Shown here: positions 1-64,000 of the stretch, piece by piece
Position numbering within the stretch: the first letter of the stretch is position 1
Layout of the letters: each line of letters opens with the position of its first letter
Origin: an uncultured Eubacteriales bacterium
GTDB taxonomy: Bacteria > Bacillota > Clostridia > Monoglobales > Monoglobaceae
DNA length: 64,000 bases
Reading direction: 5' to 3'
Assembly (NCBI GenBank): GCA_958352815.1
Contig: CATWQA010000002.1
Span: 21,832 to 85,831 of the forward strand
Translations under genes and position numbers: made by a program
The notes under the pieces: model-generated
What the model saw: the letters and a program-made list of their open reading frames with translations, nothing else
What the model was told of the DNA's origin: nothing
Database searches by the model: none

Positions 1-1132
1 CCTTGTATTCAACTGAGGGAGCGGTTGTCACCAAATCTAAGTTGAACTCACGCTCCAGCCGTTCCTGTATAATCTCCATGTGCAAAAGCCCCAAAAATCC
101 GCACCTGAACCCGAAGCCCAGAGCGATTGAGGTCTCAGCCTCAAAGTTGAGAGCCGCGTCGTTCAGCTTGAGCTTTTCGAGAGCCTCCCGCAGGTCGTCA
201 TAACGGGCTCCGTCCGCAGGATATATACCGCTGTACACCATGGACTTTACCTCTTTATAGCCGGGCAGGGGCTCCGCCGCGCTGTTTGAAGCCGTTGTCA
301 CCGTATCGCCCACGTGAACGTCCTGAACGTTCTTAATGCTGGCGGTGATAAAACCAACCTCTCCGGCTAAAATCTCATCTGAGGGAACCATGCCGTTGGG
401 GTGGAGATAACCCACGTCAACCACGTCAAATTCGCTTCCCGTTGCCATCATTTTTATTCTCTGGCCGGGCTTCAGGCTGCCGTCAACAATTCTGCAATAT
501 ACAATAACGCCCTTGTATGCGTCATAGTAGGAGTCGAAAATAAGCGCCTTTAAGGGAGCGTCCTCGTCACCCTCCGGCGGGGGAATAAGCTCCACAATCT
601 TTTCCAGAACCGCTTCTATGTTTATGCCGTTCTTTGCAGAAATCAAGGGCGCATTCTCCCCGTCAATTCCGATTACGTCCTCAATCTCCTGCTTAACTTC
701 GTCAGGTCTTGCGCTGGGCAGGTCTATCTTGTTTATAACGGGAACAATCTCCAAATCGTGCTCCAGAGCAAGATAGGTGTTCGCCAAGGTCTGAGCTTCA
801 ATGCCCTGAGCCGCGTCCACAACCAGAACCGCGCCCTCGCAGGCAGCCAGAGAACGGGAAACCTCGTAGTTAAAGTCCACGTGCCCCGGGGTGTCAATCA
901 GGTTCAGCTCGTACTCAACGCCGTCCTTTGCCTTGTAAATCAGCTTTACCGCCCGCGCCTTAATGGTAATTCCCCGCTCGCGCTCAAGCTCCATATTATC
1001 CAAAATCTGCGCCTGCATCTCCCTCTGGGTCAGCGCCCCGGTAAACTCCAAAAGCCTGTCCGCAAGGGTGCTCTTTCCGTGGTCAATGTGCGCTATGATA
1101 GAAAAGTTCCTAATCTTATCTCGGCGATTCAT
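1..1132 (-). CDS. lepA: Translation elongation factor 4 (LepA), first ~377 codons; the 3' end lies beyond the window start
   Basis: Absent from the ORF track because it is open at the window edge. Reverse translation from ATG 1130-1132 gives [28 protein letters not shown]...DTPGHVDF...NKIDLP. GGAGG sits 7 nt upstream. Confidence 0.9.
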
Positions 1133-1208
1133 CAATATACCTCCAAGTTTAAATCATCCTCGTAATATTTTAACACAACACGCCCGGAATAGCAACATTT
1201 TTTTCAAA

Positions 1209-1964
1209 TCAAATATAAAGCTCGTTGTTCTTTCTCTCGCTGCACGCCTCTTTTATCGCCGCTGCCACCATGCTCACAACCGCCTCATCCACCTTTCTGG
1301 CAGACTTTGGACACTTCACCATGCATCGCATACATGAAATGCACTTTTCGCTGTCCGTAACCGTTACGTCGCTTTTGCTTATGGCTCCTGCGGGACAGTT
1401 TTTCGCACACAGACCGCATTTTACGCAATCCTTTGTAGCTTTCGGCACTAAGCCTGAGCCGCCCCTCTTTTTATACGGACGGTTGCCCGGAATATTAAGC
1501 GGGCTTTCCGCCGAAGTATGTAGCTTGTCGCTGATTTGCTTTCCCAGCCTGCGCAGATCCTTTTCGTCCTCTGCGTCGGGTCTGCCCGCCGCGTATTGGT
1601 GGATAATGGAATGCTCCGCAACGGCAGCCACCGCCGCTTCAACCTTAAAGCCTGCCTCCTCCGCCCTGTCGCTCATTTCAACGAGAGTGTCCTCATAGGC
1701 TCTGTTGCCGTAAACGCACACCACAACCGTCTTTGCGTTGTTGCCCTTGATTTCCGACAAACGGTTTAAAGCAACCTCCGGCGCGCGTCCGCCAAAGGAG
1801 GGCATCGCTATGATTGCAATGCTCCCCTCCTCCAAGGAACAGCCCGCAAAATTCGGATCTGACAGGTCTATGGCAACAATGTCGCCGCCCGACTCTTCGG
1901 CGATTATGTCCGCCGCCTTTTCCGTGCCACCTGTGGGACTGAATATAATCTTGTAAACCTTCAT
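1209..1964 (-). CDS. Flavodoxin-like protein fused to a 2x[4Fe-4S] ferredoxin domain
   Basis: 251 aa ORF with a flavodoxin-like N-terminus (KIIFSPTGGTEK). The C-terminus carries CxxCxxCxxxCP twice (CVKCGLCAKNCP, CISCMRCMVKCP). Confidence 0.75.
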   Translation of the reverse strand: MKVYKIIFSPTGGTEKAADIIAEESGGDIVAIDLSDPNFAGCSLEEGSIAIIAMPSFGGRAPEVALNRLSEIKGNNAKTVVVCVYGNRAYEDTLVEMSDRAEEAGFKVEAAVAAVAEHSIIHQYAAGRPDAEDEKDLRRLGKQISDKLHTSAESPLNIPGNRPYKKRGGSGLVPKATKDCVKCGLCAKNCPAGAISKSDVTVTDSEKCISCMRCMVKCPKSARKVDEAVVSMVAAAIKEACSERKNNELYI

Positions 1965-2064
1965 TCTATCACCTCATAAATGTATTCAAACTAAATCGGA
2001 GCAACGCTCCGTCAGCCACATCTATATTGTAGCATATTGTTTCATATTTATCAATGATTAGATT

Positions 2065-2136
2065 GGGGTTTGGGGCAACGCCCCAATCGGTTTCCCCGAA
2101 GGGGAAAAACCGATACCGCCCGGGTCCGGCGGGCGG
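2065..2136 (+). repeat. Module A copy 1: triple-hairpin repeat
   Basis: ggggTTTGGGGCaacGCCCCAAtcGGTTTCCCCgaaGGGGAAAAACCgataCCGCCCGGgtCCGGCGGGCGG. Confidence 0.85.
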
Positions 2137-2160
2137 ATATTATCCGCCCCTACGAAATTG
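2131..2160 (+). repeat. D-type terminal hairpin variant fused to A1
   Basis: GGGCGGATattATCCGCCCctacgaaattg. Compare 31971-32002 and 55525-55658. Confidence 0.6.
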
Positions 2161-2220
2161 GTGGGTTAAATATGAGACAATCCCGTTTGTGTCTACTTTA
2201 TGGGGTATAGTTTAATCCGA

Positions 2221-2255
2221 CGCATTTCTACACTATACACTCTACATTCTACACT
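2221..2255 (-). repeat. Module C copy 1: 4 x TGTAGAR heptad block
   Basis: The minus strand reads TAG-TGTAGAA-TGTAGAG-TGTATAG-TGTAGAA-ATGCG. The leading TAG is the gpr stop codon. Confidence 0.85.
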
Positions 2256-3261
2256 ATTTATACCTATCCACATCCCTCAGCGTTATCCCCCTATTGACGG
2301 CTATATTTATACCGTTGGCAACCACCGAGGAAATATCGTCTATAACCGTGTCCACATCCTTTGGGGCAACGATAAAGCTGCCGAACTTAGGTTTTATAAC
2401 CTCACGGATTAAGTCATATTTTTCGTCTGCCATGTCCCCGATTATTTTTAAAATCTGTCTTGTGGGTTTATCCTTTATGGAATTTGCCTTGCCTCGGCTT
2501 GCGGCGTCGGTGAGCATATCAAGGGTATCTGCGGCAATGGTGGCGGCGTCCACAACGGTGGGCACGCCTATGGCGATAACCGGTACGCCCAGAGTTTCCT
2601 TATTAAGTCCCTTACGCTTGTTGCCCACGCCCTCTCCCGGGGTTATGCCCGTGTCGGCAATCTGAATTGTGGTGTTTACCCTCTCCATTTTTCTGGAGCA
2701 GAGAGCGTCAATGGCTATAACCAGCCTAGGCTTAATTTTTTCGGTAATGCCCCTGATTATCTCCCCGGTCTCTATTCCGGTGAGCCCCAGCACTCCCGGC
2801 TCAATCCCGCAGACCGACCGCACTCCCTCTTGGATTTCATCGGGAACATACTCCTTTAGGTGGCGGGTTATCATCAATGAGGATATTACCTTGGGTCCCA
2901 GAGCGTCGGCAGTAATATTCCTGTTGCCCAGTCCCACCACCAGTACCACGTCATCGTCACTCGTCAGGAACTTGTCCGTCAGGCTCTTTATCTCCTCAGC
3001 GCAGACGCGGCACATCTCCTCGTAAATTTTCTGCTCACCGTAAAACCTGCCCGGCATCTCTATAGTTATATAGTCGCCCTTTGGCTTTCCCAAGTTTCGC
3101 TCTCCCGCCGAGTTCTGAATTTTAACACGGGTCACCTTGATAATCCCCTGCACCGAATATTCGTCCACGGCTATTCCACTCATTTCGTCTTCTTTTTCCA
3201 CACTCTCGGAGTACAGTTCCTTTGCCTCCAAAGCCAAATCACATCTTATCTGTTCTGCCAC
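2254..3261 (-). CDS. gpr: Germination protease (GPR endopeptidase), spore protease
   Basis: 335 aa with VVGLGNRNITADALGP and GVPVIAIGVPTVVDAATI motifs. GTG start at 3259-3261 with GGAGG 7 nt upstream. Confidence 0.88.
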   Translation of the reverse strand: MAEQIRCDLALEAKELYSESVEKEDEMSGIAVDEYSVQGIIKVTRVKIQNSAGERNLGKPKGDYITIEMPGRFYGEQKIYEEMCRVCAEEIKSLTDKFLTSDDDVVLVVGLGNRNITADALGPKVISSLMITRHLKEYVPDEIQEGVRSVCGIEPGVLGLTGIETGEIIRGITEKIKPRLVIAIDALCSRKMERVNTTIQIADTGITPGEGVGNKRKGLNKETLGVPVIAIGVPTVVDAATIAADTLDMLTDAASRGKANSIKDKPTRQILKIIGDMADEKYDLIREVIKPKFGSFIVAPKDVDTVIDDISSVVANGINIAVNRGITLRDVDRYK

Positions 3262-3290
3262 CTATATACCTCCTTAAACATATATATGTA

Positions 3291-3320
3291 TATTTTTGCA
3301 AATTTCCCTTGAATATATGC
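3291..3320 (-). promoter_or_regulatory. Possible forespore (sigma-G/F-like) promoter for gpr
   Basis: On the minus strand: GCATA (3316-3320), 17 nt, CAAAAATA (3291-3298). This loosely fits GnATR-N17/18-CAtnnTA. Confidence 0.25.
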
Positions 3321-3352
3321 AAAAAGGAGACTGCTTTTGCAATCTCCTTTTT
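3321..3352 (-). terminator. Terminator for the marR-ABC operon
   Basis: AAAAAGGAGA-ctgcttttgcaa-TCTCCTTTTT, which is symmetric. Confidence 0.65.
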
Positions 3353-3373
3353 AAAAACCTGTTTGAAACTGTG

Positions 3374-3388
3374 TTTTGATAAAGGCTT
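3374..3388. repeat. Fragment of the module F terminal repeat
   Basis: ttttgataaaggctt. Confidence 0.4.
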
Positions 3389-3423
3389 ATACTGTGGAAT
3401 TATAATAACTGCAAATCATCAAG

Positions 3424-3453
3424 CTGTAGGGGGCGGCTTCCCAGACGCCCCGC
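3424..3453 (+). repeat. Solo module D terminal hairpin
   Basis: ctgtaGGGGCGgcttcccagaCGCCCCgc, identical to the arms at 60844-60871. Confidence 0.8.
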
Positions 3454-3495
3454 TAATATGGCAACTGTTTTCCAAAGTAAACATTGGTATACTAT

Positions 3496-3600
3496 GCCGC
3501 TAAAGCGGCGGGGACTGCGCGCCTCACGTGCGGTCTGCGACCGCCTGCCGTGCTTGCAATCCGCCTTTTGCAAAAGGCAGATAAACGCCTGCGGTGCAAG
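3496..3600 (+). repeat. Module B copy 1: CACGTG multi-hairpin repeat
   Basis: GCCGCtaaaGCGGC...gcgcgcctCACGTGCGGTCtgcGACCGcctgccgtgcttgcaa..GCCTTTTGCAAAAGGC... Confidence 0.85.
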
Positions 3601-3635
3601 CGCATTTCTACACTCTACACTCTACATTCTACACT
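3601..3635 (-). repeat. Module C copy 2: 4 x TGTAGAR heptad block
   Basis: The minus strand reads TAG-TGTAGAA-TGTAGAG-TGTAGAG-TGTAGAA-ATGCG. The block's leading TAG begins 6 nt after the ABC gene's TGA stop. Confidence 0.85.
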
Positions 3636-3641
3636 ACTTTA

Positions 3642-5558
3642 TCATTCAAGTTCAAATGCGCCGGTATAAAGCTGATAATACTTACCCTTGCGGGCAATAA
3701 GCTCCTCATGGTTACCGCGCTCGATTATTCTGCCGTGTTCAAGCACCATAATCGCATCGGAATTTCTGACGGTGGACAGTCTGTGGGCTATAACAAACGT
3801 GGTTCTGCCCTTCATCAGTCCGTCCATGCCCTTTTCAATAAGAGACTCGGTTCTGGTATCGATAGAGCTTGTTGCCTCGTCCAAAATCAGTACCGGCGGG
3901 TCTGCCACCGCCGCTCTGGCTATTGCCAGCAGCTGTCTTTGACCCTGACTCAGGTTGTCGCCGTCGCCTGTGAGCATTGTATCATAACCCTGAGGCAGGT
4001 GGCTGATGAACCAGTGAGCGTTGGCAATCTTTGCCGCCTCTACGCACTCCTCATCGGTGGCGTCCAGCTTGCCGTATCTGATATTATCCATAACCGTTCC
4101 TGTGAACAGATGGGTGTCCTGAAGCACTATACCCAATGAGCGGCGCAGGTCGCTTTTCTTAATGTGGTTTATGTTTATGCCGTCATACTTAATCTTGCCG
4201 TCGGGCACGTCATAAAACCTGTTAATGAGATTGGTTATCGTTGTCTTGCCCGCTCCCGTAGAACCCACAAAGGCAATCTTCTGCCCCGGCTCGGCATAAA
4301 GAGATATATCGTTGAGCACCGTTTTCTTTCCGTCATAGCTGAAAGTAACGTGCTCAAAATCAACCTTGCCCTTAAGCTCGTTATACTTCACGGTTCCGTC
4401 CTTATCTTTTCTCTTCCACGCCCATCTTCCGGTTCTATGGGCAACCTCGGTTATGTGCCCCGTCTCGTCGTCAATAACCACTCTGGCAAGCTCCGCCTTG
4501 CCCTTGTCAACCTCGGGCTCCTGATCCAGCAGCTCAAAAATTCTCTCCGCGCCTGCCATGGCGTTAAGGATTGATGTCATCTGCTGTGAAATCTGAGTTA
4601 TGGGCTGGGAGAACGAACGGGTGTACTGGAGGAACGCCGCCAGTGAGCCTACCGTCAGCGCAAGCCAGCCTGCTCCGCCGCCGTTGCCGCTGTATATAAC
4701 CAAAGCCGCGCCCAGCATTGCCGTCAACGCATAGTGGACGTAGGACAGATTTCCCATAATAGGCATAAGAATACTGCCGAAGGTGTTGGCGTTGGAGGCT
4801 GCGCCTTCCAGAGCGTTGTTAATATCCGTGAACCGCTCCTTGGACTTATCCTCGTGGCAGAACACCTTTACAACCTTTTGCCCCTCAATCATCTCCTCAA
4901 CGTAGCCGTTGACTGCGCCCAGAGTTCCTTGCTGCTTCTTAAAGTAGTACGCCGACCGCTTTCCCACAAACTTCACAACAAACAGCATAACAACCAGCAT
5001 TGCTATAACAAGCATGGTCAGCATGGGGCTGATTACCAGCATCATAACAAACACCGATACAACCGTAAGCAATGACGAGATAAACTGGGGCACGCTCTGG
5101 GACATCATCATTCTCAAAGCGTCCGCGTCGTTGGTGTAATGGCTCATTATATCGCCGTGGGAATTGGTGTCAAAATACCTGATCGGCAGCTTCTGCATAT
5201 GCTCAAACATCTGGGTGCGCACTGTATACAGTACTCCCGAAGAGATGTTAATCATAATCCTGTTATACGCAAGTGAGGAAGCCGCTCCCAGTATATATAT
5301 GAAAAGCAGCAGCAGTATGGTGTATATAAACCCTGACAAATCGGGGTTCTCACTGCCGATAAACGGCATTATATAGTTGTCTATAATCGGCTCCAGCATA
5401 TAGGTTCCGATTACGTTGGCGGCGCTTGACACAATAACCGCAAGCACTACTATAAACAACTGAAATTTATATTCCTTAAAATATCCGAACAGCCTTCCTG
5501 CGGTTTTTTTGGCATTTTTAGGTTTTTTTATTCCTCTGTTTCCTCTTACCGGCGGCAT
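3642..5558 (-). CDS. ABC exporter, fused permease/ATPase (multidrug/lipid type), second subunit of a heterodimer
   Basis: TM region followed by Walker A GSTGAGKTT, LSQGQRQ signature and ILDEATSS Walker B. I prefer ATG 5556-5558 (AAAGGAG upstream, 1 nt after the upstream stop) over the track start at 5597. Confidence 0.9.
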   Translation of the reverse strand: MPPVRGNRGIKKPKNAKKTAGRLFGYFKEYKFQLFIVVLAVIVSSAANVIGTYMLEPIIDNYIMPFIGSENPDLSGFIYTILLLLFIYILGAASSLAYNRIMINISSGVLYTVRTQMFEHMQKLPIRYFDTNSHGDIMSHYTNDADALRMMMSQSVPQFISSLLTVVSVFVMMLVISPMLTMLVIAMLVVMLFVVKFVGKRSAYYFKKQQGTLGAVNGYVEEMIEGQKVVKVFCHEDKSKERFTDINNALEGAASNANTFGSILMPIMGNLSYVHYALTAMLGAALVIYSGNGGGAGWLALTVGSLAAFLQYTRSFSQPITQISQQMTSILNAMAGAERIFELLDQEPEVDKGKAELARVVIDDETGHITEVAHRTGRWAWKRKDKDGTVKYNELKGKVDFEHVTFSYDGKKTVLNDISLYAEPGQKIAFVGSTGAGKTTITNLINRFYDVPDGKIKYDGININHIKKSDLRRSLGIVLQDTHLFTGTVMDNIRYGKLDATDEECVEAAKIANAHWFISHLPQGYDTMLTGDGDNLSQGQRQLLAIARAAVADPPVLILDEATSSIDTRTESLIEKGMDGLMKGRTTFVIAHRLSTVRNSDAIMVLEHGRIIERGNHEELIARKGKYYQLYTGAFELE

Positions 5559-5559
5559 A

Positions 5560-7290
5560 TTATTCAACTCCTTTCTTCTGGGACTCGTAAACCTCACGAT
5601 AAATCTCGCTGGTCTCTATAAGCTCCTCGTGAGTTCCCACAGCGCTGATACGTCCGTTGTCCATAACCACAATCTTGTCCGCGTTCTCCACAGAGCTTAT
5701 TCTCTGAGCGATGATTATGGTGGTGGTGTCCTTTAGCTTGGTGGCGAAGGCTTCCCGTATAGAAGCGTCTGTTGCCGTATCCACTGCGCTTGTGCTGTCG
5801 TCCAGAATAATAATCTTGGGCTTCTTCAACAGGGCGCGGGCGATACACAGTCTTTGCTTCTGACCGCCGGACACGTTTACGCCGCCCTGACCTAAATCCG
5901 TGTTGTACCCGTCGGGGAACGCCTCAATAAAGTCGTGAGCACAGGCGTCCTTGCACGCCTCGATAACCTGCTCCTTGGTGGCGTTTTCATCGCCCCAGCG
6001 CAGGTTTTCCAAAATGGTACCGCTGAACAAAACGTTGTTTTGCAGAACCATGGACACCGCGTTTCTCAGCTTATCCAGCTTGTATTCACGAACATCGTGT
6101 CCGCCGACGATTACCCGACCCTGGATTACGTCATAAAGCCTTGGTATAAGCTGAACCAGAGAGGTCTTGGCAGAGCCTGTTCCGCCGATAATTCCCACGG
6201 TCTCACCGGATTTAATGTCAAGGTCAATATGGCGAACGGCGCAGTTCATAATATCGTTGTGATAGCTGAATGCTACGTCCTCAAATACGATAGAACCGTC
6301 CTCGGGCTCCAAATTGGGATTGGCGTTTTCGTCAGTTACGTCAATCTTCTCGTTTATAACCTCAACAATTCTGTCACCGCTTGCCTTGGAGTTTACAAGC
6401 TGAATAAACGCCATGGAAATCATCATCAGCGACATAAGTATCTGACCTACATAGGAAATAAAGCTTATGAGCTGACCCGTCTGCATGTTTCCCACAATAA
6501 TCAAGTTTCCGCCGAACCAGAGTATGGCAACGATACAGGCGTATATAACCATCTGCATAACAGGCATGTTTACGGAAATCAGCTTCTCCGCCGCTCTCTG
6601 CACATCTCTTACCTGGGTCGTGGTATTGTTAAACTTCTCGTTCTCGTGATTTTCCCTTACAAACGCCTTGACAACTCTCACGCCGGCAAGGTTCTCCTGA
6701 ACAACGCAGTTAAGTTCGTCCATCTTTTTCAGCATAAGTCTGAACTTGGGAATTGCGAACTTCGACACAAGAGACACCATAACGACAATAACCGGCACGG
6801 CAAACAGAAATACAAGAGACAGCTCTGCGTTAATGGACACGGACATCACAAGAGCCATAACAAACATTATGGGGGCTCGAACGCACATACGCAGCACCAT
6901 CATTGTTGAGTTCTGAATGTTGGTAACGTCTGTGGTAATTCTGGTTATCAGAGACGAGGTGCTGAACCTGTCAATATTTCCAAAGGAAAAGTCCTGGATT
7001 TTATAAAACAGCGCCTGTCTTATATTGGCAGCAAAGCCCGCTGATGCCACCGATGAGGTTCTGGCAGCGGCTGCTCCGAAAAACAGAGACAGCATTGCCA
7101 TAAGCACCATAAGCAAGCCCATCTTTACCACATAACCTATATCCTGATTGGCAATTCCCACGTCAACTATATTTGCCATGATTAGGGGTATGGTGGTTTC
7201 CATAACAACCTCTCCAACCACCAGCAAGGGCGTGATCAGGGAATATTTTCTGTCCTTTTTGGACATTAAATTAATAAGGGTTCTAAGCAT
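5560..7290 (-). CDS. ABC exporter, fused permease/ATPase, first subunit
   Basis: 576 aa with Walker A GGTGSAKTS, signature VSGGQKQR and Walker B IILDDSTSAVD. Confidence 0.9.
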   Translation of the reverse strand: MLRTLINLMSKKDRKYSLITPLLVVGEVVMETTIPLIMANIVDVGIANQDIGYVVKMGLLMVLMAMLSLFFGAAAARTSSVASAGFAANIRQALFYKIQDFSFGNIDRFSTSSLITRITTDVTNIQNSTMMVLRMCVRAPIMFVMALVMSVSINAELSLVFLFAVPVIVVMVSLVSKFAIPKFRLMLKKMDELNCVVQENLAGVRVVKAFVRENHENEKFNNTTTQVRDVQRAAEKLISVNMPVMQMVIYACIVAILWFGGNLIIVGNMQTGQLISFISYVGQILMSLMMISMAFIQLVNSKASGDRIVEVINEKIDVTDENANPNLEPEDGSIVFEDVAFSYHNDIMNCAVRHIDLDIKSGETVGIIGGTGSAKTSLVQLIPRLYDVIQGRVIVGGHDVREYKLDKLRNAVSMVLQNNVLFSGTILENLRWGDENATKEQVIEACKDACAHDFIEAFPDGYNTDLGQGGVNVSGGQKQRLCIARALLKKPKIIILDDSTSAVDTATDASIREAFATKLKDTTTIIIAQRISSVENADKIVVMDNGRISAVGTHEELIETSEIYREVYESQKKGVE

Positions 7291-7320
7291 AAAACTATCT
7301 TCCTCCTTCTACATTAAATT

Positions 7321-7833
7321 TTAGTCGTGCTTAATACATCCGAAATTCGGTTTGGCGGCCTGCTGAAGCCTGAGCATCTCCTTATAGGAAACATTATTTT
7401 CCTTATCTCCGGTCATGTTCATGGTCATCTTGTCAAGCACCTTGCAAAATGTGTCAAGCTCCTCCTCAGGGATTGCACCGAATACCTTTCGGTCAAACTC
7501 GTCAAAAATCTCCCTGCACCGAACAACAGCCTTTATGCCGTCATCGGTTATAAACAGGTTTTTGCATCTGAGGTTGTGTTCGTCCTCCCTTTTTTCAAGA
7601 AGCCCCGCCTTTTGCAGCCGCTTGGTGGAAACCGCAATACTGGCGGCGGACACGCCTAAAAAATCGGCAAGCTCCACCTGGGTGCAGCCGTCATGATTCT
7701 TAACATATTCAAGAACATGAAGCTGCCCGATATACAGCCGTTTTTCCCCGTCACCAAACAGCCCGAACAGCAGGTTGCGCTTTATTATGATGAACTTGTC
7801 GATTTTTCTGTTTATCTCCTTGTAGTTATTCAC
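7321..7833 (-). CDS. MarR-family transcriptional regulator
   Basis: 170 aa with a winged-helix region (QLHVLEYV...CTQVELADFLGVSAASIAVSTKRLQKAGLLEK). It is the first gene of the ABC operon. Confidence 0.85.
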   Translation of the reverse strand: MNNYKEINRKIDKFIIIKRNLLFGLFGDGEKRLYIGQLHVLEYVKNHDGCTQVELADFLGVSAASIAVSTKRLQKAGLLEKREDEHNLRCKNLFITDDGIKAVVRCREIFDEFDRKVFGAIPEEELDTFCKVLDKMTMNMTGDKENNVSYKEMLRLQQAAKPNFGCIKHD

Positions 7834-7860
7834 CGTCTCACCTCCGTTTTATTCGCCGAC

Positions 7861-7884
7861 TAATTATTAACCGTTTAATAATTA
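7861..7884. promoter_or_regulatory. Perfect 10-bp inverted repeat TAATTATTAA-ccgt-TTAATAATTA; candidate MarR operator
   Basis: The palindrome overlaps the -10 and start region of the predicted marR promoter, about 30 nt upstream of the marR start. Confidence 0.45.
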
Positions 7885-7909
7885 TACTTGCCTATAGGAT
7901 AGATGTCAA
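7881..7909 (-). promoter_or_regulatory. Sigma-A type promoter for the marR-ABC operon
   Basis: On the minus strand: TTGACA (7904-7909), 17-nt spacer, TATAAT (7881-7886). Confidence 0.55.
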
Positions 7910-7951
7910 TATGTAAATAGTGAATATTTTATGAACAAACTGTGAATATCC

Positions 7952-8011
7952 GGGCTCCGCCCCCCCCAATCGGTTTCCCCGAAGGGGAACCCGGCACCCT
8001 CCGAGCGGGTG
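7952..8011 (+). repeat. Module A copy 2 (degenerate)
   Basis: gggctccgccccccccaatcGGTTTCCCCgaaGGGGAACCcggcaccctccgagcgggtg. Confidence 0.65.
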
Positions 8012-8064
8012 ACAGGTGTATCAATGAAAGAGTATAAATTATGTGGGATAAATTGCAATTAATC

Positions 8065-8172
8065 CGCGCCTGCGCGCCTCACGTGCGGTCTGCGACCGCC
8101 TACCGTGCTTGCAAGCCGCCTTTACCAAAAGGCGGCAGAATGCGCCTATGGCGCAGCTATAGATATATTACA
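8065..8172 (+). repeat. Module B copy 2, flanked by an 8-bp direct repeat AATTAATC
   Basis: cgcgcctgcgcgcctCACGTGCGGTCtgcGACCGcctaccgtgcttgcaaGCCGCCTTTaccAAAAGGCGGC... The direct repeats lie at 8057-8064 and 8173-8180. Confidence 0.8.
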
Positions 8173-8212
8173 AATTAATCAAAGCCTGACGGTGTTTGAT
8201 ACAAAATAACCC

Positions 8213-8241
8213 TTGACACATTATGCAATTTAGTATACAAT
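8213..8241 (+). promoter_or_regulatory. Sigma-A type promoter for ileS
   Basis: TTGACA 8213-8218, 17-nt spacer, TACAAT 8236-8241. The leader is only ~60 nt, so there is no room for a T-box. Confidence 0.55.
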
Positions 8242-8300
8242 ATTTAGGTTAATAATTTATTGTAGAATATCATCATTTTTATAGAATTGGAGGGATTTAA

Positions 8301-11300
8301 ATGTATCGCAAGGTATCAACCGACCTTTCCTTTGTGGACAGAGAAAAGGAAATCGTTGATTTTTGGAAGAAAAACGATATATTTAAAAAGAGCATCAAGA
8401 ACCGTGAGGGAGCTGAAATATTCACTTTCTTTGACGGTCCGCCCACAGCCAACGGAAAGCCCCATATAGGTCACGTTTTGACCCGTGCCATTAAGGACTT
8501 AATTCCCAGATACCGCACCATGAAGGGCTACCTTGTTGAGCGCAAGGCAGGCTGGGACACCCACGGCCTTCCTGTTGAGCTTGAGGTTGAAAAGAGCCTT
8601 GGCATAAGCGGCAAGCCCCAGATTGAAGAATACGGCGTTGAGGACTTTATCAAAAAGTGTAAGGACAGCGTTTTTGTTTACCAGAGCGACTGGGAGGAAA
8701 TGAGCGACCGCGTCGGCTTCTGGGCTGACATGGATAATCCTTACGTAACCTACCACAACGATTATATTGAGTCGGTTTGGTGGGCGCTGAAGCAGATTTG
8801 GGAAAAGGGTCTGCTTTATAAGGGGCACAAGATTATGCCCTACTGCCCCCGCTGCGGAACGGCTCTGTCCAGCCACGAGGTTGCCCAGGGATATAAGGAC
8901 GTTAAAGAGAACTCTATCATAATCAAATTTAAGATTAAGGACGCTCCCGAGGGCGAGTACTTCCTGGCATGGACAACAACGCCCTGGACGCTGCCCTCAA
9001 ACTGCGGTCTCTGCGTTAACCCCCATGAAACATATGCAAAGGTTCAGCTGGGCGATGAGAAGTACATTCTGGCAAAGGCACTTGTCGAGAAGGTTCTCCC
9101 TAAGGACAGCGAGTACACAATCCTTGAGGAATACGTTGGAACCGACCTGGTTGGTATGCACTACGAGCCCCTTTACAGCTATGCAAAGTTCGAGGGCGAC
9201 GGTTACAGAGTTGTTGCAGACAACTATGTTACCATGGAGGACGGTACCGGTATCGTTCATATTGCTCTCGCCTTCGGTGAAGACGACAACAGAGTCGGTG
9301 TTGAAAATGACCTGCCCTTTATCAACCTGGTGAATACCCAGGGCAAGTTTGTGGAGGGCACAGGAGTTCTGGAGGGCTTGTTTGTTAAGGACGCGGACAA
9401 GGTGATTATCCGCGACCTTAAAGAGAGAAACCTGGCATATGCCGTTATCCCCTTTGAGCACAGCTACCCCTTCTGCTGGAGATGCGACACGCCTCTGCTC
9501 TACTACGCTTGCGATACATGGTTTATAAAGATGACAGCCGTTCGGGATAAGCTGCTGAAAAACAACGAGACTGTAAACTGGCTTCCCGACAACATAAAGC
9601 ACGGCAGATTCGGCAACTTCCTTGAGAACATTATCGACTGGGGTCTCTCCCGTTCCAGATACTGGGGAACGCCTCTACCTATTTGGGAGTGCTCCTGCGG
9701 TCATAAGCACGTTGTGGGCTCTGTTCAGGAGCTCAAGGAAATGGGCATCAACTGCCCCGATGATATTGAGCTGCACAAGCCCTACGTGGACGAGGTTAAG
9801 CTGAGATGCCCCGAATGCGGCGGCGAGATGCAGAGAGTTCCCGAGGTTATAGACTGCTGGTTCGATTCGGGCTCCATGCCCTTTGCACAGCTCCACTATC
9901 CCTTTGAAAATAAGGAACAGTTTGAGAAGCATTTCCCGGCTGACTTTATCAGTGAAGCTATCGACCAGACAAGAGGCTGGTTCTACACCCTTATGGCTAT
10001 ATCCACCCTGTTGTTTGACGAGTCGCCGTACAAGAACGTTATCGTTATGGGACACGTTCAGGACGAGCACGGCAAGAAGATGAGCAAGCACTTGGGCAAC
10101 GTTATTGCGCCTATGGATATTCTGAACGACCAGGGGGCGGACGCTGTTCGCTGGTATTTCTACTCCAACTCAGCGCCCTGGCTGCCCAACCGCTTCTCGG
10201 CTAAAAACGTGTCCGAGTCCCAGCGCAAGTTCCTGGGTACTCTCTGGAACACCTATGCGTTCTACGTACTGTATGCTAATATAGATAACTTTAACCCCAC
10301 AGAGCATACTTTGGACGTTGACTCCCTGTCGGTTATGGATAAGTGGATTTTGTCAAAGCTCAACGGAGTTATTAAGGAGGTTGACGACAACCTGTTTAAC
10401 TACAAGATTGTTGAAGCAACCCGCGCAATCAGTGAGTTTACCGATGAGTTGTCCAACTGGTACGTTCGCAGAAGCCGCGAACGTTTCTGGGCAAGCGAAC
10501 TGTCGCAAGACAAGATTAATGCGTACATGACCCTTTACACCGTGCTGGTTGAGTTCTCAAAGGTATGCGCACCCTTTATTCCATTTATGACCGAGCAGAT
10601 TTATCAGAACCTGGTGCTCTCGGTTGACAAGGATGCAAAGGAAAGCGTTCACATCTGCGACTATCCCGCAGTTCGTGAGGAGTTCTCGTTCCCCGAGATT
10701 GAAAAGGATATGGACGCTGTGAGAAAGATTGTTATAATGGGCAGAGCCTGCAGAAACGAGGCCAACATCAAGAACAGACAGCCTCTGCAAAAGCTGTACG
10801 TTCAGACCGAAACAGAGATTAACCCGAGCTACATCTATATCATTCTTGACGAGCTGAACATCAAGGAGGTTGAGTTTGTTGAGGACGCCAGCGGGTTCAT
10901 CGCATATAAGTTCAAGCCCCAGATGAGAACCATGGGTCCCAAATACGGAAAGCTCATGCGTCCCATATTTGACGAGGTGGCAAAGCTGGACGGCAAGGAG
11001 GTTATGGCGGTTCTCAATTCGGGAGAGCCCTTAAAGCTCACAGTTCAGGACGTGGACGTTGAAATCACAAAGGACGATGTTCTCATTGAAACAGAGCAGA
11101 TGAACGGCCTGGTTTCAAACGACGACGGCGGATTTACGGTTATTCTGGACACCAACCTGACAGACGAGCTTAAAGACGAAGGCTTTTTGCGTGAGATTAT
11201 CAGCAAAATCCAGACTATGCGTAAGGACGCAGACTTTGAGGTTCAGGACAGAATTAATATTAAATTCTCTGCAAACGACAAAATAAAGAGCATATTTACG

Positions 11301-11423
11301 AAGTTCGACGGCGAGATTAAGCAGCAGACTCTTGCGGACACTGTTGAAAACACAGCAGATACCGAGGGCAAGGAATGGAACATTAACGGCGAAAAGGTTG
11401 TTATCGCCGTTGCAAAGGCTTAG
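8301..11423 (+). CDS. ileS: Isoleucine--tRNA ligase (long, type-2-like form)
   Basis: 1040 aa with a HIGH-type motif (PHIGHVLTR), KMSKHLGN, and a zinc-binding CP...C cluster. Confidence 0.95.
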   Translation: MYRKVSTDLSFVDREKEIVDFWKKNDIFKKSIKNREGAEIFTFFDGPPTANGKPHIGHVLTRAIKDLIPRYRTMKGYLVERKAGWDTHGLPVELEVEKSLGISGKPQIEEYGVEDFIKKCKDSVFVYQSDWEEMSDRVGFWADMDNPYVTYHNDYIESVWWALKQIWEKGLLYKGHKIMPYCPRCGTALSSHEVAQGYKDVKENSIIIKFKIKDAPEGEYFLAWTTTPWTLPSNCGLCVNPHETYAKVQLGDEKYILAKALVEKVLPKDSEYTILEEYVGTDLVGMHYEPLYSYAKFEGDGYRVVADNYVTMEDGTGIVHIALAFGEDDNRVGVENDLPFINLVNTQGKFVEGTGVLEGLFVKDADKVIIRDLKERNLAYAVIPFEHSYPFCWRCDTPLLYYACDTWFIKMTAVRDKLLKNNETVNWLPDNIKHGRFGNFLENIIDWGLSRSRYWGTPLPIWECSCGHKHVVGSVQELKEMGINCPDDIELHKPYVDEVKLRCPECGGEMQRVPEVIDCWFDSGSMPFAQLHYPFENKEQFEKHFPADFISEAIDQTRGWFYTLMAISTLLFDESPYKNVIVMGHVQDEHGKKMSKHLGNVIAPMDILNDQGADAVRWYFYSNSAPWLPNRFSAKNVSESQRKFLGTLWNTYAFYVLYANIDNFNPTEHTLDVDSLSVMDKWILSKLNGVIKEVDDNLFNYKIVEATRAISEFTDELSNWYVRRSRERFWASELSQDKINAYMTLYTVLVEFSKVCAPFIPFMTEQIYQNLVLSVDKDAKESVHICDYPAVREEFSFPEIEKDMDAVRKIVIMGRACRNEANIKNRQPLQKLYVQTETEINPSYIYIILDELNIKEVEFVEDASGFIAYKFKPQMRTMGPKYGKLMRPIFDEVAKLDGKEVMAVLNSGEPLKLTVQDVDVEITKDDVLIETEQMNGLVSNDDGGFTVILDTNLTDELKDEGFLREIISKIQTMRKDADFEVQDRINIKFSANDKIKSIFTKFDGEIKQQTLADTVENTADTEGKEWNINGEKVVIAVAKA

Positions 11424-11434
11424 TATAGCGCAGT

Positions 11435-11472
11435 GACCAAGGGGGAACAATCCCCTTGGTCTTTATTTTTTT
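11435..11472 (+). terminator. Rho-independent terminator after ileS
   Basis: GACCAAGGGGG-aacaa-TCCCCTTGGTC followed by TTTATTTTTTT. Confidence 0.8.
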
Positions 11473-11489
11473 AGGAAAGAGGTTTGATT

Positions 11490-12263
11490 ATGGCACAAAA
11501 GGCATTGATTACCGGGGCAAGCTCCGGCATAGGCAGGGATATGGCAGGAGTTTTGAGCGATATGGGCTACGAGGTGATTTTGGCAGCCCGCAGCACAGAT
11601 AAGCTGCAAGAGTTAGCAGAGAGCCTTAAAACAAAGGCATATGTTATCACTGCCGACCTGTCGGACAGAAACGCATGCCTTGATTTATACAACAAGACCA
11701 TGGAAATCTGCTACGACGGCAGTCTTGAAGTTGTTATCAACAATGCGGGGTTTGGGCTTTTCGGTGAGTTCTCTCAAACGGATATGAATACAGAGCTAAA
11801 AATGATTGATACCAATGTTGTGGCTCTGCAAATTTTGATGAAGCTGTTTCTGAAAGAATTTATAAAGAAAAACTCAGGGTACATTCTTAATGTAGCCTCC
11901 TCCGCCGCCTTTATGCCGGGGCCGCTGATGTCGGTGTACTACTCCACAAAGGCGTATGTAATGCGGCTGACACAGGCTGTTGACAGGGAGCTTAAAAACA
12001 AGAAGTCAAGAGTATATGCGGGGGTTCTCTGCCCGGGGCCTGTTGACACCAACTTTAACAACACTGCCAACGTGCAGTTTGCCCTAAAAGGATTGAGCAG
12101 TCCTTATGTTGCAGAGTACGGAATTAAAAAGATGTTTAAGAGAAAGACGGTTATTATCCCCGGCATATCAATGAAGCTGGGCAAGTTTGGGCTTAGGCCT
12201 ATTCCCGACCGCCTGATAACTAAGATTGCATATAATATACAACACAAAAAGGGCGGGGAGTAG
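11490..12263 (+). CDS. SDR-family short-chain dehydrogenase/reductase
   Basis: TGASSGIGR cofactor motif, NNAG, and YxxxK (YSTKAY). ATG 11490 is preferred because GAGG lies 7 nt upstream. Confidence 0.85.
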   Translation: MAQKALITGASSGIGRDMAGVLSDMGYEVILAARSTDKLQELAESLKTKAYVITADLSDRNACLDLYNKTMEICYDGSLEVVINNAGFGLFGEFSQTDMNTELKMIDTNVVALQILMKLFLKEFIKKNSGYILNVASSAAFMPGPLMSVYYSTKAYVMRLTQAVDRELKNKKSRVYAGVLCPGPVDTNFNNTANVQFALKGLSSPYVAEYGIKKMFKRKTVIIPGISMKLGKFGLRPIPDRLITKIAYNIQHKKGGE

Positions 12264-12277
12264 TTTGAAAATTAACC

Positions 12278-12335
12278 TGTCGCCCGCCCTGTCGCGTTTG
12301 CCGCCCTCCTCCCCAAACGCACAGTGCGGGCACAC
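12278..12335 (+). repeat. Module G copy 1
   Basis: ctgtcGCCCGCcctgtcGCGTTTGccgccctcctccCCAAACGCacagtGCGGGCacac. Confidence 0.7.
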
Positions 12336-12467
12336 TTTTATTAAAATAGACAATTATATATAAAGTTTTAACATTTACACAGTAGCACGGAAAGTAAATT
12401 TATTATATACAAAATCTACCCCATCTTCTATCATTGCGTATAATAATTCCGCATAATCTTCTGCAGC

Positions 12468-12501
12468 AAAAAAGGATGTGTCCGCGCGGACACATCCTTT
12501 T
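12468..12501 (-). terminator. Bidirectional-looking terminator downstream of the SLH gene
   Basis: AAAAAAGGATGTGTCCG-cg-CGGACACATCCTTTT with A/T runs on both sides. Confidence 0.75.
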
Positions 12502-12513
12502 ATTATGCTTTAA

Positions 12514-14637
12514 TTACTCGCCGATAAGGCTTGAGAATGACTGTGCAACTCTCATGATTACTGTTGCAACCTCGGCTCTCGTTGTGTTATCCTGAGGTGC
12601 GAAGTAACCATCGCCAACACCTGACATCAGACCAACTGATGCGCAGAAGTTTACGTAAGGAACTGCATACTCTGAAATCTGGTCTGCGTCAACATAACCT
12701 GCCTGTGCAGCGCCTGAGATTTCCATACCCTTATATGCTGCGTAACGACCCATCAAAGCCGCAATCTGCTCACGGAGGATTACCTGGTCGGGAGCGTACT
12801 CTGTCTCAGAGTAACCTGTTACGATACCGTTTGCGCTTCCCCATGCAACTGCATTTGCATAGTACTCATCTGTGGGAACGTCTGTAAATGTGTAACCTGT
12901 GTTTACAGCGGGCTGACCCTCAAGTCTGTAAAGAACTGTTACGAACATACCACGTGTGATGTTCGTGTTAGGCTCAAATGTTGTAGCTGATGTACCGTTC
13001 ATCAAACCTGCATCGTATACATACTTAACTGCGTCATAGAACCAGTCTGTTGTTGCAACATCTGTGAACCACTCAGAACCGGGTGCTGCTGTAGCACTGG
13101 GAGCAGGTGTAGCTGATGTACCGGGTGCGGGTGTAGCTGTTGCACCTGTGCCCCAGCTTCCGCCGCCGCCACCACCGCCGCCACCGCCGGAATTACCGGT
13201 TCTGGGGAAGGTGTATGAGAATGTAGCTGTCTTGCCATCCTCGCTGACGCTTACCGATGTAGCTGCCATGCCGTTTACATATGCAGCAGGCGCTGCCGCA
13301 AACGAAGCACTGTCGTTAGCTGTTGCTGTAACGGTTGCTGTATAAACTGTGCTGTACGCATATGTTGAGCTTACAGCAGGACTCCATGAAATCTCGCCCA
13401 GCGTGTACTTTGCGCCTGCGGGAGCTGTTGCAGTCTTTGTTACAGCCTGTCTTGCAACAGGAGCAACTATTGCCGCACTAACTTCGTTCGCTACGTATGA
13501 TGTAAGAGCCTCTGTCTTAACGGGAACGTTCTCATAAATAATTGTGATTGTGTTGCCGTCAGGTGAAAGCTTTGCTGTGAAAGCGTCCTTATTATCATCA
13601 TAAGCAACCTTTTCTCCGTTAACGTCTATAACGAGACCTGAAAGGTCAATTTCCTCACCCTCAGTGTAAGACAGATTAGGCTGTGTCTCGATTGTATATG
13701 TGATTTCCTCAGCAGGAGCTGCAATTGTCTTAACAGTCGCTGTTGAGTCGCTGTTCACAACAACACCCAGATCTGAAGCAACATAGTCAACAACCGTATT
13801 ATCTGCTGTTACGGCAACAATTTCATATACACCTGCGGGAGCCGCACCTACGAACTCATCGCCCGATCTAACGAGAACTACCATATCCTCTGTCTCAACG
13901 TTATAGAGAACAATTTCCTGTACATCGGATGTAGCTGAAACCGCTACCTGATATGTAACAACAGAATCGTCCGTTACGTTAACAGCGATTGAAATCTCAT
14001 CTGTCTGTGTGCCGGCAGCACGCGACTGAATTTCAACAGTCAGAGTCTTCTCGCCTACTGTTGTCGTTGTAGCACCGGCAACGCCGCCGAAAACGCCGTA
14101 TGTTCCGCCTGCTGTAACTTTTACGCCGTCACAGGCAAGTGTGAAGTCGGGCAGATATTTATCAATATTATCATAAAGTTCCTTTGCATTTACAGAGGTT
14201 GAGATAACAATTGTAACAACATTGTTCTCAACTGTTCTTGACTCCTCCGTAAAGATACCCTGCGTATTAGCCGAGAAGCCAACCAGCTTTCCTGCCTCAA
14301 GGAACGCCTGAGGAATTTCCATGCCCTCAGCAAACTCAACCTTAACCTCAAAGGAACCGGTTACTGTAGCGGCCTCAATTGCATCAGCCATACCCAGAAG
14401 ACTAAAGTTATTATATGCTCTGTCATAATATGACTTATATGCTTCACGGGCATTGCTCATGTCCAGTGTTGCAAGGTAGTCAACTTCATCGCCAACCTTT
14501 GCGTCCACCCAATCGCTTACGTACTCATCATCGCCAACACGACCCTGCAGGTCTCCGTCCACATAAACGGGAGCTGCGAAAACGGCCGTTTGGAAAATCA
14601 TCAGCGCAGCGACAAGAACGCCAATAAATTTTTTCAT
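12514..14637 (-). CDS. Secreted cell-surface protein with three C-terminal SLH domains
   Basis: Signal peptide MKKFIGVLVAALMIFQTAVFA. A Gly10 and Pro/Ala/Thr linker precedes three SLH repeats (FTDV...W/YYxxAVxxxxxxGxxxG). Confidence 0.85.
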   Translation of the reverse strand: MKKFIGVLVAALMIFQTAVFAAPVYVDGDLQGRVGDDEYVSDWVDAKVGDEVDYLATLDMSNAREAYKSYYDRAYNNFSLLGMADAIEAATVTGSFEVKVEFAEGMEIPQAFLEAGKLVGFSANTQGIFTEESRTVENNVVTIVISTSVNAKELYDNIDKYLPDFTLACDGVKVTAGGTYGVFGGVAGATTTTVGEKTLTVEIQSRAAGTQTDEISIAVNVTDDSVVTYQVAVSATSDVQEIVLYNVETEDMVVLVRSGDEFVGAAPAGVYEIVAVTADNTVVDYVASDLGVVVNSDSTATVKTIAAPAEEITYTIETQPNLSYTEGEEIDLSGLVIDVNGEKVAYDDNKDAFTAKLSPDGNTITIIYENVPVKTEALTSYVANEVSAAIVAPVARQAVTKTATAPAGAKYTLGEISWSPAVSSTYAYSTVYTATVTATANDSASFAAAPAAYVNGMAATSVSVSEDGKTATFSYTFPRTGNSGGGGGGGGGGSWGTGATATPAPGTSATPAPSATAAPGSEWFTDVATTDWFYDAVKYVYDAGLMNGTSATTFEPNTNITRGMFVTVLYRLEGQPAVNTGYTFTDVPTDEYYANAVAWGSANGIVTGYSETEYAPDQVILREQIAALMGRYAAYKGMEISGAAQAGYVDADQISEYAVPYVNFCASVGLMSGVGDGYFAPQDNTTRAEVATVIMRVAQSFSSLIGE

Positions 14638-14867
14638 TTTAAACCTCTCCTTATTTATATAATTTTATCTTTTTACAAATTAATAAATAGTTCTTTCAGC
14701 AGCAATTAACCACCAAAATGAATGAATTTAAAATACCAATCCCTATTTTTGACAGAATTTCAAATCCCACAAACTAATTATACCATTATTTTTTAATTTG
14801 TCAATAGCCTTTGTAACAAAATATAAAAAACATTTAATTATTTTTTAAACAAACAAAGCCAAAAAAC

Positions 14868-15716
14868 TTAGCTATATTTGGACAACAGCTCCGCCTTTTT
14901 AAGCTTCTTTTCCTCCTCATAGGAACTGCGGATTGTGTCCACAACAGACCTGTCTCCGCCGGTTCTGTTAATCTCCGCCTCAATTTCACTGAGCAGTGAG
15001 TTCATCTTCGCATCACAGCTGCTCTCCAAAGAGGATCCAAGCTCGGCATACTTTGTCATGAGCTCCATTTTCTTCGCGGTTGTACGCTCCGCGGCAGGCA
15101 GAGAGTTTACCTCTGCCAGACCCTGTGAAATCAGAGAGTCAATAGAGCTTGTATATTCTGATTTAAGCACATACACCTTCGCCAGAAGATTTGAGACGTT
15201 TGAGGATGAACCTGCGCTTGAATTGCCGCCTTGAGCGGAACTTGAACTTGCGTTCGAGCCTGAACCGGTGCTTGTCTCTGAGCTGCCATGCTGTGTCGGA
15301 GGCTCCGCTTCCGCATTACCCTGTCCGGAAGCTTCTTCATGGGGCTCCTCTGCCGGCTCTTCCGCCTCCGTCGAATCTGCCAAATCCTCAACAGTTTCCG
15401 CCGCGCCCGTTATAAGAGCAACAGCCTGCTCCTCGGTAATCTCCCCGTTTTGGAGCATTTCGCTTTCCTCCGCCGTCAACGGACGCATTTGCTGACCTGC
15501 AAACTGGCTTACTATCTCTTGTGTCTCAGCGTCGTGATCCTCTATCTTTTGGGCTATTTCATCTTTGGAATAGCTGCCCGCATATCTGAGAGCCTCTATA
15601 TTGCTTTTCTGTTTGTTCCAAACCACCGCTCCGATCACGCCCACGGCGATAACAATCACCAGAACAACTGTCAAAACAACAGGCCAAACTTTTCTTTTTC
15701 TCTTATATTGTCTCAT
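14868..15716 (-). CDS. Hypothetical membrane-anchored protein with acidic and Ser-rich low-complexity regions
   Basis: I prefer ATG 15714-15716 (GGAGG upstream), giving MRQYKRKRKVWPVVLTVVLVIVIAV... A single N-terminal TM is followed by an E/A-rich region, an S/G-rich region, then a helical C-terminus. Confidence 0.6.
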   Translation of the reverse strand: MRQYKRKRKVWPVVLTVVLVIVIAVGVIGAVVWNKQKSNIEALRYAGSYSKDEIAQKIEDHDAETQEIVSQFAGQQMRPLTAEESEMLQNGEITEEQAVALITGAAETVEDLADSTEAEEPAEEPHEEASGQGNAEAEPPTQHGSSETSTGSGSNASSSSAQGGNSSAGSSSNVSNLLAKVYVLKSEYTSSIDSLISQGLAEVNSLPAAERTTAKKMELMTKYAELGSSLESSCDAKMNSLLSEIEAEINRTGGDRSVVDTIRSSYEEEKKLKKAELLSKYS

Positions 15717-15726
15717 ATTTACCTCC

Positions 15727-16188
15727 TCAACAGAGCCGTTTTGTTTCCTTTTTCTTCCTAACAATTATAATTAGATATATTATCAAGCCCGCCAGGGCAA
15801 CGCCTGTGACGAAGCCGACTGTGTCAATAAGCACGTCTCTTACGGCGGAACCCCGATTTGTAAAAATCTGAATTGTTTCATCGCAGACCGCCACCGTTAT
15901 TCCCGACAACACTATCGCTCCAATCCGCTTATAGCTTTTCTTTCCGAAGCGGGCGGTTATCAGCACACCCAAAACCATAAACTCAAAGGCATGAGCAAAC
16001 TTCCTGAGTAGGTGCTCCCCGCCATCCTGAGGCAGCTCATCACGGCCAAAGCTAAAAAGCCTGCCCAGCAGGTCATACACAAAGTTGCTGAACTCATGAG
16101 ACTTATCAGGGTTCATCATAGAGTTTCCCCATATGAAACCTATATTTAATACAATAAGCAAAATCAGCCAATTCTTCTTATTTTTCAC
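15727..16188 (-). CDS. VanZ-family membrane protein
   Basis: 153 aa with about four TM segments. LRKFAHAFEFMVLGVL and DETIQ...RGSAVRDVLIDTVG are typical of VanZ-like proteins. Confidence 0.7.
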   Translation of the reverse strand: MKNKKNWLILLIVLNIGFIWGNSMMNPDKSHEFSNFVYDLLGRLFSFGRDELPQDGGEHLLRKFAHAFEFMVLGVLITARFGKKSYKRIGAIVLSGITVAVCDETIQIFTNRGSAVRDVLIDTVGFVTGVALAGLIIYLIIIVRKKKETKRLC

Positions 16189-16201
16189 AGCTAAAATACC
16201 T

Positions 16202-16900
16202 CTACACTATGTTCAGGATTTGGGCTCCGTTTTTTTCAAACAGCTCATCTGTTACGCCGGCATCAAACTTGCGCCGGGATTTTTCCCGAGCCTCTCCCAT
16301 ATTGCAAGGTCGGGTGGTCATATTGTGCATATCACTTGACACAACAAACCGCCTGTCATAGGTCAGCAGCCGCTTTACAGCCCGCCTGCCCCCAAAGGAC
16401 AAGAAATTTTCGGCATTTATCTGAAAAACTATGTCAAGTTCAAATATTTCAAGCTCTTCTACCGCCTTTTGGTCGTACCTGTCCACGTGAGCCAGAATAG
16501 GCTTCAGACCGACTGTGGTCAGGTTATACAGCCACTCGGCAACATTGGAATTTATAATCCCCCGGGGAAACTCCACCAGAATACAGTCGCTCCCCTCTAT
16601 ACACAGCCGCCCGATGTCCTTAAAATTCTTCAGGTCGCCGTTTAGGTAAACCTCAGCGCCCTGATATATTATCGGGATATGACGGAAGCCGTCTATGTAC
16701 GCCGCAAAAGTCTCATAAGCGGCCTGCCTCCTTTTCAGAAATTCATCTATATCCTCATTACACTTAAGGACGCAGTGCGGAGTTGCCGCGCAATGGGTCA
16801 CTCCCTGACTATAGGCGCTTTTCATCATTTCCACCGCTTCCTCTACACTTTTTGCCCCGTCGTCAATACCGGGCAGAAAATGAGTATGAAGATCAATCAT
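16202..16900 (-). CDS. PHP-family protein-tyrosine phosphatase (CpsB/YwqE type)
   Basis: The N-terminus MIDLHTHFLPGIDDGA, then ATPH and a later H/D motif (HVDRY). Confidence 0.85.
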   Translation of the reverse strand: MIDLHTHFLPGIDDGAKSVEEAVEMMKSAYSQGVTHCAATPHCVLKCNEDIDEFLKRRQAAYETFAAYIDGFRHIPIIYQGAEVYLNGDLKNFKDIGRLCIEGSDCILVEFPRGIINSNVAEWLYNLTTVGLKPILAHVDRYDQKAVEELEIFELDIVFQINAENFLSFGGRRAVKRLLTYDRRFVVSSDMHNMTTRPCNMGEAREKSRRKFDAGVTDELFEKNGAQILNIV

Positions 16901-17643
16901 GACTTATCATCTTCTTTTTCGCCGTATCCGTACTCATAGCCATACTTATAGCTGCCGTAACCGGACTTTCCTTCACGCTCCATATCGTGAAGCATGACAA
17001 AGCCCAAAATTTTTATATCGGATTTTTTCAGGTTTTCCACCGCCGTATCAAGCACATCTGTGTTCGTAACGCCGTCTCTCACAACAACCACTACCCCGGT
17101 GGCTCTTTCGGAAACCAGAACCGCATCGGTCATAATCGAAACGGGAGGCGTGTCGATTATTATGTAGTCATACTGTCCTTCAAGCTCTCCCAGCATATTC
17201 TTAAACTCCTGAGACATAAGCAATTCCGTAGGATTGGTAGTTGCCTCTCCGGAGGTTATAACATCCACACCCTGATAGACGTTGCGCTTTATCGCCTTAT
17301 CAACTCCTGTAAAACCGCACAGCACGTTTGAAACACCCACGGATCTTTCAAGACTTAAATACCTGTGCACTCTTGGCTTTCTAAGGTCGCAATCCACCAA
17401 CAAAACCTTTGCCCCTATCTGAGAAAAGCTTACCGCCAGGTTTATGCTGGTGGTGGTCTTACCCTCTCCGGGAGCGGCGCTTGTCAGAACTATCTTCTTG
17501 GCTGCGTCCGACTTGGGCAGAGAGAACATTAGATTGGTTCTGAACGTATTATAGGACTCTACCGCCGCAAAGCGGGAACTGCCGCTGAGCAGCCTGTCCT
17601 TTTCATCTGCAACAACTTTTTTATTTTTTAACTTGCTTTTCAT
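16897..17643 (-). CDS. BY-kinase catalytic subunit (CpsD/CapB/YwqD type tyrosine kinase)
   Basis: Walker A GEGKTTTS, Walker A' VLLVDCDLRKP, Walker B IIIDTPP, and a C-terminal Tyr cluster GYGSYKYGYEYGYG. Confidence 0.88.
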   Translation of the reverse strand: MKSKLKNKKVVADEKDRLLSGSSRFAAVESYNTFRTNLMFSLPKSDAAKKIVLTSAAPGEGKTTTSINLAVSFSQIGAKVLLVDCDLRKPRVHRYLSLERSVGVSNVLCGFTGVDKAIKRNVYQGVDVITSGEATTNPTELLMSQEFKNMLGELEGQYDYIIIDTPPVSIMTDAVLVSERATGVVVVVRDGVTNTDVLDTAVENLKKSDIKILGFVMLHDMEREGKSGYGSYKYGYEYGYGEKEDDKS

Positions 17644-17675
17644 AAAAAACCTCTTAAAATATATTAATGACTAAA

Positions 17676-18371
17676 CTACTGAATAATATCTCCCAAAAAC
17701 GGGATTTCGTATCTATTTACCACCTCGTCCGACGAACGGACAGTCTTATCTAACATCTTGAGAATAAAGGCGATTACCGCTCCCAGAACAAAGCCCGCCA
17801 CGGCTCCGACAAGAGTTTTCTTATAAAGACCTCTTGAGTTTGGCAGTTCCGGATAAGAAGCCTCATCTATAATCTCAATGCTCCCGCTGGAAAATATTGT
17901 CCCCAGCTGCGACGGAGCCTTTTTGATAATCGCATCACAGATCTGATGGGCGTCCTCCGGATTATCCGCCGTGACAGTTATGGCAAGAAGCTCGGTCTCA
18001 TTCACCGAAGAGACCGAGGTCATAGCCCCGATTTCCTCCCAGGTGTACTTATCGCCTGTGCTGCGGCTGACATATTGCAAATAAGAACGGGTGTTAAGCA
18101 GCTCCGTACAGGTGGACGCCATTATTCTGGCAGAGTCCAAATCGCTGACGTCAACAGAGTATGTGCTGGAGATAGCCCCTTCCATATGATTGCTCACATA
18201 TAAAACACCGTCGGAGGTATACGTATCCACCGTGAAAAACATTGTATTTACAAACATCAGGGCAGCCGCGGCAAGAGTACACAGAGCAATAAGCCACTTG
18301 TGCGACCACAGCATATCCCATATTTCAAGCAAAGATATTTCGTTTTCGGTTACATTTCTATTTTCAACCAT
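17676..18371 (-). CDS. Wzz/CpsC/YwqC-type chain-length determinant and kinase transmembrane activator
   Basis: 231 aa. TM1 follows EISLLEIWDMLW, then an extracellular domain and a C-terminal TM. It sits directly upstream of the BY-kinase. Confidence 0.8.
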   Translation of the reverse strand: MVENRNVTENEISLLEIWDMLWSHKWLIALCTLAAAALMFVNTMFFTVDTYTSDGVLYVSNHMEGAISSTYSVDVSDLDSARIMASTCTELLNTRSYLQYVSRSTGDKYTWEEIGAMTSVSSVNETELLAITVTADNPEDAHQICDAIIKKAPSQLGTIFSSGSIEIIDEASYPELPNSRGLYKKTLVGAVAGFVLGAVIAFILKMLDKTVRSSDEVVNRYEIPFLGDIIQ

Positions 18372-18403
18372 TGTTCCATCTCCATCTCTTTAATATGTAA
18401 AAT

Positions 18404-18432
18404 ATATTATCACATTTAGTCTATGGTGTCAA
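18404..18432 (-). promoter_or_regulatory. Sigma-A type promoter for the wzz / BY-kinase / phosphatase operon
   Basis: On the minus strand: TTGACA (18427-18432), 17 nt, TAATAT (18404-18409). Confidence 0.5.
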
Positions 18433-18454
18433 CATACAACATTTTTTTCTGTAC

Positions 18455-18488
18455 AAAAAAGCCGAACTGCACAAAACGCAACTCAGCT
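18455..18488 (-). terminator. Rho-independent terminator after pnp
   Basis: Minus-strand RNA AGCUGAGUUGC-guuuugu-GCAGUUCGGCU forms an 11-bp stem including 3 G-U pairs, followed by UUUUUU. Confidence 0.7.
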
Positions 18489-18509
18489 TTTCGTAAATTT
18501 TTACAATTT

Positions 18510-20594
18510 TTAATTAATTTTTCTCAAATTAATCTTTCCGTTGGGCTGGATTTCTATAATCTCAACCTTAACCATATCGCCCTCTTTGACAACATCCGTA
18601 ACCTTTTCAACTCTGCCCTTTGCCAGCTTTGAAATATGGATAAGTCCGTCCGTGCCGGGAAGGATTTCAACAAAGGCGCCGAAGTCCATAATTTTAACAA
18701 CCTTGCCCTCGTAAATCTCGCCGACCTCCGGATCCTTAATGATGTTTTCAATCATCGTCTTTGCCTTCTCTCCGCTTGCCGGGTCAACCGCCGCAATATA
18801 AACGCGGCCGTCGTCCTCAATGTCAATCTTTGCTCCGGTCTCGGCAATTATTCCCTGAATTGTCTTACCGCCGCTTCCGATAACGTCGCGGATCTTATCA
18901 ACGGGAATCTGCATATTGATAATCTTGGGAGCATACTGAGAAATATCTTCTCTGGGCTCCGAAATCGCCTTGAGCATAACCTCATCCAAAATATAATATC
19001 TTGCGTTTCTGGTCTGCTCCAGAGCGGTCTTGATTATTGCAGGAGTCAAGCCGTCAACCTTAAGGTCCATCTGAATTGCCGTGATACCCTTTTTGGTTCC
19101 GGCAACCTTAAAGTCCATATCTCCGAAAAAGTCCTCCAGACCCTGAATATCAACCATTGTCATAAAGTTATCATCGTCCTCCGGATCGGTTATAAGACCA
19201 ACGGAGATACCCGCAACGGGAGCCTTAATGGGAACGCCTGCGTCCATTAGAGAAAGGGTGGAGCCGCAGATACTTCCCTGAGAGGTTGAACCGTTTGAGC
19301 TCAGCACCTCGGAAACCACTCTGATTGCATAGGGGAACTCGTCAACGCTGGGCAGCACGGGCAGCAGAGCGCGCTCCGCCAAAGCGCCGTGACCGATTTC
19401 ACGTCTGCCGGGACCTCTTGAAGGTCTGGTCTCGCCAACGCTGTATGAGGGGAAATTGTACTGGTGCATATATCTCTTGGACTCCTCAAGACCCAAACCG
19501 TCAATAATCTGAGCCTCGCCTACGGGAGCCAGAGTTGTTACGGACAGACACTGAGTCTGACCTCTGCTGAACAGACCGCTTCCGTGAGCTCTGGGCAGCA
19601 GACCTACCTCTGCCGACAGGGGACGGAGCTCCAGAATACCTCTGCCGTCCACACGCTTCTTGTCATACATGAGCCAGTTTCTCACAACCGTCTTTTGCAG
19701 CTTGTAGAGCGCCTCGTCTATCTGAGCCTTGTACTCCTCCTGGGGGTACTTGTCCTCAAAGTGCACATACACATCCTCATACACAACCAAAAGTCTTGCG
19801 TCTCTGACCGTCTTATCGTCTGTGTCGAGAGCCTGCTTAACCTGCTCCTCGGCGTAGTCTCTGATGTCGTCAAACAAGCCCTGGTCTACAACCATGTGCT
19901 CATACTCAAACTTGGGCTTTCCGATTTCATCAACAATCTTCTTGAGGAATGCGCAGATCTTCTTTATCTCCTCGTGAGCGAACATGATTGCGTTGTACAT
20001 ATCCGCCTCGGAAACCTCATTGGCTCCCGCCTCAATCATAACAACCTTTTCGGACGAGCCTGAAACAATCAGGTTAAGGTCGCTCTTCTCTCTCTCTTCA
20101 ACCGTGGGGTTAATCACGAAGTTACCGTCAATCAAGCCCACATATACAGCGGCAACGGGACCGTTAAAGGGAATGTCCGAAACAGAAACCGCAATTGACG
20201 AACCGATCATAGCGCAGAACTCGGGAGAGTTATCCTGTTCAACCGAAACCACTGTTGAAACAATAGAAACATCGTTTCTCAAGTCCTTAGGGAACAGGGG
20301 GCGCATGGGTCTGTCAATAACACGTGAGGTCAAAATTGCGTGCTCCGACGGCTTGCCCTCACGTCTGGTAAAGCCTCCGGGGATCTTGCCCACTGCGTAC
20401 ATCTTCTCCTCATAGTCAATGCTGAGGGGGAAGAAGTCTATTCCCTCTCTGGGCTTGTCCGAAGCCGTTGCGCAGGAAATCACCGCCGTATCGCCGTATC
20501 TTACTATAACCGAGCCGTTTGCAAGCCCTGCAACCTTGCCGAATTCCAGAGACAGTGTTCTGCCGGCAACTTGTGTTTCATAAATTTTTGACAT
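18510..20594 (-). CDS. pnp: Polyribonucleotide nucleotidyltransferase (PNPase)
   Basis: 694 aa with two RNase PH domains, then KH (GSGGKTIQGI) and S1 (GEIYEGKVVKIMDFGAFVEI) domains. Confidence 0.97.
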   Translation of the reverse strand: MSKIYETQVAGRTLSLEFGKVAGLANGSVIVRYGDTAVISCATASDKPREGIDFFPLSIDYEEKMYAVGKIPGGFTRREGKPSEHAILTSRVIDRPMRPLFPKDLRNDVSIVSTVVSVEQDNSPEFCAMIGSSIAVSVSDIPFNGPVAAVYVGLIDGNFVINPTVEEREKSDLNLIVSGSSEKVVMIEAGANEVSEADMYNAIMFAHEEIKKICAFLKKIVDEIGKPKFEYEHMVVDQGLFDDIRDYAEEQVKQALDTDDKTVRDARLLVVYEDVYVHFEDKYPQEEYKAQIDEALYKLQKTVVRNWLMYDKKRVDGRGILELRPLSAEVGLLPRAHGSGLFSRGQTQCLSVTTLAPVGEAQIIDGLGLEESKRYMHQYNFPSYSVGETRPSRGPGRREIGHGALAERALLPVLPSVDEFPYAIRVVSEVLSSNGSTSQGSICGSTLSLMDAGVPIKAPVAGISVGLITDPEDDDNFMTMVDIQGLEDFFGDMDFKVAGTKKGITAIQMDLKVDGLTPAIIKTALEQTRNARYYILDEVMLKAISEPREDISQYAPKIINMQIPVDKIRDVIGSGGKTIQGIIAETGAKIDIEDDGRVYIAAVDPASGEKAKTMIENIIKDPEVGEIYEGKVVKIMDFGAFVEILPGTDGLIHISKLAKGRVEKVTDVVKEGDMVKVEIIEIQPNGKINLRKIN

Positions 20595-20620
20595 TTTATA
20601 TCCTCCTTTAAAATTTCTTA

Positions 20621-20700
20621 AAAGAGAGGCTTGCTTAGCACTTAAAAACAGACACCCGGCAGATGTATATTTTTAACTGCTAAAGTAAGCGTTCTCTTTT
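20621..20700 (-). promoter_or_regulatory. Long imperfect stem-loop in the rpsO-pnp spacer (candidate pnp leader / processing hairpin)
   Basis: AAAAGAGAGGCTTGCTTAGCACTT (20621-20643) pairs with AACTGCTAAAGTAAGCGTTCTCTTTT (20675-20700). Confidence 0.4.
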
Positions 20701-20769
20701 ATTTTAGATTAGTAAAATCAAAGGCAACCCATGCCCCAAGCATAAAGGAACACAGGCTGCCCGTTGTTT

Positions 20770-21033
20770 TTAGTGTCTCAGACCGAGCTTCTCAACGATA
20801 GCACGATATCTATTAATATCCTTCTTCTCAAGATACCGCAAAAAGCTACGTCTAACGCCGACCATCTTAAGCAGACCACGTCTTGAGTGGTGATCCTTCT
20901 TGTGAACCTTAAGATGCTCGTTCAGATGATTAATTCTGTAGGTCAGCAATGCAATCTGAACCTCCGGAGAACCTGTGTCCCCCTCATGAGTAGCGTACTT
21001 CTCAATAATCTCCTGCTTTACGTCCTTATCCAT
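20770..21033 (-). CDS. rpsO: 30S ribosomal protein S15
   Basis: 87 aa: ...[45 protein letters not shown]... Confidence 0.97.
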
Positions 21034-21143
21034 TGATGTGTCACCTCCATATTAATATTATCCCCGTAAAGCCTTGTTTGGGGCGGTGAATCCATATCCC
21101 CAGACTAAGCAATAGGTTATTACCAAATGGTATGATAACACAA

Positions 21144-23165
<2,022 letters not shown>

Positions 23166-23387
23166 TTAAAAATTAAGACGTCCTTGTCGTAAAGGCAAGG
23201 GATAGCTTGGATAATATTATAACCTAAAACATGAAATCAATCAAGAGTTAAAAATTAAGTTGCGGATTTGGAATTTAATTGGAATGTCCGCAACAGAAAA
23301 TCAAATATTTCATAGGGGCTATGTAAATGCTAAAACTTTATTTAAATCCGTCTATTTTAACAAGTTTGTATATATGTAAATCACCAC

Positions 23388-23706
23388 GGTGTAGGGGGCG
23401 GCTTCCCGATTAACAACAACTAAGGAATGTTATTGACATTGCCTACTTTGTATAAATAGGACTATTGCGAGCCGTCCAACTTCAAAGAAGTTGGGTCACA
23501 GACGCCCCGCATGTAAACCAATGTGATTATATGAATTTATCGGGATTTTGATTTAAAGAAAATCCCAAATCCGCATAATATAATATTTACTGTTAATATG
23601 ACGAGCGGGGCGTATAGGAATCCGCCCCCTACAACCTGAACGGTTACATATAACTAAATCCATTCGTAAAATTATACTCCACGCCTCGAGCCCAACGGGC
23701 TAGGCG
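23388..23706 (-). mobile_element. Module D copy 2: MITE-like element with long hairpin-containing inverted ends, carrying an E insertion
   Basis: Its reverse complement aligns with 60786-61008 along the whole length, apart from the 93-bp insert at 23407-23499. Confidence 0.75.
23407..23499 (+). mobile_element. Module E copy 1 (93 bp), nested in a D terminal hairpin
   Basis: It splits ggcggcttccc|(a)gacgccccgc and aligns gap-free with the other three E copies. Confidence 0.8.
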
Positions 23707-23725
23707 ATATTAATATACAAATATA

Positions 23726-25081
23726 CTAACCTTTCGGTTTATGGGCAGCCGGCAGCTCCACAATAAACTCGGTAAACTTATCGGGCTCGCTCTTCAGCTT
23801 AATATCCCCCTTATGAGAGACGGCGATGGTCTTAGCAATTGCCAGACCTAAGCCGTAGCCCCCGCTCTGCCTTGACCTTGACTTATCCGAACGATAAAAC
23901 CTGTCAAAAATCTTAGCCGCGTCCTCCGCCTTTATGCCCTCGCCTGTGTTCTTTACCGAGAGCCTTGCCTTACCCTCAGACCTGCTTAAGGTCACCTCTA
24001 CGGAGCCGCCTTCGTTTGTATACTTAACCGCATTATCAAGCAAAATCATTATCAGTTGCTTAAGCTGTCCCAGATCGCCCTTTACATATACGTTCTCCTC
24101 TATGCTGTCAGTCAGGAACAGGTTTTTCTCAAACACAACCGCTTCCATGGTGAGAATAACGCTCTCTGCCGCTGAGGACAGAGAGACCACTGACTTTACC
24201 GTATTGTTTTCCGCACCGTAATCCACCTTGGCAAGATACAGCAAGTCGTTAGTCAGCTTTGTCATTCTGGCGGCCTCGTCCTTTATGTAGTAAATCCACT
24301 TCTTCTCCTGCTCTATTGTGTTGTCTCGGTGAATGAGAAGCACGTCCGCATTGGTGTTTATTACCGTCAGCGGGGTTTTCAGCTCGTGAGAGGCGTCGGC
24401 GATAAACTGTTTCTGCTTGTCCCATGCCTCCTTAATGGGCTTGATTGACCTGTTGGCAAAAAACATACATATCATCAGCAGGAATATAAGGGCGGCAACA
24501 AGAACCACCGAAAGGGTGAGCACAAGACTTCTCAGCATATCTGTTCGAGTGTTAATATTGCTAATGCTAATAACGTAACTATCTGCGCCGCCGTTCTCTC
24601 CCGGCTTCTCAAAGTTAGTCACAATCAGGTATTTATAATAAACTCCGTCAAGCTTCACCGTACCGCTCACCCTTGCCATAGGGTCATTGACGGCTTTAAA
24701 CTCACTTAAAGCGGATCCAATAATACTGTTATAAAAATCTTCGCTGTAGTCATAAAATGAGTGGGTCTCCGCAATCTCTCCGCTCTCGTTTATCATTATT
24801 GCGCTGACCTCGTTCATCTCCTGACCTACCGGATCGCGGCGGTCGTTTTCCGGGGCTTCTCCCACGCCTTCCTCAAAATCGGGTAGCGCTCCCCTGTCCG
24901 GATTAAAGCCTCTGCGGTTCCCGGGCTGGAAAAACGAGAGCCCCCTGTCAAGCTGCATCTCGATGGTTTTGTTGGTGTCCCTGTACACCATCATGAACAC
25001 AACGCAAAACGCCCCGATAAGCAGGACGGACACCATTACCATATTCAAAATCAAAAACTTATTTCTGAGCTTTTTAAACAT
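23726..25081 (-). CDS. Two-component sensor histidine kinase
   Basis: Two TM segments, H-box FIADASHELKTPLT, N-box LLDNAVKYT, and G-boxes NTGEGI / GGYGLGLAI. Confidence 0.9.
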   Translation of the reverse strand: MFKKLRNKFLILNMVMVSVLLIGAFCVVFMMVYRDTNKTIEMQLDRGLSFFQPGNRRGFNPDRGALPDFEEGVGEAPENDRRDPVGQEMNEVSAIMINESGEIAETHSFYDYSEDFYNSIIGSALSEFKAVNDPMARVSGTVKLDGVYYKYLIVTNFEKPGENGGADSYVISISNINTRTDMLRSLVLTLSVVLVAALIFLLMICMFFANRSIKPIKEAWDKQKQFIADASHELKTPLTVINTNADVLLIHRDNTIEQEKKWIYYIKDEAARMTKLTNDLLYLAKVDYGAENNTVKSVVSLSSAAESVILTMEAVVFEKNLFLTDSIEENVYVKGDLGQLKQLIMILLDNAVKYTNEGGSVEVTLSRSEGKARLSVKNTGEGIKAEDAAKIFDRFYRSDKSRSRQSGGYGLGLAIAKTIAVSHKGDIKLKSEPDKFTEFIVELPAAHKPKG

Positions 25082-25082
25082 A

Positions 25083-25766
25083 CTATCCCTCTCTCAAAGA
25101 ATATCCCACGCCCCGCACGGTTACAATCGAAACCTGCGAGCCCACATATTTCAGTTTCTTACGCAGGAAAGAAATATAAACCTCCACATGGTTTGCCTCC
25201 GCCTCCGATTCAAAGCCCCACAGCTTTTCTATAATCATGTCCTTTGACAAAACAGCATTCTTGTTGGCGATCAGGTATTCCAAAAGCTCCGACTCCTTAT
25301 GGGTCAGATTTATATCCTTGACGCCGCAGTTCAGCATCATGTTGGCAGGGTCAAGCTCAATGTCTCCAAAGGTCATTCCCTTATCGGGGATTATCTCCCC
25401 TCTGCGTCTGCCCAGAGCACGTATTCTCGCCAGCAGCTCCTCTGTGTTAAAGGGCTTTGCAAGATAGTCGTCCGCCCCGCTGTCAAGACCCCTGACCTTA
25501 TCCGAGATTTCGCCTTTGGCGGTCAGCATTATAACCGGAGTGTCGTTCCCGTACTTCCGCATATTTTTCATAACCGTTATGCCGTCCATTTTGGGCAGCA
25601 TAAGGTCAAGGACGATAACGTCGTATATATTGCTCATGGCATAGTCGTAACCGTCCTCACCGTTGTATACGCTGTCAACGGTATAGTTATTCTTTTTCAG
25701 CATCTGCACCAGCGCCTCCGCCAGGTGTATCTCATCCTCCACAACAAGTATTCTCACAAGGTTCAC
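25083..25766 (-). CDS. OmpR/PhoB-family response regulator
   Basis: Receiver domain (ILVVEDE...DVIVLDLMLP...LTAK) plus a winged-helix C-terminus (LTHKESELLEYL...VEVYISFLRKKL...RGVGY). Confidence 0.92.
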   Translation of the reverse strand: MNLVRILVVEDEIHLAEALVQMLKKNNYTVDSVYNGEDGYDYAMSNIYDVIVLDLMLPKMDGITVMKNMRKYGNDTPVIMLTAKGEISDKVRGLDSGADDYLAKPFNTEELLARIRALGRRRGEIIPDKGMTFGDIELDPANMMLNCGVKDINLTHKESELLEYLIANKNAVLSKDMIIEKLWGFESEAEANHVEVYISFLRKKLKYVGSQVSIVTVRGVGYSLREG

Positions 25767-25891
25767 CCTTTCCCAAAAGCATTATGAAAATATAATAACA
25801 TATGACATACACTTTATCAAATAAATCTTAAAAAAATCTTAAAATTGTTTTTGCTTTATCTGCCTTTGCAAAAGGCAGAATTACATATCCC

Positions 25892-26068
25892 GGGGTTTGG
25901 GGCGGAGCCCCAATCGGTTTCCCCGAAGGGGAAAATCGACACCGCCCGGGTCTGGCTGTGACCCAACTTCTATGAGGTTGGATGGCTCACGGTATTCCTT
26001 TTAAAATATCGTAACCAATGTCAATAACAGCCCTAAGTTGTTGCCGACAGGGCGGAACCGGGCTCGGC
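25892..26068 (+). repeat. Module A copy 3, interrupted by E
   Basis: A sequence 25892-25956 plus 26050-26068. Joining the two halves reproduces cgcccgggtctggcgggcggaaccgggc as in copy 4 (1 substitution). Confidence 0.85.
25957..26049 (-). mobile_element. Module E copy 2 (93 bp), nested in the third hairpin of A
   Basis: Its reverse complement is tgtcggcaacaacttagggctgttattgacattgg...ccaacctcatagaagttgggtcaca. Confidence 0.8.
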
Positions 26069-26166
26069 AACAGATGCACCAACCGGTGCATACAAAATGA
26101 TATATTATATCACAAAATATCACAAATAATCAATTATTGCTTAATTCTGAACGGATAATTATTTGT

Positions 26167-26252
26167 GCCGCTAAAGCGGCGACGCCTGCGCGCCTCACGT
26201 GTCGCCTTCGGCGACCTGCCGTGCTTGCTTGCCGCATTGTTCCCAATGCAGC
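26167..26252 (+). repeat. Module B copy 3
   Basis: GCCGCtaaaGCGGCgacgcctgcgcgcctCACGTGTCGCCttcGGCGACctgccgtgcttgc... The second stem has a different sequence from copies 1 and 2 but still pairs. Confidence 0.8.
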
Positions 26253-26349
26253 ACAATGTCACAATTCTTATTTACCAATAATATTTTGCTGCGGGTTTTA
26301 AATAAAATTGTGCAATTAAGCCGTATTTTTAAAATTTTAGCAAAAACAC

Positions 26350-26378
26350 TTGTAACGGTATGATTTTAGTGTTATAAT
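26350..26378 (+). promoter_or_regulatory. Sigma-A type promoter for cysE-cysS-mrnC
   Basis: TTGTAA 26350-26355, 17 nt, TATAAT 26373-26378. I saw no T-box core sequence in the leader. Confidence 0.45.
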
Positions 26379-26441
26379 TGTCTGAAAGTTTTATATAATG
26401 TATAAATTGACATTATATTAATGCTGTATTGGAGTAATGTT

Positions 26442-27101
26442 ATGGGAATTATAAAGCTTATTAAGGACGAGATACACTTAACCTTTGAACGGGACCCTGC
26501 GGCACGGTCAAAGGCTCAGATATTTTTTCTATATCCCGGAGTTAAGGCGATTATATATCACCGTCTGGCGCACAAGCTATACAATCATAAAAGGTATTTT
26601 CTTGCAGACTGGGTGTCTATGCACGCCAGGAAGGTGACGGGGATTGAAATTCACCCCGCCGCCAAAATCGGCAAGAACGTCTTTATTGATCACGGCATGG
26701 GCGTTGTTATCGGGGAGACCGCCGTTGTAGGCGACAACTGCACAATATACCAAGGGGTGACCCTGGGCGGAACGGGAAAGGACAAGGGAAAGCGCCACCC
26801 CACAATCGGCAGCAACGTGACTATCGGAAGCGGCGCTAAGATTTTGGGGCCTTTTACCGTTGGCGACAACTCGAAGGTGGCGTCAAACGCCGTTGTGCTC
26901 AGTGAGATACCTCCCAACAGCACCTGCGTCGGCGTGCCCGCCCATGTTGTTAAGCGGGAGGGCGTTCGGGTAGCTCCGGCAAAGGTTTGCGCCGACCTTG
27001 ACCAGATACATATCCCCGACCCCGTGTCTATGGATCTGTGCAGCCTTAAAAATGCTGTCGCAAGGCTCGAGAAGCAGATTTCTGAGCTGCAGAAAGACTA
27101 A
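26442..27101 (+). CDS. cysE: Serine O-acetyltransferase
   Basis: Hexapeptide repeats GIEIHPAAKIGKNVFIDHGMGVVIGETAVVGDNCTIYQGVTLGG. ATG 26442 has GGAG 7 nt upstream (the track start is 26421). Confidence 0.9.
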   Translation: MGIIKLIKDEIHLTFERDPAARSKAQIFFLYPGVKAIIYHRLAHKLYNHKRYFLADWVSMHARKVTGIEIHPAAKIGKNVFIDHGMGVVIGETAVVGDNCTIYQGVTLGGTGKDKGKRHPTIGSNVTIGSGAKILGPFTVGDNSKVASNAVVLSEIPPNSTCVGVPAHVVKREGVRVAPAKVCADLDQIHIPDPVSMDLCSLKNAVARLEKQISELQKD

Positions 27102-27131
27102 TCTACCAAATCAGGAAAGGAACTGTTACAC

Positions 27132-28535
27132 ATGAAGCTTTTTAATACGCTGACAAGACAAAAAGAGGAGTTCGTGCCGATTAATCCGGGCAAGGTTATG
27201 ATGTATTCCTGCGGCCCTACGGTTTACAACTTCTTCCATATAGGAAACGCGAGACCCTTTATTATTTTCGACACCCTGAGGAGATATCTGGAGTACTGCG
27301 GAAACGAGGTTAAGTTTGTTCAGAACTTTACGGATATTGACGACAAAATGATTAACAAGGCAAATGAGCTTGGCATAACCGTTAAGGAACTGGCGGACCA
27401 ATATATAAACGAATACTTTATTGACGCAAAGGGTCTGGGTATTCATGAGGCAACAGTCCACCCCAGAGCCACGGAGAATATAGGCGCCATTATTGACATA
27501 ATCAGCCGCTTAATCGAAAACGGCTATGCCTACAACGTGGACGGAGATGTTTACTACAGCGCAAAGAAGTTTAAGGATTACGGCAAGCTGTCTCACCAGC
27601 CCCTTGAGGACTTGGAGAGCGGAGCGCGTATTGACGTGAACGAGGATAAGCAGGACCCTATGGACTTTGCCCTCTGGAAGAAGCAGAAGCCGGGGGAGCC
27701 CGCATGGGAAAGCCCCTGGGGAATGGGCAGACCGGGCTGGCATATTGAGTGCAGCGCCATGGCGAACAAGTACCTGGGCAAGACCATTGACATTCACAGC
27801 GGCGGTCAGGACTTAATTTTCCCTCACCACGAAAACGAAATTGCCCAAAGCGAGGCGGCAAACTGCTGTAACTTCGCCAACTATTGGGTTCACAACGGGT
27901 ACATCAATATTGACAACCGCAAGATGTCAAAATCCCTGGGTAACTTCTTCACCGTTCGCGATGTGGCAAAGGAGTTTGACTATGAGGTAATCCGCTTCTT
28001 TATGCTTTCGGCTCACTACAGAAGCCCCATAAACTTCAGCAAGGAGCTTATGGAGTCCTCAAAATCGGCCTTAGAGCGCATTTACACCTGCATGGAAACT
28101 CTTGAATTTTTAGGTGGCTCCGCCGAGACAAAGGAGCTCAAGGAAAGCGAAAGAGAGGTTATCTCCGCCCTTGACGGATACAAGAAAAAGTTTATCGCCG
28201 CAATGGACGACGATCTGAATACTGCCGACGCAATCTCCGCCCTGTTTGAGATTGTGTCCGAGGCGAACGTTAAGCTCACCGCCGACAACAAGCCCTCAAA
28301 GGCGTCGGCAGAATACGCCTTAAACCTGCTTTCCGAGCTGGGCGGCGTTCTGGGCTTGCTCTCAAACCGCGGTGGCGAAGAGGTTCCCGCAGAGGTAACA
28401 GAGCTCCTGGAGCAGCGCAAGGCGGCAAGAGCCGAGAAAAACTGGGTAAAGTCTGACGAAATCCGCGACAGACTGGGCGAGCTGGGCTACACCGTTAAGG
28501 ACACCAGGCAGGGACAGCAGCTTATCAAACTCTAA
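27132..28535 (+). CDS. cysS: Cysteine--tRNA ligase
   Basis: HIGNARP (HIGH) and KMSKSLGN motifs; 467 aa. Confidence 0.96.
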   Translation: MKLFNTLTRQKEEFVPINPGKVMMYSCGPTVYNFFHIGNARPFIIFDTLRRYLEYCGNEVKFVQNFTDIDDKMINKANELGITVKELADQYINEYFIDAKGLGIHEATVHPRATENIGAIIDIISRLIENGYAYNVDGDVYYSAKKFKDYGKLSHQPLEDLESGARIDVNEDKQDPMDFALWKKQKPGEPAWESPWGMGRPGWHIECSAMANKYLGKTIDIHSGGQDLIFPHHENEIAQSEAANCCNFANYWVHNGYINIDNRKMSKSLGNFFTVRDVAKEFDYEVIRFFMLSAHYRSPINFSKELMESSKSALERIYTCMETLEFLGGSAETKELKESEREVISALDGYKKKFIAAMDDDLNTADAISALFEIVSEANVKLTADNKPSKASAEYALNLLSELGGVLGLLSNRGGEEVPAEVTELLEQRKAARAEKNWVKSDEIRDRLGELGYTVKDTRQGQQLIKL

Positions 28536-28590
28536 GCCTGCATAATTTTTTTAAAACGGCAGATAATATTTAAGAATGAGATAGTTAAAA

Positions 28591-28992
28591 ATGATAGATG
28601 TTATTTTGGAAAACCTGAACCTGGGTAAGGTTCCTCCCTCCCAGTACTCGCCCCTGACTCTGGCGTACGTGGGGGATTGCGTGTACGAGCTGTATGTTCG
28701 CACATACCTGATTAAGGACGCTAATCACAACGTGAACTCTCTGCACAAGGCTGCCACAAAATATGTGTGCTGCAAGGCGCAGGCACAGTTTTACAAGAAA
28801 ATTGAGAATATACTCTCGGAAAACGAGATTAGCGTTTTTAAACGGGGCAGAAACACAAAATCCCACGTTCCGAAAAACGCCAATGTGGGGGATTACAGGA
28901 TTGCCACAGGAGTTGAAGCCCTTATGGGCTACCTGTACCTGTCCGGCGAAAAGCAAAGAATTTGTGACCTGATGAAACATATTTTTGAATAG
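28591..28992 (+). CDS. mrnC: Mini-ribonuclease 3
   Basis: 133 aa with LAYVGDCVYELYVR. The cysE-cysS-mrnC order matches Bacillus. Confidence 0.88.
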   Translation: MIDVILENLNLGKVPPSQYSPLTLAYVGDCVYELYVRTYLIKDANHNVNSLHKAATKYVCCKAQAQFYKKIENILSENEISVFKRGRNTKSHVPKNANVGDYRIATGVEALMGYLYLSGEKQRICDLMKHIFE

Positions 28993-28998
28993 ACACAG

Positions 28999-29040
28999 CC
29001 CCGGCTTTACATATTAAATTTTTAAAGCCGGGGTTGATTT
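28999..29040 (+). terminator. Hairpin after mrnC
   Basis: CCCCGGCTTTA-catattaaattt-TAAAGCCGGGG followed by TTGATTT. It overlaps the track start of the next ORF. Confidence 0.5.
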
Positions 29041-29921
29041 ATGTGAAAAAACCAAAGACCAATCAGAAAATCAATAATATATTTTTTATCCTGCTGGGCG
29101 GCTCTGTTATGGGGTTCAGCCTTAGCTTTTTTATCGTTCCGGCACAGATTTCCGCCGGGGGAGTCAGCGGTATCGCAACCGTTTTATACCACCTTTTTAA
29201 CCTGCCCGTGGGAGTTATGGTGTTTGTTCTCAACATTCCCATTTTCATTCTGGGCTTCGTCACCTTTGACGGGAAGTTTCTCCTGACCTCGATCTTAGGA
29301 ACCCTCGCCCTGTCTGTTTCAGCCCAGTTCTTTGAGGCGGACTTTTTCCAAAGGTTTGTTCCCGTGTCCGACGACCTGCTGCTGTGCTCCGTGTTCGGCG
29401 GCGGGTGCTACGGTCTGGGGCTGGGTCTGGCAGTCAGAAGCGGCGGCACCACCGGAGGCACCGACATTCTCTCCCTTGTTATGAAAAAATGGTTCCCCTC
29501 CTTTTCGGTGGGGCAGTTCGTCATCGCTATAGACGGAGTGATTATTGCCGCCTCGGGCTTGGTTTACAGGCGGCTTGATATTATTCTGTACTCGGTGGTT
29601 ATGCTGTTTGTGTGCTCCTACGTGCTGGACGCCATACTGGACGGAGTTGACTTTGCCAAAATCGTCTACATCATCTCGGACAGCAATCCGGTAATCGCCG
29701 CCGCTATCGGACGGGAAATCAGACGGGGCTCCACAATCCTTTCTGGCTATTCCGTCCACACCAAAAAGGACAGAAATATGCTGATGTGCGTCATGAAAAA
29801 ACACCAGGTGCCCAAACTCAAGGAAATTGTGACCCGAATTGACGGGGAAGCTTTTGTGGTTGTAACCGACGCAAAAGAGGTAATCGGGCTGGGATTTAAG
29901 TTATCCGACAAAATCAAATAA
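29034..29921 (+). CDS. YitT-family membrane protein (DUF2179 C-terminal domain)
   Basis: GGVSGIATVLYH and GGTTGGTDIL motifs with multi-TM topology. The start is uncertain: TTG 29034, GTG 29043 or ATG 29109. Confidence 0.8.
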   Translation: MIYVKKPKTNQKINNIFFILLGGSVMGFSLSFFIVPAQISAGGVSGIATVLYHLFNLPVGVMVFVLNIPIFILGFVTFDGKFLLTSILGTLALSVSAQFFEADFFQRFVPVSDDLLLCSVFGGGCYGLGLGLAVRSGGTTGGTDILSLVMKKWFPSFSVGQFVIAIDGVIIAASGLVYRRLDIILYSVVMLFVCSYVLDAILDGVDFAKIVYIISDSNPVIAAAIGREIRRGSTILSGYSVHTKKDRNMLMCVMKKHQVPKLKEIVTRIDGEAFVVVTDAKEVIGLGFKLSDKIK

Positions 29922-30040
29922 CCCAATCATTGAAAAACCAACACTAAATCACTAAAAAACAGTTGATTATGTATAAATAATGTGGTAGAATTACTATATG
30001 GTAAAAAATTAACAATTTAAAATACAAGGAGGAAAAAGCA

Positions 30041-30889
30041 ATGGATTCAAATGAAGTTAAAAATTTGCAAATCCACGCAGCCCATGTAAGAAAAATGGCT
30101 CTTGAAGCTGTTCACAGCGCAGGGGCAGGTCATCCGGGAGGCTCTCTCTCTGTTGCCGACATTCTTACATACTTATATCTAAAGGAAATGAATGTTAAGC
30201 CTGACGACGCTAAAAATCCCGACCGTGACAGATTTGTCCTTTCAAAGGGTCACTGTTCACCGGCGCTTTACGGCGTTCTCGCCGAAGCGGGCTTTATTCC
30301 CAAGGAGGATATTAAGGGCTTCAGAAGTATCGACAGCTATCTCCAGGGTCACCCCGACATGAAGAAGATTAACGGCGTTGACATGTCAACAGGCTCTCTG
30401 GGTCAGGGCATAAGCTGTGCTAACGGCATGGCTCTGGCAGGCAAGTTAGACGGCAAGAGCTATCGCGTTTACACCGCTCTGGGCGACGGCGAAATCGAGG
30501 AGGGTCAGGTTTGGGAGGCAGCTATGTTTGCCGCTCACTATAAGCTTGACAATCTCACCGCTTTCCTGGACTACAACGGATTGCAGATTGACGGCGATAT
30601 TACAAAGGTTATGAACTCAACCCCCATAGATAAGAAATTTGAAGCGTTCAACTGGCACGTTATCACTATTGACGCTCACGACTTCAACCAGATTGAAGCC
30701 GCTGTAAACGAAGCCAAGGAGACAAAGGGCAAGCCCACTCTTATTTTGGCTAAGTCAGTAAAGGGCAAGGGCGTTTCCTTTATGGAGGGTCAGGCAGCTT
30801 GGCACGGCGCGGCTCCCAACGATGAGCAGTACGCTCAGGCTATTTCTGAGCTGGACGCTTATATTGAATCTCTCGGAGGTGACAAATAA
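30041..30889 (+). CDS. Transketolase, N-terminal (TPP-binding) subunit
   Basis: 282 aa with GHPGGSLS, SKGH and GDGE motifs. It is split from the C-terminal subunit. Confidence 0.92.
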   Translation: MDSNEVKNLQIHAAHVRKMALEAVHSAGAGHPGGSLSVADILTYLYLKEMNVKPDDAKNPDRDRFVLSKGHCSPALYGVLAEAGFIPKEDIKGFRSIDSYLQGHPDMKKINGVDMSTGSLGQGISCANGMALAGKLDGKSYRVYTALGDGEIEEGQVWEAAMFAAHYKLDNLTAFLDYNGLQIDGDITKVMNSTPIDKKFEAFNWHVITIDAHDFNQIEAAVNEAKETKGKPTLILAKSVKGKGVSFMEGQAAWHGAAPNDEQYAQAISELDAYIESLGGDK

Positions 30890-31836
30890 TGAAATATAAT
30901 ATCGGCGATAAAATTGCTACAAGACAGGCATACGGTGACGCTCTGGTAGAGTACGGCAGCGACCCCCGCATTGTGGTTATGGACGCTGACCTGTCAAAGT
31001 CCACCAAGACAGACGGCTTTAAGAAAACCTATCCTGAAAGATTTATCAATACGGGTATTGCAGAGGGCAACATGATGGCTACCGCAGCGGGTATTGCAAC
31101 CTGCGGAAAGATTGTTTTCGCAAGCTCTTTCGCTATGTTCGCGGCAGGCCGTGCCTTTGAGCAAATCAGAAACTCTATCGGATACCCCCATCTTAACGTA
31201 AAAATCGGCGCAACCCACGCGGGCATCTCTGTCGGCGAGGACGGCGCTTCCCATCAGTGCCTGGAGGATTTGGGTCTTATGAGAACTATCCCCGGCATGG
31301 TTATTCTTAACCCGGCTGACGCTGTTGAGTCAAACCTGGCCGTTAAGGCGGCTATCGACTACGAGGGTCCCGTTTACCTGAGATTCGGACGTTTGGCTGT
31401 TCCCACAATCTTTGATGAGAACTACAAGTTTGAAATCGGTAAGGGCGTTGAGCTCAGCGACGGTACGGACGTTACTCTTATCGGTACCGGTCTTATGGTT
31501 CCCGCCTGCAACGAGGCAAAGGAAATCCTTGCCGCAGAGGGCATAAGCGCAAGAGTTATCAACATGGCAACCATCAAGCCTATTGACAAAGAGATTATCA
31601 TCAAGGCGGCTAAGGAAACAGGCGCAATCGTTACTGCCGAGGAGCACAACGTTATCGGCGGTCTGGGCAGCGCCGTTGCCGAGGTTCTTGTTGAGAACGC
31701 CCCCGTTCCCATGCAGAGAGTGGGAACTCAGGACGTGTTCGGCTGCTCCGGAAAGCCCTACCCGCTTCTTGAGAAATACGGTCTTGACGCAAAGACAATT
31801 GCAGAAAAGGCAAAGAAAGCTATTGCAATGAAATAA
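30889..31836 (+). CDS. Transketolase, C-terminal (pyrimidine-binding) subunit
   Basis: 315 aa with GIAEGNMM and HAGISVGEDGASHQ motifs. Its start overlaps the upstream stop (ATAATG). Confidence 0.92.
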   Translation: MKYNIGDKIATRQAYGDALVEYGSDPRIVVMDADLSKSTKTDGFKKTYPERFINTGIAEGNMMATAAGIATCGKIVFASSFAMFAAGRAFEQIRNSIGYPHLNVKIGATHAGISVGEDGASHQCLEDLGLMRTIPGMVILNPADAVESNLAVKAAIDYEGPVYLRFGRLAVPTIFDENYKFEIGKGVELSDGTDVTLIGTGLMVPACNEAKEILAAEGISARVINMATIKPIDKEIIIKAAKETGAIVTAEEHNVIGGLGSAVAEVLVENAPVPMQRVGTQDVFGCSGKPYPLLEKYGLDAKTIAEKAKKAIAMK

Positions 31837-31853
31837 AAATAAAAATTGATGTT

Positions 31854-31885
31854 ACTCCCGTCCTTGCGGCGGGAGTTTTTCTTTT
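31854..31885 (+). terminator. Rho-independent terminator after transketolase
   Basis: ACTCCCG-tccttgcgg-CGGGAGT followed by TTTTCTTTT. Confidence 0.75.
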
Positions 31886-31933
31886 GCAACTATATCATAT
31901 TATACGAATTTGGGCGTTTATTTAAATCATAAT

Positions 31934-32002
31934 CCCTGTTAATTTATCTTTTCACATTGGTTTGGATACGGGCGCAATAAATGGCGCCCCTACGAATTTG
32001 GT
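31934..32002 (+). repeat. Half copy (right arm) of a module D variant
   Basis: ccctgttaatttatcttttcacattggt...GGGCGCaataaatGGCGCCCctacgaatttggt parallels 60926-61000. Confidence 0.6.
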
Positions 32003-32038
32003 ATTTACATATACCCACACCCCCATTTACAAAAACAC

Positions 32039-32077
32039 AGCCCGCCCCGTTGCGCTTGCCCGACCTCCCCAAGCGCA
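32039..32077 (+). repeat. Module G copy 2 (lacks the outer right arm)
   Basis: agcccgccccgttGCGCTTGcccgacctcccCAAGCGCa. The inner stem carries a compensated T>C / A>G pair. Confidence 0.7.
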
Positions 32078-32148
32078 GATCGTTCTCCCTCCGGGAGAAA
32101 CGAGTTAGGGGACGCTGTCCCCTAAGACCCCTATTAAAGAGAGACAAC

Positions 32149-32245
32149 AATTTTGATAAAGGCTTTGGCGACATTGCCGCCGCGGCTTGGCATGGCGGAA
32201 TATGGGCTCGGCAATGGTTCAAAGGCAAAGCCTTTATCAAAATTT
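32149..32245 (-). repeat. Module F copy 1: ~96-bp long palindrome (empty site)
   Basis: aattttgataaaggctttggcgacattgccgccgcggcttggcatggcggaatatgggctcggcaatggttcaaaggcaaagcctttatcaaaattt. Confidence 0.85.
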
Positions 32246-32333
32246 GAGCTAAAGCTTCGTTTCGACACGGGCATATTGCGACGACAGTCGCATACTATAT
32301 ATAAAGGCAAATTATGCGCAAAGGATTGATAGT

Positions 32334-32633
32334 ATGTCAGGAAAGAGACGGCGGCGTGACACCGGCGAGCCCACCTTTAAGGAGCGGCTGGCGGACGCGA
32401 TTGATATTTCAAAGGACGTAATGCTTGGCGTGCCGACGGTTACGATGCTGGGAGACAGAGAGCTTACCATCGAAAACTACGTGGGCATAATCGAATACGG
32501 GGAGGAAAAAATCAGAATAAAGTGCAAGGCGGTAAACCTATGCGTAACCGGGTGCAACATGGAGCTTAAAACCATGACCGATGAATTTTTATATATTACC
32601 GGGAGGTTCAAATGCTTTTCATACGAATACTGA
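32334..32633 (+). CDS. yqfC: Sporulation protein YqfC
   Basis: 99 aa: ...DVMLGVPTVTMLGDRELTIENYVGIIEYGEEKIRI... It sits upstream of yqfD. Confidence 0.85.
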   Translation: MSGKRRRRDTGEPTFKERLADAIDISKDVMLGVPTVTMLGDRELTIENYVGIIEYGEEKIRIKCKAVNLCVTGCNMELKTMTDEFLYITGRFKCFSYEY

Positions 32634-33856
32634 ACTACATAAAGGGTTATCTTATTATTAGTATAAAAGGCGTGTTTGCCGAGCGGTTTATAAACATCTG
32701 CGTCCACAGGGGTATACTGCTGTGGGACGTTTCATTTAAGAACGGAGCGTTCGTCGGGAAGATTGGCACAAAAGACTTTTTCAAAATCAGAAACATAGCC
32801 TTTGTTACCCGCTCCCACATAAGAATAGTCCGCCGCAGAGGTCTGCCCTTTTTGCTGAAGCAATACCAAAGCCGCTGGCCTGTTATATTCGGGATACTGC
32901 TGTTTGCGGCAATTGTGAACTTCACCTCTACTCACATCATGAGCGTTGACATAACCGGCAACGAGAGAATACCCACAGAGCTCCTGCGGCAGCAGCTTGA
33001 CCAAGTGGGGGTGGGCTTTGGGAAGTCTGTATCAGGTCTTACCCCCGACCAAATCAGAAACCAAATGATAGTGGCAAACAACGATATTGCCTGGCTGGGC
33101 GTGAACATCAGAGGCAGCCGCGTTTACATTGAAATCACCGAGAGGCTGGACACCGAAAGCGTGCCCCACGTGACCGAGGAAAAATGCAACGTGGTTGCGG
33201 CAAAGGACGGGGTTATACGCCGCCTTGAGGTTAAGCAGGGACAGACCGTTGTTAAAAAGGGGGACGCCGTCCGCGAGGGCGACCTGCTGGTCAGCGGTAT
33301 TATGGACAGTGTGTACGGCGGGTTCAGAACGGTTCACGCCTACGGTGATATATATGCGGAAACCGAGTACGCCGCCACGCGGGAATACCCCTTAAAATAT
33401 ACGGAACGGGAGTACACCGGGCGGGAGACAGCCCGATACAGCCTGCGCCTCATGGGCAGAGAGATTAACCTGTACCCCAATTCCATGAGCCCCGGGGAGG
33501 GCTACGAGGAGCGACGGGAGGAGCACATATACCAAAACGGGAACTTTGACGGGGGCTTCATAAAAAAGACCTTTGCCGAATACACGGAGACCGAAAGGCA
33601 GAGAACCGTCAGCGAGGCCGTGGAGCAGGGAGCGCGGGAGCTTAATGAGGAAGTAAAAGCCCTTATTCCCGACAGCGCAGAAATCCTTGAGAACAAAATC
33701 GAGCACAATATATTATCGGGGGATTTGGTGTCTGTAACCGTGACTTATATCTGCAATGAAAATATTGCAAAAGAGAGCATAATTGATGAAAGTTTGATTG
33801 ACAAAAGTGAAATTTTGGATTATGATATAATAGATGAAGAAAACGGGTCGGAATAA
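32612..33856 (+). CDS. yqfD: Sporulation protein YqfD
   Basis: 414 aa beginning NYIKGYLIISIKGVFAERFINIC with a central TM. The yqfC-yqfD-phoH synteny is conserved. Confidence 0.85.
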   Translation: MLFIRILNYIKGYLIISIKGVFAERFINICVHRGILLWDVSFKNGAFVGKIGTKDFFKIRNIAFVTRSHIRIVRRRGLPFLLKQYQSRWPVIFGILLFAAIVNFTSTHIMSVDITGNERIPTELLRQQLDQVGVGFGKSVSGLTPDQIRNQMIVANNDIAWLGVNIRGSRVYIEITERLDTESVPHVTEEKCNVVAAKDGVIRRLEVKQGQTVVKKGDAVREGDLLVSGIMDSVYGGFRTVHAYGDIYAETEYAATREYPLKYTEREYTGRETARYSLRLMGREINLYPNSMSPGEGYEERREEHIYQNGNFDGGFIKKTFAEYTETERQRTVSEAVEQGARELNEEVKALIPDSAEILENKIEHNILSGDLVSVTVTYICNENIAKESIIDESLIDKSEILDYDIIDEENGSE

Positions 33857-33890
33857 ACCCGTATTACAAATGAAAACACGAGGTTAGTTG

Positions 33891-34877
33891 ATGGAAAGAC
33901 ATATTGAAGTTGAAAAGATGGAACCGGTTATTAACCTGTTCGGAAGCTTTGACGAGAACGTTAAGATTATCGAAAAGGAGCTGGACGTTGCCATTATCAA
34001 CAGGGGCTCCGAGATTAAGGTGGGCGGCGAGCCGGAAAAGGTTGACAAGGCTGTGTCCGCCATAAACCAGCTGCTCCTCATTGCCGCAAGGGGCGAGACC
34101 ATAGGCGAGCAGGAGGTTCGCTATGTTATGGGGCAGATTGACGACGGCAATGAGGAGCAGCTTGTGGATTTGGGCAAGGACGTTGTCTGCATTACCTCAA
34201 GCGGCGCCCCTCTGAAAGCCAAGACCCTGGGACAGAAGCAGTATATAGAAAAGATAAAAAATAACCCAATTGTGTTCGGCATCGGCCCTGCGGGAACGGG
34301 AAAGACCTATCTGGCAGTGGCTATGGCGGTATCGGCGTTTAAGAATAAGGAGGTCAATCGGATTATCCTGACCAGACCCGCCATTGAAGCAGGAGAAAGT
34401 TTGGGCTTTCTGCCGGGCGATATGCAGGAAAAGGTTGACCCATACCTGCGCCCTCTCTATGACGCCTTAGGCGAAATGCTGGGCTACGAAACATTCCACA
34501 AGGTTTTGGAGCGGGGGCAGATTGAGGTTGCGCCCCTGGCATACATGAGGGGCAGAACCTTAGACGACGCCTTTATTATTCTGGACGAGGCGCAAAACAC
34601 TACCCCCGAGCAGATGAAGATGTTCTTAACCCGTATGGGCTTTGCCTCCAAAATCGTCGTAACCGGAGACGTGACCCAGGTTGACCTGCCCAAAGACAAG
34701 AAGTCCGGCCTGCGGGACGCAGAAATCGTTCTTAAAAACATAGAGGGCATTGAGTTTATGTATCTTTCCGAAAGAGACGTAGTGCGCCATCCTCTGGTGC
34801 AAAAAATCGTTAAGGCGTACGAGAAAAAGACTCTGGAAAGAGAAAGGGTTGTGCAGCAGAGGCGCAACAAGCGATAG
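33891..34877 (+). CDS. phoH: PhoH-family ATPase (YbeZ/PhoH)
   Basis: Walker A GPAGTGKTYLA and ILDEAQN motifs. ATG 33891 is preferred over TTG 33888. Confidence 0.93.
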   Translation: MERHIEVEKMEPVINLFGSFDENVKIIEKELDVAIINRGSEIKVGGEPEKVDKAVSAINQLLLIAARGETIGEQEVRYVMGQIDDGNEEQLVDLGKDVVCITSSGAPLKAKTLGQKQYIEKIKNNPIVFGIGPAGTGKTYLAVAMAVSAFKNKEVNRIILTRPAIEAGESLGFLPGDMQEKVDPYLRPLYDALGEMLGYETFHKVLERGQIEVAPLAYMRGRTLDDAFIILDEAQNTTPEQMKMFLTRMGFASKIVVTGDVTQVDLPKDKKSGLRDAEIVLKNIEGIEFMYLSERDVVRHPLVQKIVKAYEKKTLERERVVQQRRNKR

Positions 34878-34906
34878 AAACAAAATATAATATTAAGGAT
34901 AAGATT

Positions 34907-35392
34907 ATGAAAGTTTCAATTTTAAATCAACAGAGCGAGCTGCCCGTCACAAAAGCCGTCAGGGATTTAATAAAAGGGGCGGCGGAGACCACCCTTAAAT
35001 TCTTCGACCTGACCGACAACGTAGAAATCAGCGTTATGCTCACCGACAACGAAGAAATCAGAACCTTAAACAAGCTGCACAGGAACATTGACCGAGCCAC
35101 CGACGTGCTTTCCTTCCCCATGTTCGAATACGACGAGGCCGGAAACATTCAGGAGGAGTTTGCGGAGCTTAACGAGACGGGAGAGGTGTGCCTGGGAGAT
35201 ATTGTCATATCCCTTGAACGCGCCGCCGAACAGGCAGAGGAATACGGCCACTCCTACGAGCGGGAGGTTGGCTTTCTCACGGTGCACTCAATGCTTCACC
35301 TGCTGGGCTATGACCACATGACCCCTGAGGAGGAAAAGGAAATGTTCGGCTACCAGGAGGAAATACTAAAGGTTATGGGGCTGAGGCGATGA
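34907..35392 (+). CDS. ybeY: rRNA maturation endoribonuclease YbeY
   Basis: HSMLHLLGYDH zinc motif; 161 aa. Confidence 0.93.
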   Translation: MKVSILNQQSELPVTKAVRDLIKGAAETTLKFFDLTDNVEISVMLTDNEEIRTLNKLHRNIDRATDVLSFPMFEYDEAGNIQEEFAELNETGEVCLGDIVISLERAAEQAEEYGHSYEREVGFLTVHSMLHLLGYDHMTPEEEKEMFGYQEEILKVMGLRR

Positions 35393-35856
35393 AAGACTTA
35401 CTAAAGAGCTTTGTTTACGCCTTTAGCGGAGTTTGGCTCTGCATAAAAACAGAGAGAAACTTTCGCATACATATGGTGGCGGCGGTTGTGGTTTTTGTTT
35501 TCGCCGCCCTGTACGGCGTGACAAAAACACAGGGCGCGCTTCTTACGGTAATCTGCGCCCTTGTTATCTCTCTGGAAGCCGTAAACACGGCAATCGAGGC
35601 GGCTGTAGACCTGGAGACCTCCCAAAAATCACGGCTGGCAAAAATCGCCAAGGATGCGGCGGCGGCAGCGGTGCTCATATCCGCTGTCGGAGCGGTTGGG
35701 TCGGCAGTGTGCATATTCTCGGATTTATATCGGGCTTTAGCGGTATTTGTAACCCTGTTCACACCGCCCCGCCTGATTTTCACTCTGATATTTATAGGAG
35801 CCGCTCTGTGGTTCATATTCGGCATAAAAAATAATTTGAAAGGCAAGGATAATTAA
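35389..35856 (+). CDS. dgkA: Diacylglycerol/undecaprenol kinase family membrane protein
   Basis: 155 aa with three TM segments and an E..NTAIE..VD motif. The position between ybeY and era is conserved. Confidence 0.85.
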   Translation: MKDLLKSFVYAFSGVWLCIKTERNFRIHMVAAVVVFVFAALYGVTKTQGALLTVICALVISLEAVNTAIEAAVDLETSQKSRLAKIAKDAAAAAVLISAVGAVGSAVCIFSDLYRALAVFVTLFTPPRLIFTLIFIGAALWFIFGIKNNLKGKDN

Positions 35857-35857
35857 A

Positions 35858-36748
35858 ATGAAATCGGGATTTGTTGCTATAACCGGCAGACCGAACGCCG
35901 GCAAATCAACTTTGCTCAATAAAATTGTGGGAGAAAAGGTGGCTATTGTTTCACGGAAGCCCCAGACCACAAGAACAAAAATTCTGGGAGTGCATACCGA
36001 AAAGGACGCGCAGCTTGTGCTTATCGACACCCCCGGAATACACAAGCCCCACAACAAGCTGGGGCAGCGCATGGAAAAGTATATATACTCTGCCACCCGT
36101 GACATAGACGTGCTGGTGTACGTTGTGGACTGCAATATTTCCGACAGGGAATTGGAGCTTGAAAAGCAGGCTCTCACAGGACTTAAGCAGTCGGAGGTCC
36201 CTGTGGTGCTGGCGGTTAACAAGATTGACACAGTGCCGCGGCTTAACCTGCTGCCTGTTCTGGACAAGCTCAAGTCCATATACGACTTTGCGGAAATTAT
36301 ACCCATTTCAGCCCAAAAGGGCAACAACGTGGACAGGCTGATAAGTGTTCTCATCGGCTTTTTGGACGAGGGACCCAAGTTCTTTCCCGACGGCTCCATA
36401 ACCGACCAGCCCGAAAGGCAAATTGTGGCAGAGTTCATACGGGAAAAGACCTTGCGCCTGCTGAACAAGGAGGTGCCCCACGGCATTGCCGTTGAAATCG
36501 AAAGCATGAAGCAAAAGCAAAGCGGCACTTATGAAATCCTCGCCGCAATCTACTGCGAAAAGCAGAGCCATAAGGGAATAATCATAGGCAAGGGCGGCGA
36601 AAAGCTGAAGGATATCGGCAGACAGGCACGGCAGGACATTGAACGTTTCCTGGGCGAAAAGGTTTACCTGGAGCTGTGGGTCAAGGTTAAGGAAAACTGG
36701 CGGAACTTAGATAACTTTATTAACGAGATGGGCTTTGAAAAGAACTAA
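35858..36748 (+). CDS. era: GTPase Era
   Basis: G1 GRPNAGKST, DTPG, NKID, and a KH domain (IIGKGGEKLK). Confidence 0.96.
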   Translation: MKSGFVAITGRPNAGKSTLLNKIVGEKVAIVSRKPQTTRTKILGVHTEKDAQLVLIDTPGIHKPHNKLGQRMEKYIYSATRDIDVLVYVVDCNISDRELELEKQALTGLKQSEVPVVLAVNKIDTVPRLNLLPVLDKLKSIYDFAEIIPISAQKGNNVDRLISVLIGFLDEGPKFFPDGSITDQPERQIVAEFIREKTLRLLNKEVPHGIAVEIESMKQKQSGTYEILAAIYCEKQSHKGIIIGKGGEKLKDIGRQARQDIERFLGEKVYLELWVKVKENWRNLDNFINEMGFEKN

Positions 36749-36775
36749 TCCGCCTCTACTGCAAGGAGGTCTCAT

Positions 36776-37537
36776 ATGCCTGTTATTGAAGTGAACGGCG
36801 TTGTTACCCGTGAAGTCAGGTACGGTGAAAACAGCAGAATATTAACCGTTCTTGCAGAGGACGCGGGGAAAATCTCGGTGCTGGCAGGACGGGCAAGAAC
36901 CAACCGTTCGGGGCTGCTCACCGCCACCCAACTGTTTTCATACTCCAACTTTTCTCTGTTTAAAGGCAGGGAAAACAGCCTGCTCAAGCTGAACGAGGGG
37001 CAGGTTATACAGGCCTTTGCGGACATACGCCTGTCTCTTTCCAAAATGGCGTACGCCTCCTACTTCTGCGATATTGTGAACCACATCTGTGCAGAGGGCG
37101 CGGAGGAAAACCAAATGCTGAAGCTTTTGCTGAACATTTTGTATAAGCTGGCGCTGTCGTATGAGACGGACAAAGGGGAGGCTATGAAGCTGGAGACCGT
37201 ATTCCTGCTTAAAACTCTGGTAAACACAGGCTTTGCCCCAAACTGCGACGGCTGCGCCCGCTGCGGCGCGGACAGCGGCATAAGGCTGTTCCTGCCGGGA
37301 GAGGGCGTCTTTCTCTGCGGCGACTGCCGAAAGGACAACAGAGGCTACGAGGTCAACGACAACCTGTATCGGGCGATGCGGCATATTATAAACGCCCAAG
37401 GCTCGGCAATGTTCGCTTTCTCTTTAGGCGAAAAGAGCTCCCGCTACCTGGCGGCAATCTGTGAGGAATGTATGCGATACCAGCTGGAAAAGGATTTGGG
37501 CACTCTTGACTACTTAAAAAAGGTTCGGGATATGTAG
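36776..37537 (+). CDS. recO: DNA repair protein RecO
   Basis: 253 aa with an OB-fold N-terminus and a CxxC...CxxC zinc motif (CARCG...CGDC). It lies downstream of era. Confidence 0.9.
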   Translation: MPVIEVNGVVTREVRYGENSRILTVLAEDAGKISVLAGRARTNRSGLLTATQLFSYSNFSLFKGRENSLLKLNEGQVIQAFADIRLSLSKMAYASYFCDIVNHICAEGAEENQMLKLLLNILYKLALSYETDKGEAMKLETVFLLKTLVNTGFAPNCDGCARCGADSGIRLFLPGEGVFLCGDCRKDNRGYEVNDNLYRAMRHIINAQGSAMFAFSLGEKSSRYLAAICEECMRYQLEKDLGTLDYLKKVRDM

Positions 37538-37565
37538 ACATACTTGTTATTCAAGGAGAATAATT

Positions 37566-38084
37566 ATGCTTTCAAAAAAAATCATCTGGAAATTTAATAT
37601 TATAGACCTGCTGCTCATATTTATTATTGTCCTGAGTATTGCGGCGCTTATATACAAGTCCGCCTGGGGCAAGAAAAACAGCGAATACAGAACCTATACC
37701 GTGACCTACGTGTGCGACAACACACCTATTGAGCTTATCGACAAGGTTCACGAGGGCGATATATGCGTTGACAGCTCAAACGGAAACGAAATCGGAGAGC
37801 TGGTTGACCTGAGCTATACTCCCATAGCCGAGGAAGGCTTTAAAGCCCCCGAGGAATACGGAGAACAAAGAGATAATAATGATGATAACGAGGACAGAAC
37901 AAGCCCCACTCCCATGCCCACCAAGGAGCCTCTGCGAGCAAGAACCCTGTTTACTACACAGGTTGAGGCAGCAGAGACGGAGCACGGCATAGCCATTGAG
38001 AAAAACACCTATCTCATGGGAATGACTGTCCAACTGGTAATCGGAAACACTATTTTTGACGTATATATAAGCGATATATACTAG
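37566..38084 (+). CDS. Hypothetical membrane-anchored protein (DUF4330-like N-terminus)
   Basis: The FNIIDLLLIFIIVLSIAALIY anchor resembles DUF4330 proteins as I recall them. There is an acidic central stretch. Confidence 0.5.
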   Translation: MLSKKIIWKFNIIDLLLIFIIVLSIAALIYKSAWGKKNSEYRTYTVTYVCDNTPIELIDKVHEGDICVDSSNGNEIGELVDLSYTPIAEEGFKAPEEYGEQRDNNDDNEDRTSPTPMPTKEPLRARTLFTTQVEAAETEHGIAIEKNTYLMGMTVQLVIGNTIFDVYISDIY

Positions 38085-38103
38085 CCGTTCGGAGAGTGTA
38101 ACT

Positions 38104-39528
38104 GTGAAAAATGCAATCCTTGAAGTATATTACAACAGCTTTCTGTATGAGATAATCCTCTGGATAACCGGGCGGCTTGTGCCCCGGCTCAAGAGGGATT
38201 TTCTGCGCAGTAAAACCCTGAGAATTATTACCTGGGTGGAAGAACATGTTGTGGGTAACAAATATCTTGAAATATTCTTCAATACCAAAAAGGTAGGTGA
38301 GGCGTGGTACGCAAGCGCCTTTTACAGGTATTCCACCTTCGGCATAAGACACCTTGCCTTTTATATCCCCAGGCTTCGCATAGGGTTCCGCCCCTATTAT
38401 GTGGGTATTTTTCTGCTTTTTGTACTGCTCTTCCCCTCCTCTCTCTGGGATAATGTACTTATGGTTCCCGCATTTTTCTGCCTTTCGGTTCTTTATATTT
38501 GCAAAAACTCAACTCAGAGAACAGGAGTTATTTATATACTGATAAACCTGATTATATTCATGTTCATTGCCATGATGACCATGTCTATTCCCATTGCCGC
38601 CTGCAAGAGCCTGTCATACTTCCTGCTGGCGGTGGATTTGTTCTTTCTCATATCTTTTGCTATTAGGACACAAGAGGATTTGGAAACCATGCTGATGTAC
38701 CTGTTTGTCGCTTTGATGATTTTGTGCGCAGCGGGCGTTGTTCAGGCAAACACCCAAAACTACTTTAACAAGGCGATTACCGGGGTCTACGGGAACTCTG
38801 AGGTGTACGCCGAGATATTAATCATGCTGTTCCCATTTGCCTTTATCTACCCCATAACCCAAAAATCCAAACTGCGCCGCTTGATATATTCCATTGTGGT
38901 TATGACCTTTTCATTCTGGGTTATCACGTCTACTCAGTCAAGGGCGGCGTTTATTGCTTTCTTTGTCGAGCTGATTATAGTTATCGTCTTAATCGACAGG
39001 CGGTATATCCCCATTATACTCTTCCTCGCCCCCACCTTCAGCGGCAGAGTTATTGACAACATCGTTGCCATGTGGCAGAGAGAAAGCACAACGGGAAACT
39101 TCTTCCAGAACATTGTGTCCGCCCTGAGGAATTTCTGGGCAAACGGCTTTGGAGTCAGCACCTCCAACTTTGTTAATATGTATAACTCTACCGCATTGCA
39201 CTACGGTCAGCAGCAGGCTCTTATCAACGTACCCAACTTCCAGGTCAGCGCCATATACTTTAACGTTCTGGTAGACGTAGGAGCGATTGTTATGCTGGGC
39301 TTTATGTATTATATCCTGCGCCTGGCGCATTCGTCAATCACCTGTATGTTCAGAGCGACGTCAAGGCAGAAGCTTATATTCGCGGCAGGTCTGGCAGCTC
39401 TGGTTGCCATATCGGTATCCTCGCTTTTTGAGTCCAACCTGTTTGAGCCAAGGGTTCTCATAATGTATTGGGCTATGCTGGGTCTTTTGCGCTCGGGCAG
39501 AATTATCAGACTCGGAATTTTGGACTAA
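38104..39528 (+). CDS. O-antigen ligase/polymerase-like (Wzy_C) polytopic membrane protein
   Basis: 474 aa with about 10 or more TM segments. TSTQSRAAFIAFFVE resembles the Wzy_C loop. GTG start. Confidence 0.6.
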   Translation: MKNAILEVYYNSFLYEIILWITGRLVPRLKRDFLRSKTLRIITWVEEHVVGNKYLEIFFNTKKVGEAWYASAFYRYSTFGIRHLAFYIPRLRIGFRPYYVGIFLLFVLLFPSSLWDNVLMVPAFFCLSVLYICKNSTQRTGVIYILINLIIFMFIAMMTMSIPIAACKSLSYFLLAVDLFFLISFAIRTQEDLETMLMYLFVALMILCAAGVVQANTQNYFNKAITGVYGNSEVYAEILIMLFPFAFIYPITQKSKLRRLIYSIVVMTFSFWVITSTQSRAAFIAFFVELIIVIVLIDRRYIPIILFLAPTFSGRVIDNIVAMWQRESTTGNFFQNIVSALRNFWANGFGVSTSNFVNMYNSTALHYGQQQALINVPNFQVSAIYFNVLVDVGAIVMLGFMYYILRLAHSSITCMFRATSRQKLIFAAGLAALVAISVSSLFESNLFEPRVLIMYWAMLGLLRSGRIIRLGILD

Positions 39529-39553
39529 ATCCCGACAAATTGTTAAATTTATA

Positions 39554-39582
39554 TTGACGAAATCCGACATTTCTATTATAAT
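39554..39582 (+). promoter_or_regulatory. Sigma-A type promoter
   Basis: TTGACG 39554-39559, 17 nt, TATAAT 39577-39582, upstream of ORF 39676. Confidence 0.5.
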
Positions 39583-39675
39583 AATCTTAGCAGTCTATCG
39601 CAAGCTCCGCTCCCTGCAAGCAAAGAGAGCGCCGCTTCGGTTTAAATAGAACACATAGGCAAAGGAGAAAAGCAT

Positions 39676-40656
39676 ATGAAATCCGAAAAACTATATATAA
39701 AAATGCTCCAGAGTATCAGCTTTAGGTTATTCGCTGTTATCGCCTATATTTTGCTGTTTTTAACTCATCGCCTTTCGGCTTTGAGAATTGATGAGATTGA
39801 AATGGTTGACGTTACGGAGAAATTCAGCATGTCAGGCGTAGCCTTTGGAAAAATAAACAAGTTTTTTGACTACTTTGGGGTTGAACCGGTCTCTGAAATC
39901 ACCGTGCTTTCGGTTATGTCGATTATCATTCTGGCTTTCGGAGTGGCGGTTTTGGCAATGTCACTCTTCGGTTTTAAAAGACTGCAGATTGTCAACTTCT
40001 GCATCTCCTGTGTAGGGACTGCTCTTAACATTGCTCTCGCAATTCTGGTCACAGTATATTCTTCAAATATAAACGGCAGTGAAATTGGAGACATTATGGT
40101 TTTTGAGCCGGTGTACTTTATTCTGTGGGCGGCTCCGGCGTTATTTTTAATCGGCACCCTGTTTATCTATGCCTATGCGAAGATGCCTGCGTACACCCTG
40201 TCAGAGGGCAGGTTTTTCACCACTCTCGGCGCGGCTCTCAATCCCAAATACTTTTTCAGAACCTTTAAGAGCTATGACGATACGGAGGATCTGTTCAGAA
40301 CCAGCGTACCTCTAAAAAAGAAAAAGTACGCCTCAATCAGCAAACCCACGGCTCTGAAAAAGATTAAAAAGCGCAGCAAAAACCGCGGCGGCGAGACTGC
40401 TCCGAATTCAAAAAAGCTATCGCCCCTCGAACTGGCGTTGAATAAACGGGAGCACGCGGAGGCAATAGCCAACAAGACGGCGGATGAGATTAACCGTTCT
40501 CTGTTTAAGAAGCAGGAGCCTCAAGCCAAAAAAGCGGTACATAAGAAAAAGACAAAGAGCAAGACCAAAAAAGCAAGTCACAGCGCTCTGGATATTGCAA
40601 AACAAAGGGCTGTTCACGCCGAAGAGGTCGCAAATATAAATAATGAACTGTATTGA
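39676..40656 (+). CDS. Hypothetical polytopic membrane protein with a Lys-rich cytoplasmic tail
   Basis: 326 aa with about five TM segments. The KKKK-rich tail contains two copies of a K/R-R-x-x-HAE-x-x-AN motif. Confidence 0.55.
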   Translation: MKSEKLYIKMLQSISFRLFAVIAYILLFLTHRLSALRIDEIEMVDVTEKFSMSGVAFGKINKFFDYFGVEPVSEITVLSVMSIIILAFGVAVLAMSLFGFKRLQIVNFCISCVGTALNIALAILVTVYSSNINGSEIGDIMVFEPVYFILWAAPALFLIGTLFIYAYAKMPAYTLSEGRFFTTLGAALNPKYFFRTFKSYDDTEDLFRTSVPLKKKKYASISKPTALKKIKKRSKNRGGETAPNSKKLSPLELALNKREHAEAIANKTADEINRSLFKKQEPQAKKAVHKKKTKSKTKKASHSALDIAKQRAVHAEEVANINNELY

Positions 40657-40757
40657 TTGTGCGCCTGCTCCGCAGGCGCATTTTCTATCTTTGCAAAAGG
40701 CAGATAGCGAGCGCTTAATCCGCTTGCAGATATTTGCCGTATTTTATATAAATTTAT

Positions 40758-40945
40758 ATTTTGATAAAGGCTTTGCCTTTGAAACCATTGCCGAGCCCAT
40801 ATTCCGCCCTCGTCAGCAACAACTCAGTTTTATTATTGACATTGCCTACTTTGTACAAATTGGAATACTGCGAGCCGGCCAACTTCAAAGAAGTTGGGTC
40901 ACACCCAAGCCGCGGCGGCAATGTCGCCAAAGCCTTTATCAAAAT
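40758..40945 (+). repeat. Module F copy 2, interrupted by E
   Basis: Left half 40758-40810 and right half 40904-40945 match copy 3. The 93-bp E sits at the centre. Confidence 0.85.
40811..40903 (+). mobile_element. Module E copy 3 (93 bp), nested at the apex of F
   Basis: cgtcagcaacaactcagttttattattgacattgcctactttgtacaaattggaatactgcgagccggccaacttcaaagaagttgggtcaca. Confidence 0.8.
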
Positions 40946-40960
40946 TATAAGCGGCGATAT

Positions 40961-41060
40961 TACATATCTGGGGGTTTGGGGCGAAGCCCCAATCGGTTTC
41001 CCCGAAGGGGAAAAACCGACACCGCCCGGGTCCGGCGGGCGGAACCGGGCTAGGCGGCGG
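40961..41060 (+). repeat. Module A copy 4 (full length, with attacatat head and ggaaccgggctaggcggcgg tail)
   Basis: tacatatctgggggTTTGGGGCgaaGCCCCAAtcGGTTTCCCCgaaGGGGAAAAACCgacaCCGCCCGGgtCCGGCGGGCGGaaccgggctaggcggcgg. Confidence 0.85.
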
Positions 41061-41262
41061 TTAATTGTCAAATTTAAATATAATTATATGGGTATGATAT
41101 AAAAGTAAAATTTAAATCTTTACGTGGTCTACGAACATTGTAGGAGGTTAGCACAGGATTTAAAATACGCTCAATATCATCAATTGTATAAATCATGCAT
41201 AGCACCTCATTCCGTAAAATTTGTGAATTTCATTCTATTGTTTTTAATTGACAAATCAAATA

Positions 41263-41628
41263 TCATCTGTTTTTTGCTTTAATTTGCTCTTCGAAATTGA
41301 CTAATTGAGAAACTAAAATATTCGGGCTTTCGATATACTTTTCATCATCAAATATCAATTCATTCCATAAGTCGTGCAATAGTCCCGCACTATAAGAATT
41401 ATCGCAAAATTGATAGGCAGCATAAACATTGCTGACAAGCGCTTTCATTACCTTCTCATCAGATAAATCTTCATTTTGCGCCTTGTCAATCGCAAAATGA
41501 ATAAGCGTTGCACAACGTTCTTCCCGCTGCTTTAAATATTCTCGTTCTCTTAATGAATTACCTATCAAAAAAGATATAACAACAGCTAAAATACACACAA
41601 CGGAAATAATTAATTTGGGAGTTTTCAT
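41263..41628 (-). CDS. Hypothetical small membrane-anchored protein
   Basis: 121 aa with an N-terminal TM (LIISVVCILAVVISFLIG). It lies in a visibly AT-rich segment. Confidence 0.5.
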   Translation of the reverse strand: MKTPKLIISVVCILAVVISFLIGNSLREREYLKQREERCATLIHFAIDKAQNEDLSDEKVMKALVSNVYAAYQFCDNSYSAGLLHDLWNELIFDDEKYIESPNILVSQLVNFEEQIKAKNR

Positions 41629-41657
41629 TCTATATCATCTCCATAAACTTACTACTA

Positions 41658-41687
41658 TAGAAAAAGGCTATGTATAACACAGCCCTT
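41658..41687 (-). terminator. Candidate terminator after mgsA
   Basis: Minus strand AAGGGCU-guguuauacau-AGCCUUU followed by UUCUAU. Confidence 0.4.
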
Positions 41688-41694
41688 CTAATTA

Positions 41695-42105
41695 CTATAC
41701 TATTCTTTTTGAGTTTACGTATTCTCTCCAGTCAAGGTCACCGTTTTCAATTCCCATAATAAGCAACTCCGCCGTGGCGATATTTGTCGCCAGGGGCACG
41801 TTATGCACGTCGCACAGCCTATACAGGGAATCAATGTTAGGCTCATACTTCTGCTGGGTCAGAGGATCTCTGAAAAACAGTACTGCGTCAATCTCATTAT
41901 AGGCAATTCTTGCCCCGATTTGCTGATCGCCGCCGTCAACTCCGGGCAAAAAGCATTTAATCGGTAAGCCTGTCGCATCCGCCACTACCGCTCCCGTAGT
42001 GCCGGTAGCGCAAATATTGTGTTTCTTTAATATGGCACTGTACGAAATACAAAAATCAACCATCAGATCCTTTTTCTTATCATGTGCAATAAGCGCAATA
42101 TTCAT
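41695..42105 (-). CDS. mgsA: Methylglyoxal synthase
   Basis: [12 protein letters not shown]...ATGTTG...[10 protein letters not shown] 42103-42105 has AGGAGG upstream. The track ORF extends to 42183, but that extension looks spurious. Confidence 0.9.
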
Positions 42106-42413
42106 TTCCTTTCGCCTCCTATTTTTTCGCTTATAAATGCTGATACTCCCTGCGGCAACAAAACCGAAACACATATACCACAAACCAAACTACTGTTTTA
42201 TTTACCGCAAATTTCGCCAAATCCCCGTCTTAAATTTGATTGTTTAAAATTGTCAAACTCTCAACAAAATAAACTATACCACAAGTTTCACAAAATGTAA
42301 AGCCTTTTTTTTGAGAAATTATTAAAAATATTTAACTTTCTTCAAATATTTTATAATTACAAAAATAATGTCAAAATTTCTGTAATACTACTCAGTAATA
42401 TTGCTATCATCTG

Positions 42414-44432
42414 CTAATCTCTCGCATCCAAGTATGCTTCAAATATGTCTCTGCCGACCTGTGCCGCATATGAACTCTTTGCGCCGTGCTCTATAACAAC
42501 GGCGACAACAATTTCCGGATTATCAAATGGTGCAAATCCCGTAAACAGAACGTTGTCGGCTCCGTCGGAAACCTGGGCGGTTCCCGTCTTTCCGCCCGCC
42601 TTTATTCCGCTGCCCGAGAACACCGACGCCGCCGTTCCCTCTGTGAGCACGAGACCCATACCTTTCTTAACCGCCTCTACATTTTCGGGTTTAATAGGGT
42701 TGTCGCTCAGCACCTCGGGGGTGTTTTCCATAACCGTCTCTTTTGTATCGTAATCCTTAACGCTCTTGACCAGGTGCAGCCTATACCTCTTGCCCTCGTT
42801 CAGGAGGGTGCTGATATAGCTTGCTATCTGAGCCGGGGTGAACAGATGGTCGGACTGTCCTATTGCCGCCTGGAGCACATCTCCCGGCTGCCATTCTCCG
42901 CCCCGCTCTTCTCTCTCCTCAGGGGACGCCACAACACCTGTGCTCTCGGGAAGCTCCAGACCTGTTGCCTCTCCGAGACCTAATTTCCTGCTATAATCCA
43001 CCATGGTGTCAATTCCCATTTTTCTGCCTATGTCATAAAAGAAATAGTTACAGGAAACGCCTATTGCCTCTGAAACATCAATTGTTCCGTGAGTTGCGCC
43101 CGACGATGAGTAAACAAGGCAGGTGGGCTGATAGTCGGAGTAGTAGGTGTACTTTCCTCTGTCGGTAATATAGGTATCCGTGTCTATTGTCCCGCTCTCC
43201 AAACCCGCAATCGCCGTCATCGGCTTGTAGGTGGAGCCGGGCTCATAGAGACCGTTTATAACTCGGTTAATCAGGGGCTTGGCCTTGGACTTAAGCAGCT
43301 CGTCATAGTTCTCGTTAAACTCCTCCGGGTCATATGAGGGATAAGACGCCATAGCAAGCACTTCGCCTGTGTGTGGGTCAACGGCAATTGCAGCCCCCGC
43401 ACCCTCTGAGCCTACTGCCTCGCTGATACACTTTTTCAAGGAATTCTCCGCCGCTTCCTGAACCCTAAGGTCTAAAGTCAGCTCCGCGTAGTTTCCCGCC
43501 TCCGGGGCCTTAGAGGCAACCTCCTCGTCATACCTGCCGTCCGCCGTCAGTCTGACTTTTTCATAGCCGTCGGTTCCCTTGAGATAGGGTTCAAGCACCG
43601 CTTCAAGACCGTCCTTGCCGATTACGTCATTCATACCGTAACCGTCGTCTTTAAGCTGCTCGTATTCCTCCGCGTATATTATTCCCGTTCTGCCCAATAT
43701 ATGAGCCGCGGTGGTTCCGTTGGCATACTCCCTTATGGTGTCCGCAATAATATCCGCAAAGCCCGACGTCGCATACTTCTCCTTAACCCTCTGGACAACT
43801 ATGTCGCTGACGTCCGTGGCGAGGATAAATGAATTTGCCGAACCGAAATCCTTTTGCTCCATTTCATAGCGCACAGCCATTATGTCGTACTTATCTTGCT
43901 CGTCGAACTTATCTAAAATTCCGTATTTATCTTCAAAGTATCCCGCAATTTCACGGAGGGTTCCGTACTCGGTCAGTCCGTTTTCCGCCTCCCATTTTGC
44001 GATCAGGTCGCCCTCCTCTGCTCCGCTATCCGCCTCGGACTTGCCGAAATCATAGTCAGGCTGCTTTTCTTCACTGTTATACACAATAGGAAAGGTTGTA
44101 ATATACTCGTTGTCATTTTCTCTGAGAAGCCGTACCAATTCGATTATGTTGTCATTCAGTTCCTCGTCAGACAAATCAACGTCGGACAGCTGTATACTGT
44201 AGCCAACCCTATTTTCAACAATAGGATTGCCGTTGCGGTCGAACATCTCACCTCTGGGAGCTTTTACCGTGTAGGTTCTTACAGAGTTGCTGTCCGCCCT
44301 GAGCCTATAGCTCTCCCCGTTGACAATCTGCAAATCATAAAGCCTGATTGAGCATACAACTGCCAAAATCGCCACTATAACGCCGATAACCAACGCCCGT
44401 TTTGTTGTATCATTAAATTCCATAGGTATCAC
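42414..44432 (-). CDS. mrdA: Penicillin-binding protein 2 (elongasome transpeptidase)
   Basis: 672 aa with an N-terminal TM, then STYKP (SxxK) and KTGTAQ (KTG) motifs. It lies downstream of mreBCD. Confidence 0.9.
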   Translation of the reverse strand: MIPMEFNDTTKRALVIGVIVAILAVVCSIRLYDLQIVNGESYRLRADSNSVRTYTVKAPRGEMFDRNGNPIVENRVGYSIQLSDVDLSDEELNDNIIELVRLLRENDNEYITTFPIVYNSEEKQPDYDFGKSEADSGAEEGDLIAKWEAENGLTEYGTLREIAGYFEDKYGILDKFDEQDKYDIMAVRYEMEQKDFGSANSFILATDVSDIVVQRVKEKYATSGFADIIADTIREYANGTTAAHILGRTGIIYAEEYEQLKDDGYGMNDVIGKDGLEAVLEPYLKGTDGYEKVRLTADGRYDEEVASKAPEAGNYAELTLDLRVQEAAENSLKKCISEAVGSEGAGAAIAVDPHTGEVLAMASYPSYDPEEFNENYDELLKSKAKPLINRVINGLYEPGSTYKPMTAIAGLESGTIDTDTYITDRGKYTYYSDYQPTCLVYSSSGATHGTIDVSEAIGVSCNYFFYDIGRKMGIDTMVDYSRKLGLGEATGLELPESTGVVASPEEREERGGEWQPGDVLQAAIGQSDHLFTPAQIASYISTLLNEGKRYRLHLVKSVKDYDTKETVMENTPEVLSDNPIKPENVEAVKKGMGLVLTEGTAASVFSGSGIKAGGKTGTAQVSDGADNVLFTGFAPFDNPEIVVAVVIEHGAKSSYAAQVGRDIFEAYLDARD

Positions 44433-44935
44433 CTAAAGTTCTTTGTATTTTGTATTTTCATCAATCCGAGAGTCCGCTTGAAACACCACTCCACCGGCAG
44501 GATAAGTACTGCGTTTAAAGCAGCCCCAACAAGAAATATGCGCAACGCCGCAAGAGGGGCTATGCCATCGCCCGCCACGGAATAGGGCACAAGGTACACC
44601 AGGCTGCATATAACCGCCTCGACGGCTCCCATGGACATGAGGACGTAAAACGGCGGCTCGCCGTAAAACCTGTCGCTGAACACTGCGGCAAGGTATCCCG
44701 CCAGAGCAAGGGCTATCATATTTGCCCCAACAAACCGACCCACGCATATATCAAGAGCCAGCCCGAAAATCATGCCCCAAACCGCGCCCTGAACTCTCCC
44801 GCTGTGGAACCCGTTCAGCGCGGCAAAGCACAGAAACAGGTCGGCAGCCACGCCGAACACCCTTAGGGAGCTTATCAAAATCGGCTGCAATATTACTATT
44901 ATCAAAAGCCAGATTATATTGTGGAGCGCCTTCAT
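44429..44935 (-). CDS. mreD: Rod shape-determining protein MreD
   Basis: 168 aa polytopic protein located between mreC and PBP2. Confidence 0.8.
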   Translation of the reverse strand: MKALHNIIWLLIIVILQPILISSLRVFGVAADLFLCFAALNGFHSGRVQGAVWGMIFGLALDICVGRFVGANMIALALAGYLAAVFSDRFYGEPPFYVLMSMGAVEAVICSLVYLVPYSVAGDGIAPLAALRIFLVGAALNAVLILPVEWCFKRTLGLMKIQNTKNFR

Positions 44936-44986
44936 TTACAACACCTCTTTATCAAAACAGGGGCGCCTCCGAAAGGGAGGCCGCCC

Positions 44987-46009
44987 TTACTCTACATTAT
45001 CGCTCTCATTTTCTTCTTCATTCTCGCTGTTATCATCGCTATCATCGCTGTTTTCGTCACTGTTGTCATCGCGGCTGTCTTCTTCCTCAGAGCTTTCTCT
45101 GTCAAGTTCCTCCTGCTTCTTCTCCGCTTCCTCTCTCGCCGCTTTCATGTTGGCGTTTTCCTCGTCTGCAACCACGTCAAAATTATTGGTGATAACAAAC
45201 ACCTGCCGCACGTCTTTAAGGTCAACAGACAAGTCAACCACCGCATATCGGCTCATGGTAGCGGTGTCCTCTTTTATTTCCGCAACCTTTCCCAGCCTGA
45301 GGCCTGAGGGGAATATACCGCCCAATCCCGTTGTGATTATATAGTCCCCCTCCCGAATATCCGTCTCTCGGGTCAGGTAGGACATTTTAAACTGCTTGTT
45401 ATATCTAAGCTCGCTGTCTCCGGCAGACACGCCCAGGTCACGGGAACGCTCCACCATGGTACCGGCGGAAAAGCCCGGGTCGATTACCGTCATAACGTCC
45501 GCCCAGTTATTCCCCACTCTTGAAATCTTACCGATTAAAAATCCATCTGATGATATAACCACCCGGTCTTGCTCAAGACCGCTGTTTCTGCCCTTGTCGA
45601 TTGTGAATCCGGAGAACCAGTTAGACGGCTCGTCCGCCGCCACCGAAGCTGCAACCATGTCCAAATCCGGGTTGTCGTCCCTAAGCTCCAGCATACGCTT
45701 TAACCTGTCATTCTCCTCCATCATCTCGCTGTTCTCGTTAAGCTGCCGCTCGTACTCAGTGTTCTGCCTGGTCAGCTCGTCAACCCGGTTTCGCAGCTCC
45801 TTAATCCTGCCTATGCTGTGGGTCACATCGCTTATCCCGCTGCCTATGTTGCCGAAAAACCTCTGTACGGGGGTTGTTGTTGTCTTAACAGCGTTCTCCA
45901 TGGCAGTGGTTTGGCTGCTGTTTAAACCCATGTATACAGTCAGGGCGATAATCAGCAGAGCACAACCCGAGAGGATTACCGCGACCTTATGTTCACTAAA
46001 AAATTTCAA
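44987..46009 (-). CDS. mreC: Rod shape-determining protein MreC with an acidic C-terminal extension
   Basis: N-terminal TM, coiled coil (LRNRVDELTRQN), and beta domains (GDYIITTGLGGIFPSGLRLGKV). The tail is rich in E/D/S/N. Confidence 0.9.
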   Translation of the reverse strand: MKFFSEHKVAVILSGCALLIIALTVYMGLNSSQTTAMENAVKTTTTPVQRFFGNIGSGISDVTHSIGRIKELRNRVDELTRQNTEYERQLNENSEMMEENDRLKRMLELRDDNPDLDMVAASVAADEPSNWFSGFTIDKGRNSGLEQDRVVISSDGFLIGKISRVGNNWADVMTVIDPGFSAGTMVERSRDLGVSAGDSELRYNKQFKMSYLTRETDIREGDYIITTGLGGIFPSGLRLGKVAEIKEDTATMSRYAVVDLSVDLKDVRQVFVITNNFDVVADEENANMKAAREEAEKKQEELDRESSEEEDSRDDNSDENSDDSDDNSENEEENESDNVE

Positions 46010-46024
46010 TCAAAACACCGTCCA

Positions 46025-47041
46025 TCAATAATTCTTCTTTCTTGCCGCCTGGGTCAGCATATTCTTAAACCCGCCGGTCTCATTAAGCGCCATTCCTGCG
46101 CCTATAGCCACGCAGCACACCGAGTCCTCCGCCTGATACACCTTTATGCCCGTGTTACTTTTAATCAGCTTCCCCAAGCCTCTCAGGTTCGCCCCGCCTC
46201 CGGTCAGGATTATTCCCGTCTCCAGCAGGTCGGAGGACAGCTCCGGCGGAGTCTCCTCCAGCACGCACCGCACATTTTCGACTATTGCGGCAACGTCCTC
46301 CCTTATGGCGGAGTTGACCTCGTTGGCGCTTATTGTTACTGTCTTGGGCACGCCGCTGTACATATCCTTGCCCTTAACCTCCACAACTTCGGCAGCTACC
46401 CCCGAAACAGCGGAAGCCAGCCTCATCTTCACCTTCTCCGCCGCAGACTCTGCAATCTCAACATTATGCTTCTTTTTTATATACTGAACAATGTCCCTGT
46501 CAAGCGCATTTCCCGCAACCTTAATGCTCCGCGACACAACCACGCCCCCCAGAGACACAACGGCGGTCTCGGTGGTGCCTGCGCCCACGTCTACTATAAC
46601 GTATCCCTTAGGCTCGTTCACGTCAACTCCCGCGCCGATTGCTCCGGCAAGAGGCGACTCTATCAGAAACACTTCCTTTGCACCCGCTGAAATTATTACC
46701 TCTTCAACAGCTCGTTTTTCCACATCGCCTATTCCGGAAGGAACGCTTACGGCAGCCCGAACTTTTGAAAAAACATTGCTGAAGCTTCCCTCCAGCAGCT
46801 TTTTCACCAAGCCCACAGCCACGTCAAAATGGGTAATTCCCCCGTCCTTTACAGGGCGCTGAACCGACACGTCTTCACCGGTCTTCCCCAGCATTTCCAG
46901 AGCCTCCGCTCCCGCGGCGATAACCTCTCCCGCTTGATTTACGGCAACCACGGTGGGCTGGTTTACCATAACCTTGCCGTCGCCGCCGTTATATATTTGA
47001 ACGCTGCTTGTTCCTATGTCAATGCCCAAATTAATTGCCAT
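46025..47041 (-). CDS. mreB: Rod shape-determining protein MreB
   Basis: 338 aa actin-like protein: GIDIGTSSV...DVGAGTTE...LTGGGANLRGL. Confidence 0.96.
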   Translation of the reverse strand: MAINLGIDIGTSSVQIYNGGDGKVMVNQPTVVAVNQAGEVIAAGAEALEMLGKTGEDVSVQRPVKDGGITHFDVAVGLVKKLLEGSFSNVFSKVRAAVSVPSGIGDVEKRAVEEVIISAGAKEVFLIESPLAGAIGAGVDVNEPKGYVIVDVGAGTTETAVVSLGGVVVSRSIKVAGNALDRDIVQYIKKKHNVEIAESAAEKVKMRLASAVSGVAAEVVEVKGKDMYSGVPKTVTISANEVNSAIREDVAAIVENVRCVLEETPPELSSDLLETGIILTGGGANLRGLGKLIKSNTGIKVYQAEDSVCCVAIGAGMALNETGGFKNMLTQAARKKNY

Positions 47042-47053
47042 GTCCGCACCTCC

Positions 47054-47644
47054 CTATATTACCGTGTCAACGCCGAACCGGTCTCTCAAAATCCCTGCCA
47101 GCCTGCTGACGGGCAAGCCGACTACGTTAAAGTAATCCCCGTTTATTTTTTCAACCAGCATTGCGCCCAAGTCCTGTATTCCGTAGGCTCCCGCCTTGTC
47201 CATGGGCTCGCCGGAACTGACGTACTTCTCTATTTGCCTCTCGGTCAAATTAACAAACTCGACCTCAGTTTCCACGTAATCACTAACTCTCTCTCCCGAG
47301 GTCGTTTCGATCACCGACACTCCGGTATAAACCTTGTGGGTTCTGCCCGAAAGCAGCGTGAGCATTATTTTGGCGTCCCCTTCGTCCACGGGCTTACCCA
47401 GGATTTTCCCGTCAATTGCCACCACCGTGTCCGCCCCTATAACTATACAATCATCATAAGGAGCTCTTTTTGCCACATTCAACGCCTTTTCCGAGGACAG
47501 GCGCTTAACGGTATCTTGGGGCAGCTCGTTTTCAAAAACCTGCTCCGCCCCGTCCGACGTGATTATTTCAAAATCCAATCCCATATTTTGAAGCAGCTCT
47601 CTCCGCCTGGGAGAAGCTGACGCTAATACAATTTTTTTATCCAA
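47054..47644 (-). CDS. maf: Maf-family nucleoside triphosphate pyrophosphatase
   Basis: LASASPRRRELL and GKP...KAGAYGIQ motifs. I prefer TTG 47642-47644 (GAGG 8 nt upstream). The track start 47761 would overlap the upstream gene by about 100 nt. Confidence 0.85.
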   Translation of the reverse strand: MDKKIVLASASPRRRELLQNMGLDFEIITSDGAEQVFENELPQDTVKRLSSEKALNVAKRAPYDDCIVIGADTVVAIDGKILGKPVDEGDAKIMLTLLSGRTHKVYTGVSVIETTSGERVSDYVETEVEFVNLTERQIEKYVSSGEPMDKAGAYGIQDLGAMLVEKINGDYFNVVGLPVSRLAGILRDRFGVDTVI

Positions 47645-47654
47645 ACTCAAAACC

Positions 47655-49775
47655 TCAATCTGTCTCTTTAAAAATTCCTTTATTAAAATGGAGCCTTGTA
47701 AACTCCCTCGGCTTATATCCGCTGCCGCATAGATATGCTTTGCAAATCCTATCTGTTTCATTCGGCGTTTCCACCGTGAACCTAAGATTTATCAGCTTAG
47801 CTCCGACGGCTTTTATGCTGTCAAGCTTATCCGCCGTAAACGTAGGGCGGCTGTTCAGCAGCACAGTTCTGCAGCTGCCGTCCTCTCGGATAATAGGGAA
47901 CTCCACGCCCCGCCTGTCGGTCAGATACCCAACGCCTTTGCAGGGGCAGCCCTCAGTATTCTTGATAATGCAGTTTTCGGTAATCATTAAGGGCTGGTAA
48001 CCGTATGCGCAAACCTCAGTTGTTACCGGGCTGTTATTCACCACATCCCGTATCTGGGGCAGGGACAGCTCCGCCGGCGCCATCACCGAGCTTAATCCCA
48101 AATTTTCATGGGCAGCACCCATGGAAATGCTGTTCGCTATGTTAAGCCGCTGAGAGCCAAACAGAATAAATTCTTCATGCCGCCCAAGCTCCGATATATT
48201 GTGAACCCTCAGCTTGTTAAAGCCGCGGGCTTTCAGCTCTTTCAGCCGCTCCTCATAGCGGGCGTATTCCTCAGAAAACATAATTGACGGCGGCTCTATA
48301 ACTATTCTCTCCCTGTCCCCGTCAAAAATTTTTTCCTCCAAAAGACTTATGGGTACGCCCACCAGCTCAAAGCGCGCGTTCTCCGCCCTTTCAAAGCTTT
48401 TGACAGCTAAAAACTGCTCAACATTTGTTACCGTTGCGGTAAACCCGCTGTACTCCGCGCTGACAGCATTGAACTTCGGCAACGGCTTTTGCTCAACTCT
48501 GCCCCTCGCCGCAAGCTGCTCTTCAAGGCTGCTTAAAGCTCTGCGCCGCAGGTCGTTTATCTCGCTTAAAGGCGCAAAGCCCTCGCCCTCAATCTCCACA
48601 TTAATATTAACAAGCCTGAACACGCTGTCGCCCGTTTTTGCTATTTGATTTTTTATTTTTTCGCCGCTTAGAGGTTTTAAGCGGGCGGGCTCCACAGGCT
48701 CCAAGCTCTCGGTAACCGCCTGCAGCTCTCCGCTACGCAGCTCAAGGCGTATCCGCTCGCCTACCGCAAATCTCATCCATGCCTCCGCCTCTACCGAAAA
48801 CTCACGGGCTCTGCTTCCGACCTCGTCAAGTATTTCCCGACAGGCGTTCTCACTGTTTTTCAGATACGGATTGTCGGGCTTGGAAAAGGTAAACATAGAA
48901 GCTCCGATATTGCCCGTAAAGTACCCTGCGGTCTGACCGCCCCTGTAAAACACACTGTTCAGCAGGTCAATCTCCCGCTTTGTGGGCTGCCGCCTTTGGT
49001 CAAGGCAATCTCTGTATGCCTTAACAACACTGCCCACGTATGCGGGGCCCTTCATTCTTCCCTCAATTTTAAGGGAGGCGGCTCCGCTCTCGATAACACG
49101 GTCAATATGCTCAATCAGTGACATATCTTTCAGGCTAAGGCAAAACTTTTCCCTGCCTCCGACCGTGTACGGCAGCCTGCAAGGCTGGGCGCAGCGGCCT
49201 CTGTTGCCGCTTCTTCCGCCCAAAGCGCTGCTCATCAGGCACTGACCCGAGTACGACATACACATTGCCCCGTGAACAAAAATTTCAGTCTCTATACCGC
49301 AGTTGCCGCTGATATGCTTTATCTCATCAAAGGGCAGCTCTCTTGCCAGTACAACCCGCGAAAACCCCAGCTCTCTCGCCGCCTCGGCTCCCTTTAGGTT
49401 ATGTACCGTAAGCTGAGTGCTGCCGTGAAGCTCAAGGTTGAGCTCCAGTTCCTTTGCTATGGACAGCACCGCTAAATCCTGGATAATTAAGGCGTCAACC
49501 CCAATCTTTTCCAGGAACCGCAAGTACTCTTTAAGAGCGGGAATCTCTCTATCCCCCACAAGGGTATTAACCGCCACATGAACGCGAACCCCTCTCAACC
49601 GGGCGTACCTCACCCACTCTCTGAGCTCATCATCGTCAAAGTTGTCCGCATAGTTCCTCGCGCCGAAAGACTTGCCCGCTAAGTAAACAGCGTCCGCGCC
49701 CATTGCCGCGGCAGCCTTTAAGCAATCGCCGTTCCCTGCCGGAGCAAGAAGCTCGGGCAAACCCTCTGAAAGCAT
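47655..49775 (-). CDS. Peptidase U32 family protein (long form)
   Basis: LELLAPAGN...GADAVYL...ELHGSTQ...HGAMCMSYSGQC. ATG 49773-49775 has GGAGG 6 nt upstream (the track start is 49796). Confidence 0.88.
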   Translation of the reverse strand: MLSEGLPELLAPAGNGDCLKAAAAMGADAVYLAGKSFGARNYADNFDDDELREWVRYARLRGVRVHVAVNTLVGDREIPALKEYLRFLEKIGVDALIIQDLAVLSIAKELELNLELHGSTQLTVHNLKGAEAARELGFSRVVLARELPFDEIKHISGNCGIETEIFVHGAMCMSYSGQCLMSSALGGRSGNRGRCAQPCRLPYTVGGREKFCLSLKDMSLIEHIDRVIESGAASLKIEGRMKGPAYVGSVVKAYRDCLDQRRQPTKREIDLLNSVFYRGGQTAGYFTGNIGASMFTFSKPDNPYLKNSENACREILDEVGSRAREFSVEAEAWMRFAVGERIRLELRSGELQAVTESLEPVEPARLKPLSGEKIKNQIAKTGDSVFRLVNINVEIEGEGFAPLSEINDLRRRALSSLEEQLAARGRVEQKPLPKFNAVSAEYSGFTATVTNVEQFLAVKSFERAENARFELVGVPISLLEEKIFDGDRERIVIEPPSIMFSEEYARYEERLKELKARGFNKLRVHNISELGRHEEFILFGSQRLNIANSISMGAAHENLGLSSVMAPAELSLPQIRDVVNNSPVTTEVCAYGYQPLMITENCIIKNTEGCPCKGVGYLTDRRGVEFPIIREDGSCRTVLLNSRPTFTADKLDSIKAVGAKLINLRFTVETPNETDRICKAYLCGSGYKPREFTRLHFNKGIFKETD

Positions 49776-49799
49776 ATTTTTCCTCCGCTCAATCATTGA

Positions 49800-50342
49800 C
49801 TATTTCTTATCGCTTGAAGGCACGCCTCTGCCTATAACATTCCCGTTGTAGCGGACAGGACGCTCCGCCCCGCTGCGAGTCTCCTGGGGCTGAACCCTGA
49901 CAGGCGCAGTCTTGGTCTGAGCAGCCTTAACCTGAGCAGTCTCGTTTTGCCTCATTTGCGAACGCATCATGCGCAGGTTTTCAAGCTCGGTGTCACGCTT
50001 TGCCAGCTCAATTTCCAGCTTGTGCATCTCTTCCTTCAGGTTTTCAACCTCCAGCTTTTTCATTTCAAGCTCCGCATTTCCCGCCTGAACCTCGTCCATG
50101 TATACGCTGATTTCCTTGCGGAGGTTTTCTGCCGCCGCCTCGCTCTTAATAAGCTCGTCGGCAAGGTTCATTGCCGCCATAACCGCCAGCATGGCGGTGC
50201 TGAGACCCTTACCTCCGGTTTTTACCTCAGCAATCTTCTTATTAACCATAAGCGCCACGCGCTGCACGTACTCCTCAGGTTCGTTACTCACTATGGTGTA
50301 CTCCATACCGTTTATCTTAACTTCCATCTTTGTGTTTTCCAT
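49800..50342 (-). CDS. zapA: Cell division protein ZapA with a long coiled-coil C-terminus
   Basis: VKINGMEYTIVSNEPEEYVQRVALMVNKKI...MLAVMAAMNLADE. ATG 50340-50342 has GAGAGG 7 nt upstream. Confidence 0.85.
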   Translation of the reverse strand: MENTKMEVKINGMEYTIVSNEPEEYVQRVALMVNKKIAEVKTGGKGLSTAMLAVMAAMNLADELIKSEAAAENLRKEISVYMDEVQAGNAELEMKKLEVENLKEEMHKLEIELAKRDTELENLRMMRSQMRQNETAQVKAAQTKTAPVRVQPQETRSGAERPVRYNGNVIGRGVPSSDKK

Positions 50343-50368
50343 AGTACAACCTCTCGATTTCAAATATA

Positions 50369-50911
50369 TTACCTTTTCAAAATCTCCAACGCTTTAAGCA
50401 CGCCGAAAACAGTTTTCGCATCGTTGATTTCGTTATTCATAATCATTTCCTTGACCTTATTGAGCGGAATGTACTCAATATCCAAGTACTCGTCCGGGTC
50501 AGGATGGGTCTCGCCCTTGGTGAGGCCTGTTGCCAGATATAAGTGGGTGACCTCGTCGGTAAATCCGGGAGAGGGGTACATATACCCCAGATATTCAAAT
50601 TTCTCGGCGGCGCAGCCTGTCTCCTCGCTAAGCTCTCTTATACCGCAGGCTCTGTGGTCGTCCTTTTCGTCCTTTTCCAGCTTACCCGCGGGAACCTCGT
50701 ATATAGCCTTTTCAAAGGGCTTTCTGAACTGCTTCACCAAAATAACCTCGTCATCATCGGTAAGAGCAACAATCCCCACGCCGCCCGGGTGCTCCACTAT
50801 CTCACGGTTGGCAAGCTTTCCGTCGGGCATTGCCACCTTATCAAGGCGCACCCTTAAAATTTTGCCGCTGAAAATCTCTTCGGTCGATACGGTTTTTTCC
50901 TCAAATATCAT
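50369..50911 (-). CDS. NUDIX hydrolase, ADP-ribose pyrophosphatase type
   Basis: Nudix box GKLEKDEKDDHRACGIRELSEETG; 180 aa. Confidence 0.88.
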   Translation of the reverse strand: MIFEEKTVSTEEIFSGKILRVRLDKVAMPDGKLANREIVEHPGGVGIVALTDDDEVILVKQFRKPFEKAIYEVPAGKLEKDEKDDHRACGIRELSEETGCAAEKFEYLGYMYPSPGFTDEVTHLYLATGLTKGETHPDPDEYLDIEYIPLNKVKEMIMNNEINDAKTVFGVLKALEILKR

Positions 50912-51093
50912 AAAAAGTCCATATCCTTTCTGAATTTACAAATACTTTCTGTTTTGTCAAAAAATGCCGCATGATATATATAATATTAAACCACAAATAA
51001 TTGAAAAAATCAAGTAGTTTGACAATTATATTCAGATAATATTATTTTAGACATTTAAAATATTTATACAATTTTATGTCGGTGTGCCTGTTG

Positions 51094-51188
51094 CCTAGCC
51101 CGGTTCCGCCCGCCGGACCCGGGCGGTATCGGTTTTCCCCCTCGGGGAAACCGATTGGGGCTCCGCCCCAAACCCCTGTATATGTAAT
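51094..51188 (-). repeat. Module A copy 5 (full length, inverted)
   Basis: This is the reverse complement of the module A consensus, including the attacatat head. Confidence 0.85.
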
Positions 51189-51194
51189 CCCTAT

Positions 51195-51272
51195 TTTGAA
51201 AAAGGCAACAGCAAGCACGGTAGGTCGCCGCAGGCGGCACGTGAGGCGCGCAGGCATTGCCGCCTTAGCGGC
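51195..51272 (-). repeat. Module B copy 4 (inverted), bracketed by the 9-bp direct repeat ATATGTAAT
   Basis: Direct repeats at 51180-51188 and 51273-51281. The internal sequence is the reverse complement of gccgctaaggcggc..gcgcgcctcacgtgccgcctgcggcgacctaccgtgcttgc.. Confidence 0.8.
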
Positions 51273-51478
51273 ATATGTAATTATTATTTTTATTCATTGA
51301 CATTATCAAATTCATGCAAAATAAAATATTGTATGTTGCCCAACATCTTCTCAAGTGCATCAGCTCAATACATTCCTTTTCTATCCCCTCCTTCTAAAAA
51401 TCTTCGATTTTTACGAATTAATTCTTTTTTGATGCTTGTTTTTCTTTTTAAGAAAAACAAAATACTGCAAAATTATAC

Positions 51479-51507
51479 TTGCAATATTTACAAATTCATT
51501 GTATAAT
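51479..51507 (+). promoter_or_regulatory. Sigma-A type promoter for the EAL gene
   Basis: TTGCAA 51479-51484, 17 nt, TATAAT 51502-51507. Confidence 0.55.
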
Positions 51508-51562
51508 TTACACAGGTCAAGTTGTCCGATTTAATAAATCCTATTGCTGGGGAGGCGTATTT

Positions 51563-53188
51563 ATGCAGGATTTTAACACAACGCCAATCGAACTGTTCGA
51601 GTATCTGTCATCCGTGACGGATGATTATATGTTTATCGTAGACTATATAGGCGACAGAGTGTATTGGTCTGACTCTGCTTTAATTGATTTGGGGCTTTTA
51701 AAGCAGGAAAACATTGAAAACTCAAAGGCGCGCTACCTTTCCCTTATTCACTCTGATGATACGTCCGATAAGTATGCCGAAATACGCGAGTACCGCATCA
51801 AGAACGTTGACGGGCAGTATAACAAGGTTCAGGTTCGTACCATGAAAAAGTATAATGAGGACGGCGCACCCATTCTTTGCGTCGGAATCATTAAAAAGTC
51901 GGGCGCGGAGCAATGTGAGAGCGAGATTTCCCGACACGCTGTTTCCGCCTTTAAGAGAGACGTCTCCGACATGATTGAGGCAAACACTCTAAAGGGCGGG
52001 ATTATCGACTTTTGTCTTGGAGATATTCGGCATCTTAACGCTATACATTCTTACAGCTATGTGAGTCAGATATTATCTGCCATGGTGCGGGAAATTTCTC
52101 GGATTAGCCCGCAAGACACCCGAGTGTACAGAGTGCAGGGCAACCACATCCTCCTCTGCTGTCCGAAGCTCAGTCGAGACGAGATTGCCGTGCTGTGCTC
52201 TAAAATTCACGCTGTGGTTCCCGAAAAAATTCACAAAATCAATAAGATTAATATTAGTATTCCCTGCGGTGTTGTTATGGTAGAGGAAATCGTTCCCTTG
52301 ACCTTTGATAACCTTTGGAAAGGCCTTACCTATTGCTCCGGTCTTGCGGCAAAAAATCGAATTTACGACGAGCCGGTTTTCTATTCTCCGGAAAAATTTC
52401 GGGACGCGGTTACCAAACTGTCTCTTATTGACGAATTGAAGTACGCAGTTAAACGGGATATTAACTCGTTTATGCTCTACTATCAGCCTATAATCGACCC
52501 TGCCACAAACAGACTCATGTCCGCCGAGGCGTTGCTGCGTTGGAAAAGTCCTCTGCTTGAAAAATTCGGGCTTTCGATAATAATTAAGCAGTTGGAGATT
52601 ACAGGGCTGATTATTCCCTTGGGCAGGTGGATAATAAGTACAGCCTTGAGCGAGCTGAAACGCTGGCAGGCGTACAAGCCTGACATGCACGTTAATATTA
52701 ACGTGGCGACGCCCCAGCTTAACGATACGGGGCTGACCAAATTTATTGAAGATGAGCTAAAAACAAACAGTCTTGACGGTTCCTCGGTGACTTTTGAGAT
52801 AACCGAGACCTATGAGATTAAAAACATGAGCGCAGCGGTCAGATTCATCGAGGAAATTCACGCCCTCGGAGCGGACGTGGCTCTGGATGACTTCGGCACA
52901 GGCAACTGCTCTCTGGGGGAGCTTAAAGTTCTGCCTGTGGACTGGATAAAGGTTGACCAGAATTTTGTCCTTGACGTTGCTCAAAATAAGGTTGACCAGA
53001 GCATTTTAAAGCACCTTATGGACTTGTCCCGCTCTCTTAACATAAAGATATGTGTCGAGGGCGTCGGCAGCTACGAATCTCTCGAGGTGGTTCAGCAGTA
53101 CCTGCCCGAATCGGTTCAGGGCTTTCATTTCAGCACGCCTCTGCCAAGGGATGAATTTTTTGAGACTTTTATTAAAAATCACGATTAG
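51563..53188 (+). CDS. PAS / degenerate GGDEF / EAL protein (probable c-di-GMP phosphodiesterase)
   Basis: EAL motifs EALLRW, EITE, DDFGTG, KVD, EGVG and QGF. The GGDEF position reads RVQGNHI. ATG 51563 has GGGGAGG upstream. Confidence 0.85.
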   Translation: MQDFNTTPIELFEYLSSVTDDYMFIVDYIGDRVYWSDSALIDLGLLKQENIENSKARYLSLIHSDDTSDKYAEIREYRIKNVDGQYNKVQVRTMKKYNEDGAPILCVGIIKKSGAEQCESEISRHAVSAFKRDVSDMIEANTLKGGIIDFCLGDIRHLNAIHSYSYVSQILSAMVREISRISPQDTRVYRVQGNHILLCCPKLSRDEIAVLCSKIHAVVPEKIHKINKINISIPCGVVMVEEIVPLTFDNLWKGLTYCSGLAAKNRIYDEPVFYSPEKFRDAVTKLSLIDELKYAVKRDINSFMLYYQPIIDPATNRLMSAEALLRWKSPLLEKFGLSIIIKQLEITGLIIPLGRWIISTALSELKRWQAYKPDMHVNINVATPQLNDTGLTKFIEDELKTNSLDGSSVTFEITETYEIKNMSAAVRFIEEIHALGADVALDDFGTGNCSLGELKVLPVDWIKVDQNFVLDVAQNKVDQSILKHLMDLSRSLNIKICVEGVGSYESLEVVQQYLPESVQGFHFSTPLPRDEFFETFIKNHD

Positions 53189-53191
53189 GTA

Positions 53192-53219
53192 TTGACAAAG
53201 CTGTTTTATGTGCTATAAT
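53192..53219 (+). promoter_or_regulatory. Sigma-A type promoter upstream of the THF riboswitch
   Basis: TTGACA 53192-53197, 16 nt, TATAAT 53214-53219. Confidence 0.55.
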
Positions 53220-53249
53220 AAATACGAAATTTGTAAAATTTTATTTTTT

Positions 53250-53347
53250 GAAGAGTAAGAATACGAGCGTTAAGTGTTGCCGGGACGGGGAGTTGTCCGG
53301 CGAACGAAAGGCCTAAGGCTTGCGGTTCGTGTTCTGCATCCCGCTTC
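53250..53347 (+). promoter_or_regulatory. THF (tetrahydrofolate, folT-motif) riboswitch
   Basis: GAAGAGUAAGAAUACGAGCGUUAAGUGU...GCGAACGAAAGG...GCGGUUCGUGUUCUGCAUCCCGCUUC matches my recollection of the THF-I aptamer (AGAGUAG..GCGUUAAGUG..ACGA..GCGG..UGCAUCCGC). It sits directly upstream of folT-folC. Confidence 0.8.
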
Positions 53348-53433
53348 ATACAGCAAAGTTTTGATTCTGCAGGCATAACGGCAGTCTTCTTTCCTTGCTA
53401 TATGAGTGAGGTCGGAAGGAGGTCGTTATTTTT

Positions 53434-54000
53434 ATGCAAATTTCAAACAATCAAAATCAAAATTTTAAGGCAATGGGCGGTATTCGCTTGTTGGGCAACC
53501 TGCGGGTTCTGCTTACCATGGCGCTGTTTATTGCCCTAAGTATGGTATTTAAGCGTATCGGCTTCACCATGGGGCCTTTCAGGATTAGCTTTGAGAACCT
53601 ACCCCTGCTCCTTGCGGGAGTTATGTTCGGACCCGTGGTGGGCTTTGTTACGGGAGCTGTGGGCGATGTGTTCGGCTGCCTGTTCTCGGGGTTCTCGATT
53701 AACCCCTTTATCACCCTGGGCGCGGGCTCAATTGGTCTTGTTTCGGGTATAGTTTCGTTTTACTGCCTAAAGAGCAGCCCACGCCTGAGAATTATTGCGG
53801 CAGTTGCCCTTGCTCACATTATCGGTTCAATGATTATTAAGTCGCTGGGGCTTTATGTGTATTACCACTATGAGCTGTCCGCTCTGCTGCTCCGCATCCC
53901 CCTGTATATTATTATCGGTTCTGTTGAGGGCTATATAACCTGCGTGCTCATGGGAAATAAGGCTTTTCTCCGCCAGCTTGAAAGAGTGCAGATGAGATGA
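53434..54000 (+). CDS. folT: ECF transporter S component, folate family
   Basis: 188 aa with about five to six TM segments (RISFENLPLLLAGVMFGPVVGFVTGAVGDVFG). It follows the THF riboswitch. Confidence 0.8.
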   Translation: MQISNNQNQNFKAMGGIRLLGNLRVLLTMALFIALSMVFKRIGFTMGPFRISFENLPLLLAGVMFGPVVGFVTGAVGDVFGCLFSGFSINPFITLGAGSIGLVSGIVSFYCLKSSPRLRIIAAVALAHIIGSMIIKSLGLYVYYHYELSALLLRIPLYIIIGSVEGYITCVLMGNKAFLRQLERVQMR

Positions 54001-55289
54001 GCGCATTTAAAGAGTATTTGAATAATTTACCGAGCCGAGGCAGCCGTTTGGGGCTTGCCCGCGTGCTTGAGCTTTTAGGACTCCTTGCCTCCCCACAGGA
54101 GTCCTTGCCTATTATACACATTGCGGGCACAAACGGAAAGGGCTCTGTTTCCGCCATGCTGGAGAGTATTCTCTGCCGCTGCGGATATAAAACAGGATTC
54201 TTCACCTCCCCCTCCTTAGGCGGCGTAAACGGGCTTTTCCGAGTGAACAAGGAATGCATTTCGGACGAAAGACTCTGCCAAGTTACTGAGAAAATCATGG
54301 CTCTTGAAAAGAACATGGCAGAACTGCCCACAGAATATGAGGTATACGCCGCCATAGCCTTGGAATTTTTCAGGCAGGAGGGCTGCGACGCCGTTATCCT
54401 TGAAACCTGCATGGGCGGCAGACTGGACGCAACCAACGTGGCAAAAAAGCCGCTGCTGTCGGTTATAACCGATGTTGACCTTGACCATACCGGGTTCTTG
54501 GGAAACACCGTCAAGGAAATCGCCAAGGAAAAGGCGGGAATAATAAAGGCGGGTTGCCCCGTGGTTTTCGGCGGCAACAATTCCGACGCCATGGGCGTAA
54601 TAAAAGCCACTGCACATGACCGTGGCTCCCGCCTTGTTTTGGTTGACAAAGACCAACTGTCAAATATAAGATACTCTCTTATGGGAACCGAGTTTGATTT
54701 CGGCGAACTAAAGAATATACGCCTTTCTCTTTGCGGAGCCTATCAGCCTCACAATGCTGCAGTAGTCCTGACGGCAGTTGAGCTGCTGAAAGACATGGGC
54801 TTTACTATAAGCGAGGATAATTTAAGGAAGGGCTTGGCAGAGGTAAAGTGGCAGGGCAGATTTGAGCTGCTGTCTATGTCGCCTGTTATTATTTATGACG
54901 GCTCCCATAATCCGGGAGGAATGGAGATGACCGTACACAGCATACGGGAGTATTTCGGAGGGCGAAAGGTCAATCTGCTTATGGGAGTTATGGCGGATAA
55001 AGATTATTCCAAAATGGTTGAGATAATAAGCCCTCTGACCGAGAGGGTCGTAACCGTCACCCCCAACAACCCGCGGGCGTTGAGCAGCGCCAACCTTGCG
55101 CGGTGCTTTGAAGAAAATAATGTTTCGGCGTCTGCGGCGGAAAATATTTCCGACGGCGTTAAGACAGCAGTAAAGATTTCCAAAAAAACAGACACGCCGC
55201 TGCTTATAATCGGTTCTCTATATATGTATAGCGATGTGGTTAATATATTAGGTTCAGCCTTTGCAAAAGGCGGACAGGAAGTACGGTAG
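53997..55289 (+). CDS. folC: Folylpolyglutamate synthase / dihydrofolate synthase
   Basis: HIAGTNGKGS P-loop and Mur-ligase architecture; 430 aa. Confidence 0.92.
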   Translation: MSAFKEYLNNLPSRGSRLGLARVLELLGLLASPQESLPIIHIAGTNGKGSVSAMLESILCRCGYKTGFFTSPSLGGVNGLFRVNKECISDERLCQVTEKIMALEKNMAELPTEYEVYAAIALEFFRQEGCDAVILETCMGGRLDATNVAKKPLLSVITDVDLDHTGFLGNTVKEIAKEKAGIIKAGCPVVFGGNNSDAMGVIKATAHDRGSRLVLVDKDQLSNIRYSLMGTEFDFGELKNIRLSLCGAYQPHNAAVVLTAVELLKDMGFTISEDNLRKGLAEVKWQGRFELLSMSPVIIYDGSHNPGGMEMTVHSIREYFGGRKVNLLMGVMADKDYSKMVEIISPLTERVVTVTPNNPRALSSANLARCFEENNVSASAAENISDGVKTAVKISKKTDTPLLIIGSLYMYSDVVNILGSAFAKGGQEVR

Positions 55290-55294
55290 GTCGT

Positions 55295-55325
55295 CGGAGC
55301 AAAGTTCGCTTTGCTCCGATTTTCT
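55295..55325 (+). terminator. Terminator after folC (repeat module H, copy 1)
   Basis: CGGAGCAAAG-ttcg-CTTTGCTCCG followed by ATTTTCT. Confidence 0.7.
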
Positions 55326-55420
55326 GTATTAAGAAAAGTATTTACAGTTTAGAATAAAAACATAACGGTTACATTGATTGTTTTTCCGCATAATTTATAT
55401 CAATTCATTGGTTTGCCTAT

Positions 55421-55470
55421 CGCCCGCCCCGTTGCGTTTGCCCGACCTCCCCAAACGCCGGGGCGGGCAA
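55421..55470 (+). repeat. Module G copy 3 (complete nested hairpin)
   Basis: cGCCCGCCCCGttGCGTTTGcccgacctcccCAAACGCCGGGGCGGGCaaac. Confidence 0.75.
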
Positions 55471-55524
55471 ACAAAAGAAAAATCCTTTATCAAAATAACC
55501 GAGTTTGAATATGCGTAATCAAAC

Positions 55525-55658
55525 AATTTCGTAGGGGGCCACTTTTATCGGCAACAACTTAGGTTTATTATTGACATTGCTTACTTTGTGTAAATCGGAA
55601 TGATGAGAGCCGTCCAACTTCAAAGAAGTTGGGTCACAGCTGCGCCCCTACGAAATTT
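55525..55658. repeat. D-type hairpin (aatttcgtaggggg...gcgcccctacgaaattt) interrupted by E
   Basis: The inverted arms at 55525-55540 and 55643-55658 flank the E copy. Confidence 0.7.
55546..55638 (+). mobile_element. Module E copy 4 (93 bp)
   Basis: tatcggcaacaacttaggtttattattgacattgcttactttgtgtaaatcggaatgatgagagccgtccaacttcaaagaagttgggtcaca. Confidence 0.8.
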
Positions 55659-55757
55659 AAAAGAAATTTTTAAAAGGCGACAGGGCTCCCGAAAAATCGA
55701 AGATTTTTTGGGATTGAGGAGGAGCAAGGCAGCGGGCGAATGTTTTTCTTGGTAAAG

Positions 55758-55786
55758 AAAAACGGAGCAAAGCGAACTTTGCTCCG
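55758..55786 (-). terminator. Terminator after gdhA (repeat module H, copy 2, inverted)
   Basis: The same 24-nt hairpin read on the minus strand, followed by TTTTT. Confidence 0.7.
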
Positions 55787-55820
55787 ACGACTTTCCGTCG
55801 ATTTATTCTGTTTGGATTAA

Positions 55821-57215
<1,395 letters not shown>

Positions 57216-58610
57216 TTATTTACTGCTCAGGTATTCGTCAATAGACGCAGCGGCTGTCTTGCCGGCGCCCATGGCCAGAATAACCGTTGCAGCTCCCGTA
57301 ACAACATCTCCACCTGCGTACACGCCGGTCTTGCTTGTTGCTCCGGTCTCCTCCTTTGCCACAATGCAGCCCCACTTGTTGGTCTCAAGGTCGGGAGTTG
57401 TGTTCTTAATCAGCGGGTTGGGTGTCTGACCTATTGCCACAACAACCACGTCCGCATCAATATCAAACTCGCTGCCCTCAACGGGAACGGGTCTGCGTCT
57501 GCCGGAAGCGTCCGGCTCGCCCAGCTCCATCTTAACGCAGGTAACGCTCTTTACCCATCCGTTTTCGTCTCCGTTAATCTTAACGGGGTTATTAAGGAGC
57601 TTAAACTCTATTTCCTCTTCCTTTGCGTGATGGATTTCCTCGTTACGGGCGGGCATTTCTTCCTCGCTTCTTCTGTAAACTATGTACACGTTTTCCGCGC
57701 CCAGTCTCTTTGCCGAACGGGCAGCGTCCATAGCCACGTTTCCGCCGCCGACAACCACAACGTTCTTGCCAACGTAGATCGGCGTGTCGTACTCGGGGAA
57801 CTTATACGCCTTCATCAGGTTAATTCTGGTCAGGAACTCATTTGCGGAATAAACGCCGTTAAGGGACTCGCCATCAATCTTCATAAAGCTGGGCAGACCT
57901 GCACCGGTGCCGATAAACACCGCGTCATAGCCCTCCTCGTTCAGCAGCTCGTCAACCGAGAGCACCTTGCCTATAACCATGTTGGTCATAATATTAACAC
58001 CCAAATCCCGCAGCTTGTCAACCTCAGCGGCAACAATATCCTTGGGCAGTCTGAACTCGGGAATACCGTAAACCAGCACGCCGCCGGGAGTGTGGAATGC
58101 CTCAAACACCGTTACCTCATAGCCCAGCTTTGCCAGGTCTCCGGCACAGGTCAGTCCCGAAGGACCTGCGCCCACAACGGCAACCTTTTTGCCGTTGGGC
58201 TGCGGCTTCTCTGTCTTGGCGGAAACATTCTTCATATACCAGTCCGCAACAAAACGCTCCAGACGTCCGATAGCTACCGGTTCGCCCTTAATTCCCCGCA
58301 CGCAGAACTTCTCGCACTGGGTCTCCTGAGGACAAACTCTGCCACAAACAGCGGGGAGAGAGCTTGTCTCCTGGATTTTATTATATGCCTCCTCAAACTT
58401 TCCCTCTGCCACAAGAGCTATGAACTCGGGGATTTTTACCATAACAGGGCAGCCCCCTATACATGGCTTGTGCTTACAGTTGAGGCACCTCTGCGCCTCC
58501 TCCTTCGCCATTTCCTCTGTATAGCCCAGAGTAACCTCCTCAAAGTTTTTGTTTCTTACATTGGGCTCCTGTTCGGGCATAGCAACCTTATTCAGCGACA
58601 TATTAGGCAT
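57216..58610 (-). CDS. GltD/SudA/NfnB-type NADPH-dependent FAD / 2x[4Fe-4S] oxidoreductase subunit
   Basis: 464 aa with Cys clusters (CLNCKHKPC, CGRVCPQETQCE) and dinucleotide folds VAVVGAGPSG and VVVVGGGNVAMD. Confidence 0.9.
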   Translation of the reverse strand: MPNMSLNKVAMPEQEPNVRNKNFEEVTLGYTEEMAKEEAQRCLNCKHKPCIGGCPVMVKIPEFIALVAEGKFEEAYNKIQETSSLPAVCGRVCPQETQCEKFCVRGIKGEPVAIGRLERFVADWYMKNVSAKTEKPQPNGKKVAVVGAGPSGLTCAGDLAKLGYEVTVFEAFHTPGGVLVYGIPEFRLPKDIVAAEVDKLRDLGVNIMTNMVIGKVLSVDELLNEEGYDAVFIGTGAGLPSFMKIDGESLNGVYSANEFLTRINLMKAYKFPEYDTPIYVGKNVVVVGGGNVAMDAARSAKRLGAENVYIVYRRSEEEMPARNEEIHHAKEEEIEFKLLNNPVKINGDENGWVKSVTCVKMELGEPDASGRRRPVPVEGSEFDIDADVVVVAIGQTPNPLIKNTTPDLETNKWGCIVAKEETGATSKTGVYAGGDVVTGAATVILAMGAGKTAAASIDEYLSSK

Positions 58611-59451
58611 TGTTCATTCCCTCCAATCTGCACTTATGAGCATGTTCTCTTGACATTGCCTCCTGCTCCTTAAACATTCTTGAGCGGGCAATAGCGCTGT
58701 CAAAATCAACCTGGTGACCGTCAAAGTCCGGTCCGTCAACGCAGGCGAACTTTGTCTCGCCGCCTACGGTTACGCGGCAGCCGCCGCACATACCCGTACC
58801 GTCAATCATTATGGGGTTCATACTTACTATTGTCTTTATTCCGTAGTCACGGGTCAGGTCGCAAACCGCCTTCATCATAACCAGAGGGCCGATTGCAACA
58901 ACCAAATCATAGCTGCTGCCCCCGTCTATGAGCTCTTTCAGCTTGGCTGTAACAAAGCCCTGATTGCCGTTTGAGCCGTCGTCTGTCATTGTATACAAAT
59001 TGGTGCAAGCAGCCTTGCACAAGTCCTCAATAATAATCAAGTCCTTATTTCTGAAGCCGTTAATCATATCCACCTCAACGCCCATTGAGTGAAGCTTCTT
59101 TGCTTGGGGATAGGCTATGGCAGTTCCCAAACCGCCGCCGATAACCGCAACCTTTTTAACCCCCTCGAACTTAGACGCAACTCCCAAAGGACCTACAAAA
59201 TCCTGCAGGCAATCGCCCTCGTTCAGCAAGTTAAGGCTCTCTGTGCTCTTGCCCACAACCTGGAATATAACCGTAACGGTTCCCTTATCCCTGTCATAAT
59301 CCGCAATAGTGAAAGGGATACGCTCCCCCTTATCGTCCACCCTCAAGATGATGAACTGCCCCGGCTCCGCCTTTTTGGCAATATAGGGAGCCTCAACCTC
59401 AATCAGGGTTACCGATGGGTTCAGCACTTCCTTTTTAACAATTTTGTACAT
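58603..59451 (-). CDS. SudB/NfnA-type FAD/NAD-binding [2Fe-2S] oxidoreductase subunit
   Basis: YKIVKKEVL...PGQFIILR...GGGLGTA...CGGCRV. I prefer ATG 59451 or 59454, just after GGAGG. The track start 59496 sits only about 9 nt past the predicted -10. Confidence 0.85.
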   Translation of the reverse strand: MYKIVKKEVLNPSVTLIEVEAPYIAKKAEPGQFIILRVDDKGERIPFTIADYDRDKGTVTVIFQVVGKSTESLNLLNEGDCLQDFVGPLGVASKFEGVKKVAVIGGGLGTAIAYPQAKKLHSMGVEVDMINGFRNKDLIIIEDLCKAACTNLYTMTDDGSNGNQGFVTAKLKELIDGGSSYDLVVAIGPLVMMKAVCDLTRDYGIKTIVSMNPIMIDGTGMCGGCRVTVGGETKFACVDGPDFDGHQVDFDSAIARSRMFKEQEAMSREHAHKCRLEGMNNA

Positions 59452-59504
59452 CATTACACCTCCAAAAATATGTGCACATCCGCCAATTACGGACATTAAG
59501 TCTT

Positions 59505-59534
59505 ATTATACCATAACTTTCTCCGATTTCGCAA
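59505..59534 (-). promoter_or_regulatory. Sigma-A type promoter for the nfnAB-like / gdhA cluster
   Basis: On the minus strand: TTGCGA (59529-59534), 18 nt, TATAAT (59505-59510). Confidence 0.5.
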
Positions 59535-59858
59535 CCAAAATCCGAAAATTTTGCCGCAAAACATTATTCCAATAAAAAATGGGTGCACTAAAAAAGCCAC
59601 CCCATTGTGAATTGAAATCTTAAATTTTAAAATATACAGCAGCGGACAGCTCCATTGCCGAATTTCCGTCACCGACAAGCCTTTGTTTTGCGCCTGTATA
59701 TAACATTATATAATAATGGAATTTTTTTGTCAACTATTATTTTAAATTTATAAAAATTTTTGCATATAAGGAACTAAAATTCAAACAGCGAATTTAATTT
59801 TTTAATCGGAATAACAACAAATTAAGATAGGAATAATATTTTTAGACCAAAGCAAAGG

Positions 59859-60197
59859 ATGATTGAATTGATAAAAATTTTTGACAGCCTGATTATGGAT
59901 TACCAGCAGAACAACCTTCCTCGGGAAATCCCCGACGACGGCTTTTATCTGATTACCTGCGGGCTTTCCCAAAAGTCCAGCATAACCGCCTCCAGCATCG
60001 GTGACGACGGGTTTGTTTACTGCATCCAGAGAAGCTTTAAAACCCGCTCAGGCAAAATCTTAGAGCCCCAGGAGTTCAAGGTATGCTGGCTTAAAAAGCC
60101 CGAAAACCTATACCCCTACCTGGAAACGGTTACTCTGCTCCTTATACTGGACGTGCCGCCTGTCCAAATAAGCGACAATATTTTGTTTTTGAGCTAA
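59859..60197 (+). CDS. Hypothetical protein
   Basis: 112 aa ORF with a weak RBS and no motif I recognise. Confidence 0.4.
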   Translation: MIELIKIFDSLIMDYQQNNLPREIPDDGFYLITCGLSQKSSITASSIGDDGFVYCIQRSFKTRSGKILEPQEFKVCWLKKPENLYPYLETVTLLLILDVPPVQISDNILFLS

Positions 60198-60272
60198 CAT
60201 TAACCTTAACCATTGACCTTGCAAAAAAAGTGTGTTAGAATATTGACAAATTAATACAAGGGAGGTTAATTT

Positions 60273-60779
60273 ATGAAAACTTTGTCTATCGGTATGGGAA
60301 TTGTTTACACAATCCTGGGAATTATCTGCCTTATGTCCCCGGCGCAGACTATTAGCGTGATTACATATATAATTGCCTTTATGATACTTGCCGCGGGAAT
60401 TTTCCTTATTGTTTCATACTTTGTCAACAGGAGCTCCTTTTTCGGTATTGGCAGCGGGTGGACATTATTCTACGGAATTGTGACAACCCTTTTGGGCATT
60501 CTGCTCCTGTTTAACCCCGGCTTCGGCAACATTATGTTCTCTCTGTGCTTTGGGGCGTGGGTCGTTTTTACGGGAGGTATTAAAATTTCCAACGCCGTGT
60601 CCTTGAAGAGATTGGGAGAGCCCTGGGCTCTTGTTATGATTTTGGGAATTATTTCGATTTTGCTGGGAATTTTTCTAATCTCAAGACCTATTATCACTTC
60701 TATATCAATCGGAATTTTCATTGGGATTTCCTTACTTATTGAGGGCATAAGCTATATAGTTATCGGGTGTAAGCTTTAA
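60273..60779 (+). CDS. HdeD/DUF308-family membrane protein
   Basis: 168 aa with six short TM repeats (GIVYTILGIICLMSP..., LLGILLLFNPG..., ILLGIFLISRP...). GGGAGG lies upstream. Confidence 0.75.
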   Translation: MKTLSIGMGIVYTILGIICLMSPAQTISVITYIIAFMILAAGIFLIVSYFVNRSSFFGIGSGWTLFYGIVTTLLGILLLFNPGFGNIMFSLCFGAWVVFTGGIKISNAVSLKRLGEPWALVMILGIISILLGIFLISRPIITSISIGIFIGISLLIEGISYIVIGCKL

Positions 60780-60785
60780 ATTTTT

Positions 60786-61008
60786 CGCCTAGCCCTGTTA
60801 TAATTTTGCGAATGGATTTTAGTTATATGTAACTGTTCAGATTGTAGGGGGCGGCTTCCCAGACGCCCCGCTTGTCATATTACACAGTAAATATCATATT
60901 ATGCGGATTTGAGATTTTCTTTAATTCAAAATACCTGTTAATTTATATAATCACATCGGTACATCTCGGGGCGTCTGGGAAGCCGCCCCCTACAACGTAA
61001 ACGGTTAC
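60786..61008 (+). mobile_element. Module D copy 3: intact MITE-like element
   Basis: The arms at 60829-60873 and 60965-61008 are inverted repeats, with 29 consecutive identical nt (ttgtagggggcggcttcccagacgccccg). An AT-rich ~90-bp core lies between them. Confidence 0.8.
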
Positions 61009-61050
61009 TGTATTGCTAAATATATATTAACAAAATATGGTAAAAACACA

Positions 61051-61081
61051 AAAATATCGGAGCAAAGCGAACTTTGCTCCG
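61051..61081 (-). terminator. Terminator after trpB2 (repeat module H, copy 3)
   Basis: The same CGGAGCAAAG-ttcg-CTTTGCTCCG hairpin on the minus strand, followed by ATATTTTT. Confidence 0.65.
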
Positions 61082-61096
61082 ACTCTTTTTAACATA

Positions 61097-62464
61097 TTAG
61101 CCTATTTGCGGAAGGGTTGCAAAGCCCTTTTCCAAATCCTCATCTGAGGGAATATAGTCTGTCATTGTTCCGTTCTGGAATGCCTGATATGCAGACATAT
61201 CAAAGTAACCCGTACCTGTGAGACCGAACAGGATCGTCTTTTTCTCTCCTGTTTCGCGGCACTTGAGAGCCTCGTCAACAGCAACGCGAATTGCATGTGA
61301 GGACTCGGGAGCCGGGAGAGTTCCCTCGGTTCTGGCAAAGGTTATTGCCGACTCAAACACCTTTGTCTGCTCAACTGAACGGGCTGTGAGGTAACCGTCA
61401 TGATAGAGCTTTGACACGATAGAGGACATTCCGTGATACCGCAGACCGCCTGCGTGGTTAGGCGAGGGCATAAAGCCGCTGCCCAGCGTGTACATCTTCA
61501 TAAGAGGCGTTGTCTTTCCCGTATCGCCAAAGTCATATGCGTACTTACCCCTTGTCAAAGACGGGCAGGAAGCGGGCTCAACCGCAATAAACTCAATATT
61601 GTTCTTGCCCTCAATCTTATCTGCCATAAAGGGAGAAATCAGTCCGCCCAAGTTCGAACCGCCGCCTGCGCAGCCGATAATAATATCAGGCTCAATATCG
61701 TACTTTTTACATGCCGCCATTGTCTCCTGACCTATAATAGTCTGGTGAAGCAGCACATGGTTCAGCACGCTGCCCAGCACGTAACGGCAGTTATCCGTCT
61801 TTAGAGCAACCTCCATTGCCTCTGATATAGCGCAGCCCAGAGAACCGCCTGTTCCGGGGTTCTCGGCAAGGATCTTTCTGCCTACCTCGGTTGTGTCCGA
61901 GGGAGAGGGGATAACCTGACCGCCATAGGTCTCGATAAGCGCCTTGCGGTAGGGCTTCTGCTCAGCCGAAACCTTTACCATATACACCTTTAAATCCAAG
62001 CCGTAAAACGCGCAAGCCATTGCCAGAGCCGTGCCCCACTGCCCTGCACCTGTCTCAGTGGTAAGGTGGGTCAAGCCCTGCTGCTTTGCGTAGTACACCT
62101 GTGCGGCAGCCGAATTCAGCTTATGGGAGCCCGAGGTATTGTTTCCCTCAAACTTATAATAAATCTCCGCAGGAGTGTCCAAAGCCTTTTCCAGATTATA
62201 CGCCCTGATAAGCGGCGACGGACGATACATCTTATAAAAATCAAGTATGCCCTGAGGAATGTCGATAAACTTATCGGTTACGTTCAGTTCCTGATCAATC
62301 AGCTCGTCACAGAACACGGGGCGCAGATCGTCCGCAGTGCAGGGCTTGCCTGTTGCCGGATTAATAAAGGGCTCCGGCTTCTCCTTCATGTACGCCCTTA
62401 CGTTGTGCCACTGCTTGGGCATTTCCTCTTCTTCCAAATAAATTTTGTAAGGAATTTTTGCCAT
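61097..62464 (-). CDS. TrpB-like PLP-dependent enzyme (tryptophan synthase beta, type 2)
   Basis: 455 aa with an N-terminal extension and a TrpB fold (NNTSGSHKLN lysine motif, GGGSNLGG). No other trp genes are nearby. Confidence 0.85.
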   Translation of the reverse strand: MAKIPYKIYLEEEEMPKQWHNVRAYMKEKPEPFINPATGKPCTADDLRPVFCDELIDQELNVTDKFIDIPQGILDFYKMYRPSPLIRAYNLEKALDTPAEIYYKFEGNNTSGSHKLNSAAAQVYYAKQQGLTHLTTETGAGQWGTALAMACAFYGLDLKVYMVKVSAEQKPYRKALIETYGGQVIPSPSDTTEVGRKILAENPGTGGSLGCAISEAMEVALKTDNCRYVLGSVLNHVLLHQTIIGQETMAACKKYDIEPDIIIGCAGGGSNLGGLISPFMADKIEGKNNIEFIAVEPASCPSLTRGKYAYDFGDTGKTTPLMKMYTLGSGFMPSPNHAGGLRYHGMSSIVSKLYHDGYLTARSVEQTKVFESAITFARTEGTLPAPESSHAIRVAVDEALKCRETGEKKTILFGLTGTGYFDMSAYQAFQNGTMTDYIPSDEDLEKGFATLPQIG

Positions 62465-62613
62465 TGTTCATGCCTTCTTTCTAATATATTTATATTTATG
62501 ATTTAGACAACAAAACTCCGCCCCATAAATCGGAACAGAGTTCAATAAACCTATATTGCGCTTCTCAAACTCGTCTAAACTCTGCTTGGCTCATGTCGTC
62601 TCATCTATGGTAT

Positions 62614-62642
62614 ATTATATATGACAAAGCCGCCTTTGTCAA
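62614..62642 (-). promoter_or_regulatory. Sigma-A type promoter for trpB2
   Basis: On the minus strand: TTGACA (62637-62642), 17 nt, TATAAT (62614-62619). Confidence 0.55.
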
Positions 62643-62652
62643 GAGGGCTCTC

Positions 62653-62684
62653 AAAAAAAGGAGCTGTCTTAGTGTGACAGCTCC
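62653..62684 (-). terminator. Rho-independent terminator after citrate synthase
   Basis: Minus strand GGAGCTGTC-acactaa-GACAGCTCC followed by TTTTTTT. Confidence 0.8.
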
Positions 62685-62702
62685 TAAACATATGTATGAT
62701 TT

Positions 62703-62798
62703 ATTTTGATAAAGGCTTTGCCTTTTAAACCATTGCCGAGCCCATATTCCGCCATACCAAGCCGCGGCGGCAATGTCGCCAAAGCCTTTATCAAAATT
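62703..62798 (+). repeat. Module F copy 3: intact long palindrome (empty site)
   Basis: attttgataaaggctttgccttttaaaccattgccgagcccatattccgccataccaagccgcggcggcaatgtcgccaaagcctttatcaaaatt. Confidence 0.85.
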
Positions 62799-62855
62799 AT
62801 AAAATTGCGAAATTTCATATGCAGTGGTTTGGGGCATAAGAATAGTCTATGGAGT

Positions 62856-64000
62856 TTAAGGCTCAACAACCTTATCGTCAACATTAATCTGGTCTTTGAT
62901 CGTTTCGCTCTCAATATCCTTCATAGTGGGAGTTTTACGCTGATCTATGGGGGTGTACTTAAGACGCTTGATTGCGCTCTTGTACGCAGGGCGGATAATC
63001 TTGCCGCCGGTGGTAATTTCCTCAATCCTGTGAGAGCACCAGCCCACAATTCTCGCCATGGCAAAAATCGGCGTGAACAGCTCCTGAGGTATGCCGAGCA
63101 TTCTATACACAAATCCCGAATAGAAATCCACGTTTGCGCACATTGGCTTATCAACGCCCTTCACGTCCTTAAACGCCAGAGGCGCAAGCTCTTCAATTGC
63201 CGCATACAGAGCAAATTCATCGTTATTGCCCGTTGCCTCCGCCAGCTCGGCTGCTCTCTCTTTTAAGATAACTGCTCTGGGATCGGAAACGGTATAAACC
63301 GCGTGACCCAATCCGTAAATCAGACCCGTACCGTCGCCTGCTTCCTTTCTCATTATCTTTTTAAGGTACTCATATATCTGTTCCTTATCCGTCCAGTCCT
63401 CAAGGTTTGCCTTGATCTCGGCTATCTGAGACGCCATCTTATCGTTTGCGCCGCCGTGCTTGGGACCCTTTAGGGAGCCTACCGCAGCGGCAATTGCCGA
63501 ATATGTATCGGTTTCGGTTGATGAAACAACGTGAACTGTGAAGGCTGAGTTATTACCGCCGCCGTGCTCCGCCTGAAGCATGAGAGTTAAGTCAAGAATT
63601 TCCGCCTCAAGAGGGGTAAACTTATTATCGGGCCTTATGAGATGCAGGAAGTTCTCCGCAGTGGAATAGTCGCTGCGCGGATTGTGCAAAATCAAGCTTT
63701 GATTATCAAAGTAATGCCGCTTGCAGGCATATGAGTTAGCTATAAGCACCGGGAATCTGGCAATGAGAGAAAGGCTCTGCCTGATAAGGTTGGGAATTGA
63801 AATATCGTCCGGATTATCATCGTAGGAATACAGAGCAAGGACGCTTCTTGCAAGCTTGTTCATTATATTCTTACTGGGCGCCTTTAAAATCATGTCCTCG
63901 GTAAACTCCATAGGCAGCACTCTGTAGTTAGCAATAGTGCTCTTAAACTGCTCCAAAAGATTTCGGCTGGGCAAGAACCCGAACAGCAGCAAAAATGCCA
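62856..64000 (-). CDS. Citrate synthase (citrate/2-methylcitrate synthase family); the N-terminus lies beyond the window end
   Basis: GLGHAVYTVSDPRA and HGGAN motifs. The reading frame stays open to position 64000. Confidence 0.88.
   Translation of the reverse strand, partial: AFLLLFGFLPSRNLLEQFKSTIANYRVLPMEFTEDMILKAPSKNIMNKLARSVLALYSYDDNPDDISIPNLIRQSLSLIARFPVLIANSYACKRHYFDNQSLILHNPRSDYSTAENFLHLIRPDNKFTPLEAEILDLTLMLQAEHGGGNNSAFTVHVVSSTETDTYSAIAAAVGSLKGPKHGGANDKMASQIAEIKANLEDWTDKEQIYEYLKKIMRKEAGDGTGLIYGLGHAVYTVSDPRAVILKERAAELAEATGNNDEFALYAAIEELAPLAFKDVKGVDKPMCANVDFYSGFVYRMLGIPQELFTPIFAMARIVGWCSHRIEEITTGGKIIRPAYKSAIKRLKYTPIDQRKTPTMKDIESETIKDQINVDDKVVEP

Follow-up and report, generated by a model that had tools for sequence, protein, structure and literature searches.

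Four copies of a 93-nt sequence in a 64-kb chromosomal window

The stretch of DNA analyzed here (64 kb, hereafter the window) contains the genes for LepA, Gpr, IleRS, PNPase, LigA, CysS, transketolase, YqfD, PhoH, Era, RecO, MreBCD, PBP2, FolC, and GDH, and is ordinary chromosomal DNA of a spore-forming Clostridia bacterium. The GC skew tracks the gene strand, and the intergenic DNA is dense in GC-rich hairpin repeats of several families. The nearest GTDB species representatives, as judged by LigA, share at most 67% identity and are uncultured Clostridia or 'Ruminococcus' MAGs, and proteins identical to those of the window are present in many human-gut-style metagenome assemblies.

A sequence of 93 nt, referred to here as the 93-mer, occurs at 23408–23500 (+; E1), 25957–26049 (−; E2), 40811–40903 (+; E3), and 55546–55638 (+; E4). 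Aligned together with 20 nt of flank on each side, the four copies match without gaps over 93 nt, and the similarity ends at both borders. This confirms the four copies of the preliminary description, with E1 shifted one base to the right in the register of the family. E1 begins with GATTAA.. and ends with ..GGGTCACA; its last A is equally readable as host, and the inserted stretch relative to the empty site is 23408–23499. The 25-nt right-end string CCAACNTCANAGAAGTTGGGTCACA has four matches in the window, as compared to 0.00 expected by chance, and the internal string TTATTGACATTGNNTAC is found at the same four places.

E1 lies inside a B-type hairpin that begins with GTAG, the left half of which occupies 23390–23407 (+; tGTAGGGGGCGGCTTCCC) and the right half 23501–23510. 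An inverted partner of this hairpin (repeat family D17) is located at 23606–23633 (−), and 23390–23510, an AT-rich core, and 23606–23633 together form a REPIN-like composite of ~280 nt, which carries E1. The unsplit B-type hairpin, GTAGGGGGCGGCTTCCCAGACGCCCCGC, is present at 3426–3453 (+), which is the empty site for E1, and at 60844–60871 (+), where the inverted partner lies at 60967–60994. E2 is in the loop of a C-type hairpin, unsplit versions of which are found at 41022–41050 (−), the empty site for E2, and at 51096–51127 (+). The deletion of E2 had been described as restoring the intact hairpin to the base; the empty site exists, but differs from the flanks of E2 by one substitution. E3 is at the apex of an F-type 96-bp palindrome, which is unsplit at 62703–62798 (+), the empty site for E3, and again at 32149–32245. 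In the palindrome with E3, the three apex bases (ata/atg) are replaced, rather than being merely split.

E4 is in the loop of a D-type hairpin, which also begins with GTAG. No unsplit D-type hairpin was found within the window, and some exist in related loci. An unsplit host hairpin is therefore present in the window for E1 (B), E2 (C), and E3 (F), and in the related loci for E4. As described earlier, each of the four copies does lie in a different repeat family, with the qualification that the B and D hosts are related GTAG-tagged hairpins. A further hairpin, the A type, is unsplit in the window at 32040–32076 (+; repeat family D19) and 55422–55458, and is the most frequent host of the 93-mer in the related loci.

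Family size and distribution

In metagenomes, the exact right-end pattern matched 40 loci, nearly all of them in assembly JABLTO01, with matches also in ERZ779888. JABLTO01 contains the species of the window: the GDH encoded on JABLTO010010563.1 is 100% identical to that of the window, and E4 on the same contig differs by a single base. Searching the loci with a profile gave 74 matches, which yielded 53 distinct full copies with usable flanks and ~15 partial ones; these counts and the host-type proportions are biased by the choice of loci through the right-end match, and the 53 copies are not independent events. The mean pairwise identity among the copies is 79%.

The exact right-end pattern had no matches in one genome per GTDB species and none, even when loosened, in viral contigs. 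Plasmids and phages gave no blastn match, and nhmmer did not find the 93-mer around ligA in the closest GTDB genomes (LigA identity of 67% or less). The 93-mer is a new family, without a match in any library searched, and is found in one uncultured human-gut Clostridia species.

Conserved and variable parts of the 93-mer

Consensus folding (alifold) of either strand yielded a single structure, a hairpin located 6 nt from the right end. In E1 this sole alifold helix, CCAACTTC-AAA-GAAGTTGG, spans 23476–23494 (+), and in the other copies it spans 25963–25981 (−), 40879–40897 (+), and 55614–55632 (+). Over the 53 copies its base pairs show double changes from TA to AT (11), from AT to CG (4), and from TA to CG (1). 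The pairing has thus been kept through double changes, which speaks for a single strand folded on itself and against a protein-binding site in duplex DNA.

No further RNA or DNA structure came out of alifold, run for both strands, or of a covariation scan over all pairs. For the left end, the hairpin candidate CAACAAC..GTTATTG is weak, AT-rich, and interrupted by a central mismatch, and it received neither alifold support nor covariation in the all-pairs scan. A pairing of the left-end CGGC with GCCG, seen in single folds, also showed no covariation and was rejected.

The most conserved blocks are GCAACAACT.AGG near the left end, the internal TTATTGACATT, which includes a perfect TTGACA, GGAAT, and the right-end hairpin together with GGGTCACA. 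The first 6–7 nt are variable, with a consensus of TRTCGG. The element ends are imperfectly inverted (TGTCGGCAAC versus TGTGACCCAAC; the right end may also be written ..GAAGTTGGGTCACA, against TGTCGGCAAC.. at the left), and the inverted hexamers CAACTT and AAGTTG lie subterminally, 9 and 7 nt from the ends, respectively, AAGTTG being an arm of the right-end hairpin. These loosely inverted ends and the position of the hairpin agree with the preliminary description. The CGTC that precedes the hairpin is a majority state only, with CATC, CGGC, CTTC, and CAAC as alternatives. A reading of the 93-mer as a CGTC-tagged REP was rejected, as the tag is not conserved and the stem is without the features of that family (PMC3733652).

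Between two genomes of 87% identity, orthologous copies differ about as strongly as their flanks do, which indicates that the conserved blocks reflect requirements for movement and not a host function. In addition, E4 varies among strains, both at the hairpin and at the left end. Taken with the flank-like divergence, these changes give no sign of selection in place.

Junctions and host hairpins

In host types A1, B, and C, taking the 93-mer out of the filled site leaves exactly the empty site, with zero duplicated bases, whereas the left junction is ~1 base off in types A2, D, D′, E, and F. The right junction always follows directly after ..GGGTCACA, and 50 of the 53 copies end with ACA-3′. 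The comparison of filled with empty sites revealed no target-site duplication, as had been claimed for the four window copies. No core dinucleotide is common to the two junctions; one is possible only in the B type.

The element begins with TG, TA, or CA (5′-TGT in 19/53 copies) and ends with CA, and the flanks end with C or T and then start with G. Rejoining the flanks gives a target dinucleotide of C|G for 25 copies and of T|G for 13, and the right flank begins with GCC in 28. The only trend in the flanks is a pyrimidine at −1 (46/53) and a G at +1 (42/53). The CC or CCC formerly noted at the end of the left flank did not generalize: over the 53 copies the last base is C in 27, T in 19, A in 5, and G in 2, and the last three bases are CTC in 13, TTT in 10, CCC in 7, TCT in 4, and others in the remainder. 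Read from the outside on its own strand, each end of the 93-mer is Y|TGT, with C|T in 18 and T|T in 15 copies at the left end and C|T in 42/53 at the right end (bottom strand).

Two readings of the junction sequences were rejected. The variable left hexamer was considered as a copy of the target (a pseudo-duplication) or as a coupling sequence in the style of Tn916, but it matches the right flank in the B type only. GTCCAAC..GTTGGGT fits the RYYYAAC/GTTRRRY pattern of integron attC sites, but the junctions are not at G|TT, and the fit is a coincidence.

By their flanks, the hosts fall into types A (with A1 and A2), B, C, D (with D and D′), E (with E and E2), and F. The 93-mer occupies at least eight unrelated kinds of hairpin, and all of the types listed also exist unsplit. 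Types B and D, which are related to each other, start with GTAG and resemble classical REPs. Every full copy lies in or beside a GC-rich hairpin. The rejoined flanks fold with a mean of −9.3 kcal/mol, as compared to −3.8 kcal/mol at random sites, and at least four base pairs span the rejoined junction in 91% of the copies, as compared to 53% of random sites. The junction is located in the loop or at the stem-loop border of the host. The orientation relative to the host hairpin is uniform within each host type, in every copy, but this is weaker evidence than it appears, because nearest relatives share host types and the number of independent insertions is far below 53.

Passive spread and strain variation

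The nearest relative of a copy lies in the same host type for 30 of the 53 copies, as compared to 9.3 ± 3.2 expected, and nearest relatives that cross host types show identities of 0.89–0.91. The composite of 281 nt around E1 recurs at a non-orthologous place (locus L037, 2710–2988) with 87% identity. In addition, A1 and C hairpins have been exchanged within one composite, and copies with mixed flanks are recombinants between nearby copies. Partial matches in loci L013, L004, and L035 are truncations, tandem joins, or palindromic recombinants beside ordinary genes. A self-BLAST of 420 kb revealed no repeated block of 1 kb or more save one orthologous pair. Much of the spread is thus passive, in composites and exchanged arrays, a point that was absent from the preliminary description; for the carriage of copies within composites in particular, we regard it as highly probable.

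Between strains that are 98–99% identical in genes, whole repeat arrays are replaced. The RR-CysE spacer occurs in three unrelated array versions, namely with E2, with another copy in a D hairpin on the opposite strand, and without a copy. The spacer upstream of a GGDEF/EAL gene has two versions, and a 280-nt array beside gpr is present or absent by strain. E1 is at the same place in 4/4 conspecific contigs, E4 is present in 10/10, and E3 is present in the single conspecific contig long enough to show it (L088), so that in every strain seen these three are fixed. For E2 and one JABLTO copy, strains differ solely by whole-array replacement. The comparison of strains for presence or absence at the four loci, which had been proposed earlier, therefore gave no clean filled-versus-empty difference: among the conspecific strains, no site differing by the 93-mer alone was found, only whole-array replacements.

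Search for a mobilizing enzyme

No transposase was found in the window, in line with the preliminary description, nor within 10 kb on either side in conspecific scaffolds. An enzyme gene with the ends of the 93-mer was absent from the window, from 10 kb on either side, and from 360 kb of loci, the DNA of the species that could be searched for enzymes amounting to only ~420 kb. The preliminary description called for a search for a longer relative that shares these termini and codes for a mobilizing enzyme; none coding for TnpA (Y1), alone or together with TnpB, was found in the window, the 10-kb flanks, the 360 kb of loci, the GTDB representatives, plasmids, phages, or viral contigs. Motif scans of the loci, which are crude, found no IS110 (DEDD-like) or TnpB ORFs.

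A Y1 transposase of the RAYT type (189 aa) is encoded at L001:658–1227, directly beside a B-type hairpin pair. The protein scores 28.7 bits against Pfam Y1_Tnp (cut-off 23) and 78.9 bits against NCBIfam REP_Tyr_transpos (cut-off 80). Its gene is the only one of this kind in the loci and lies in the related metagenome that holds the window species, and relatives named RayT are widespread in Oscillospiraceae MAGs. Since the 93-mer is without a GTAG tag, this RAYT is not an obvious partner.

Comparison with known mobile elements

The IS200/IS605 family and its PATEs, as exemplified by IS608, resemble the 93-mer in the lack of strict terminal inverted repeats and of a target duplication, in precise insertion, and in a fixed orientation, as well as in a hairpin near the right end, a short invariant tail after it, and variable first bases at the left. 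IS608 differs in that its insertions lie 3′ of an invariant TTAC tetranucleotide and in that its two ends carry similar hairpins (PMC3201880), whereas the left flank of the 93-mer is just pyrimidine-rich and its left hairpin is unsupported. The distance from hairpin to tip is 6–7 nt in the 93-mer, as compared to 19 and 10 nt in IS608. The precise insertion that characterizes IS200/IS605 was seen, to within ~1 nt at the left in types other than A1, B, and C. In contrast, no single conserved tetra- or pentanucleotide exists at the left flank, and the searched DNA held no full-length relative encoding TnpA with the same ends. The assignment to IS200/IS605 that had been suggested is not supported, owing to the missing left tetranucleotide and the unsupported left-end hairpin.

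The REP/REPIN-RAYT systems are likewise short, intergenic, hairpin-bearing repeats of high copy number, with a single Y1 gene beside its repeats, as in L001; their TnpAREP cuts loosely at C|T and shuffles the arrays (PMC3333891). There are also published cases of REP units within other palindromes (PMC3733652). The 93-mer differs from REPs in that it is longer, has no GTAG or conserved CGTC tag, and is not an inverted doublet of like units. The tag is found in the B and D hosts, which are GTAG-type REPs and of which the B-type hairpins are abutted by the RAYT-like gene; the 93-mer is their guest.

For the IS110 family, the closest parallel in form is ssr9 of ISPpu9 in Pseudomonas putida, a small non-coding unit without a transposase that occurs alone inside REPs and whose enzyme is thought to be encoded elsewhere (PMC12288879). 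In ssr9, each end carries conserved boxes, each junction shows an AG core, and a single REP serves as the target; the 93-mer shares none of these features. The insertion sequences that target REPs (IS1397/ISKpn1, ISPa11, ISPpu9/10, IS621) also insert safely into REP-like hairpins, in many cases into the loop and with a single orientation (PMC1525189), but they are autonomous and use one REP sequence each, and the members of the IS3 family duplicate 3–4 bp. Like the 93-mer, IS91 and Helitrons have neither a duplication nor terminal inverted repeats, carry a hairpin that stops a few bases short of the 3′ end, and are often truncated on the 5′ side or joined in tandem (L035, L013, and L004 in the 93-mer family). 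They differ in having a fixed flanking tetranucleotide (IS91) or an A|T host site (Helitron) and a Rep/Y2 protein, none of which was found here.

These comparisons indicate that the 93-mer works most like a non-autonomous element of the IS200/IS605 type or a REP-like unit, yet it lacks defining features of both that were tested, and the same holds for IS110/IS1111 passengers and DDE-type MITEs.

Interpretation and alternative explanations

Overall, these results indicate, with a probability of about 0.9, that the 93-mer is a mobile, nested, non-autonomous element. It parasitizes the species' own REP-like hairpin repeats, and its spread occurs in two layers, a boundary-precise entry into hairpins followed by passive carriage in composites and arrays. 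Identical boundaries in at least eight unrelated hairpins, together with similar variants across host types, require that the boundary-precise entry was repeated. An unlikely alternative dispenses with a dedicated transposition reaction and treats the 93-mer as a module of BIME-like mosaic arrays, which are shuffled and amplified by recombination of the hairpin repeats (homologous, microhomology-driven, or RAYT-mediated), the several host types deriving from a few old, possibly illegitimate events. The whole-array swaps at RR-CysE, at GGDEF/EAL, and of the 280-nt array, the chimeric flanks that arise between copies, the 281-nt composite copied as a unit, the A1/C swap, and the nearest neighbors that share a host type in 30/53 are all as expected from recombination, and in E. 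coli TnpAREP brings about BIME recombination at loosely defined C|T sites (PMC3333891). However, an exact right boundary and a near-exact left one in at least eight unrelated hairpins, with the empty sequence restored base-precisely, are hard to obtain by illegitimate recombination; similar variants (0.89–0.91 identity) cross the host types; and the compensatory changes at the right-end hairpin imply that this structure has stayed under selection because propagation needs it.

DDE transposases leave a target duplication. Conservative recombinases (serine and tyrosine enzymes as well as IS110/IS1111) leave a crossover core at both junctions, for IS110/IS1111 as described in PMC12288879 and PMC11187229. 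The precise insertion of the 93-mer without duplication or shared core argues against DDE transposases and against conservative recombinases (IS110/IS1111, serine, tyrosine). It is improbable that the 93-mer is a passenger of an IS110/IS1111-type element, in which a DEDD recombinase and a bridge/seek RNA encoded elsewhere would insert a minicircle into REP-like targets, as ISPpu9 moves ssr9. These elements do target REPs or folded sites in one orientation and without a true duplication (PMC1525189, PMC11187229), ssr9 is a selfish module of small size that occurs in REPs by itself (PMC12288879), ISPpu10 requires a target hairpin (bioRxiv 10.64898/2026.03.19.712850), and the CAACTT/AAGTTG hexamers recall the subterminal repeats with terminal extensions of IS1111, although AAGTTG is simply an arm of the right-end hairpin. 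Against this stand the junctions, which have no dinucleotide or longer core in common, and the left terminus, which varies over 6–7 nt even though both termini are required for recognition of the donor. A separate guide RNA would be needed for each of at least eight unrelated targets, whereas a single target read by a guide is the rule for the family; complementarity between element and target is absent, and a self-encoded guide was rejected, as the k-mers of 5–7 nt shared by or complementary between the element and its own flanks equaled those of shuffled pairings. The joined ends create no promoter, and no DEDD-like ORF was found in the loci by motif, which is a weak test. The IS110/IS1111 assignment offered in the preliminary description was dropped on account of the missing core, the variable left terminus, and the many targets. 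A classical DDE MITE with the ends 5′-TGT..ACA-3′, preferring REP loops like IS1397/ISKpn1 and with a short duplication that was lost or is too small to see, is more improbable still. The imperfectly inverted ends, the TGT start (19/53) and ACA end (50/53) would suit it, and IS3-family elements such as IS1397 reportedly target REP loops. However, terminal inverted repeats with a duplication of fixed length are lacking, the ends being merely loosely inverted; filled and empty sites of types A1, C, and B differ by zero duplicated bases; conservation of the left terminus is poor; one strictly kept orientation would not be expected of double-strand insertion into a near-symmetric loop; and the covariation of the hairpin speaks for a folded strand rather than for a duplex bound by protein. 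Finally, the TTGACA within TTATTGACATT, the most conserved block, and the stable hairpin at the 3′ end might be taken for parts of a functional RNA gene or cis-regulatory module (small RNA, promoter, terminator), maintained by the host in multiple copies. This is very hard to reconcile with the data: TTGACA has no partner hexamer at a sigma-70 spacing and the promoter scan was empty, no T-run follows the hairpin, the orientation relative to neighboring genes is unbiased (6 co-directional, 10 opposite; convergent spacers 10 versus 7), and orthologous copies decay like their flanks. An Rfam 15 scan of the window gave only a THF riboswitch at 53249–53348, with nothing over E3 at E values up to 10, and the 93-mer has no Rfam match at the gathering threshold or at E up to 10, so that the known RNA family raised earlier as a competing explanation is not found.

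Proposed mechanism of entry

With DDE transposases and conservative recombinases disfavored, HUH single-strand transposition remains among the known chemistries. It fits the strand-specific orientation, the hairpin near an invariant right tip combined with a variable left tip, and targets that are single-stranded only upon extrusion of a hairpin. We tentatively propose, at a little less than even odds, that the 93-mer is moved in trans by an HUH/Y1-type single-strand mechanism. In this model, the original insertions would have been made by an HUH/Y1 single-strand transposase of the IS200/IS605-RAYT superfamily, acting in trans. The top strand would be excised by a cut 3′ of the invariant right terminus ..GGGTCACA, which the enzyme would locate via the adjacent hairpin, and the excised strand would be pasted, at a loosely defined Y|G(N)C site, into loops that become single-stranded when hairpins extrude. 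The copies subsequently spread as passengers of host repeats and of larger arrays and recombined with each other.

In IS608, the right cleavage site is inside the element and the left one in the flank (PMC3201880), and E. coli TnpAREP cleaves loosely defined C|T sites near hairpins and recombines REP/BIME units (PMC3333891). The likeness of Y|TGT at both ends of the 93-mer to these C|T sites is a lead rather than a test. The absence of a fixed target tetranucleotide, of a good left hairpin, of a GTAG tag, and of an enzyme gene with these ends in the searched DNA counts against the HUH model. The mobilization on single-stranded or hairpin DNA put forward in the preliminary description is partly supported, in that the 93-mer is non-coding and non-autonomous, has entered hairpin loops of several other repeat families, inserts precisely, in one orientation, and without duplication, has a right-end hairpin, and shares its metagenome with a Y1 RAYT-like gene.

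REP repeats nested in palindromes, insertion sequences targeting REPs (PMC3733652, PMC1525189), and a small selfish module in REPs (PMC12288879) are already known; the family itself, its use of many unrelated hairpin loops, and the lack of an assignable enzyme are new. Small repeats inside other repeats usually recognize one target, whereas the 93-mer uses many unrelated hairpin loops, with base precision and without duplication, which points to the recognition of folded single-stranded DNA. A more far-reaching and rather speculative version of the HUH model, to which we give a low probability, is that the 93-mer is a hyperparasite of REP systems, that is, a structure-recognizing minimal single-strand element that would enter any extruded GC-rich hairpin loop. 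Its mobilizer would be a domesticated Y1 enzyme of the RAYT type, or a relative, with the host hairpins as normal substrates. Hairpin loops would then be a general, sequence-independent landing pad, and a 'domesticated' transposase would still drive a second, selfish family. If the mobilizer is a Y1/RAYT enzyme, the 93-mer would provide a natural test case for HUH target choice and evidence on whether 'domesticated' RAYTs still move selfish DNA, and would explain the fast strain-to-strain turnover of repeat arrays in a common uncultured gut bacterium.

As a side observation, the hairpin and 93-mer repeats break metagenome assemblies, many contigs ending in them, and create spurious ORFs.

Strain differences in the repeat arrays

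The response-regulator gene and cysE are separated by a spacer (window 25767–26420) that exists in three unrelated repeat-array versions, as seen by comparison with the loci L069, L071, L072, and L073, and the flanking genes of the strains with differing arrays are 98–99% identical. Entire arrays are exchanged in this spacer, and the borders are conserved. Upstream of the GGDEF/EAL gene (window 50990–51400 versus L094 20920–21290), the strain of the same species in metagenome JABLTO01 carries a different array, which contains a copy of the 93-mer inside an A-type hairpin. In addition, a 280-nt array between an ABC transporter gene and gpr is missing, with clean borders, from two strains (window 3262–3641 versus L097/L098 8604–8703).

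REPIN-like composites of the repeat families D8 and D17, located at window 60844–60994, 23390–23633, and 31892–31961, are built of an AT-rich core of ~95 nt, itself repeated, between two inverted B-type GTAG hairpins. The composite repeat shared by L023 (5120–5180) and L030 (5390–5440) is otherwise conserved, but one copy has an A1-type hairpin where its counterpart has a C-type hairpin; the hairpin modules are thus interchangeable.

Element junctions and derivatives

Among the 53 full copies of the 93-mer, element position 2 covaries with the last flank base, with flank C and element G paired in 18 copies and flank T and element A in 13, and the remaining combinations in 8 and 3 copies. The covariation was seen across the host hairpin types A, C, and D, as exemplified by CCC|TGTCGG at window 26049/26050 and TTT|TATCGG at 55545/55546, and could reflect either a guide-type contact or common descent.

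Two derivatives of the right end (TGTGACCCAACTTCAAAGAAGTTGGGTCACA), at L013 11076–11103 and L035 8389–8420, are perfect palindromes. One of them links the flank of one host type to that of another, and the second lies head to tail against a further full copy. A gene for a 380-aa SGNH-type hydrolase (L004 670–1812, −) draws its final two codons and its stop codon from a 5'-truncated copy at L004 635–680 (−).

A RAYT-like gene next to B-type hairpins

A single Y1 gene (L001 658–1227, +) was found across 360 kb of loci. It encodes a RAYT-like transposase of 189 aa, which scored above the cut-off for Pfam Y1_Tnp and reached 78.9 bits for NCBIfam REP_Tyr_transpos, versus a cut-off of 80. Two B-type GTAG hairpins, inverted relative to each other (L001 1224–1252 and 1348–1376), directly follow this gene in a REPtron-like layout.

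Effects on assembly and annotation

Numerous conspecific contigs stop inside or right next to repeat arrays (L087–L092, L074–L076, and P0121), and the RAYT-like gene is found mostly on contigs of ~1.3 kb. Therefore, the repeats fragment the short-read assemblies of this species. ORFs of ~100–136 codons lie wholly within arrays at window 40643–41053 (+), 40754–41071 (−), and 31944–32240 (−); such ORFs are almost certainly spurious and could misguide gene callers.

Elsewhere in the window, a THF riboswitch (53249–53348, +; Rfam RF01831, 93.7 bits) precedes folC and the gene for the S component of an ECF folate transporter.
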